From Girardia tigrina (Eukaryota), in contig MQRK01222116.1 of NCBI GenBank assembly GCA_001938485.1, forward strand, positions 1 through 53,446: a stretch of 53,446 bases of DNA, in the 5' to 3' direction. Made by a program: the position numbers and the translations under genes. Numbering within the stretch: position 1 is the stretch's first letter; each line of letters starts with the position of its first letter. The notes beneath the pieces were generated by a model. The model saw nothing but the letters and a program-made list of their open reading frames with translations. It was not told the origin of the DNA and ran no database searches. Below, in pieces: positions 1-53,446 of this stretch.

Positions 1-90
1 GCGACCGTTGCCATGGTAACCGCGACCGTTGCTATGGTGATCGCGACCGTTGCCATGGCAACCGTGACCCCCCCCCCGGGGGGGGGTCAT
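1..90. repeat. 21-bp tandem repeat (3 units, GCGACCGTTGCYATGGYRAYC) followed by a TGAC(C)n(G)nTCA palindrome; probably the end of a repeat element truncated by the window edge
   Basis: Three near-identical 21-mers at 1-63, then tgaccccccccc-gggggggtca. Confidence 0.8.
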
Positions 91-1477
91 GTGGGGAGAA
101 TGCCCATTTTTCCCCTACTAACAATGCATTTGTGTAAATAAAAATATAAATTGATTCCAAGAATGAGTATCTTTACGTGTATCACAATTGGCCTTCTCTT
201 GTAAACTAGGACCCAAGAGAGGCAGTGCAACTGTGGATTAACAACAAAGCCCGGCAACATAAAGACACACCCAAAGCAAGAGAGCAAGTGTGGTACAATG
301 GTATCTTCTCAGAGGCATCCTACGCTAATCATTATGAAGATATGGAAGGCGATGGATCCGAGAGTTCGACGGCAATAAAACAGCGAGTCTTTTAATGATG
401 GACATTTTTGCAGATGCTTCTTCATGTATGTGTGTGTGCAGAATATATGTTGTATTATACGCTGGTCACCAACAACAATTGATTCCTATTTTCACTAAAA
501 TACTTTGTCAGAAATGGGATAGTCGATCGACGAATAACACGTTGCTAATTTTTCAACTGCACAAAACACTTTCTCAACTACACATTTTTGTCTCAACTAC
601 ACGTTAGAATAATGCCTGCATGTAAACAATGTTGCAAGATAATATCTTTCTCGTAACGTTTCTTTAAACGTTCTATTTGGGAAAAGTTTATACACATTTT
701 TCTGCAGAGGAACAAATTCAACCGGCAATATAAATATTAAAAACGTTTTGAAAAACACTGTAACGGTTTTCGTTTGAGAGTCCATCGAATGAAGCATGTT
801 CCAGTGTATCTGAGCAGTCATATTTGGAAACAAGATCTAAGAAACGGATAAAATTGCTTCTGTTATTTTTGCAAAAATTGTGTTGTTTCTACGATGATCG
901 TAAATAGTAAGTTTAACTGAATCGTTAAATGGAAGAGCAGTAAATATATTGTCATATACACTTACACGTTTTGATGCTAGAATATGTTGAGGAGACTTCA
1001 TTAATGTTTGTGCCTGTTGATAAATCTTATGAATGATATTTAGAATTCCCGACCTGACACATGTATGTTTTTAAGAATGTAATTTAATTCATAACATTTA
1101 ATATTTCACAAATCCTGCCCCAGAATTAAGTATATTTCTATAGCTACTAATTATTGATCAAACGATTTTTTTTTACTTTTTTTTGACAATTTGCAATGGT
1201 CCTGGATATCCGTCGAGAGGGCCAATATTCCAAGGCCAATTATCATTCCATAAATTTATTTGTGGTGAAAATTATTTTGAAACGTCTTAAAAATATATTA
1301 TTTCTATGAAGATTACTAAATTATACATTTATTATATTATTACTGCTTTGTTTTGTCTAATTTTTATATGATAATTTGTGTGAATATAAATGTAACTAAA
1401 TTGTAAACAAGTTTTCAATAGATTATTAAAAGTAAACGATAAAATGTTTAATCATTAATGTAATAATAAAAATTTCA

Positions 1478-1483
<6 letters not shown>

Positions 1484-1528
<45 letters not shown>
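1484..1528. repeat. (TA)n microsatellite
   Basis: Direct reading. Confidence 0.95.
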
Positions 1529-1532
<4 letters not shown>

Positions 1533-1595
1533 GTCTTGTGAACGCAAGTTTAGTATTTCGAAAATATAATTTGATTAAAGCTTTATTTATATAAT

Positions 1596-1639
1596 TATTG
1601 GACATGTTTCGATGTTTACATACATCATCATCAGCAATT
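1596..1639 (-). ncRNA. Minimal type I hammerhead ribozyme (Penelope pLTR type)
   Basis: Minus strand: ATTG-CTGATGA-T-GATGT(ATGTAA)ACATC-GAAA-CATG-TC^CAAT. Intact core boxes, stem II, palindromic stem III (ACATGT), GUC cleavage triplet, stem I ATTG/CAAT. Confidence 0.85.
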
Positions 1640-2024
1640 TTCGGATAAATATAATTTACTTTAAAAGGTGACAAAGAAATTAAACATTATTATTTATGAA
1701 AATATTATTGGATAATAATGGCAGTAAATATTTTAATTAAAAATTTAAAGTATTGAAATAACCTTACTTTGCCCATTCTGAATGTTAATTGATGGGTTGT
1801 AATGTCTTATTATTAGAGATTCACAAAACTGTCGTTCGTAATGTGAATCAAAACCCTTTTGTAAAACAGAAAACTCATCTTTTGAAATGGATGAGGTTCT
1901 ATCCTTACAAAATAACCAATGATCAAGAACCTTACTCGATCGACTCATTTGCGAGTGCTCGCTAATCCGGGTTTTGAGATGACGATTTGTCTCTCCGATG
2001 TACGAGTTTTGACACCCGTGACAA

Positions 2025-2539
2025 TTAACCGTTTACATGCGGACCCCATTAAACCTTTGCCTTTCGTGTAAAAACTTTTAAAACAATCTATATATGCTCT
2101 AACTAAGAAAATTATGTGGTTAAATCGGCGACCCAATCAATACCGAGAGAGAAAAATAGGTGTCCTTTTTATAGGACAGCCGTATTATTAGAGTACTAAA
2201 CTTTTTAATACACAGTAATAATATAAATAACACGCATCACTAAGCTATTGTGGGCGAGTGTGATGTGCATGAAAGCAAAGAGGATGAAGAGTTACAGAAC
2301 ACTGAATGCACTTAAATTTCGCCTTCTGGTGGCATTCTGTCTTTTTTTGTCAATAACTTTTTGTCATCAAATGGAGCAGAAATAGGGGCTTGTTTACGTG
2401 ATGTACTGATATCAATAGAAAGAGAAATGCTTACTTAATCAGAAAATCGTGTTTAAGTGAAAAAATATAGTAGTAGGTCACGACTACTGTCATTTATATG
2501 AGTGTCCTTTAAAAAGGACAGCCGCATGAAAACGGTTAA
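2025..2539. mobile_element. piggyBac-type MITE with TTAA TSD
   Basis: TTAACCGTTTACATGCGG ... CCGCATGAAAACGGTTAA inverted termini; internal TGTCCTTT..AGGACA palindromes; its removal restores the GIY-YIG frame. Confidence 0.85.
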
Positions 2540-3004
2540 ATTTATATACCAGATTAGCTTGCAAATCACAAACAAGCGGGATTATTCAGAGCTTTAAATG
2601 CCAGTGTCAAAAACTGCATCTAAGAAAAATGTTGGATTTGGCTGACTCTAATTAACCTGTTAAGATCAACCATTCTCAAGCCCTGAACTTCAGCAAAATG
2701 GAAATGGATGCAGTTTCCTCACAGACTATCATTTACTGCTGGCGCCATGTTGACATTCGATTTCAATGTTTGCAAGCAAACCTCACTGGTAAGAGTAGAT
2801 TGCAAAAAATGCTTCCCCTTTTTATTTAATACTCTATTTGTGTAGATACCACTGACTTTGGTAATCTCTTTCAGCGAATAAGCCTCATATTCAACATTCC
2901 TTCTACAGAACTCATGAGTCTCCAGGAATTCACTAATGCTGACGCTCATCTAGAAACTGAGGTGGTTTTTCTCTGATAATGAACTTCTATCTGTGGTTCC
3001 TGTA

Positions 3005-3398
3005 CACGAAGAAGAAGAAAGTGAAGCTACGCGATGTCATCCTCCACATTCGTACTACCAATGATCCTAGAAGCAAAAACAGCTGCAGAAACTCTGTTAC
3101 GCTATTTTCAGTCTTCTGATGTTACCACACGTTCAGATGTTGAAAACACCACGTCTACACTAAAACAACTGTATTCTATCTCCATTAATTCACAAAGAAC
3201 ATACAAAACTCACTGATTTCTTTGCAAAAGTGTAAGTTTATATGATTCATCCTGTGTGTTTAGTGTGAATGTTTGCTTAGTAAATATATCTGTAGTTTTA
3301 CACTGTGTATACTGACTGAAATCGATATAACGTCACCCTTGCCTTCCGTTAAATTTTTCTCAAAACCAATGGTTACGTTATCATGAGGGTTGACTGTA
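3005..3398 (+). mobile_element. pogo/Tigger-like element 3' end
   Basis: Tigger-type C-terminus (EAKTAAETLLRYF...KLTDFF) and right TIR CGTTATCATGAGGGTTGACTG followed by TA. Confidence 0.7.
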
Positions 3399-5321
3399 TA
3401 TGTAAGCGGTAACAATTTAGGAATAAAAAACAAATCAGTAATATTATCATCTAATAAATAAAGTTTCTGATTGGAATTTTCTTTGGCCAGGGGCATATTT
3501 AAAAGATAAATAACAATAACGAAATATGAATACATAAGGACTAAATTTATATTTCGAACAATAGCATTAATTGTGAAATTCACATTTTCGTAACACTATA
3601 GAAAAATAGTTACAGATAAACTTTATTGATCTTAAATTGTTTAAAGCTTCGTAAGTTCGTATGTACATTTTCAAAAAAAATCTTGATTTTTACTTTTTTA
3701 CAAATTATGAAACTCATTAAACATAAATTTTAAATTACGATAAGTGTCGAATAGTAAAGTGTACAATAATATAAAACACTAAAAATTACAGCATTGATGT
3801 ATAATATGATACTCTTCTAAAAAAGTAAATCTCTATGAAAGTATTCGAAACAAGAACTGCGAATTTCTGGAATTCAGTTACCCCGATCTTTTGATGTTTC
3901 AAATATAATTATTCTAAAAAGTCAATAGATTTTTTATAATTTTTGATGTACTGAATTTTATTTTAATAGGAACTCTGTCTAAATTTTAATAATATTAGCT
4001 ATACTAATTGTGTTTTTAGATTAGCAAAATTCTTAATGACATAAAATACTTTTAATTTTACAGAATAAGAGATATCAAAATTACAATAATCTAAATCTCA
4101 TGGCTTGTCCTTTCGAACGTGACTCATAGTAAATAGTTGTTCAAATAATATTTACCAATAATTAATAAATAAATAAAAAAGGACTAGATACAATATTTTT
4201 TAAAATCTCAAAATTTTAATACAATTGAAAACAACAATATTTTAAGTAATTGAATAATAATTTGAAATAATTCAATTTACAATAATTTCCTGAAGACTGC
4301 ATCATCTCATGACTAAAAGAATATTTTAACAATTCTCCATTAAAAAACGTAAAAAATGTTTTAAAAAGATCTTCATGATAACGATATTAATAAAAGTAAT
4401 GTATTAGTAATAAAAAACGAAAATAATAAATAACCGAGAGATTTGTATTTTATCAATAGCATAGGAAATGTTTCTTTATTCAAACAACAAATAAAAATTA
4501 TCATTTTTTTATAAAACACAGAAACCACAAGAATAATAAAATTTTACATTCTTCTTCTTACAAACAATTGGGTTCCTATTTGCAAATTATTTTATATATT
4601 TTCCCTATTATTTGTAAAATGCAATTGTCATGAACATGCTGATTATATTATTAAATTACGCGAAGGATTACGAAAATATATAAATAATGGAGATTACAAG
4701 CAAAAGTAATTGTCATATCAATTAAACAATTGCAGAATATAATTATGATTAAACTAAGCTATTTATACAATTTCTGGAGAAATAATAAAATAATTTCTTT
4801 ATTATTCTTCAAATAATGTCAGGTCTGTGGAAATAATAATAACTATTCAGAGACTTTTTTCCAAAATTTTCTAACTCTTTCCATCATTTCTGCAAACTAT
4901 ATCAATTAAATTCAGCAAAAGTTTCGTTGCTTTTAATCTAGTCTGATTAACTCGTGTATTAATTCATACGTTCTACGTCACTAATAAATGAAATCATTTA
5001 AATTAAAACAAAAACATTAATGCAATTTGACAATTGATTCAAATATAAACAGTCTCTAATCATTGCAAAAGTATATTTAATACACGGAAAACCTCGAATC
5101 CCTCGAGAGAAAAACAGTAGAATTTTACTTACTAATAGACTTTATATCTTATCCCTTGAGGGGAATCATTTTTCGTCTTTTATTAAAAACAAAGAGCGAG
5201 ACAGTGATTAAGATATTGAAGCAAATTTAGTTGAAACTACTAATATTTTACAAATTTGTTTTTTTTTAAATTGATAATTAAGATTGAAATTAAATAAGGC
5301 TCTGGAATCTCTTTATTTTCA

Positions 5322-5686
5322 TTACATGAGAAACTTTTCAAAACCGGCCAGTTTGTTGAGCTGCTGTTGCATCTCTCCTGGAAGGGATTCGGCTTCATCG
5401 TCCAGTTTCATGAGCAGTGGCTGCGCGAACAACAGGACAGACTTAAGTCCATAATCGCCTTTAAATTCAAGAAACTGGCACATTTTTAATAAATGCAGCA
5501 AAACTTCGAATTTAACGTAAAAGTGCGAACCGTATTTAGATTCACACAAATCTCTCGGGATCAATAAAGGTAGAGAATTGACCACAAATTTTACTAATTT
5601 TGATACAAATAATTGGTCTTGTACGACAGATCCAAGATCAAACAGACATTGGAGAATAGATAAGAGTAACAGATTACTTGAATATT
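5322..5686 (-). CDS. Terminal coding exon of an unidentified host gene (leucine-rich, probably alpha-helical protein)
   Basis: Acceptor ttttgttttaag at 5687-5688, then an open frame (K)YSSNLLLLSILQCLFDLG...AGFEKFLM* ending at TAA 5322. Phase 1 matches the donor at 14735. No TE motifs. Confidence 0.75.
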
Positions 5687-5787
5687 CTTAAAACAAAAGT
5701 AAATTAACAAGTGGTTCATGAACATTGGAAGTGTGTAAACAATCGATTAATAACAATTAATAAAATAATAATTTTTAAGAAAATATA

Positions 5788-6947
5788 TTAACCCTTCATT
5801 TCATGATGTTATTTTAAAAATTACGTCAAATTACATAAAATGAGTGAAATATTTCCTTTCCTTTCATAATTTTATTTTAATATTTGCGTCAAAGCACATT
5901 AAGCGTTTCACTGATTTAACAGATGTGTTGGTTAGCGTTTCTGAACCAAATATAGGCTGTGTCGAAAAAAACCGTGTTTTCTCTGAATCACCGTATAACC
6001 TGGTTTTCTGGTAGTAGAAGACAGAAAAGTGTTGAAAGAATAGAAGGTATCAACAAAGTCGAAGAAGCCCTAAAAGAAAATTGAACAAGAACAGTTCGTG
6101 ACCTTGCGGCTGACCTGGATATGTCAATGAAAATGGTGCATCGAATTTTAACGGAAGACCTTAACAGAAAATGGATGCTGATGCGCTGGATTCCACATCC
6201 CATTTCGGAAGCAAACAAGGTCATCCAAATCGAGCGAATAACCGACATGCTGGAAGCCCTCCAATTGAGATTAGTCATAAAGAATTTGGTGACGATAGAC
6301 GAGAAATGGTTCTTTGCCGACATCTTCCACCAAGAAACCAAATTGGGAGCTGGGTCGTACCAGGTGGTGATCAAATCCAGACAGCTCGAAGAGGTCATAT
6401 GGAGAAAATGTTTATGGACATTGTCACAGTGAGTGTTCGTGGCCATCGCTACTTCAAGGTTCTGTATCGAAACCAAAGTGTTGATTCTGACCTCTATATC
6501 ACTTTTCTCAATGAAATGGAAGCCAGCTTTGCAAATTTCATGTTCCCCTATACAATACGAATGCAAGACATGCATCTCATTCACGACAATGCGCGACCGC
6601 ATGCATCCCTAGCAATGACAACTTACTTTCAGGACAAAGGTGCGAAGTTGCTAAAGAAAGCGCCGTATTCACTAGACTGCAATCTATGCCACCGTTACAT
6701 CTTCCCACGTTTGGAAGCGCTTAGAAAAGACAAGTATGAAACAAAAGAAGAATGAGAGGAATTTATTCCACACAATTTGCCGACATTTCATGGAGAGAGG
6801 ACGAAAAGCGCTGTTCTTGAGAAAGGAGGGGATTATCAATAGTGTTTATATTAATACACGAATTTCAAAAACGCCGTTGTTTACGACACTGCCTATACTT
6901 AATAACTGTTTGTAGCAAATCTGCTACAAAATGAAATCAAGGGTTAA
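5788..6947. mobile_element. piggyBac-type MITE (TTAA ends) hosting a mariner-like insertion
   Basis: TTAACCCTTCATTTCAT ... ATGAAATCAAGGGTTAA. Confidence 0.7.
5951..6897 (+). mobile_element. Decayed, internally deleted mariner-like element
   Basis: TIRs TATAGGCTGTGTCG-AAA../..TTTACGACACTGCCTATA; frameshifted transposase with WIPH, TIDEKW, HDNARPH and PYSLD motifs. Confidence 0.85.
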
Positions 6948-7120
6948 ATTTATTATTTATGACTTAAACTATCTGTGAGTTTGATTAGATTATTTCGATT
7001 TTATATATAATTAACATTTTTAAAAAATCAATTAGTTAACAAAATCAAGTTATTTACCACTGTTAAAACAAAACTGGTTCTCATTAATAAAATAAAAACA
7101 TAATAATAGAGGAAACTCAC

Positions 7121-7350
7121 ATTAGAAGCAAAGAGAAATTTCTAACACACGTCGAAATTTTAGATAAAAAGATAGAAAAATATGTCCTCATAAATAATTA
7201 TTACAGGGCCGTTCTTGCAAGTGTATGATGTAAAGGTTGACTTCCTGAAGTATAACTCATATCTTTATGTATACTATTTCTAGTAGAGTTATCTCGTGAT
7301 TCGAAACAACATTTAATAAATCTAAAGCAAACAGACAGACGAGTGGAGAT
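7121..7350 (-). CDS. Candidate cluster of three small host-gene exons (7275-7350, 7205-7244, 7121-7186)
   Basis: Removing GT-AG introns of 30 nt and 18 nt gives the open frame ISTRLSVCFRFIKCCFESRDNSTRNRSQPLHHTLARTALTYFSIFLSKISTCVRNFSLLL ending at a GTGAGT donor. Speculative. Confidence 0.3.
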
Positions 7351-7499
7351 CTGTCAGAGTAATCGCCTCTAGTTATTTCGTTAAACATATTTATTTAACC
7401 GTTAATTTGAATATTACTTTAAAAGTCTTCAGTCATTATAACCTTATATTAATCCGATTTAGAATGAAAACTAACTTTCATTTTTATACAAAAACTATC

Positions 7500-8036
7500 A
7501 AGTTAAATCATTTTGAACTCAGTGTGTAAAAATAATGTAACCATGGAACCTATTAAAAACACTAATATAATTTCCAATACTTTTATTGACATCACAACTC
7601 CAAATTTATTGACAATTATCCACAAAAATTTCGTAGTTCTTGATTGATAAATTTTAATTCTTTTTCTAAACCTCTAATTATTCAAACAAATTTAAATTAC
7701 AATTCCTTACCAAAAATATTCAAAATTTATTTTCATAAATATTTTAATTCATTTTAAATACCTTATTTATGATTAAATAAATATTTACATAACAATCCAT
7801 TATTCAAATATTTTTAATCACTTTCAAATAGATTTAAAACATTTTGATTGAAATATTATTATATATTAATTAATTAAAATATATTAATTTAATTTTTAAG
7901 TTGTAATTTACATTTCAATTTTTTCCAAATAATCCGACAGTTGAAAACATTTAAAACATCAATCTTCCACCTGGGTTGGAGAAACACAATCCAAAAAACA
8001 TGCCAAACACAACATCATTCGAAAATATCCCTCACA
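7500..8036 (-). repeat. Terminus of the TGTGAGG-ended repeat family
   Basis: Ends ...GGAGAAACACAATCC...TATCCCTCACA; shares motifs with 8211-8985. Confidence 0.6.
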
Positions 8037-8082
8037 ACACCAAAGACAAAGTAAAGTAAACATATGCTATTCCATTTTGAAC

Positions 8083-8148
8083 CTTGTATTCTTCGATAAA
8101 AATTCTTCGATAAGGACGTAGTACTGAATAAATCGGCGTATCATGAGC
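8083..8148 (-). CDS. Candidate 66-nt host-gene exon
   Basis: Strong acceptor ttttcttttcttgtag and AAG|GTTCAA donor; open in phase 0 (AHDTPIYSVLRPYRRIFIEEYK) and in phase 2. Confidence 0.4.
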
Positions 8149-8210
8149 CTACAAGAAAAGAAAAAGAGAAATATTTAATTTGCTTGTACAAAGGTGTATT
8201 TATTAAGACG

Positions 8211-8985
8211 GTGAGGAATGTTCTGAATTGTTTGTTGTTTTATAATTGTCATGTTGTGTGTTGATTCAGATCCAACCCAGATGGCTGATTGGTATTTTCT
8301 TTGATTCCTACTTTTTGAAAATAATTTAATTTAATTTTAAAGTAAAAATATTTAAAATAGGTTTCAAATGTAATATATAAATTTTCAAATGTTATTTAAT
8401 TTTTCAATGTAATTTAAAATTTTAATATATTAATTTAATTGGTATTTCTTACTTTAAAATGTTTATATTTGATTTTAACAAATGAGAGTTTTGATAATTA
8501 ACTTGTATTATAAATATTTTCCATTTTTTTCATAAACCAGGATTATTAACAACATCAATATGATTTTTTAACACTTGCTAACATCACAATCAGAATTGTT
8601 ATGACAAAATTATTCAAACCTCTTTCGCTATTCGATAGTTTCTTGATTAATATATTTCTGAATTCATACTAATTTTACAATTAATGAAAAAGTTTTATTA
8701 ATAATTATTAATTACATAGATTCTAATTGGTTAAAATTAAATCTAAACATTTTATAAAAGTACCAATTAAATTATTATATTAAATTTTAAATTACATTAA
8801 AAAATAAATAATACATATTCAAAAATTATTTTAAATCTTTTTACATTAAAATTAAATTAAATTATTTTTAATTAGTAAGAATTAAAGAAAATACCAATCA
8901 TCCATCTGCGTAGGAGAGACACAATCCGAATCAACGTACAACATGCACAAAATAAAACAACAAACAATTCAAAACATTCCTCACA
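8211..8985. mobile_element. Non-autonomous element with long AT-rich inverted termini (T)GTGAGGAAT...ATTCCTCACA; possibly Ginger-type
   Basis: The left ~250 bp is an imperfect reverse complement of the right end; further ends at 8036, 11571, 19507 and 25698. Confidence 0.65.
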
Positions 8986-9231
8986 AGGATGATGCTCAGA
9001 TATCGCGACAGTGATTAGAAGAATTTGTGTAATGACAAATCATATTGATGTTGTTAATAAAGACTTTACAGCTCCATTTCTATAGAGATTTAGTTTATAT
9101 GAACGAGAAACAATAACATTCGCTCACATCACACATAAATTTTCAATATTGTCAGAGTTAGTGTCCAGGTTAAGAGGAATGTTTCCATTCTAAGCAGTTG
9201 CTTAAAAGAACTAAAATCGATTGAACATTTG

Positions 9232-10519
9232 TATTGGGTTGGCCAAAAAGTCATTGTGTTTTTTACTAAAATATTTATTATCAAAAAATGACATGGATGC
9301 ACAAATATTTTTACACGATATACTGTCCATTATTTTCAATCACTTTCTTACACCTTTCCGGTAGCTTCATTATTCCTGATTCATAAAAACCTTTGCCTTT
9401 GTCAGTAAAAAAGCTGTCTAATAACGATTTGATGTCATCATCACTGGCGAATGTTTTTTCTGTTTAAGGAATTCTGCAGTGATCTAATTAAGTGAAAATC
9501 CAATGGGGCCAAGTCTGGAGAATACGGTGGGTGTGGCAAAACCTGCCAATCCAGTGATAAGAGTTTCTGGCGAGTGGTCAAACTTGTATGCGGTCTTGCG
9601 TTATCATGCTGAATTACAACTCCTTTTCGATTTGTCAATTCAGGACGTTCCTGTTGAATTGAATGAGCCAATTTCTCCAGATGACCACAATATCTGTCTG
9701 AATTGATGGTTTCATTCCTCGGAAGGAGTTCAAAAAACACAATTCCTTTAAAATCTCATCAGACGGAAAGCATAACCTTCTTTTGATGAATTTCTACTTT
9801 TGGGATCGTTTTGGCAGGCTCACCACGTTTTGTCCATGATCGTCGGGGTTCCACATTGTTGTAAACAATCCATTTTTCGTCACCCGTAATCAAGCGCTTC
9901 AAAAATGGATCACTTTGTTTTCGCTTCAAAAGGGAATCGCAAATGTCTATATGTTTCACCAAATGAATTTCTTTCAGTTCATGTGGTAACCACATATCGA
10001 GTTTACTGACGAATCCAAGTTTCTTTAAATGACTTCCAACACTTGATTTTGATATTTCCAGAGTCTCTGCAACTTNNNNNNNNNNNNNNNNNNNNNNNNN
10101 NNNNNNNNNNNCTGTTATTTTGTCGCCATCAACTTCAACTGGTCGACCGGAGCGTGGTGCATCTTTTAGATGAAATTTTTCAGAACGAAATTTAGAAAAC
10201 CAGTATTGACACTGTCGAAGTTTTAAGGAGTCACTACCATATAGAAAACATATCTTCTTATGAGCTTGCACAGCGGTTTTACCTTTGCGAAAATAATGCA
10301 ACAAAACATGACGAATATGCTCATTTGGATTTTCCATTTCGAATTGACGGTAAAGTAATAAATTAAAACAAAATCAATTAATATTTTGTATAAACATAGT
10401 CTGAAAATTAAGGTTTCAGAATATATAATTGAATTTAAGTTTTATCACATCGTTTTATATTTTCAAGCTTTTTATTAGGACGTACTCAGAAACGCAATGA
10501 CTTTTTGGCCAACCCAATA
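9232..10519 (-). mobile_element. Full-length mariner (DD34D, mellifera-like), transposase inactivated
   Basis: TA-flanked TIRs TTGGGTTGGCCAAAAAGTCATTG; WLPHEL, ITGDEKW, HDNARPH and YSPDLAP motifs; premature stops after MLSV. Confidence 0.95.
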
Positions 10520-11339
10520 CATCTGACGGATATACAAAGTAAATCATAAACATGATTTAATATTTAAAAAAAGAAAAATAGACATCATTAAAATTGTTAT
10601 AACCTAAAAATGAGAGGTCTGAAAAAATCCAAATGGATTAATTCAGGTACGATACAACACAATTGTTTTGTAAATAATACTAGAGAACCAAAACATTTTT
10701 TTGTTTCAAAGGTTTTAAAAATTATTTTTTGGTTATATAATGAAAATCATCAATTTATCAAAATTACTTAAATAAAATTATCTATCTTGAGATGACATAA
10801 TTAAAAATTTTCAATGATAAATATAACTAAAATAAATATTTTACAAAATATAAATTATTTTTCATATATTATAAATAATTAATTAATTATAATCAAAAAT
10901 AAAATGTTACCAAGCTTTCACATGCATTAAATTGATAAAAAAATAATTAATTTACAACAATGTTAATTGAAATTGTTTCCAAAATATCAGATTGATTTTA
11001 TCGTAGATGATAAAAATAAATCAGATATATCTTTACGGTATTCATTCGTTATGTACATTGGGACCTTGCTTAAGACATATACTTGTGTATTGTTATATTA
11101 GTTATCTGTACTAAAAAAAATCTTTGTATTTAGGAGGAATGTTAAGAGAACTCACACATTTGACAGAATATTTATTACATCTTTATGATGATCAATGCTT
11201 TCACTATAATCCATCACTCAATTTTCAATATCTCTCATTATAATTTGAACTATACTTGAGAAAATTATTTTATTAAAAAATATTTAATTTAAATTTTATT
11301 GGCTTAATATTTCTATAGTCATTTTTAAACATTAATTTG

Positions 11340-11950
11340 ATTTTAATTATTTAAAAATTTAGAAAATAAAATCAATAAAATTATTTAAAGTTGCAATAAT
11401 AAAAATTAAAAATTTGGATATTAAATCTAAATTTAAATAAATTAGTTTCATATTATAAGAATTAAAATATTGATCATCCATCTGATTAGGAGATGCACAA
11501 TCCCAAATCAACACACAACATTTAAACATGCAAACACTACAAAAACAATTACACACCAAATATTCCTCACAAGGAATATTTTTAATTTGGTATGTTGAGT
11601 TTAGTATTTGGAAATGTGTTTCTCCCACCCAGATGGAAAATTGATATTTTGGATGTTCACGATGAATAGTTTGCATTTAAAAAACTTTTAAAATATTAAA
11701 TCGTTTCATATTTAAATATCAAAAATTTAAATAAAGTTAATAACTTTAACTAATTTTTAAATTGATTAAATTAATATTTTTTCTTTAAATAAAATCATTT
11801 TAAAATTAAATTAATATTTGGATAAAATCATTACCCTAATTATAAAAGTAGAATTTTAAAAATAAAATCTGAAAATAATTTAAAAATGAATAATTTTTCG
11901 AATAATTGTTTATTAACAAGACATTAACAAAAATTTATCAATTTAGCGAG
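11340..11950. repeat. Back-to-back junction of two TGTGAGG-family termini
   Basis: ...TATTCCTCACA|AGGAATATT...TGTGTTTCTCCCACCCAGATGG at ~11571. Confidence 0.6.
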
Positions 11951-12458
11951 ATGTCAAATTATGAAAGCTTGGCTGAGAATTGTCCCAGAGACAATTCAAA
12001 TTGTGATGAAAATAAATATTGTTGTTCTTAATAGTATTTATATAAAGAGGACCATCAAATGCTTTGGTACCTCCATTTCGTAATCAGAGTTTATCAAGAA
12101 GATAAAGTTTGGAGAAACTGACAATTACTCCTTTTTCAAGACGACCCAGCTTAAACGCGTTAAGTGAAACTGTGGAATAATTAATGGAAAAGGTCCTCCG
12201 GAATCGAGAAAAATTAAAAGCATTTGATTGAAATTTCTGATTATGTCTCCCTAATCGAAGACATTCAAGAAAATATTAAATTCACAAATTTATGTAGATG
12301 AAAAAGGTAAATCTTCTCCGTTTAGTCAAAGAAAAGAAAACAATGATATTGGATTTATGTCAGCAAAATATAACCTCATTATATATAAAAAGAATTTGAT
12401 ATATTTAATGTAAAATATCTGGCAAAATTTTCTTGTTCCATATTTAGAATGTTCATGT

Positions 12459-13747
12459 TATTAGGGTGAACCAAAAGTCTTTTCGTATTTTCTACGTCTT
12501 TTTCTTTAATTGTTTCTTATTACCAAATAAAGATATTTTATATACACGTGTTATATGTTTTTAAAGCTCTTGAACTGCTCTATCACAAGATATATTAAAA
12601 CTTCTAATTAGTCGTTAATATAATTTTTATGGTCTTTTAGAAAAATCATGGAAAATGTTGAAATTCGTGTTCTTTTACGCCATTACTGGAAACAGGGCTT
12701 AAACGCAACTGCAGCAACAAAGAAGATATGCGAAGTTAAGGGCGATAATGTGGTCTCAAATCATTCTGCACAAAATTAGTTCAAAAGGTTCAACGAAGGC
12801 GACATTGACCTCGGAGACAATGCACGTTCAGGCCGACCTATCACCGTAGATTCCGGAGCAATTCGTGAAGCCGTCGAGACAAATTCGTCAATAAGTACTC
12901 GCAGATTGTCGGCCGAACTCGATATTCCTCAAACATCCATTGTACGACACCTTCACGCTCTTGGCAAGGTCAATAGACGATGTCGGAAAGTGCATTATGA
13001 ATTGACACAAATTCAAGTCGAAAAGCGTTTAGAAACTTGTCAAAAATTGCTTGAAATCCGCGCGATGACCGTTTCATCCGTCGAATTGTAACTTGCGATG
13101 AAAAGTGGGTTTACTTCAGTAATCCAGACCAAAATCAATGGTTGAACCCCAGACAAATGGTGAAACCGGTAGCGAAACGAGATCGTTTCTCAAGGAAGGC
13201 ACTTTTGTGTGTTTGGTGGAATTTCGAAGGCGTGATTCACTTCGAGCTGGTTCCAAATGGTCGTACCATCGACGCTGACCTTTACTGCGCCCAACTTGAT
13301 CGAATGTATGCGGCATTTGGCGAGAAATACCCCGCTTTCATCAATCGAAAGCGAATTCTTCTACAACAGGACAATGCAAAACCGCATACCGCCATACAAA
13401 CAAAGGAAGAAATCAAAAATCTCGACGCCTTTGAACTTCTTCCACACCCAGCATATAGTCCGGATCTTGCGCCATCCGACTATCACCTTTTCCGCTCTAT
13501 GGCACACTTTCTTCGTGGTTACAGCTTCAATAATCTGGCCCAGGTCGAAAACGGGTGTCACCAGTTCTTCGCTTCTAAGAACAAGGATTGGTACTGCAGC
13601 GGGATCGCACAACTTGCCCATAGATGAGTTCAAGCTATAGATTCAAATGGCCTTTACTTTGAAACTTGAATGTTTTTTTTATTTTTTGTAAAATTATGTT
13701 TAAATTTTTAATAAAAAATACGAAAAGACTTTTGGTTCGACCTAATA
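12459..13747 (+). mobile_element. Full-length mariner (DD34D); transposase pseudogene at 12648-13669
   Basis: TIRs TTAGGGTGAACCAAAAGTCTTTTCGTATTTT / AAAATACGAAAAGACTTTTGGTTCGACCTAA with TA TSD; TCDEKW, QDNAKPH and YSPDLAPSDY motifs; stops and a frameshift. Confidence 0.95.
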
Positions 13748-13984
13748 ATTGCAAGCATTACTTAATTTCCAAAGTTCATTTGTGATAATTTAGAACAGTT
13801 TGATGTAAAGAAATTTAATTTTTAATCAAAAAAGTGATTAATTAAATATCATAAATTAAATATAATTGGAATATTTTGGTAAACGGAAAGACAAATAAAA
13901 AAAAGATTTCAAATTATAAATAACTGTTAAACTCAAAAATTCTACGAAAAACCCTAAATCTCAAGGTTTTGTGAACTTGTGCAC

Positions 13985-14151
13985 AGGTATCAAATTCCAG
14001 TGAGAAAATATATCACAGAACGTGTATGGCCTAATTTTTTTGAGAAAGTGAAGATGAAGATATCGAAGATCCTTTTCTTTGGTGGTAATCAAACAAAAAT
14101 ACAGGCTTCCTACAATTGTATCTTTGATACGTTTTAATCTTGCTCCATCTC
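13985..14151 (-). CDS. Candidate host-gene exon
   Basis: Acceptor cgcttttag in phase 1 (matches the donor at 14735); open frame DGARLKRIKDTIVGSLYFCL...HWNLIP; donor position uncertain. Confidence 0.4.
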
Positions 14152-14257
14152 CTAAAAGCGATTTGTTTAGATGTAATGCGTTTCTTACCATAATTATATT
14201 TCGTATATTGTATTTAATTATCGTTTAATTTAAATATTCAATTTCTTAAATTTTTGC

Positions 14258-14352
14258 AAATCCGGCATCGGCTCCAACTCCGGCAGGATTTAACAAAAAT
14301 TCTGACTCCGGCACCGGCCGGGTTTCAAAAAAGGCAACCGGTACATCGCTAC
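14258..14352. mobile_element. hAT-type terminus fragment with CCGG subterminal repeats
   Basis: Clustered CCGG motifs ending CCGGTACATCGCTA. Confidence 0.5.
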
Positions 14353-14735
14353 TTATTTCATACACATATACATCGACAGGTGTTATTGTTTATAATAGAA
14401 TAATATAAAAGTACTACAAATAGTATTGTGTTTTATTTAGTAATATAAAAAAGTATTAAATTTTTAATACCATCAAATTATAGAAATAAAATTTTTGAAA
14501 ATGAATATAAATTATAATGTGTTTGGGTATCGCTTTTTTGCTATTCTTTCTCTGACATCTTAAAGTGTTCTAATATTCTATATAATTATTGAAGTGTAAT
14601 AACAGGCTACAATAAGGCAATTTTTGTAATTCTTCTGACAATAATTATCGGTAAATTCTGTTAAACATTAGTTAAAGAAAAATTAAAAAAGAGAATTTAG
14701 TAATTGACTACATAAATAAATAAACAAGAACATAC

Positions 14736-14865
14736 TATTTAATCCATTTAAGGGAAACAAAGATGATTGTGATGAATAAAACCATTGTACAGTTCCAGTT
14801 TCAATGACCTTCTGTAGGAAGGTCAGCATATGTAACCATCTGTCAACAGACGTTCTGGCAATTAG
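14736..14865 (-). CDS. Internal coding exon of the host gene
   Basis: ttgcag acceptor and GTATGT donor; LIARTSVDRWLHMLTFLQKVIETG...NGLN; phase 0 in (matches the 22557 donor), phase 1 out. Confidence 0.75.
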
Positions 14866-14941
14866 CTGCAATTATAACATATGTTAGATAACATAACCTT
14901 AGAATGTTATAAATGAATTTGAAAAACAATGGCAATTCGTT

Positions 14942-15786
14942 AAAATAAAAAGTCGAAAGTCAATTGAAAATATTTATTAATTTCGACGGATTAACCGTCA
15001 TCGTCAGAACAACTAATTTTTTAAAAAGAAATTGACTTATATACTGCCAGTAATGATTATGTAATCAATAATTCATCAATAAATCATTCAAAAACCCTCA
15101 ATAAAGTTGTCGAGAGTGCATTTTGAACGTTAATTTTAAGATCCAAAAATCTCATATATAAATCACTCTCTCCAGTAATTCTTAAATTGAGTGCACAGAA
15201 TTTTAAAGTTATGGATGTTTATCTCCCCTTTGCGATGTTTACTGTGTCCAGCAATTATTACTTCCACTTTCCTTACGACTGTGTTCCTGGATTCTCTTAC
15301 AGAGATGACGCGAAGTCTCTCTAATGTATGTGGCATTACACCAATTATATGTATATTGATAAATGAGATCCGCACACAATCATAACAGTGTTGAAGATTT
15401 ATTACTAAACACACCTTCGATTTTTTGGGTAGGGGAGATTATTTTTAAATTTATTGTGTTATCTATTGCTTTTAAAATAGAATTTTTAAATGTTTTAAAA
15501 CCTACTGAATAAGGTACGGTCAAAATATATCCAAGATCCAAACTAATTTTATCAGTGTTACAAGATTGATCTTGATCTTGAACATCTGTAAATTTTTTAC
15601 TATTACTTTTTTCAATTAATTTATCAATAGTTTCTTTCGTTAGTTTATCAACTACTGATTTGGAAAATCCATTATCATATAGTAATTTTGTTAATTTATT
15701 AAGACTCTCATCACATCGCCTATATGTAGATGAAAGAATTCGTCGAAATTAATAAATATTTTCAATTGGCTTTCGACTTTTAATTA
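14942..15786 (-). mobile_element. Penelope-like 3' fragment (RT C-terminal linker plus decayed GIY-YIG plus pLTR) with a short inverted pLTR piece at its 5' end
   Basis: LTVPYS...LIYQYTYNWCNATYIRETSRHLCKRIQEH; same family as 40201-40822; 15741-15785 is the reverse complement of 14942-14988. Confidence 0.85.
14971..15012 (-). ncRNA. Minimal hammerhead ribozyme
   Basis: Minus strand: TTGTT-CTGACGA-T-GACGG(TTAAT)CCGTC-GAAA-TTAA-TA^AATA. Confidence 0.8.
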
Positions 15787-15995
15787 GAAATGTTAATTGA
15801 TGAAATTAGATTTTTTGAAGATAACTCTAGATTCTAGCTATAAGACATAAATGATAACTAATCCATACAGCTAGTATTAATCGAAACCTAACAGCAACAT
15901 TTCCTAACGTATTAGTTTGCATTTCTTTCAAATACGCGATGTAGCCAATATTTAGCGAACTTTCGGTATAATATATACTCCGATTATTCAAATGA

Positions 15996-17302
15996 TATTA
16001 GGTGTATAACTTAGTTTTTTGGATTTTTTTGCAGAACAGACAAGTTTATTTATATGACATAATAAGTTTTATTCTAATCAAAATATTTTCCATCGTTAAT
16101 TATGACTTTNNNNNNNNNNNNNNNNNNNNNNNNNNNNNNNNNNNNNNNNNNNNNNNNNNNNNNNNNNNNNNNNNNNNNNNNNNNNNNNNNNNNNNNNNNN
16201 NNNNNNNNNNNNNNNNNNNNNNNNNNNNNNNNNNNNNNNNNNNNNNNNNNNNNNNNNNNNNNNNNNNNNNNNNNNNNNNNNNNNNNNNNNNNNNNNNNNN
16301 NNNNNNNNNNNNNNNNNNNNNNNNNNNNNNNNNNNNNNNNNNNNNNNNNNNNNNNNNNNNNNNNNNNNNNNNNNNNNNNNNNNNNNNNNNNNNNNNNNNN
16401 NNNNNNNNNNNNNNNNNNNNNNNNNNNNNNNNNNNNNNNNNNNNNNNNNNNNNNNNNNNNNNNNNNNNNNNNNNCGTTCTGCATTAACAGTTTCATTCAA
16501 ATTCAGCAGCTCATAGTACAGTACACCTTTCTGATCCCACCAAATGCACAACATAACCTTGCTTCCATGAATGTTTCTTTTTGCTGTTGATGTCGACGGT
16601 TCGCCGGGATGAACCCACGATTTCTTGCGTTTAGTGTTAACATAATAAATCCATTTTTCATCTCCAGTCACAATATTATGCAAAAACGACCATCTTCGTT
16701 GTCTTGTAAGCAATGAATTGAATATCAGTAATCGACTTTCAATGTCGGATTGATTCAATTCACGTGGTATCCATTTTCCTTCTTTTTCAATCATTTTCAT
16801 AGCATGTAGACGTTTACTTATGGCTGCTTGAGTAACATTTAACTGTTTTGCAAGCTCTTTCTCTGTTTGAGTAGAATCTTCCTTCAGTAATGATTCCAAA
16901 TCTTCATCTTCGAATCTTTTTGGTTGACCGGAACGCTCTTTGTCACTTACGTCGAAATCTCCACTTCTGAAATGTTTATACCAGTTCTCGCAAGTCTGTT
17001 GAGTCGGTGCATGTTGACCATAAGTTTCTTCAAGAAGCCGAAAACTGTCTGCAGCTTTTTTCTTTTGATTAAAGCAAAACAGTAGTGCTACCAGCAAATG
17101 CTGTTTTGTTGGTATAAAAGTTGTCATGCTAAAACGTGATTAAAAATATGTTTATGACGGATTTAAGGTCAATGACCTACTTAATTTTAATGCCTCGATT
17201 TCAGCACTTTAAAAATCTGTACATACGACTGTAAAATAATGCTTATTACAAAGGTTACACCATCTCTTAGAAAATCCAAAAAACTAAGTTATACACCTAA
17301 TA
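15996..17302 (-). mobile_element. mariner (Mos1/mauritiana-like); transposase open up to the N-gap
   Basis: Perfect TIRs TTAGGTGTATAACTTAGTTTTTTGGATTT with TA TSD; ORF from 17127 MTTFIPTKQHL...WIPREL...VTGDEKW. Confidence 0.95.
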
Positions 17303-17639
17303 ATTATTTTCCATAAATAGCACTTTATAAAGGGCCTTATTTCTCAAAGAAATTTCCCTTTAAATAAACATATTTGTTCTATCGCACAATTGTTCGCAGA
17401 ATTCAGGCTTATGTTGGGTTAGCCCACGTAATCAGTAGTATGAATGACATCGTTTTCTATCGGCCATGGAATCCCTTATCCTAGCAACTTCGTATTTTGA
17501 TTTTCAAATACTTTTCATCCATTTTAATATTTTTTAATCGTGAGATCATCATGGAAATAAGTTCTATAAAAATAAGTTAACGGATGTCATTATGTTGGTA
17601 TTTATCAAAAAATTAAACAACTGTTGTGATAATAAAGAA

Positions 17640-19100
17640 ACACTTCAATCAATAATTGGTCATTTTGTTTAATTATCTATTGCCATTTTTCTGAAGCTTT
17701 ATAATATTCTTCTTTGATATTATTTAATTTCGGTCAAGTACTTTTTCATGCTGTTGTCTAAAGTAAAAACTTACCGACATAAAGAGTTTTGCATGGAACG
17801 CAACTACTAAAACTCTGATTGCACCATGTCAGGGGTATACTTTGGGTTTGGGTATGCATATATAGTTTATGCCGGGTGAACAAAAGGTCTGTTATTAAAA
17901 TTATGAAACAGCTTTCTTTCTGTCGACCAAAATTTGGACATTTTGTATGACAGTTAACATTATAATCAATTGTTCAGTTGGATGGTAGAAGAAAAGTAAA
18001 TAATTCCATCACACTTTTTAGTTAAGTATCAACTTTTCGATGTGGACATGGTTACAACATAAGGTTTATGCCATAGTCTTTGGCTTGTAAGAATATTATA
18101 AATATTCCATCTTTATCAACAGTTATGAGTCATTTTAATAATAGATCTTCAAAAGCATGTCGTTACACTGCTGAACTGCTATTTAAAATGAAATCGTTCA
18201 GTTTGAAGATCTTAAAATCAACAGTTGTTTTTGATAAATCTAAGTGTTCAGCAATCTCTGTGCACTACGTTTCAGAGCTTTTAAGTGGTTCTCACCAACG
18301 TAAGGTAAATGTTTAATTTGATGTGTTTGTGACAAAGGAAACCAATTTTCCGGACAAACCAATATATTATGTTGGCTGGAAAATGTAGTTGTATTTTATT
18401 AACTGCAGTAAATTTTATCAGTCAATGTCAAGATAAGCAAGTTATTTAAAGTTTAATAATTTAGTGTACCTTTCGTTAGATATAAAAGGACGACGTGTCA
18501 CTCTCCATCGGTTAGTTGCAAAATAAAAACTGAATAAGATGAGACAATGGATAGAGTGAATGAAAGATATTGTTTATGGTAAGAGTTTCAGAAACGAAAC
18601 AATGCACCAGTTGCTTGAAAAAATATTTGGGAATTTGTAAATGCTCGGACATGCCAAAGTTGGTTTGTCTAATTTTGCTTAGATTTCAGTCTCAAACAAG
18701 ATTTTCAATCTCAGTTGTCATACAAGGTCAAAAGTAACATTTTGCAATCCATTGTAGATAAAGTAACAAATATCTAAGCACTAAATCGATTGAAAAAGTA
18801 ATCAAGATTCCCCAATCTAGGAACACATTAAACACATCTTAGATTCGTTGTGAAAAGGAAAATATCAGATCATGTGAGAATCTGTTCGTATCTCCCTATT
18901 AGCCACAATATAGAACCTTTTTGGAGAAGCTTATTACTACAGATGAAAATTGGATTCTTTACCTGAATATAAAGAAAGAATGAACATCGACTGCAATTAT
19001 TCCAAATAATCATTAATGGAAAATTGTGATGTTTTGTTTGTGGTAAGATAGAAGAATTCCAGTACGCCACTTAAACAATACAAAGCATCTGTTAATTTTT
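17640..19100. mobile_element. Two heavily decayed mariner remnants in divergent orientation, meeting near 18365
   Basis: Minus strand shows PKYTPDMVQSEF/RSMQNSL (degenerate YSPDLAPSDY region); plus strand shows LITTDENWILY; TIR-like ends on both sides of ~18365. Confidence 0.5.
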
Positions 19101-19249
19101 TATTTATATGACATTTGAATCATACGATTATTTTTTTTCCAAAATTGGCGCCTAAATGGTGTCGCCCAAATAATGCGTACTCAAATACTGCATTCTCTGC
19201 CATCGGTTTTGCCATTTCATTACCCTAAATGTAAATAAAATAGACCAAG

Positions 19250-22200
19250 AGTGCACTGGCCGATCCCCCAACACTAATGGAGACCAACGCAAGACTATAA
19301 TCGAGACCAATCCTCATTACACGACTCATGAATTAGCAGAAATATTGAAGATATCAAAAACAACACTCATGAGCTTTTAGTGGAGCACAATTACGTGAAT
19401 CGCTACGACTAGGGATGGCAAAAATCCCGGAAAAATTCAATACCGGGATTTCAGGAGTGAAAATTATTGTCCCTGGGAAATCCCGGGAATCCCCGGGATT
19501 CATGTGTGTGAGGAATATTTTAAATGTTTAATGTTTTGTGTTTGAATGTTTTATGTTGATTTGGAATTGTGTCTCTCCTACCATAATGGATGATTAATAT
19601 TTGAATTCTTATTATCTAAAAATATGTTATGTTTAAATTTATTTTTAATTTCAAATAATTTTAAAATTTTAAATAATTAATTTTGAAAATTTTTAATAAA
19701 TAATTCAAATTAATATTTTTTAAATAATTAATAATCATTTTTAATTATTATCCAATAAGTTTTGAGTAAATATTTTAATAAAATATTAATTTCTCCATTT
19801 GCTAAAAAAAATAATAAGAATTAATTCATTAATCAATTTATTTTAGAATGCAAAATCATTTTGCCTATAAATAAGAATCCAAATTTAAAAATAACTTTTA
19901 AAAATTATATCCCGAAAATAACATTTTTTAAATTGAATTTTGAATCTTAACGTACATTATTTGAAAAACTATTGGACTTTGGGTTTGATCCAACTTTTCG
20001 GGTCTATGTCAGCAAAATGGCGGCTGAGAGAAAATGGCAGTTGGTTGAGGGAGTAAATACTGTACATAATTTTGAAAAATAATCTGAATAATTCAATTAA
20101 CTTGTATTTTTTAAAATGTACTTAAAAAATTAAAACATCAATAGTTTTATCGTTTATTCGAGTTTTTTGAGAAAAGAATACCAGCCGCTGATAATGCTCG
20201 TTCACACTCCACATTTGTTGATTTAAAAGATAGTAAATAATCGAATACTTTTTGAAGGTGGTCATCTCGTGTCTCCACTTTCAAATAACAAAATTTCTTT
20301 ATGAATTTTAGAAATTATACTTTTAACTCTTATAGATAGTTTTCGTATTGACTTTAATCCTTTTTCTATAGCTTCATTTAACTGTTCACTAAAGCTATTA
20401 CAAAATTCTTCAGCTGATAAAATCTGGTTGTGAACATCACTACACATGTCTGATGCAGTTATTGTATCTGTAGCATTTAAACGCTTTAACAGGTTTAACA
20501 GCATTTTTTATTTTCAATAGGTGTATTTAGTACAAAAACATCATATATTTTGACCATGATAAAGGTAGTAAACTAAACTACTTAGTGATGTTCTTCTATC
20601 TTTTATTCGATGATTCAAAGCAGTATAAAACTGTTGTTCAACTTCGAACTGCTACTGTTTTATTTTTGTTAACAAGAACTCTAATGCAATGTCAACTGTA
20701 ATTAAAGTTGCGTCTCAACGAAAAAGAACTTCCATAGTAGCTTTAGCTGGAGTCCAAAGTATTACTAAATCAGATACTATTTCATATTCATTGTCGTTCA
20801 TCTTAAGTGAATCATTTATATTGAGATCTAAAATGCTTTTTTAACATAATTTTTTAACTTGTCAATATCAACAAGCTGCTCCATCTGATTTTGCAATCCA
20901 TAATTAAATGAATGACCTTTCAAAACTCAATTTTTACGTACTTCTGTAAATAATCGTCATTTCTTGTTGGAGACCTTTTGAAAAAAAGTACATTTTTTCT
21001 GACCTTTGTGATAACAGGTCCAATCATTTAATCAGTAATCGTAACTTCTCTCAAAAATAAACCATTCTAATTCTGAAAACAATCTTCGTCTTCAGAATCA
21101 CAGTCACTAGTATCAATTTCATCATCCTTATCCACCAAATTTCCAAAGAAAATGTTTGCGCGTCTTTCTTCTTTTTTATAAAGAATCGATATAACAGCCA
21201 ATTGTAAAACGTAAGAAAAGCATAATTGTTGATCAATTTCCAGAATTTTTGCAACTTTCAGCATTACACTAGCACCATCTGTTGTAATATCAACGAAATC
21301 GTCTTCGCGTTTTATTTTTGATATACACAGTCTTTCATTTAGAAAGGAAACACACCTTTCTGCTGACATAGACCCGAAAAGTTGAATCAAACCCAAAGTC
21401 CAATAGTTTTTCAAATAATGTACGTTAAGATTCAAAATTCAATTTAAAAAATGTTATTTTCGGGATATAATTTTTAAAAGTTATTTTTAAATTTGGATTT
21501 TTATTTATAGGCAAAATGATTTTTGATTTTTTCTGTGATTTCATAGAGACTATCTTTTAAATAAATATAATTTTTCATATTTTAATGATTCCCAACAACA
21601 AATTAAACTTACAAAAATAAATTAAGTATATCACAATCCCGAAATCCCGGGAAATGTTTGAGACAAAACCCGGGATACATTGTGTTCCTAATCCCGGGAT
21701 TGCCATTCCTAGCTACGACGTATGAGTTCCATATAATCTGAGTAAAAGAAAATCTGAGTGATGGTATATACCTTTGTGATTCACTTTACAAACGCAAGGA
21801 AAATGTGCTGTTTTTTAAAACAAATAGTGAAGAGTGATGAAAAATGGATCATGTATAATAATATGAAGGTTAAAAAAATCTTGGGGTAAGCCAGATGAAC
21901 CCTCATTAGTCATTCCCAAAGCCGGTCTTTATTTAAGACAAATCATGTTCTATGTGTGGTTGGACTTCAAAGAAATTCTCCATGATGAGCTCTTACCAAA
22001 AAACAAGACGATTAATTCAAACAAGTTCTGCTCAAATATGATGAATTAAATACAGTGATACAGGAAAAATGCCCAAAAATAGGGAACATGACTTGACGTT
22101 GTGTTGCATCATGACAGTGCCATATTACATGTTTCTTTGGCTACGAGGAAAACGTTGTTGGACCTATGATGATGTGTGTTAGTACACCCACCGTATTCTC

Positions 22201-22483
22201 CCGATATTGCCGCTCCCGACTATCACCTGTTCTAGTCCCTGCAAAATTATCTTAACGACAAAAAATTTTAGTCTTTAGGTGTACTGAAATCCCATCTTAA
22301 ATAGTTAGGGTTATGTTTCGCAGAGAAACTTGAGAAGTTAAGGAAGAATGATATTTTCTAGGTACAATAAAGAATGCAAAAGATTGTATAAAATAATGGT
22401 GTTGATTAAATACATGTCTATATATAAATATTTTGCTTATGAATTTTTATTAAAAATCGGAACAAAATGTCCGAGCATTCCAA
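19250..22483 (+). mobile_element. Decayed mariner interrupted by a hAT insertion
   Basis: YVNRYD|V*VPYNL rejoins across the hAT; downstream SDEKWIMYNN, HHDSA and PPYSPDIAAPDYHLF. Confidence 0.85.
19410..21711 (-). mobile_element. hAT transposon, decayed and rearranged, with 8-bp TSD
   Basis: TIRs TAGGGATGGCAA / TTGCCATTCCTA; perfect TSD GCTACGAC (19402-19409 and 21712-21719); CCCGGG subterminal repeats; ITTDGASVM..C..(H)VLQLAV and SVERALSAAG motifs. Confidence 0.92.
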
Positions 22484-22556
22484 AATGATGTGGATAATTA
22501 ACAATTAATTATATTACTTTTTTAAGATAAAAAACTATTAAAAAATTAAAATTTAC

Positions 22557-22773
22557 CTTAAATAATACAAATACTACGTGAGTACGACATAATAACTTCC
22601 AGCCACAATCCTTTTGAGATGGAGTGGCAAGGGATTTGATACCCATATCAAGCAATTCTACAGAACCAGAACACAGTATCATCATAACAGCGAAATCATT
22701 AGTTATATCTGAATCCTCAATTAAACGTTTATCTCTTAATGTAGAACTCTTCAAAGGCAAATAAATATGAGAT
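22557..22773 (-). CDS. Internal coding exon of the host gene
   Basis: ttaatcag acceptor and AAG|GTAAAT donor (phase 0); SHIYLPLKSSTLRDKRL...HVVFVLFK. Confidence 0.75.
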
Positions 22774-22823
22774 CTGATTAAATATATTATACATAAGGGA
22801 TTAATCTTAGAAATATATTCAAC

Positions 22824-23251
22824 TTTTCAATAACAGAATGAGACAAAAATTGACATATTGCTTCGGGTAGAACCAGGCATTTATTCTGCTTCTTATAGAG
22901 TTGCAAAAATAAAAGCTTTGTAGTTGAAAATGGATATGAATCCAGAACATTCAATGCAAATTCCGCATTTATATAAGCATCGAATTCTGTCATTAAATTT
23001 TGAACGGACATTTCCATATAGATTACAGCATCGCAGTCATATTTACCGGATAGGTAACATTTTAGGTGAACATGGGCAATAGTCATTAATATCGCGGTGG
23101 CTTTATTTAGGAACTCTTCATTTTGCAGATGACGTTGTTTGAGAACCAAAACAACGACTGCAAAAACGGGATTGTAACGAATGTCTTCAATTGTTAAATT
23201 TGGTATAAGAAGATCATTAAAAATAGTATCGGCTATTGAGCGGTCCTTGAC
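22824..23251 (-). CDS. Coding exon of the host gene (alternatively starting at ATG 23281)
   Basis: Open frame of ~143 codons with no TE motifs; cattttcag acceptor; a 50-nt phase-2 GT-AG intron (22774-22823) joins it in frame to the next exon. Confidence 0.75.
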
Positions 23252-23370
23252 CTGAAAATGTTCACCGTGACTTAAATACATTTACTCAATTTTCAAGATT
23301 CATTCGTTAACTATCAAAAATTAAATGAAAAAAATTAAAAGAGGAAAAAGAAATTAGACACTTAAATGAA

Positions 23371-23372
<2 letters not shown>

Positions 23373-23425
<53 letters not shown>

Positions 23426-23476
23426 TNNNNNNNNNNNNNNNNNNNNNNNNNNNNNNNNNNNNNNNNNNNNNNNNNN

Positions 23477-23509
<33 letters not shown>
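23373..23509. repeat. (TA)n microsatellite spanning an N-gap
   Basis: Direct reading. Confidence 0.9.
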
Positions 23510-23511
<2 letters not shown>

Positions 23512-23586
23512 TACTTATAATTTCTGTAAATATGTATGTTTTCATATAAGTTTAATATAAGCCGCCATTTTTAAAATATTTATGTT

Positions 23587-23626
23587 TTAAGACATGCTTC
23601 ACCAGTTATGGCATCGTCAGTTGACT
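23587..23626 (-). ncRNA. Degenerate minimal hammerhead (solo Penelope pLTR remnant)
   Basis: Minus strand: CAA-CTGACGA-T-GCCA(TAAC)TGGT-GAAG-CATG-TC^TT; GAAA is mutated to GAAG; lies about 80 bp from a (TA)n tract, like the 1.6-kb copy. Confidence 0.6.
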
Positions 23627-24672
23627 AATTGGAATTTTCAAATTCAAGTCATCCATTCAACACCATCAATAAATAAATTCACATACTAACATGATACATT
23701 AGTTTAAGAAACCATTATTCGATATCACACTTCAGTAAATACGTATTACGTATTTCGTTAATGTTAAAAAATGTTATAAAAACGATTTGAAGGATAACTA
23801 AATTAAAATTGTATCTATAGAGTTGTATTTTTTTACTTTTTATTGTAATTATTATTTATTTTTATTCTTAGTTCCCCCTTGGGTATATGTCATGCGCCTA
23901 CTAGATGTATCATTGTCAAAAAATCACACAGAAACAAATTTTACTCAATTTTAAATATAAACCATTAAACTTTAATTTGTCTGGACAATTATGAGACATG
24001 GAAAAGCATGAAGAAAATAAAATTTGATCAAGTTACACAAACAAGAGTTGTAAAATATTTTCAAATAAAAATTAAAAAATCGATTGTTCTTACTAAATAT
24101 GAAGGTAAGTTCATTTCAGTGAAAAGTAAAACGCAAGTTGTAAAAAGAATAGTTTTGATAACTTTGAGAAGAGGTGAAAAAGTTCAATTACAATCCGAAG
24201 AATTAAAAAGCAAAAAATATGTAATTTGGTAAAATAAATTTAACAATAATAATATTTGCGATAAAAAGCACCTTAATTAAAAAATCTAATTTAAAAATTA
24301 AAGCTGATGCATAGAAGGGCTTAATTTCTATAAATATGAATGTTTGATAAAAGTTTAATATAAATCGGTTGAATCTCCTCAAGTAAAATATTTTTTAATT
24401 AAAAGAGAATATAGAGCGCTCCCCGTATAATGTCTCTTGGGTCTAATAAATTAAATACATTATAGAGAGCACAGAAATATGTTCTAAAAACTAGATAAAT
24501 AAATGAAGGTGATAATTAATTAAATTTATTCTTTTTCAAATCAATTATATTCTTTTGCTTTATCATGTTGAGAAATTTTCATTTTAAGAAATTGTTAACA
24601 TTACTGATTTTAATGCAATATAAACTTAATTGTCTTTGAAGAAACAAGTAATAATAGTAATAACGATAGTAA

Positions 24673-25215
24673 CACGGCATATACATGGACATAAGTCGAG
24701 GTTTTTCTCAAATAAATCAAGCTAAATTTCTGACATCGACTGATATTCGTGCCCCTCTGTGAACATTGGTATCAGAGCAAGCGAAAATGTGTGGCTATGT
24801 CCACGTGCATTTCACCGACACAAACACATTGGCTACCTTATTGATTGTCTATTGATTACCATACTGATTGTCATTATTGCCGTAATTATTTGTGCTAACG
24901 TTTCTAAATCCCAGGAAGTGTTTTAATATATTGAAGAATCCCATAAAAATGTCTGATAAGAATAGGTGTTCTTACGGTGCAAATTTTAAACTAAATGTTT
25001 GAGCTTACGCCATTGAATATGTAAATAATAGAGAAGCTGCTAGGTTTATAAAAGCTAGTGAGTGAATTGAAAAAACTTTTGATTAATTAACATTCTGCCT
25101 TCGTGAAAGAAAGCATGTCTAATTCGCATATAGCTGATGAAAAAGAATCGCTTTGCTTGACAATGCAGCACAGATAAAATGGATTTGCAGTAATAACAGA
25201 TGCTATTAGATGCTA
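24673..25215 (+). mobile_element. pogo-family 5' fragment (Brinker-type DNA-binding domain)
   Basis: TIR-like CGGCATATACATGGACATAAGTCGA; MSDKNRCSYGANFKLNV*AYAIEYVNNREAAR. Confidence 0.6.
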
Positions 25216-25284
25216 TTGCACCTGTCTCTGTGTGGTGTTCCTTTTGATTTTTCTAGTAAAAGATTGAAATAACATTAGACAGAT

Positions 25285-25698
25285 ATTATTAACAACATCA
25301 GTATGAGGTTTACAACATTTATTAATATCACAAGCGCATTCACTATTTGACATCTCTCCTGATCAATTTATTTCTGAGTTCAAACTAATAATTTTCAATA
25401 AATGAAAATCTGTTAATAAAAATTATTAATTATAAAGAATCTAATTGGTTGAAATTAAATCTAAACATTTTTAAAAAAGAACATATTAAATTAATATATT
25501 AAAATTTCAAATTACATTAAAAATAAATAATACATTCAAAAATTATTTTAAATCTTTATACTTTAAAATTAAATTAAATTATTTTAAATTAGTAGGAATC
25601 AAAGAAAATATCAATCATCCATCTGTGTAGGAGAGGCACAATCCGAATCAACATACAACATGCACAATATCAACAAACAATTCAAAACATTCCTCACA
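25285..25698. repeat. Right half of the TGTGAGG-family element
   Basis: Closely similar to 8545-8985. Confidence 0.75.
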
Positions 25699-25702
25699 GA
25701 TA

Positions 25703-26968
25703 TATCGGGTTGGCCAAAAAGTCATTGCGTTTTTTACTAAAATATTTATTATCAAAAAATGACATGGATGCACAAATATTTTTACACGATATACTGTCCA
25801 TTATTTTCAATCACTTTCTTACACCTTTCCGGTAGCTTCATTATTCATGATTCATAAAAACCTTTGCCTTTGTCAGCAAAAAAGCCGTCTAATAACGATT
25901 TGATGTCATCATCACTGGCGAATGTTTTTCTGTTTAAGGAATTCTGCAGTGATCTAAATAAGTGAAAATCCGATGAGGCCAAGTCTGGAGAATACGGTGG
26001 GTGCGGCAAAATCTCCCAACCCAATGATGAGAGTTTCTAGCGAGTGGTCAAACTTGTATGCGGTCTTGCGTTATCATGCTGAATTACAACTCCTTTTCGA
26101 TTTGTCAATTCAGGACGTTCCTGTTGAATTGAATGAGCCAATTTCTCCAGCTGACCACAATATCTGTCTGAATTGATGGTTTCATTCCTCGGAAGAAGTT
26201 CAAAAAACACAATTCCTTTAAAATCCCATCAGACGGAAAGCATAACCTTCTTTTGGTGAATTTCTGCTTTTCGGATCGTTTTGGCAAGCTCACCACGTTT
26301 TGTCCATGATCGTCGGCGTTCCACATTGTTGTAAACAATCCATTTTTCGTCACCCGTAATCAAGCGCTTCAAAAATGGATCACTTTGTTCTCGATTCAAA
26401 AGGGAATCGCAAATGTCTATACGTTTCACAAAATGAATTTCTTTCAGTTCATGTAGTAACCACATATCGAGTTTCTTTAAATGACTTCCAACACTTGATT
26501 TTGATATTTCCAGAGTCTCTGCAACTTCTCTTGTCGTCATATGTGGATTAAATTTGATCAGTGCTGTTATTTTGTCGCCATCAACTTCAACTGGTCGACC
26601 GGAGNNNNNNNNNNNNNNNAGATGAAATTTTTCAGAACGAAATTTAGAAAACCAGTATTGACACTGTCGAAGTTTTAAGGAGTCACTACCATATACAAAA
26701 CATATCTTCTTATGAGCTTGCACAGCGGTTTTCCCTTTACGAAAATAGTGCAACAAAACTTGACGAATATGCTCATTTTGATTTTCCATTTCCAATTGAC
26801 GGTAAAGTAATAAATTAAAACAAAATCAATTAATATTTTGCATAAACAGTCTGAAAATTGAGGTTTCAGAATATATAATTGAATTTAAATTTTATCACAT
26901 CGTTTTATATTTTCAAGCTTTTTATTAGGACCTACTCACAAACGCAATGACTTTTTGGCCAACCAATA
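25703..26968 (-). mobile_element. mariner, second copy of the 9232-10519 family, inactivated
   Basis: Near-identical sequence and TIRs but different flanks; same MLSV* stop; small in-frame deletion. Confidence 0.95.
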
Positions 26969-28320
26969 ATGTTTAATTGTACTCTATTCTGAATGGTTTG
27001 TAAACCTTAAAAAAACAATCTTAGAAGTAGCAATAAAGTATTAAATTTCAAAATAAATTAAATAAAGACCACGCTTATACTTTTTTTATAAATCTGTATT
27101 TTCCACCGCAGAGAACACAAATATTAACTAATATTTCCTATGAACGAATTCTACGGTTTCTGTAGATCGAAGCTCCATTTTAAATGACGTTCTTTAATGA
27201 GTAGGACATTGTCAATATCTGGATTTCGATTCTGAATCGATCATAATTGTCAGTAATTCGATCAATTCAGAATCGAGATTTCGAATCCAAAACTTGAAAG
27301 AGTTTTCCAATAGTGACAGTCAAAGCAGAACATTTTTGACAGAATAGTTTGGTGCCGATTACTGATTCGGAAAGCAAAATTATGGGGAAAGTTACGATAT
27401 CCCGGGTCTTAAAAATCAATATTTTTTTCCAAAATTCATCTTGACAAAGATATAACCGAATAAACTATAAATAGTAGGGAAACCAAAAATGTGTTTAGTG
27501 AAAGAAAACTTATTGAAAAAAATACGAAAAGAAGGAAGTCTAATGAAATAACCAAGTTTAAAAGTCAGATATAAATCTCTTGGACTTTGAAAACTCTTAC
27601 ATAATGGACATTTGTTAGTTGTAAAGTAAAATATTAAAGTATAAGAATAGATACATAAATAGATACATATAATCAATAAAATCAAACCAGGCCAAAAAAT
27701 TTATCAAAAGTGATTTTGATTTTTTCTAGGAAGTCGTTTTCTGTCAAAGTAAATATCTGATTATCTTCTGTATGAAATAAGAGTTTGTCCAAGATCTTCA
27801 CGACGATCGACTGTGATCCAGTAGCTGATCCGGTTAATGCGTAATGGAACTTTACTAGAATCTACAATGATTTACAAAATGATACCGGGCTGTAAGTGTT
27901 TACTTCACCTTCAACACTGTCTCTTGGCTGCCTGGCTTCAGTAGTGCGTTCCTCAGCAATTCCACCATCACCGCCACCGGATCAACCATTAATAAATATT
28001 CCAAATTCAACTCGATCTGGATATTTTAAAATTATTATTGGTGAGCTCATTTATGATTGTCATTTTTTATCGATATTGTTAATATCATAAACGGAATTCT
28101 GAGGTACAGGAACAATTGGAATGATGTGGACATTAGTTTATGAACAAATAATCAAATTTTGAGTTACTGGTCTAGGCACATTAAAGATGATTAAATGTAT
28201 ATTAAAGAGCATGTCCAAATACAGGGGTCCCCATTCCAATTAGTACTTCCCAAATAACTTATTTTTTATGAAACTGAAGACAAAATGGAATTAATAATTT
28301 TTAAGCGATATTATAAATTA

Positions 28321-30001
28321 TACAGTGTCGCTCAAATTAATCCGTCAGTACATTTTTTTCATATTATTTAAATTTATACAAAATTTACCAAACCAACCAT
28401 TCTTGAAATTTTACATGTAACTAATTTAAACATTGAGTCAATTTATCAATAAAAATATCTCATAAAAAATAAAAATTGAAATATTTATGTAAGATTTCCA
28501 AAAAAAATTGGTCGCTCAATTTAATCCATCATTACGTCATATCAATAAAATAACATGATACTGATCATCTATATTACTTAATAAGATTCTGCCCTTATGG
28601 ATACACCACTATCTATCCGTGAAATAATTATTAAAAAATATCATGAGAAGACAGATTCAAATTTCATTGGATACTGATATCCCTCAATCAACGATATCGG
28701 GTATCATAAAAAGATACAAAGAAACCGGTCAAATTGGAGCGCAACGAAATGGAAAATGTGGTAGAAAAAGAAAACTATCTTATCGAATTGACAGGGCACT
28801 CGCGAAGCAAGCTTTGATAAAACCTAAAGCAACCTCAAGGACAATACAAACTGCTGTTGGTTTGAATGCCATGAATGTGAGTCGTAATACCATCAAACGA
28901 TCAATAATAAGAAGTGGTTTATCTTCATATAGACCACTAATATCACCTTCACTGTCTAAGCGCCAAAAAGATGTACGATATAAATGGTGTAAATTGTACG
29001 AAAAGTGGGTATGTTTTTCTTTGGAAGAAGGTAGAATAAATAATGGTTATATTACATAATATTTTTTTTCATTAAATTTTATGTTCTTTTTTCCGATGAA
29101 TCTACTTTTGATATATGTCCTCCGCGAGCACAATATATAAGAAAAAGAAAAGGCCGTTTAATTCAAAATGAACACACAAGGCAACATTGACCATTTCTTA
29201 AACGAATTATGGTCTGGGGCTGCTTTTCAAAAGATGGAACAGGAGCCTTAGAAATAGTTGAATGAACCATGAATTCAGAAAAGTACATAAATATCCTTAA
29301 AAAGAACATGTTACCCCTAATGAATGAACGTCATTCAATTGGGATTGATATTTTTCAGCAGGATAATGCTCCGTGTCATAAGTCCAAGTCTGTAACTTCA
29401 TATTTAGAAAGCCAGAACATTACTGTCTTAAAATGGCCTCCATATGGCCCAGATCTCTCTCTAATAGAGAATTTATGGGCTTTTGTCAAAAGAAAAGTTC
29501 ACATTATGCATATAAACACCAAAGAACTCATAAATACAATACAAGATATATGGAGCAATGATCCGGACATTAAGGCTGCTTGTCATGGTCTCATCGAGGG
29601 TATTCCTCGACGAATCAAGCTTGTATTAATGCAAAAGGATGACCCATAAAATATTAATAACCCTTATTCGGTCTGTCTTTTTCTAATAAAATTTTATTAA
29701 GATTTTCTTTGTCTTGGTTTCTTAAACAATAATGTAATTATAATTTAATAAATTTTTACAGAAATGATAAAATTTTATTGATGTGACGCAATGACGGATT
29801 AAATTGAGCGACCAATTTTTTGGAAAATCTTACATAAATATTTCAATTTTTATTTTTTATGAGATATTTTTATTGATAAATTGACTCAATGTTTAAGTTA
29901 GTTACATGTAAAATTTCAAGAGTGGTTGGTTTGGTAAATTTTGTACTAATTTAAATAATATGAAAAAAATGTACTGACGGATTAATTTGAGCGACACAGT
30001 A
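28321..30001 (+). mobile_element. Tc1-family (DD34E) element with ~230-bp IR/DR termini and an intron-containing transposase pseudogene
   Basis: TA-CAGTGTCGCTCAAATTAATCCGTCA TIRs with an inner direct repeat; GRKRK, FSDES, FQQDNAPCH and WPPYGPDLSLIENLW motifs. Confidence 0.92.
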
Positions 30002-31352
30002 ATTTAAAATTATGTGGTTTTATTTTGTAACGCGTGAATCCACCTTGACTAATGCTCGTCAATAGCATCATTTCGCACATGAACCTCTTAATCTTCACTA
30101 AATTTCGGTGAACATGGTTCCATTGTACTTTCAGTCGGTAGTTCCTTGACCTGGGTTAATTTTGCGAGCGATTATTGCTTCTTTGTGTCATACTTAAAAT
30201 TCGCACAAAACCCCTTTCAATTGTTTTTCCATAATTCCTTTAATAGTATAAAATACCGTTAAATAAATTTGGTGGGGCTAAAAGTAGTTTTTAAAACAAT
30301 GAGCAAAGTACGCGCATTAAAACAATATAAAAAGGTGACGATGTGAAAAGGTCAATTATACAAATCTCATTCCTTTCATGCAACTTAATAGGAAAATAAT
30401 AATATTCCATTAATAGTCCTAGATTAAACATTAAAGATGTGAAGAATATTAACAAAGAATAGCTGAAATACCAAAAAAACAATAAATTCTCTCAAAAAAA
30501 AGATAAAACTGGCAAAAACAAAAGCAAAGATGCTGATAAGATTATCCATACTTGCAAGTATATGGTAATCCAGTTTTCAAGAAAGACAAGGAATGGTTGG
30601 CTTGACTTTATTAATCGCACAATTGTAAATTCTTTCTCCTATAAAACGAATCAAAAAACCAACTTCTTCTCTCCACCGTGGACATATTTGTGTTCGTGTT
30701 CTCCATTATCGCATCTGATTTATCACATTTTATTATCGCAATTATTATCAGGATTGATTATCTGAATCCCTCGACGGAGCTATTTGATATTCAAAATATT
30801 TTTTGTTATTGTAAAGATAGTAAGAATAGTATTAAGGGTCTAGTATAAGCAATACAGAATCTCTATAAAACAACAGTTTAAATAACCTAAAGTGAATCGA
30901 AAGGGTTTTGAATTATCTAGAACCTAAAATCATATACTCAACAATCTTTCAGGCACCGTCTTTATCTAGGAACCTGGACTGGCAGTGCAACACTTGGCCA
31001 TTGTGAAAATATGCATTTTACATACTAAAATAACACTTGTAGAACACCAAGTTTCTTTTTGAATTAGTGTACATTATTTTGGTCGAATTTACCTTGCAAT
31101 CAAGTTTGAAGTACCTTCATTTCTGCTTGAGATAACTCCACGTGTCGTCTATGCAAATTAAATCTAAATTGGATAAGAATTATTTCTAATGGCACCTAAA
31201 AACGTAGTTTTGGTAAATTGTAAAAGAATACTTCAGTTTTAAATAAGACCTTGATGGACTTGGATCTTACTAGGAGATTTTCAATTAAGCGAACTGTATT
31301 AGGCATTGCATATTCACCCAACATGTACAAAGTAATATTTGCTTGAAAGATA

Positions 31353-32825
31353 TTAACCCCTTGCCATAGAGTGGATCATATATGATCAAAATTAATTTTT
31401 CATAAGTTTATTACCCTTACTTATACCTTGCCATATATGAACCAAACTGTTTGTTCGGATATTCTATTGGGTTGTTCGGAAAGTCATTTCGTTTTTTTGT
31501 ATTAAAGTAAAAGACAAATTTTTATGACGAATAAATATTTTATTGAAATACATATTGACCATTGTGGTCCAATACCTTCTTCCATCTTCCTGGCAGTGAC
31601 ATGATTTCACGTTCAAGAAATATTTGTTCTTTGCTGCTAAAAAACTTTTCCAGGTGATTTTTAACATCTTCATTTGATCCAAAAGTGTTACCATTTAAAT
31701 AATTTTGTAGAGACCGGAACAATGATAATCAGAAGGTGCGAGGTGTGGAGAATATGGTGGATGAGGCATGGTGTTCCATCCAAGCTGTAAAAGCTTTTGG
31801 CGAGTTACCAACCTTGTATGATGTTTGGCATTATCTTTGTGAAACACTACACATTTTCTATTTATCAATTCTGGCCTTTTGTGTGTTTAAGGCGTTCATT
31901 TAATTTGTCCAGCTGATGACAGTAGACGTCCGAATTGATCATAGTTTTGTCCGTAAGAAGCTCATAAAATACGATTCCTCTGAAATCCCACCAAACAGAT
32001 AGCATCACTTTTTTTATGAATGTCAGCTTTAGAAGTGCTTTGAGCAGGTTGATCTTTTTTACTCCAAGATCTCTTGCGTTTTACATTATTGTAGACTACC
32101 CATTTCTCATCTCCAGTGACGATACGCTTCAAAAATGGATTATTTTCTTGACGTTTGAGAAGCATATCGCAGATGTCTAAACGACAGCATAAATTTCGTT
32201 CGGTAAGATTATTAGGAATCCATGTGTCGAGTTTTGATGTAAAACCTAGGCGCTTCAAATGATCATGGACGGTCGAATTATATAAATGCAATGTCTGGGC
32301 AATTTCGCGAGTTGTTATTCGCAGGTTTTAATCAATTAATGCCTTTATTATGTCTTCGTCGGCCTCAATGAGCCTTCCGGAACGTGAATAATCTTCAACA
32401 TCAAAATTTCCGGATCTAAATTTTTTAAACCAGTTTTGGCATTGGCGTTCTGTCAACACATCTTCTCCATACACTTCGCATAATTTTCTTTTTGCTTGTA
32501 CAACATTTTTACCTTTTCGGAAGTAAAAAAGTAATACATGCCGTAAATGCTGATTCTTGCTTTCCATCTTTGATAGGTCAAAAATCAAATATAAATGTTT
32601 TTAATTATTCCAAAATTTTCCAAATCTAACCTTGATTACCAACTGCTAAAATAAATAATATAGTCGATGATTATTAATATAAAAATACATTTAAAACAAA
32701 TATTAAAAAAAACGATGACTTTCCGAACAACCCAATACATGAAAAAATCATTTTTTTAAATAAAAAAATACGTATCCTATATTATTTTTTATTAAAATAA
32801 AAAGAATCCTGCAGTAAGGGGTTAA
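31353..32825. mobile_element. piggyBac-type MITE (TTAACCCCTT...AAGGGGTTAA) hosting a mariner
   Basis: Inverted TTAA-flanked termini; internal GATCATATATGATC palindrome. Confidence 0.65.
31465..32737 (-). mobile_element. Full-length mariner (mellifera-like) with frameshifted transposase
   Basis: TIRs TTGGGTTGTTCGGAAAGTCAT with TA TSD; MESKNQHLRH, VTGDEKW and YSPHLAPSDY motifs. Confidence 0.95.
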
Positions 32826-32838
32826 ATGGATTTGACAT

Positions 32839-33780
32839 TACAGGCATACCTTGTTTAGCGCTACCTCTTTTAGCGCTGTTTCGTTATAGCGCTCTTTTGA
32901 TTTTGATGACAGCGATCAATGTTCCATCAAAGAATTTTGGAAGAAATTTAATATCATGAATGCCATAGAAAATATCGGTTCATCATGGAATGAAGTGCAA
33001 CAAAGTTGTCTCAAAGGATGTTGGAACTGCTTGNNNNNNNNNNNNNNNNNNGAAGAAATAATTAATGAACTACCACAAGTTATTACAGAAATAACGGAAA
33101 TAGCAAATGATATTGGATTTGAGGAAGTTGATGAGGGAAACATTCAAGAACTAATTGAAAGTGATGACCACGGTATCTCCAATGAAGATCTAATAGCTAG
33201 TTTATCACAAATTCAGCCAGAAATTGCGGAGCCGACGCTAGAAACAGAAGATTTAACAGAAAATATTTCAACGAAAAAATGTTTGGAACATAATCTAAGG
33301 ATAATCCAAAATGCCTTAGAAGATTTAAGTGAAAATGATCCCAATTTTTGAAAGGTCCTGCGCTATAAAACGAGGAGTAATGAACACTTTATCACCCTAC
33401 ATGGAAATTTTAAAAGAAAAAAGAAAACTGTTTAAGCAAACAAGCTTACCCACATTTTTTTAAAAAAANNNNNNNNNNNNNNNNNNNNNNNNNNNNNNNN
33501 NNNNNNNNNNNNNNNNNNNNNNNNNNNNNNNNNNNNNNNNNNNNNNNNNNNNNNNNNNNNNAATTTATTTTCTAATTTTTAAATGAAGTATAAATGAAAT
33601 AAAAATTTTATTTCAAAATAAAAATACCATCTTTTTTATTTTTCACTTCAAAGTACCAAAAAAAATTGGTTAGGAACGTAACCGCATATTTTAGTGTAAA
33701 TATCACCTTTTTTAACGCTGTTTCTGTAAACGCTCAATTTTCAGGAACGCAATATGAGCGCTAAACGAGGTATGCCTGTA
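32839..33780 (+). mobile_element. Internally deleted Tigger element
   Basis: TIRs CAGGCATACCTTGTTTAGCGCT / AGCGCTAAACGAGGTATGCCTG with TA TSD; Tigger C-terminal ORF 32956-33351 (SWNEV...GCW...GFEEVDEGNIQELIES). Confidence 0.9.
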
Positions 33781-34814
33781 TTAGCTTTACTTAAAGGTCA
33801 TGATTGTAATTGTTATAAACATTGGTAATTTTTGATGAAAACTGCATTCTTCTTACTATAGTTTTTTTTATAAATATTTTACTTGTTACTGGTTTGTTTC
33901 AGCTTTTACACGCATTCTCTTTTTATTTTAAATTTTTGTCTTAATTTTGATTTTCTCCATTCGTTTTGGTTATGTGTGAATGTCGTATTAATAAATCAAT
34001 CAAAACTGTTTAGCTATTGATTATTGTACAGAACATTCTCTTAGAGTCTCCTAGACTGACTACGGCTCAAATAAATCGTGATAGCAAACATTGACAATCG
34101 ATAATTTGAAAATTTCAACAAAAATTTATGAGGAATTTATAAAATTGACAGATGGAAAAACAAACAAAACAGCTACTCATATTCGACGTACTTCATCAGA
34201 GTTTTCAGGGTCACCTGATAACTGATTGCAAGACTTTCTCAAAGAAGCTTTGAAGGTAACAGAAGAACAGAAAGGTTCATTTGATTGCAAGTGTGACAAC
34301 CCATATAAGGACTGTTGTTTCCATTCTGTCGACATGTTCAAGATGAATAACTTGAGTAACTTGAGTAATAAATTAAATATTCCTTAAAACATAACTGAAT
34401 AATGATCACTTTTATATGTCGGTGAGTAGGGAGATTCATATTGTTTATGAGGCCGATCCTTTTTGCAAGTCGGATACTCGTCGTCGGATCGGCGATCATA
34501 TCTGCCAGATTACAGAACTGTTCAAGAAATCTAGAAGAGCGAAGTACGCGATGACAATTATTTGTTAATTAATTACTGCTCTTCTACTGAACACTCGAAG
34601 ATGCTCGAATCGGTATACCATAAAAAAATTTCTAAAAAGATAAAATAAAAAAAATTATCATTGGAAAAATATCGGACAAATATTAAAAATAGTTTCACAT
34701 TGCTCATTGTAGTGAGTAAATCGAAAAAAAACAATATTATTTCAACTAGAATTTTGCAAATTTTACTAAGATTATTTTGATATTTTATTCAAAGAAATGT
34801 TTGTTTGTCGTTAA

Positions 34815-35795
34815 CATACGAGAGAATCATACGAGAGAATCATAAGAGAGAATCATACGAGAGAATAATACGAGAGAATAATACGAAAGAATCATACGAG
34901 AGAATCATACGAGAGAATCATGCAAGAGTCATACGAGAGAATCATATGAGAGAATCATACGAGAGAATAATACGAGAGAATCATACGAGAGAATAATACG
35001 AGAGAATCATAAGAGAGAATAATACGAGAGAATAATACGAAAGAATCATACGAGAGAATCATATGAGAGAATCATGCAAGAGTCATACGAGAGAATCATA
35101 TGAGAGAATCGTACGAAAGAATCATACGAGAGAATCATACGAGAGAATCATAAGAGAGAATAATACGAGAGAATAATACGAAAGAATCATACGAGAGAAT
35201 CATATGAGAGAATCATGCAAGAGTCATACGAGAGAATCATATGAGAGAATCATACGAGAGAATAATACGAGAGAATCATACGAGAGAATAATACGAGAGA
35301 ATCATAAGAGAGAATAATACGAGANNNNNNNNNNNNNNNNNNNNNNNNNNNNNNNNNNNNNNNNNNNNNNNNNNAGAATAATACGAGAGAATCATAAGAG
35401 AGAATAATACGAGAGAATAATACGAAAGAATCATACGAGAGAATCATATGAGAGAATCATGCAAGAGTCATACGAGAGAATCATATGAGAGAACCATGCA
35501 AGAGAGTCATACGAGAGAGTCATACGAGAGAATCATACGAGAGAGTCATACGAGAGAGTCATATGAAAGAATCATGCGAGAGAGTCATACGAGAGAATCA
35601 TACGAGAGAGTCATACGAGAGAATCATACGAGAGAATAATACGAGAGAGTCATACGAGAGAACCATGCAAGAGAGTCATACGAGAGAGTCATACGAGAGA
35701 GTCATACGAGAGAGTCATACGAGAGAATCATACGAGAGAGTCATACGAGAGAATCATACGAGAGAACCATGCAAGAGAGTCATACGAGAGAATCA
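34815..35795. repeat. 13-bp tandem satellite (CATACGAGAGAAT)n, about 1 kb, containing an N-gap
   Basis: Direct reading; the ORFs here are repeat translations with a 13-aa period. Confidence 0.95.
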
Positions 35796-36419
35796 CACTA
35801 AATATGCACGGTGAATATAAAATACAAGAGAGCTTTTATTGATGGAACGAATCACATATCGTTGGTTTGAATGCGCTATTTAAAATATTATTATAAAAGA
35901 AGCTAAACCTAAAAATAACTTGGTCCAAATTCTTTTATTTTATTATTAACAAAAGACGCTAAGTCAGTTAGTTTATTTGGTTAAACCTCATTTGTAAATG
36001 ACTAAAAAATAACAAAGAAAGGATAATATAATTTAAAAATGTAATTTTAATATTATTTTATGCAGTAAATAATAATATAAACATCAATGTTATCATATAC
36101 TCGGATCTTTGCAAGAGGCCGGGAATTATAATCTAAGGAACTCGAAGAAATGTTTTATCTTGTTTCGTCAAACTCTAAAGTAACAGCGGACCAGAAACAA
36201 GAACCGATTTTGGATTGACCAAACATTTGTAAAAGTCATCCTTTTACATTTGTGAATCGACAATTAATTTAGTGAATTCAGTTCCAATAACTCATAATTT
36301 GACAAAGATATGCTCGTGAATCAGCATCGAATAACTCACTTTGAAGAGCTTCATTCGAGAGAGAATGACCCATACTGTTAGTTTTTGTTTTTTATCCTTT
36401 TTCCAAGATTTCAACACGA

Positions 36420-37375
36420 CATGAAGATATAATCAATTTTTTCTAAACGCACAGTAAAAGTGAGACTGTAACAAAGTTGACTGGCATTCATTTTTCCAGA
36501 AGAGGTATATTATTAATATATGCAATAATACAACGCTATGAGAAGACCGGTAGCATTGAAAGAAAAGTAGGAAGTGGAAGGAAACCTGTTAAAATGACGT
36601 CAGACAAAAGGAAGAGACTTCTGCGGCGTGCAACTTTGACTGTTGGACAAAGTGTGAGAAAGTTAGGTAGAGAAATGAATGTTTCAAAGTCTTACGTGCA
36701 TAAGATACTCAAGACTAATAACATAGTGTTTCGAAAGAGGAAAGNNNNNNNNNNNNNNNNNNNNNNNNNNNNNNNNNNNNNNNNNNNNNNNNNNNNNNNN
36801 NNNNNNNNNNNNNNNNNNNNNNNNNNNNNNNNNNNNNNNNNAAATCTGTAGCTTCTAATTCGGATATTTATATCTCCGAGTGCTTAACGAAGCGTTTGCT
36901 TCCTTATCTGAATGAGAAATACCCAGCTGGTCACTTCATCTTCTGGCCAGATCTTGCTTCCTGTCACTACGCCAAATCAAGTCTGAAGTGCTTAGAGGAC
37001 AACAAAATTCCATTTGTCAAAAAAGATTCGAATCCACCTTGTGCTCCCCAAATACACCCAATTGAAAAGTTTTGGGCTCATTTAAAGGAGAAGGTGTATG
37101 AAAAGGGTTGGACTGCCGATTCTGAAGACCAGTTGATTCGCAGAATCAAAACTAAAGCAAAGCAGTTTAACAATTTATATTTTAGGATATTATTTGCACA
37201 TTTTAGACAAAGAATAATGCTTGCTAACTCTTATGGCCTTTATAGTTTGATATGATGAAATAGTTATTGTGTTATTATGATCTAGTCTTTGTTCAGATTT
37301 CCGTCAATTTGAAGGTCTAATTAAAAAGTTATGATGGTTTTAAAACTTGTGCACTTTTTTAGTGGACACACCTTA
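36420..37375 (+). mobile_element. DD37E (ITmD37E/TRT-like) Tc1-mariner element, partial
   Basis: GSGRKP; FWPDLASCHY...NPPCAPQIHPIEKFW with 37 residues between D and E; 3' TIR ...GTGCACTTTTTTAGTGGACACACCTTA. Confidence 0.85.
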
Positions 37376-37636
37376 GGAACAAAAACAAGACTCGATAACA
37401 ATTTAAATCCAATTTCTTGAATTTTAGGAAAGACGCATTAATCGGTTGAATAACGTTTAGACGTTATATGACGACTCCGGTCAATAATTATCTACAACAA
37501 GGTGAGACAAAGTTAAATTTAGATAACTTTATTTATTTTAATATTTATAATTATAAATGAATTTATTAATAAAAACTTCCACAAGAATTATTGTAACAAA
37601 ATATATTTATTTTATGAAATGAGTAAAAAGACAAAC

Positions 37637-37953
37637 CTTTTGTCCAAACTTTCGATTTCAAACACCAAATTAGAAAGTCAACGTGAATAATTTTGTTCGT
37701 GAAAATAATTTCATAATCCTTCTTCAATTTACGAGTGACCGTCTTGAGAAATTTGCGTGCAAATCGCTTCACTGTTTCAACATTCAAACCGAATTTTAAA
37801 GTTGGTACCAAAGAGAGAAGACTTTCGTCAATTACCGAGCTGAGAATCATATTGAGAACAATGCTAGAGCGAGCGAGGTAATAGTCAGAGATTATATCGG
37901 ACTTCTCGGACGAATTATGAGACTTTTCCATTAAATGATGGTGCATATTCAAG
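37637..37953 (-). CDS. Internal coding exon of the host gene
   Basis: atcattcag acceptor in phase 2 matches the 46743 donor; ~105 open codons. The donor is either AAG|GTTTGT (37637, phase 1) or AAA|GTTTGG (37650, phase 0, which joins 23251). Confidence 0.7.
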
Positions 37954-38379
37954 CTGAATGATATTATACATTATTTTTAGCTCTTTTTAATAAACTTTCG
38001 AACTATTCAATTCAATTAAAAGACAATGTATTCATAAGGATTACCGAGCTATGATAAAACAAATGTATGATTTGTGTTATTATTTCAATTTTTTGAGTAT
38101 GGTAATTTTAAGTTAATAAACATTTAATTTTCAATTTCATTTATTAAATAAATAGATTCAATATTATTTGCTATGACTTTATTTAAATACCTTCAATTAA
38201 ATTCATTTTTCGAAGGTTTTATAAATTTCCTCAATGTCATTATCAAAGGACTGAATAGGTCATTTAAAGCCAAGGTTTGATAAACCAAACCTTTAATCAT
38301 ATTCCTATAATAATTATGATTAGAAAAAAATATTAGTTTTTGATAGACTCAAGTGGGGCAGCTGCTCTTGACCTGCTAC

Positions 38380-39201
38380 GAACGAGCTATCACCACCTGC
38401 TTGTGAAACTTGATCTAAAGCACTACCCTCCGCAACACGTGCCAATGCTCAGCGATTGCAACTTTGATAGACGATAAGAGTTTTCCAAAACGATTATGGA
38501 GAGATTCGACGCCGACCCTAATTTAATTGACCACATAGTGTGAACAAACGAATCTTTGTTTCACCTATCTGGAGCAGTATCACGACATAACAATGTTCGG
38601 TGGGGTCCAAAGAATCAACACGCTCAAGAGCAGTTCCTAAACTCTCGCCAGGGAATTATGGTGTAGTGTGGAGTAACTTCGGCAAGTGTCTTAGGACCTT
38701 ACTTCTTTGATGGTTCAGTCAATACTGATATATATCTACACCTGGCCTTATGTGAGATACAAGAGGCTTACAATCCAGCATGACGGCGCTCCTGTCCATT
38801 ACGCAGCTTCAGTACGACCAAAAGTTTCCTCAGTGGTGGATGGGTAGAGGTAGTCCAATGGAGTTACCTCCTCGTTCGCCTGACTTAACTGTGTGTGATT
38901 ACTTCTTCTGGGGCTACCTGAAGGAGCATGTATGTCACACAAGGCCTGCTACCATTGCTGGACTCCAAGACAAGATCGAGTACAAAATTAAAGAAATACC
39001 ACAGGACATAGTCAAAAGAGATGTCATGCAGCGTATGAGTGGCTTGAACAGGGAAAATAACTGCAAATATGATCCAATCAGAACATTCTCTGTATGTTGG
39101 CAGATACAGCTGTGCCATTAACTTTGCACTTTCTTTTATTTTGTCAGATATACATACAAAATTATTTCCTCCCATTACTTTTTTAATTTAAACACCTTAT
39201 A
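38380..39201 (+). mobile_element. Decayed DD41D (rosa/Visitor)-like transposase fragment
   Basis: IV*TNESLFHLSG, LGPYFFDG, QHDGAPVHYA and PPRSPDLTVCDYFFWGYLK motifs. Confidence 0.75.
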
Positions 39202-39872
39202 TGGTTGTCAGCGATAAAAATAAATAAACGCTTGCATTCATTTATATTCCAAGAAGTAAAATAGACATTATGAGGGGTTAATTTAAATTTCCATCTCGCC
39301 AGAATAATTTATTATTTTTTTAATTTAAATGTAAAATATTTTAATGTTAATATGCATATTAAATATTTTAAAAAATTAAAAAAGGATATAATAAAACAAC
39401 TATTAAAAAATCAAATACGTACTTAAAAATAAAATATGTTTTTAATGTGTTTTTTAAAAAATATTTCAAAACTTAAAAATGATATAATAAAAGAAAATTT
39501 TAAAAAATTAAATATCTATTTATAAATAAAAAATATTTTTACAGTCATAACAATTTATATATTTTAATAAAAATTATGAAACAATTTTAAATAAATTTGA
39601 AATTAAATTTTTTGTGAAAATGTGAAGATTATTTAATAAATTTGCAAAATTTTAGAAATTGAATCGAAAAATTTAATGGATTAATTCGTGGCGGGAAAAT
39701 TAAATTAACAGAAAAAAATTGTTTAAATGTGTGAATTTTTGTTATAGTAATAAATTTTGGTGTTAAAAAAATGAATCCTGATATTGAGGTTACAACCACT
39801 TCTCACAGACATGTTAAAAATATTAGTCAATTTTTGACCGATCATTCAAAAATGACAAGGGGTTAATATGGT

Positions 39873-40038
39873 AAGATGAATCACGTTGAACATTTAAGCA
39901 TGGTTTGAAACGCTTAATTAACATTGATTTAGTGATTATCCTCTCATTATAACTATAAAAATTTGTATAAACATTTTGATAATTATGAGATGATAATATT
40001 GTTTAAAACATGCTTAAATGTTCAAAATTATTCATCTA
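39873..40038. repeat. Short inverted-repeat (MITE-like) element
   Basis: AGATGAAT..TTGAACATTTAAGCATG / CATGCTTAAATGTTCAA..ATTCATCT. Confidence 0.55.
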
Positions 40039-40229
40039 ATTCTAAATTTTTTTTATTTTTTTTTAATTTCAATTGTTAGAAATTAAGAAGTCTAAAAATG
40101 AGCAATGTTGCGTAATAGTCTTTCGCTTAAAAAAATTACTTAAATTTGAAATTTTCCCTTCGTCACCTGACGATGTCGAAACTTAAAAAAAATATTTAGA
40201 AAAATCAAAATTCGAAAGCTAATTGAAAA

Positions 40230-40272
40230 TATTTATTAATTTCGACGGTTTAATCGTCATCGTCAGAACAAA
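40230..40272 (-). ncRNA. Minimal hammerhead ribozyme (left arm)
   Basis: Minus strand: TTGTT-CTGACGA-T-GACGAT(TAA)ACCGTC-GAAA-TTAA-TA^AATA; one stem II mismatch. Confidence 0.75.
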
Positions 40273-40347
40273 TGATTTTTCAAACGAAATTTACTTATAT
40301 AATGCAGTTAATGATTGTGCACTCAATACGTACAGAAAATTGAAAGC

Positions 40348-40686
40348 ATGTTCGGCAATAAATCTCCAACGCCATTGGGATTGTGTTCGGATATCATTTA
40401 CCAATATACATGTAATGGGTGTAACGCCACATATATTGGAGAGACTTCACGTCCTCTCTGTAAGAGAATCCAGGAACACAGTCGCAATGAAGGTGGAAGT
40501 AACATTGCAGGACACAGAAGACATTGTAAAGGAGATATAACTTCACAACACTTTAAAATTCTGTGTACTCAATTTAAAAATTATTGGGAGAGAGTGACAT
40601 GTGAAGCGTTATATATAAGATCTTTGGATCATAAAATTAACGTTCAAACTGCACTCTCTACAACTTTGTTGAGAGTTTTTAAATGA
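40348..40686 (+). CDS. Uninterrupted Penelope-type GIY-YIG endonuclease ORF (~112 aa from MFGNKS)
   Basis: IIYQYTCNGCNATYIGETSRPLCKRIQEH...H...C...FKIL...EALYI...IN: GIY/YIG motifs, catalytic R/E/N and CCHH zinc ligands. Confidence 0.75.
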   Translation: MFGNKSPTPLGLCSDIIYQYTCNGCNATYIGETSRPLCKRIQEHSRNEGGSNIAGHRRHCKGDITSQHFKILCTQFKNYWERVTCEALYIRSLDHKINVQTALSTTLLRVFK

Positions 40687-40750
40687 TGTACTGATTACGT
40701 ATTGATTGCACAGTCATTAACTATATAAGTAAATTTCGTTTGAAAAATCA

Positions 40751-40794
40751 TTTGTTCTGATGATGACGGTTAAACCGTCGAAATTAATAAATAT
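40751..40794 (+). ncRNA. Minimal hammerhead ribozyme (right arm)
   Basis: TTGTT-CTGATGA-T-GACGGT(TAA)ACCGTC-GAAA-TTAA-TA^AATA; perfect stem II, palindromic stem III. Confidence 0.85.
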
Positions 40795-42313
40795 TTTCAA
40801 TTGGCTTTCGAATTTCGATTTTAATAATCTGCCAATTTTTTTTCAATTTATTCACAATTTAGAAAAATAGTGGTTTTTTTGTTATATTTAATCAATTGCC
40901 TTTTTATATTTGAAAGGAAAACCTTCACATAAAAGACGTCTATTAAAAGTACATCATTTTTAAAGTTCTGTATTTTTACTTTCAGTAAAAAAAGTAAAAC
41001 TCAGTATTTTTAAATTGATTTTATTTAGAGTTTTATTTTTTTCTGAGGCAAAATATTATTCGTCATTTTTTAATTGTAGACAGCATTTACATTGTTATGC
41101 AGGAAAAGATTTTTCTGCAAGGTACATTACCATAAAGAACTTGTTAAAAATATATATGTTATATATAGACACGCAATTTAACATATTTTATAATTAAGTT
41201 TTCTTATTCTTAATTTGATGTTTTTATCTATTTGTGCAAATTTATAATTTATTAATCCATATAAATGCTGACACAAATAATGAATAAGAAAGTCGAAATT
41301 TTGAAGTTGTTGGAAAGTGGTAAAAGTATAATAACTACTGAAAAATTCAATGTTTCAAAAGGAACAGTACAATCAGGATAGGAGAAAAATAAGTATTTTG
41401 CCAAACATCAATTAAGAGGAACTTAAAATTTCTACAACTGGACTTAAATGTGATCAAACAGGGTGGCCCACAATTAAAGCAGTAAAATCAATTTATCGAA
41501 ATCTATTTTAAAAGAAAATGTGCATTTAAAATATTAAAATTTTAGTAAAAAAGTTTTTCGAAGTGCTTTCTTTCTGATGCAATGACGTTTTGAGTTCTTT
41601 TATTAAACCCGTCATTGACTTTCACCAATATTTTATAGTGTTCATTGTCCAAATTTTGTCAACCATGTACCCAGGTGGTTGATTAATGCAAGAAAATTTT
41701 GTATCCTATAGCAGGTCAAATTTTAAAGAAAAGGCGTTAAAGGTACAATAAAATTAGAAAAGGTGAAAATAAATTTACTCCCAGGGATTGGCTGTAAAAG
41801 TGGAAAACAAGAAACGCCATAAAAATATGTTTGGATTAAAAAGAATTAACAAAAAAAAATAAAACTAGGGAAAATAATTTGATTGGTGATAACTAAAACC
41901 AATTTTTCGGTTTATTTTGAGTTAGGCTACCCGTGAACAACAGTGTATAATGATAACTAAATTTTCATAGCGCTTATTAGAATGAATAAGACTAATAAGT
42001 ATAATCACACCAAAAAAGTTTTTGGTGTACAAGCTTTTATAATTTGTCATATGTTTGCGGTTCTGTATCTATTTCACCCACTTCCCATATTTTTTTGACT
42101 GAATTATCAAAGCCTACTTGGCGAAAACCCGCTTTTTATTTGCATTTAGATGTAGCGAATTTCAAAGCCTACTACTGAGGAAAACATGAGAACGACACTT
42201 TAATTACTTTTTGCGGCCAAAATAAAGGCGGTAGATGAGCAGTGACAGTGAAAACGTGTATTGTCACCTAGAATATATCAGTCGTGAAAGTTTCATTCCG
42301 CTAGGTGAACGGG

Positions 42314-42390
42314 AAGTGGGTGAATCTTCGATCGCAAGATTTGATACATCCAGACAGACAAACAAATGAAACGTAATAGAAGCTTGTAAA
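42314..42390. repeat. Dispersed repeat with a CAGA tract; second copy at ~43923-44004
   Basis: AAGTGGGTGAAT.TTCGATCGCAAGATTTGAT.CATCCAGACAGA...TGAAACGTAATA.AAGCTTGTAAA occurs twice. Confidence 0.7.
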
Positions 42391-42681
42391 AAGGTTGCTC
42401 GTTTCTTTTGTACCCCCAATGGCCAGGATAAGATTATAAGACGTCCAGTTGAACCTGCTCGTCAGAAACTGATCCCAAAGATCAGATTTCATAGAGATAA
42501 TAATGTATATTCCTTTAACATTATATTTTTAAAATATAATTTCTGATTTTAGACGAAAAATATATTTTTCCTTATCTATCGTGAGAGTATTTTAATCGTA
42601 TTTATATTCAAATTTAATGACTTATCGAAAACATTCCCCAAAAGTGACTCAATTCCGCAACGCGGATAATTAATACTATAA

Positions 42682-43918
42682 TATTAGGTTGATCGAAAAA
42701 TAATGGCGGTTTTGGGACACAAACTTCAAAGACGTGCAAATACACGGAAACAAAAGTTTATTAATCAAAGTATGAACCGTTGGCATCAATACATTTTTGC
42801 CAACGAGAAACAAGTTATTTTATTCCATCAGCATAAAATGCATCGGTTCTCGAAGCGACGAATTCNNNNNNNNNNNNNNNNNNNNNNNNNNNNNNNNNNN
42901 NNNNNNNNNNNNNNNNNNNNNNNNNNNNNNNNNNNNNNNNNNNNNNNNNNNNNNNNNNNNNNNNNNNNNNNNNNNNNNNNNNNNNNNNNNNNNNNNNNNN
43001 NNNNNNNNNNNNNNNNNNNNNNNNNNNNNNNNNNNNNNNNNNNNNNNNNNNNNNNNNNNNNNNNNNNNNNNNNNNNNNNNNNNNNNNNNNNNNNNNNNNN
43101 NNNNNNNNNNNNNNNNNNNNNNNNNNNNNNNNNNNNNNNNNNNNNNNNNNNNNNNNNNNNNNNNNNNNNNNNNNNNNNNNNNNNNNNNNNNNNNNNNNNN
43201 NNNNNNNNNNNNNNNNNNNNNNNNNNNNNNNNNNNNNNNNNNNNNNNNNNNNNNNNNNNNNNNNNNNNNNNNNNNNNNNNNNNNNNNNNNNNNNNNNNNN
43301 NNNNNNNNNNNNNNNNNNNNNNNNNNNNNNNNNNNNNNNNNNNNNNNNNNNNNNNNNNNNNNNNNNNNNNNNNNNNNNNNNNNNNNNNNNNNNNNNNNNN
43401 NNNNNNNNNNNNNNNNNNNNNNNNNNNNNNNNNNNNNNNNNNNNNNNNNNNNNNNNNNNNNNNNNNNNNNNNNNNNNNNNNNNNNNNNNNNNNNNNNNNN
43501 NNNNNNNNNNNNNNNNNNNNNNNNNNNNNNNNNNNNNNNNNNNNNNNNNNNNNNNNNNNNNNNNNNNNNNNNNNNNNNNNNNNNNNNNNNNNNNNNNNNN
43601 NNNNNNNNNNNNNNNNNNNNNNNNNNNNNNNNNNNNNNNNNNNNNNNNNNNNNNNNNNNNNNNNNNNNNNNNNNNNNNNNNNNNNNNNNNNNNNNNNNNN
43701 NNNNNNNNNNNNNNNNNNNNNNNNNNNNNNNNNNNNNNNNNNNNNNNNNNNNNTAAAAAATAACAGCAATATGTTAATAATGGCTATAGGAATATACAGC
43801 TGGGCATAAGATTTCAAATAATATCTAACACTAATGCATTTAAACTTGTATACATATCAAAGTAGATAAACAAAGTATAAAGCTCAAAAACCGCCATTAT
43901 TTTTCGACCAATCTAATA
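42682..43918 (-). mobile_element. mariner, interior mostly N-gap
   Basis: TIRs TTAGGTTGATCGAAAAATAATGGCGGTTTTG / CAAAAACCGCCATTATTTTTCGACCAATCTAA; C-terminus FYADGIK*LVSRWQKCIDANGSYFD*. Confidence 0.88.
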
Positions 43919-46049
43919 CTATAAGTGGGTGAATTTTCGATCGCAAGATTTGATGCATCCAGACAGAAAAAACAAACAAATGAAACGTAATAAAAGCTTG
44001 TAAATATAGAAAAATAAAAAATAAATACAAAAAATGGAATAGAATATTAGAATTTACTTGTAACATTTAATGAGAAAGTCAAACAAAAGCTGATTTTCGT
44101 AAGAAAAAAGATAGTCGATAATATGCTGATTGTCGCTGTCATTGTCGATCGCTGTTTTGTCACAGACGACTCCATAAATGTCATTGACAAACTGCACCGA
44201 GTCACTCAATTCCGGTAAATGCCACATCGATCGGAATCTAGACGGAAAATGACGGCTTTTATATTTTTTTTATATTTTTACTCAGTATTTTTTACAATCA
44301 ACAATAATAAAGTATAAATAACTTTTTTTTATAAATTAAAAAAAATAAAACAACGATTTTTGGAATAAAAACTTTAATTAGATCACACACGACTTTTAGG
44401 TTTTCCAAAAAAATATAGGGTACCCCACAACTACGCGAACCAATATAATGCTAGGCGCGGAAGCCATAATGAATCCAAGAAATTAAATAACACAAAAAAT
44501 ATATTCTCAACAATATTTTTCAAATATTCATTTTGATTCAAAAGAATCTCCATGTGCTGAGATGCAGGCTTGCAGACATTTTGGAAAAGTATTGCCAGTG
44601 ATAGAAATGTATGGAATATTGAGCCCTTCCAAAGTGAATTCTTACGTGAATCAAGATTTGAATGGGGCTTAAATCCGGGTCCTCTAAACACACTCAGAAC
44701 GCTGTAATCCGAAAGGTGATGATGCCGGCTAATTATTAAAATTGATGAAATCTGAAGTTTTTTAGCACCATTCCTGAACGATTTGGCCTTCTTGCAAACA
44801 AGAAATTCGATTTCCTAAATGGTTTGAGCCAAAAATTTCGTCTGCAAAATTTGACTTCAATAAATATTGATTCTTTGATATACAAAACTAGGTAACGTTT
44901 TTTCACTCGCAGTGATATCCGATAAGACTGTCAACACTTTTGTTTAATTGTCGCATTTGGTTTTGATTTGGCGTAAATTCAGTCATAATGTTTTTTGAAA
45001 CATTTTTTTCAAACTTTTACATTAGTGAAGAATGCTATGATGGTCAATTCCTATAAAATGATGGTGCAACAGGCCTGATTGATTATTGAAAACAAAAGAG
45101 ATTGTAATCAACTGCGGAGAAAGAGTTCAAAAATACAATAAGAGACACCATTGCTAATCAAGGTTTGAATTCGACAATAGAAGAGAGGAAAGAGCTGAAA
45201 GAACAGATACAAATGTTAAATGACACAAGCGCGTACACAGGGGGGATTAGGGGGATAAATCCCCCCGAACAGTTTGAATGATGATCTTAAGTACGTAAGA
45301 ATAAGTTATAATGTTTAAAATTTTATTATGTGAACAAACTAAAATAAAAAATATTTTGCAAATTAAAAATATCCACCGAAAAAAGTGAATTATTATCTTA
45401 ATTACATAAGTTTTTTTTTTACTTAATAAGAATAAGAATAATTTAAAATGTTTAGGTTTTAAAGAATACAAAATGTCAATTACAAATTCACAAGTTGTAA
45501 TCGTAATCTTAAATTTCAGTATATCCTGTAATTTACAGGATATCACTTTTTCTACCTTTTCATGATTTTTTCACATCTCAAATTCACAATAGATTCTTAA
45601 AGCACCGAAAAGTTTTGCAGAGCATAGAAATTTTTCTTCCTCTAAATATTAAAAATGCTGCAGATAACAAAATCCTACTATCCACAGAAGCCATTAATGA
45701 ACAATGGCCAAATGATATTAGTTGCACTAAAGAAGTCTTTTTTGGAGAAGTGATGATGTTGAGGCATCATTGTATTAATCAGAAATATCTTTCCATGGAC
45801 TTTATTCATTGCTTGAATATTTGTAACTTTCATTTATATCCAACGATTCACAATAGGCTGAAGTTATTTGCAACTTTACCAGTAACAACAGCCACGGCTG
45901 AACGATATTTTTCTACTTTACGCAGAATCAAGATCTACTTATGAAACACAACATCAGAGCAGAGATTTAATGGTTTAGCTATTATGAACATTTACAAGGA
46001 ATTTCATTTTTAATTTCATTTCATTTCTAAATCATACAAAATTCAAAGT

Positions 46050-46388
46050 ATGTTCAGCAATAAATCTCGTACTACTTTGAGTTTATGTTCCAATCTGGTT
46101 TATCAATTTTCGTGTATTGGGGACAATGCTACATACATTGGAGAAACGTCTCGTCATCTCTGTAAACGGATTCAGGAGCATGGACGATTGGGTAATGGAA
46201 GTAATATTGCTGGGCATATGAAGGTTTGTAGATCGGAGGTGAAAACAACTAATTTTAAAATATTGTGCAGTAACTTTAAAAATTATTGGGAAAGAGTTAC
46301 CTGTGAGGCATTATTGATTGAATCACTTAATTCGTCCATCAATATCCAAACAAGCCTTTCTTCCAATTTGTTAAAAATATTTAATTAG
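46050..46388 (+). CDS. Uninterrupted Penelope-type GIY-YIG endonuclease ORF (112 aa)
   Basis: LVYQFSCIGDNATYIGETSRHLCKRIQEH...EALLIESLNSSIN; paralogous to 40348-40686; second Cys replaced by Asp. Confidence 0.7.
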   Translation: MFSNKSRTTLSLCSNLVYQFSCIGDNATYIGETSRHLCKRIQEHGRLGNGSNIAGHMKVCRSEVKTTNFKILCSNFKNYWERVTCEALLIESLNSSINIQTSLSSNLLKIFN

Positions 46389-46455
46389 TTATTACGCAAG
46401 ATGTTTGCATAATTATCAATTTGCTATATATAAGACAGCGAAATTGTTGTTAATT

Positions 46456-46497
46456 CAGCTTGAAGATGGTGGAAAATCCACCGAAATATATTGCGAC
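46456..46497 (+). ncRNA. Variant minimal hammerhead
   Basis: GC-TTGAAGA-T-GGTGGA(AAA)TCCACC-GAAA-TATA-TT^GC; C-to-T change at the first core base. Confidence 0.65.
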
Positions 46498-46665
46498 AAT
46501 AAAATTTGGTTTTAATGGCATTCTTGATTTTACAGGGAATTATATGCTTCTTTAGAGACGGACGAAGTTTTAGACACTATGGCGAAGAACCCAAGAAGAC
46601 ATACTTCTATAATTATTTTATAAATGTAAGTAATTTTATATCTAATAAAAGTTTTTCAATCCCAA

Positions 46666-46670
<5 letters not shown>

Positions 46671-46710
<40 letters not shown>
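46671..46710. repeat. (TA)n microsatellite
   Basis: Direct reading. Confidence 0.9.
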
Positions 46711-46743
46711 ACGTATAAATATAATTATTGATCAAAAGCTAAC

Positions 46744-47150
46744 TTGCTATTGGAAATAGAATTGAGTTCTTTATTTGTTTTAAACTCAAACGAGCTGAAT
46801 ATCGAATATATCAATTCAGAACAGAGCTCAGACTGGAGAGTTGTACAGCATCTTGCACATTTATCTGTCTCCCGTTTTTCCGGAAGCCAGGTCACAAATT
46901 TCGGTATAGATTTAATCATTATACTTCTATGAAGAGAGTTGCGATTGTTATTATTATTTGATTGATGCTTATCGACTGATAATCGACACAAATCGATGTG
47001 ATTTGGAGATTGTTTGATGGACTTCAGAATTTTTTTAATCTCTACATCACACCTCTCGTCACGCCATAACAAAAGATAACTTAAATATTCAACAAAAAAT
47101 AACTCAATATCGTTATAAACAATCGGTTGATTATTTAGTATCGAAAGTAT
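46744..47150 (-). CDS. Coding exon of the host gene (most 5' exon that is well supported)
   Basis: ttttttcag acceptor at 47151-47152; open frame ILSILNNQPIVYNDIELFFVEYLSYLLLWRDERCD...ISNS; AA|GTTAGC donor in phase 2 joins 37953. Confidence 0.7.
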
Positions 47151-48167
47151 CTGAAAAAAATAAGTTTAATTTGTACGGTCATATTGTCATAGAGCTCCAA
47201 TCAAGAAAGAATTTTTTTCAAATCTTTATTTTAATATCATATGTTAAAGTATTTTTCTTACGTTTTATATGAACACTTGAAAAATATTTATTTTTTACTT
47301 GTTTTGAAATATTTGTTTATAATTATTGTAAAATGATAACTGTTTAAATGTTTTTAAATTAATAAAAAATAAAGGCTTCATAAAGACATGACTTATATTC
47401 TATTAATAAATAATTGTTGGATCATTCGTATTTTAAGATAAAAATTTTGGAAGAGTCACCGCCCTTTATTGAATGCAGTATCTATGAACAGATCTAAAAA
47501 ATAATTTACAAATACATAAAATATTTTTTTTAATTCTTTAATTTTACGTTGTACCTAGGATAGTCATCTTGACAAATTATGGGTTCGATAAAAAGCAAAC
47601 TATTTGTATCATTATACCTGGAAGTTGTAGCAAAGGGTAAAACCGGGTTTAAAAGGGAAATCCGCCCCGTGGGTTTTTCGATTTGCACTTGGGGAATGGT
47701 TCTGAAATGAACTAAAGATAATTCAGCCAAATTTTCAGCTTTTTATCCCAAACGGTTTTCCAGTATTAAAAAAACGTTTTTCGATTTTATTTTTTTAATA
47801 GTAAAATTCAAAATAATTCTATAACGATTTTTTCATAATTCTTATAAGTAAAAGACATTTAAAAAATATTACTGTAAATCTCAGGTGGAAATTCAATTTT
47901 TAAAAAAAGAAATAAAATTTAATTTAATTTTTTGACCACGTTTTTGAAGTATCTACCGCCAATTTCTTTTAGAAAATGTCTTTTTTACTCCATTACATTC
48001 ATAATAAATTAAAAAACAGGAAAAAAAATTCCAATTTAAATTATTCAATTTTAAAAATAAAAAATTATTCATATATAAAATACATTAAGCATACCAGGAA
48101 AAATAGGAAATAAATTTTTTAACATTTTAAAATATTTTTTATAAGTCAGTGAAGTTATAGTGGTTAC

Positions 48168-49055
48168 TAAGGAATGCAAAATACCGGTATTGGTCATGAA
48201 AAATGAAACTGTTTAAAAATCAGTCATGAATTATAAAAATGACAGTATTTTTTCTAATTATATTAAGTATTTAAGGGTAAGACCATCTAATTATTCAAAA
48301 ACTAATTAATTAATACTTTTGGTTCAAAAAATATTATCACAAGAAGATCAAAAGAATATGATCAAAACTTATTAACTAATTATATTGATTCAAAAGATAT
48401 GAGCGCAAGAAGCACAAACAATGAAAAGTAGAGTGATTCATTCTGGATCTTATTTTGGTACAAAAAAACCCCTGCAGAAAAAGGCTCTTTCGCTTCAACA
48501 CTTGATGGATCAATTGCCAATAGAAATAAAAATTCAAAATGTTTTCCACTGATATTTTGCTCCATAAAAAGTTTTAGTTCTGTTTTGAGGCTGTTTTGAC
48601 ATTTTGTTAGAGCCTTTAAGCTTCAGTACTATCGGTTACTCTTGCAAGACCAAGATTCCAATGAAAATTTATTGTTCATGTAACCACGGTAATTAATAGA
48701 CGACTACTCATGGAAAGTGAGGCTAAATTTCAGATTTTCAAATTTGTGAGATAGAAAATCTTTAATGATTTCTTCACATATTTGTTCCCTGTAATCCATT
48801 ACCATTTTTAAATAGTATTTAGAAATTTTGGAATGATACCCTTATATTGGTGTATATTATATGTCATTTGAAGAGCAAAAAAAGATTGAATGGTAAAGAA
48901 TCTTTAGCTACCATACGGGGAATAGTACCAGCTAAAGAGTCATCCATTTTCTTCTTGAAGTGATTTGTAATTTTATTCGAATACTTTATGAATTCGAATT
49001 TTCTTTCCAAATACCGGTAATATCGGTTTTGGTAATACCGGTATTGAAAACCCTA
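48168..49055 (-). mobile_element. Decayed hAT element
   Basis: AATACCGGTATT subterminal motifs at both ends, terminus ...GAAAACCCTA; LLAIDPSSVEAKEPFS (degenerate SVEAERxFS). Confidence 0.65.
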
Positions 49056-49244
49056 ATTGTTATGTAATCAATAAATATGCTTTTGAGTACGGTTAGGTTA
49101 CTTTAAAATTTTTAGATATTTTTCCTGGTATACTTATAATATTGTATATATTGTCATATTTTTTTATATTTGCTTGGACCACTACGAAACTACCCATCAA
49201 AAGTTTTATATTTTGGAATAACATTTAAACTCAGTGTTGGGCCA

Positions 49245-49397
49245 AAAATGATCGCACTTTCTACGAGTTGTCAGAGAAATGGCAAATGGTCATTGAACAA
49301 ATTGGAAATTTCATCATAAATTAAAGTTCATTCCAAGTAAAAAAAACTCTTTGAATTCATTGAACAAATCGCAATTACTAAGTTACCAACCAAATAA
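49245..49397 (+). mobile_element. mariner 3' end fragment
   Basis: LSEKWQMVIEQIG followed by TIR-like CGCAATTACTAAGTTACCAACCAAATA. Confidence 0.6.
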
Positions 49398-49614
49398 TAA
49401 AAAGATGAATTTAAAAAACTGAGAAAAGAGAATGATTTATTTTCCAAATTAAACATAACTTTTAGAAAAGAATTTATAACCTGGGATGCTGCCCGTACCC
49501 CACCCGTACGCGTAATTTGAGGCCTTACTAAGTATCTGACTAAGTAGTTAATTTTAAAATTCTAATAAAATAAATATTGATTTAATAGCATCTTAATAAA
49601 ATAAATATCAATAT

Positions 49615-50232
49615 CAGCGGCGTAGCCAGGATTGCAGAGGGGGGGGTGGAAAAAAATCCTGAAAGATCTAGTAATCTTAAATATAATTGGGGTGGCTAAT
49701 TATGTTTTAATTTTTTCAGAGGTGGGAGTGTCTCCCGATTTTAACCCTCTAAACTTAACATATTGACTGCTGTTTACATCATGCACCGAACGTCTGCTAC
49801 GCGCGCTACGCGTGGGACAAAAAAAGTTTTAGCATTAAGCCTTTTTAGCATTTAACACATTGAATGCTGAGTACGAGATATCTCGTACTTAGCGTCTTAG
49901 TAATGTAAGCCAAAGTACGAGATATCTCGTACTCAGCATTCAATGTGTTAAACGATCCTTAAGCTCCTTAAACGATCCTCGGACCTCCTTTTTTCTCCCC
50001 GATTAAAATCCAATCAAGGGTTTCTATATTAATCTTTGTTTTCAGCCTCGCCAGTAGGGCCGAAAACGTGGATTAAAATGGGAACGCCCAATTGGATTTT
50101 AATTGGGGGAAAAACGAGAGGTCCCGTTCCTCTAAGGTTTGTTTTTCGTAATAATTTTTTTAAACAATTTTTAGGGCATTTTATCAGGGGGGGTGGAAAT
50201 CCACCCAATCACCCCCCCTGGCTACGCGCCTG
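49615..50232. mobile_element. hAT MITE with 8-bp TSD
   Basis: CAGCGGCGTAGCCAGG / CCTGGCTACGCGCCTG termini; perfect TSD ATCAATAT (49607-49614 and 50233-50240). Confidence 0.9.
49852..49951. mobile_element. 100-bp TTAA-flanked palindromic mini-MITE
   Basis: Perfect ~38-bp inverted arms, each containing the palindrome AGTACGAGATATCTCGTACT. Confidence 0.85.
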
Positions 50233-50289
50233 ATCAATATTAAATAAATATAAATACTGAACTGATTGGTTATCCTTTAACCACGCCTT

Positions 50290-51341
50290 AACTACAGGAA
50301 TCTGGCAGAGATGCAATCTGCAGTATTATTAAGAGAAACCATTTAATATTCAATATCATTGTTTAATTAAATCTATTTCTCGAAAAGGAGTATACTTTAT
50401 CTACCCAAGATTTTGACATCTTTCAAAATGGATAAAGAGAAGGAAAATTCATGAATTTGAAAGATATGTTGCTGAAATTGGTTTTAATCATATTTCAAAA
50501 GTTCCGAATGGATTAATTCGGTTAAGGAAATACAAGATTCGAGGAATAGCTGTAAGCGAAACTTCTGTGGAACGAAATTTTAATATTCACAAAAAGATTC
50601 GTACATCTTTAAGAGTCAGTCGAAAAGAAGATATTGTTGATGATATGTTCTTCCTTTGATATGCTCATCCTTATAACACTTAAAGATGGCGATGAAAATT
50701 ATGTCGAAAATGAATAGGAATCTTTCAGTGATTAATAAAATTTTGTCTTTTTGTATTCCTTTATTTGTTTTTCTTAATGAATTATATTGAATGTATTATA
50801 TATAATATAATGCATACTACATAACAATTAATTTAATCCGGCCGCGCCCTACATTATAAAAATCTGAAAACAATTACAAATGATTTCCAGTAAAAATTTG
50901 AAAATTATTTTAAAAATATCAAAAAAATTCTTTCACTGTGGAAAAAAACGATAAATAACGTAAAATTCAAAATTTATTACTGGTTCGAATTCGAAATCGT
51001 TAAGTAAAACGAATCGCCAAAAAACGCTCGGCGAAATCGCAAAATCGATCGATGATTTATGAGATAAATCTATTAATTTGATATTTCTCTTCGCATATTC
51101 ATAGAATAATTGAAAAAGTGATAGTAATAAATTCGGTCGCGAATTTTTCGTCACGTAAATGTGAATTAATTTCGAAATATCGTTTGAAAATTCGGCAGAT
51201 AATCGCGTATCGGACAAAATATCGTGTCCCTAATTCGCTCGCCATCAGAACGGTATTAAAAAAACACAAAATCACTCACTTGATGTTTCAGACACTCGAA
51301 TATCAATTTAATCGAATCAATTTCAAAATTGCTCACATCTG
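50290..51341 (+). mobile_element. hAT 3' portion with CpG-rich subterminal repeats
   Basis: GIAVSETSVERNFNIHKKIRTSLR...DIVDDM (dimerisation domain); (T)CGA/AATCG repeats at 50960-51320; terminus GCTCACATCTG. Confidence 0.65.
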
Positions 51342-52997
51342 ATTGCATTTTGAATTTACCGATAAAAATGAATATTTAAACAAAACTGTTTTTTGTAAGA
51401 TAATTTCTCGTTTTTTCGATTTATCTTTGTTGTTGATCTATTTTTGAATTTAAATTTGAAATTTATGTTTTTCAATTGGATTTGATAATCTTTCAGAAAT
51501 TTAATGTGATCGTTATTCTTTAAAACAATACTTTAATTTGTAAGTTATTTAAAAAATGATCAATTTAAAAATTCTTTCTTGTTGAACTGAAATCCGGAAT
51601 TTATCAGTAGTAAATACTAATTGTGATTGATGGTTTGTATAATCATTTCATGTAATTATTGATTCAGTTATAAATTATCGACAGTGTGATAAACACAAAA
51701 TAAATAAAGTAGAATTAATGAATATCGTTTTTAAAAAATGATTGTGAAATTATTTTAAAAGGAAAAAAATGAAAAAATACAGAGAATGAATATATTCTCA
51801 AAACAATTATGCAGTATATCATAAAAATACTTTGACAAAAAATTAACAACATTTAGATTTTACATAGGGATACAAATTCATGTGCTATTTTTGAATATTT
51901 TTAACAAATTCAATGTTGAAAAAAGTATCATTTGAATCATTGAAATTATTTATAAGTTTCAATATCGACTAAACATAATCGTCTGATTTTTCCATTGAAA
52001 GAATTAAAACATTCATGACATTTTAAATGGATATTTATGGGTTAATTAAAAGAAAAATCTACTAGATCCGGTATACTGAAATCTTAAACAACCGAACACC
52101 TGATTTTTGTTTTAGTAAACCTATTGAATCGTCTCGATCATGCGAATAACCATACCCAAGAATTCTGAACCTTTATATCCCTCCACCAATGAACTTTTCT
52201 ATCACTTTTTGCCCTTCTACTCCTAATTGTATGAAGAGACACCTGTGCAGAGCCAGGATTTCATTTAAGTGGGGATATTGATGAACACGAGACACCTTCA
52301 CACACACATTATCACTCACGCATACACATATTGATACCGCAAAGGAGTTTTTTGGTCCTCTAAAATAGCGTTTCCATGTTGTTTATTGTTAAGTAAGAAT
52401 GAAGAGAGGCTTGGCGAAGAAATTAATGTGTATTCTTCAGAATTTGTATGGAATAAAGAGTTTACTAAAGATAAAAAGAGCTAAACTTGTAATTTAAAGA
52501 CCAGTAGTCATTGTTAGGTTCGTTGATGTTTCGAGCGGTTTGAGCTACATTATGCTCTAGCTTCAACTCAGAAGTAAATTTTGAAAAATCGCGTTTTGAC
52601 ATCTGTAATTAAAATCAAAATTATTAACAAAAGAAACATTATAATAAGTTTTAGACAAATATATCTTAAAGAGTATAAATTAAGCTTTTGAATGTCCCAT
52701 ACCATCATACATTACATAGCAACATAGATGCTTCAATCGTATTACATTGCACTAAATACAAAAAAAATCAAAAACCCGCATTCCTTTGGCAACAACTTAA
52801 TACTTAGAGTAGACACATTGAACCTATTATTATTGTACACCATCAATTATTAATATTTAACTCTAAATGCAAAATTCGACCACTGGGATTTTTATAGAAT
52901 AAATAGTTTGTTGGGGTTTCGAAAGATATATATAAACACTTTTGATAAAATTTTATGTAGAAAAAATTTAAAATAATTCTTTTGGTAAAATTATTAA

Positions 52998-53446
52998 AGT
53001 TACGATAGGTTTATGATCCATCAAAAACACGTTCAGTTATAAAATTATATTATTAAAACAAATTTAATTTAATATCATAACTCTCCCCGTCTTTTGAAAC
53101 CCGTCCAACGTTTCAACCATTCAATGCGTCTCTTTTTCACATCGTGTGGAAATTGGATTTCTACCTGANNNNNNNNNNNNNNNNNNNNNNNNNNNNNNNN
53201 NNNNNNNTATTGGAAATCATTCTTGTTCCTTTTGTTAGGATCTACCCTGACCAGTACCATCTCCCCTTCCTTGAAATGTCTTTCACCTCGGATCGAATTT
53301 TGATATGTTTTCATTTTCTCCGCTGTTATTCTGGAATTGATCCGGGCCTCTGCAATAATCTCATCTCTTGTTTTAGTGTGGCAACCAACTGCGGAATGGA
53401 TGTTCACTTTCCGTCCGAAAACAATTTCAAAAGGTGAGAACTTTGT
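52998..53446 (-). mobile_element. Gypsy-type LTR retrotransposon 3' end (integrase C-terminus, polypurine tract, candidate short LTR)
   Basis: RHFKEGEMVLVR...KRRIEWLKRW (GPY/F-type C-terminus); PPT AAAAGACGGGGAG immediately followed by AGTTATGATA. Confidence 0.7.

Follow-up and report, generated by a model that had tools for sequence, protein, structure and literature searches.

Penelope-like elements (PLEs) that carry an endonuclease domain (EN+) have been described with inverted, 5′-truncated copies of themselves, one-sided tails of 30-40 bp and target-site duplications of about 10 bp (PMC8557442; PMC3846280). The hammerheads of PLEs are of a minimal kind with a bulged base and a palindrome, and are reported to give undetectable cleavage as monomers and low cleavage as dimers (PMC4209133), while in Schistosoma mansoni dual motifs were described on opposite strands, about 100-700 bp apart (Cervera and De la Pena 2014, PMC4209133). 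In PAc, a Poseidon element of Anolis carolinensis, the ORF starts at hammerhead stem II and the ribozyme cuts 26 nt past the start codon, and the account of this element gives insertion in vitro as unaffected by hammerhead mutations (PMC11167929). Animal retrozymes are described as non-coding, tandem, same-strand repeats (bioRxiv 10.64898/2026.07.22.740005).

The window analysed here, i.e. the whole stretch of 53,446 nt represented by contig MQRK01222116.1 of the Girardia tigrina assembly GCA_001938485.1, harbours a compact unit in which a GIY-YIG frame is bracketed by two inverted arms. Comparison of this unit with its relatives gives us high confidence that it is a 5′-truncated Penelope-like copy joined head-to-head to its own inverted end repeat, likely formed in one insertion and likely in neutral decay since. 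A sequence-only reading of the window had left two possibilities, a truncated Penelope-like copy with an inverted pLTR and an RT-less, EN-carrying retrozyme-like mobile unit; the former is favoured by the RT-bearing relatives, the tail, the 12-bp duplication and the variable breakpoints of the family, and the latter is opposed by a junction found once, by hammerheads on opposite strands and by a neutral omega over 99 copies. The features of the locus are the following.

40194..40205, no strand: left copy of the target-site duplication, 12 bp, ATTTAGAAAAAT, an exact match to 40857-40868
40201..40332, minus strand: inverted, 5′-truncated pLTR arm without tail, 132 nt
40223..40283, minus strand: minimal type I hammerhead motif of the left arm; core at 40266, predicted cut near 40234
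40329..40335, no strand: head-to-head junction of inverted arm and truncated body, from alignment with parent copies
40348..40686, plus strand: GIY-YIG frame from ATG to stop, 112 aa
40687..40822, plus strand: 3′ UTR / pLTR of the element, including the right arm at 40696-40822 (127 nt)
40740..40800, plus strand: minimal type I hammerhead motif of the right arm; core at 40757, predicted cut after 40789
40763..40765, plus strand: likely true start codon of the parent, inside the hammerhead; the same ATG frame continues in locus L116
40823..40856, plus strand: one-sided tail of about 34 nt, the left arm having none
40857..40868, no strand: right copy of the target-site duplication

The arms, ORF and motifs of the 620-bp unit initially placed at 40201..40822 were all recovered, but its extent had to be revised, as the element runs to about 40856 and includes the tail, with the 12-bp duplication beyond. 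A single 12-bp duplication encloses arm, body and tail; the last 5 nt of its left copy also fit the outer end of the inverted arm, and alignment of copies established that most of them stop at the same TTATTCACA motif at the end of the tail. The junction at 40329..40335 lies 15 nt upstream of the internal Met of the EN frame, at a CGTA(C) stretch which is common to the arm and the parent. The arms (40201-40332 and 40696-40822) are inverted copies with 91.7% identity by BLASTN, and the several substitutions and 5-bp indel earlier noticed between them were counted as 6 substitutions and one 5-nt indel. The latter, a deletion at 40722 of the right arm, is rare, being present in 1 of 121 family arms. 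For all 6 substitutions, as for the indel, the allele of one of the two arms occurs in no more than 6 of 110-125 family arms. The arm-to-arm difference of 6/127 nt corresponds to about 2.4% per arm, and the arms and the ORF are about equal in age. Owing to this similar mutation level, coupled with rare and mostly private arm alleles, the divergence of the arms needs no second template; a two-template origin was considered and ruled out, as one arm holds the rare allele at every difference.

The left flank contains two further features. A 36-nt inverted repeat at 39874-40037, 86% complementary and with its halves 92 nt apart, is possibly a small MITE-like element. At 38756-39121 (plus strand) a 121-aa frame with a LPPRSPDLTVCDY motif had no Pfam match at E<=1, and presumably resembles a fragment of a Tc1/mariner transposase.

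That each arm holds a hammerhead, one per strand, was borne out by CUGANGA...GAAA cores at 40757 (plus strand) and 40266 (minus strand). Both arms present the order CUGANGA, an unpaired U, a stem of at most 5 bp, GAAA and then the palindrome AUUAAU; in the right arm the unpaired U precedes a 5-bp stem II and the palindromic AUUAAU replaces stem III, and the left arm has lost the loop-closing pair of stem II through a rare change at 40254, an allele found in 2 of 125 family arms. The elements of a minimal PLE hammerhead, i.e. two boxes, a bulged N before stem II, a palindromic 15.2-16.2 and helix I, are thus present. The motifs were called from the conserved boxes together with published minimal-hammerhead descriptions and are treated as putative ribozymes; an Rfam search of the unit at E<=5 returned no hammerhead match and four chance matches only. 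The hammerhead-compatible fold was calculated at -6.2 (right arm) and -3.0 (left arm) kcal/mol, as compared to -14.5 and -9.1 kcal/mol for the minimum-energy fold. The proposed dsRNA panhandle of a read-through transcript is likewise predicted from either strand, and pairing of the arms within it would bury the hammerhead core. As there is just one core per strand, no transcript could be cut at both ends, nor could any form an intramolecular dimer; the hammerheads are passengers of the pLTR that point away from each other.

Two other hammerhead-like sequences were observed in the window. A short CUGACGA..GAAA match with almost no stem II lies at 40167-40181 (plus strand), in the left flank and outside the duplication, and may be a relic or a chance match. 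A different motif, CUGAUGA...GAAACAUGU with a palindromic ACAUGU, is present at about 1600-1634 (minus strand); a sequence akin to it seems to follow the PLE copy in locus L051, and it may belong to another repeat family.

The 112-aa GIY-YIG ORF is, as had been noted, free of stops from the ATG at 40348 to the stop at 40686, and its 123-aa stop-to-stop frame matches the Pfam GIY-YIG family PF01541 with 24.5 bits against a cut-off of 22.6. The ATG is not, however, the ORF's own as had been assumed, since it represents an internal Met of the parent RT-EN frame, upstream of which most fetched copies read on through ...KVISRTQKIES-M-FGNK. Nor is the intact ORF unusual, the frame being open in 43 of 99 family copies. 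In loci L021 (295 aa) and L034 (370 aa) RT sequence and the GIY-YIG EN of the unit occur in one open frame. Pfam analysis of parent copies detected RVT_1 in L043 (E=1.2e-10) and GIY-YIG in L021, and returned no match for L034 at E<=0.01. Over 40333-40857 the window copy shares 95-96% identity with its nearest relatives, and RT-bearing relatives are about 95% identical; the existence of nearly identical full-length RT-bearing parents, one of the observations by which the sequence-only reading would distinguish its two possibilities, is therefore upheld as regards close RT-bearing relatives but not as regards a complete, open, full-length parent ORF, none of which was present among the loci examined. 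In the near-full-length loci L041 and L116 the N-terminal domain follows on from a direct pLTR piece and the tail, and lies in the frame of the hammerhead ATG. The corresponding ATG of the window copy, at 40763, reads 35 codons before a stop in the flank, and the cut predicted after 40789 falls 26 nt past it.

Inspection by eye of the EN translation, IYQYTCNGCNATYIG...QEH...AGH, identified a CCHH motif with two Cys between GIY and YIG, following the definition in PMC8557442. By the same means no CX2-5CxxC zinc finger was seen in the RT-EN linkers of L021 and L034, such a finger being reported for Neptune and Nematis (PMC8557442). Based on the Cys pair between GIY and YIG, the downstream His and a linker free of a zinc finger, the parent appears to be an EN+ Penelope-like element whose features fit the Penelope/Poseidon type. 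Other features of EN+ PLEs found in the family are RT and EN in one frame, a pLTR as a partial tandem that overlaps the ORF start, an adjacent inverted 5′-truncated copy, a one-sided tail and an AT-rich target-site duplication.

The window also contains other members of this group. A related subfamily is represented by an older copy at 14916-15785 (minus strand), in which the EN is broken and which shows 81.5% identity over 525 nt. Its layout is that of the unit with another breakpoint, the hammerhead recurring at 15007 and a 45-nt inverted arm occupying 15741-15785. A more distant GIY-YIG fragment at 46038-46314 (plus strand) is 72.6% identical to the EN of the unit. In the EN region of 56 copies, transitions at CpG sites were about 2.4 times as frequent as those at other C/G sites (59 at 16 sites versus 167 at 109), which is a hint of CpG methylation in the host.

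The assembly is 1.43 Gb in size and fragmented into 255,254 contigs; a DNA search with the unit yielded 5,029 first-look candidates, 40 of them being scored. Exact motif counts fall inward from the 3′ end, from 1,889 for a hammerhead 34-mer to 865 for an EN-Met 26-mer and 189 for an RT 26-mer, the last of which was taken from one copy and may undercount. Recurrence of the 5′ junction at independent loci, as expected of a mobile unit in its own right, was not observed: allowing up to 1 mismatch, the junction 23-mer matches once in 1.43 Gb. What was seen is the other outcome, that truncation points differ per copy, the breaks being scattered and the junction of the window copy unique. Among 95 of the first 100 listed EN-Met matches (of 865, in contig order and with redundant copies kept), upstream breaks range from -9 to -1152 and adjoin an inverted element piece in 43 cases, other DNA in 32 and a direct piece in 4, with a gap or contig end in the remaining 16. 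These 95 breaks do not pile up before the Met, with 4.4 per kb in the first 50 nt as compared to 2.5-5.6 per kb further up. Across the genome, the parent letters at -22 to -17 are absent from 35 of 986 Met matches; in the 30 of these that were inspected, 9 of which are small indels within parent sequence, there is no second copy with this arm, the window copy being its sole carrier. Recurring short junctions, in L211/219/232 and in L215/216/217, were rejected as redundant assembly copies with identical flanks.

Double-arm structures as such are common in the family. In 34 double-arm rows (33 loci including the window copy) the hammerhead spacing, which like all unit sizes was taken from fetched loci only, ranges from 77 to 2,980 nt and the duplications differ, a duplication of at least 10 nt being present in 22 of 34 rows as compared to 27 of 1122 mismatched control pairs. 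The locus that most resembles the window copy is L002, where the arm ends at +346 (+348 in the window copy) and the body starts at -21 (-15 in the window copy), with the same CGTA overlap; its junction letters and duplication are other ones, its flanks are unrelated, it is 91% identical and it has different variants in its 3′ part, and we interpret it as having arisen independently, at a favoured microhomology. In L001, L002, L109, L180 and L208 the inverted arms often end near a TACGTA palindrome just past the stop (+345 to +353 from the Met); joining may be favoured at this site. With regard to public data from four runs, no contig piece bridging the junction was present among the 32 longest of 313 matches listed, a result of little weight, contigs being prone to drop rare forms; contigs of runs X3, X6 and X9 (presumed RNA) contain the family and gave nothing for the window locus, and no raw RNA reads with this stretch were found.

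Within the EN frame, 6 of 339 nt of the window copy depart from the family majority, through 3 synonymous and 3 non-synonymous changes. For the family, 99 copies spanning the domain were retained from 118 hits after removal of L004, L008 and near-identical duplicates, and when set against a spectrum-weighted neutral expectation, their singleton mutations gave an omega of 0.97 (CI 0.72-1.34); taken together, rare mutations are neutral. Variants common to at least 4 of 56 copies (8 synonymous, 11 non-synonymous) gave an omega of 0.39, as expected under selection on active master lineages. The dN/dS of about 1 that would speak for mere truncation products is therefore seen across the 99 copies, but not in the 12 EN-only double-arm units, where the estimate is below 1 with an interval that includes 1: at three rarity thresholds omega was 0.57 (CI 0.25-1.42), 0.56 (0.30-1.09) and 0.75 (0.42-1.40), with one-sided permutation p values of 0.065, 0.029 and 0.18. 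The pairs L003/L004 and L006/L008 share flanks and are redundant; when kept in, they inflated the result at the second threshold to an omega of 0.49 with p=0.017.

These values could be taken to indicate that ordinary truncation was followed by weak retention of EN-only double-arm copies, each acting as a stand-alone GIY-YIG nickase translated from the internal Met, an account we rate as most improbable. It draws on the omega of 0.56-0.75 and on the open frames in 8 of 12 units of the class, as compared to 35 of 87 other copies. However, all of the intervals include 1, the class of n=12 was defined post hoc with three thresholds tried, and 8 of its 12 members were obtained by a search in which hits were ranked on their similarity to the window copy. 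Moreover, EN-only copies without an arm gave an omega of 0.95-1.29, breaks do not accumulate before the Met, both pLTR start codons face away from the EN frame, and the six differences of the window copy are evenly divided between synonymous and non-synonymous changes. The low omega of the EN-only double-arm units is probably noise, and the broader notion that such copies represent mini-genes for a stand-alone nickase, weakly maintained by purifying selection and potentially able to provide RT-only copies with EN in trans, is very unlikely.

It is barely credible that the unit represents a non-autonomous, EN-carrying mini-element or retrozyme that moves through hammerhead-processed RNA. The unit does possess a target-site duplication, an open EN frame and both hammerhead boxes, a very similar layout exists at another locus in L002, and animal retrozymes are described as derived from PLE pLTRs (bioRxiv 10.64898/2026.07.22.740005), but the junction 23-mer occurs once and the L002 copy, only 91% identical, has different junction letters. 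In addition, 7 of the 10 nearest EN relatives are longer copies and none is an EN-only double-arm unit, EN-only units differ among themselves (17.2) about as much as from longer copies (18.7), hammerheads on opposite strands leave one per transcript and so no unit-length cutting, and none of the 32 of 313 matches listed from the four public runs bridges the junction. That the inverted arm arose after insertion, by local inversion, a repair event or a second insertion, or that it is an assembly artefact, is scarcely conceivable, for while the assembly is fragmented, inverted PLE structures are reported to trouble short-read assemblies (PMC8557442) and no bridging public contig is among the matches listed, both arms lie within one 12-bp duplication, a situation shared by 22 of 34 rows, each arm has rare mutations of its own at a level in keeping with the age of the ORF and not to be expected of a collapse artefact, and a contig of run X1 links the left flank to the left arm (40000-40229).

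For a 5′-truncated PLE copy with its inverted end repeat, a route of formation may be proposed by analogy with the biochemistry of PAc (PMC11167929). In AT-rich DNA, the parent RT-EN protein would introduce nicks into the two strands at a distance of 12 bp, and reverse transcription would be primed inside the pLTR RNA from each end. At one end priming would use the far start site, about 94 nt past the ATG, which would yield the tail and a copy of about 525 nt, and at the other end the near start site, about 55-60 nt past the ATG, with about 130 nt copied. The two incomplete products would then be joined at a microhomology of 4-5 nt. We infer this two-ended priming model for the family; self-priming on an antisense template, as proposed for Adineta elements (PMC3846280), may represent an alternative route to the same structure. 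The EN frame survives in the window copy because copying stopped 15 nt beyond the internal Met and because this copy, with 6 changes over 339 nt, is young; it was likely dead on arrival.

The literature already contains both inverted pLTRs and hammerhead pairs on opposite strands at distances of 100-700 bp, and the unit is thus known in kind; it belongs to a known class with hundreds of truncated copies and matters little alone. The family is useful as a data set, since its double-arm copies, with clean duplications, two end positions bracketing the tail and scattered head-to-head junctions with short overlaps, bear the traces of how the inverted pLTR is formed. It also extends the PAc-like arrangement, in which an ATG in the hammerhead is followed by the predicted cut 26 nt later, to a family from a different genome. 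Should the weak omega signal prove true, it would represent a retroelement endonuclease working apart from its own RT.

When compared with known systems, the unit shares with non-LTR retrozymes a type I hammerhead related to PLE pLTRs, but differs from them in having coding sequence, opposite-strand motifs and one copy (bioRxiv 10.64898/2026.07.22.740005). Where a retrozyme has at least two same-strand tandem hammerheads, one core per strand was found in the unit, and where a retrozyme or non-autonomous PLE is repeated at independent loci, the junction was found once genome-wide. As in the S. mansoni PLEs, the unit has an opposite-strand motif pair, here about 500 bp apart, whereas its stem II is 5 bp as opposed to the 7-8 bp described for the S. 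mansoni families (PMC4209133). With EN+ PLEs such as those in PMC8557442 and Pen2/Pen2a of Adineta vaga (PMC3846280) the family has in common an RT with a C-terminal GIY-YIG, Cys between GIY and YIG and a pLTR, as well as the inverted 5′-truncated arm, a tail at one end, a duplication of about 10 bp and frequent 5′ truncation; unlike these, it is a different family in an AT-rich animal genome, and the window copy is so short that only the EN domain remains. Element ends in this family are at about 55-60 and 94 nt past the ATG, as compared to RT starts at 111-118 nt in PAc (PMC11167929). As in PAc, for which AT-rich targets and an ATT preference are reported, the duplication of the unit begins with ATT and the tail lies between two end positions, and the likely parent start codon is located inside the hammerhead with the predicted cut 26 nt later (PMC11167929).
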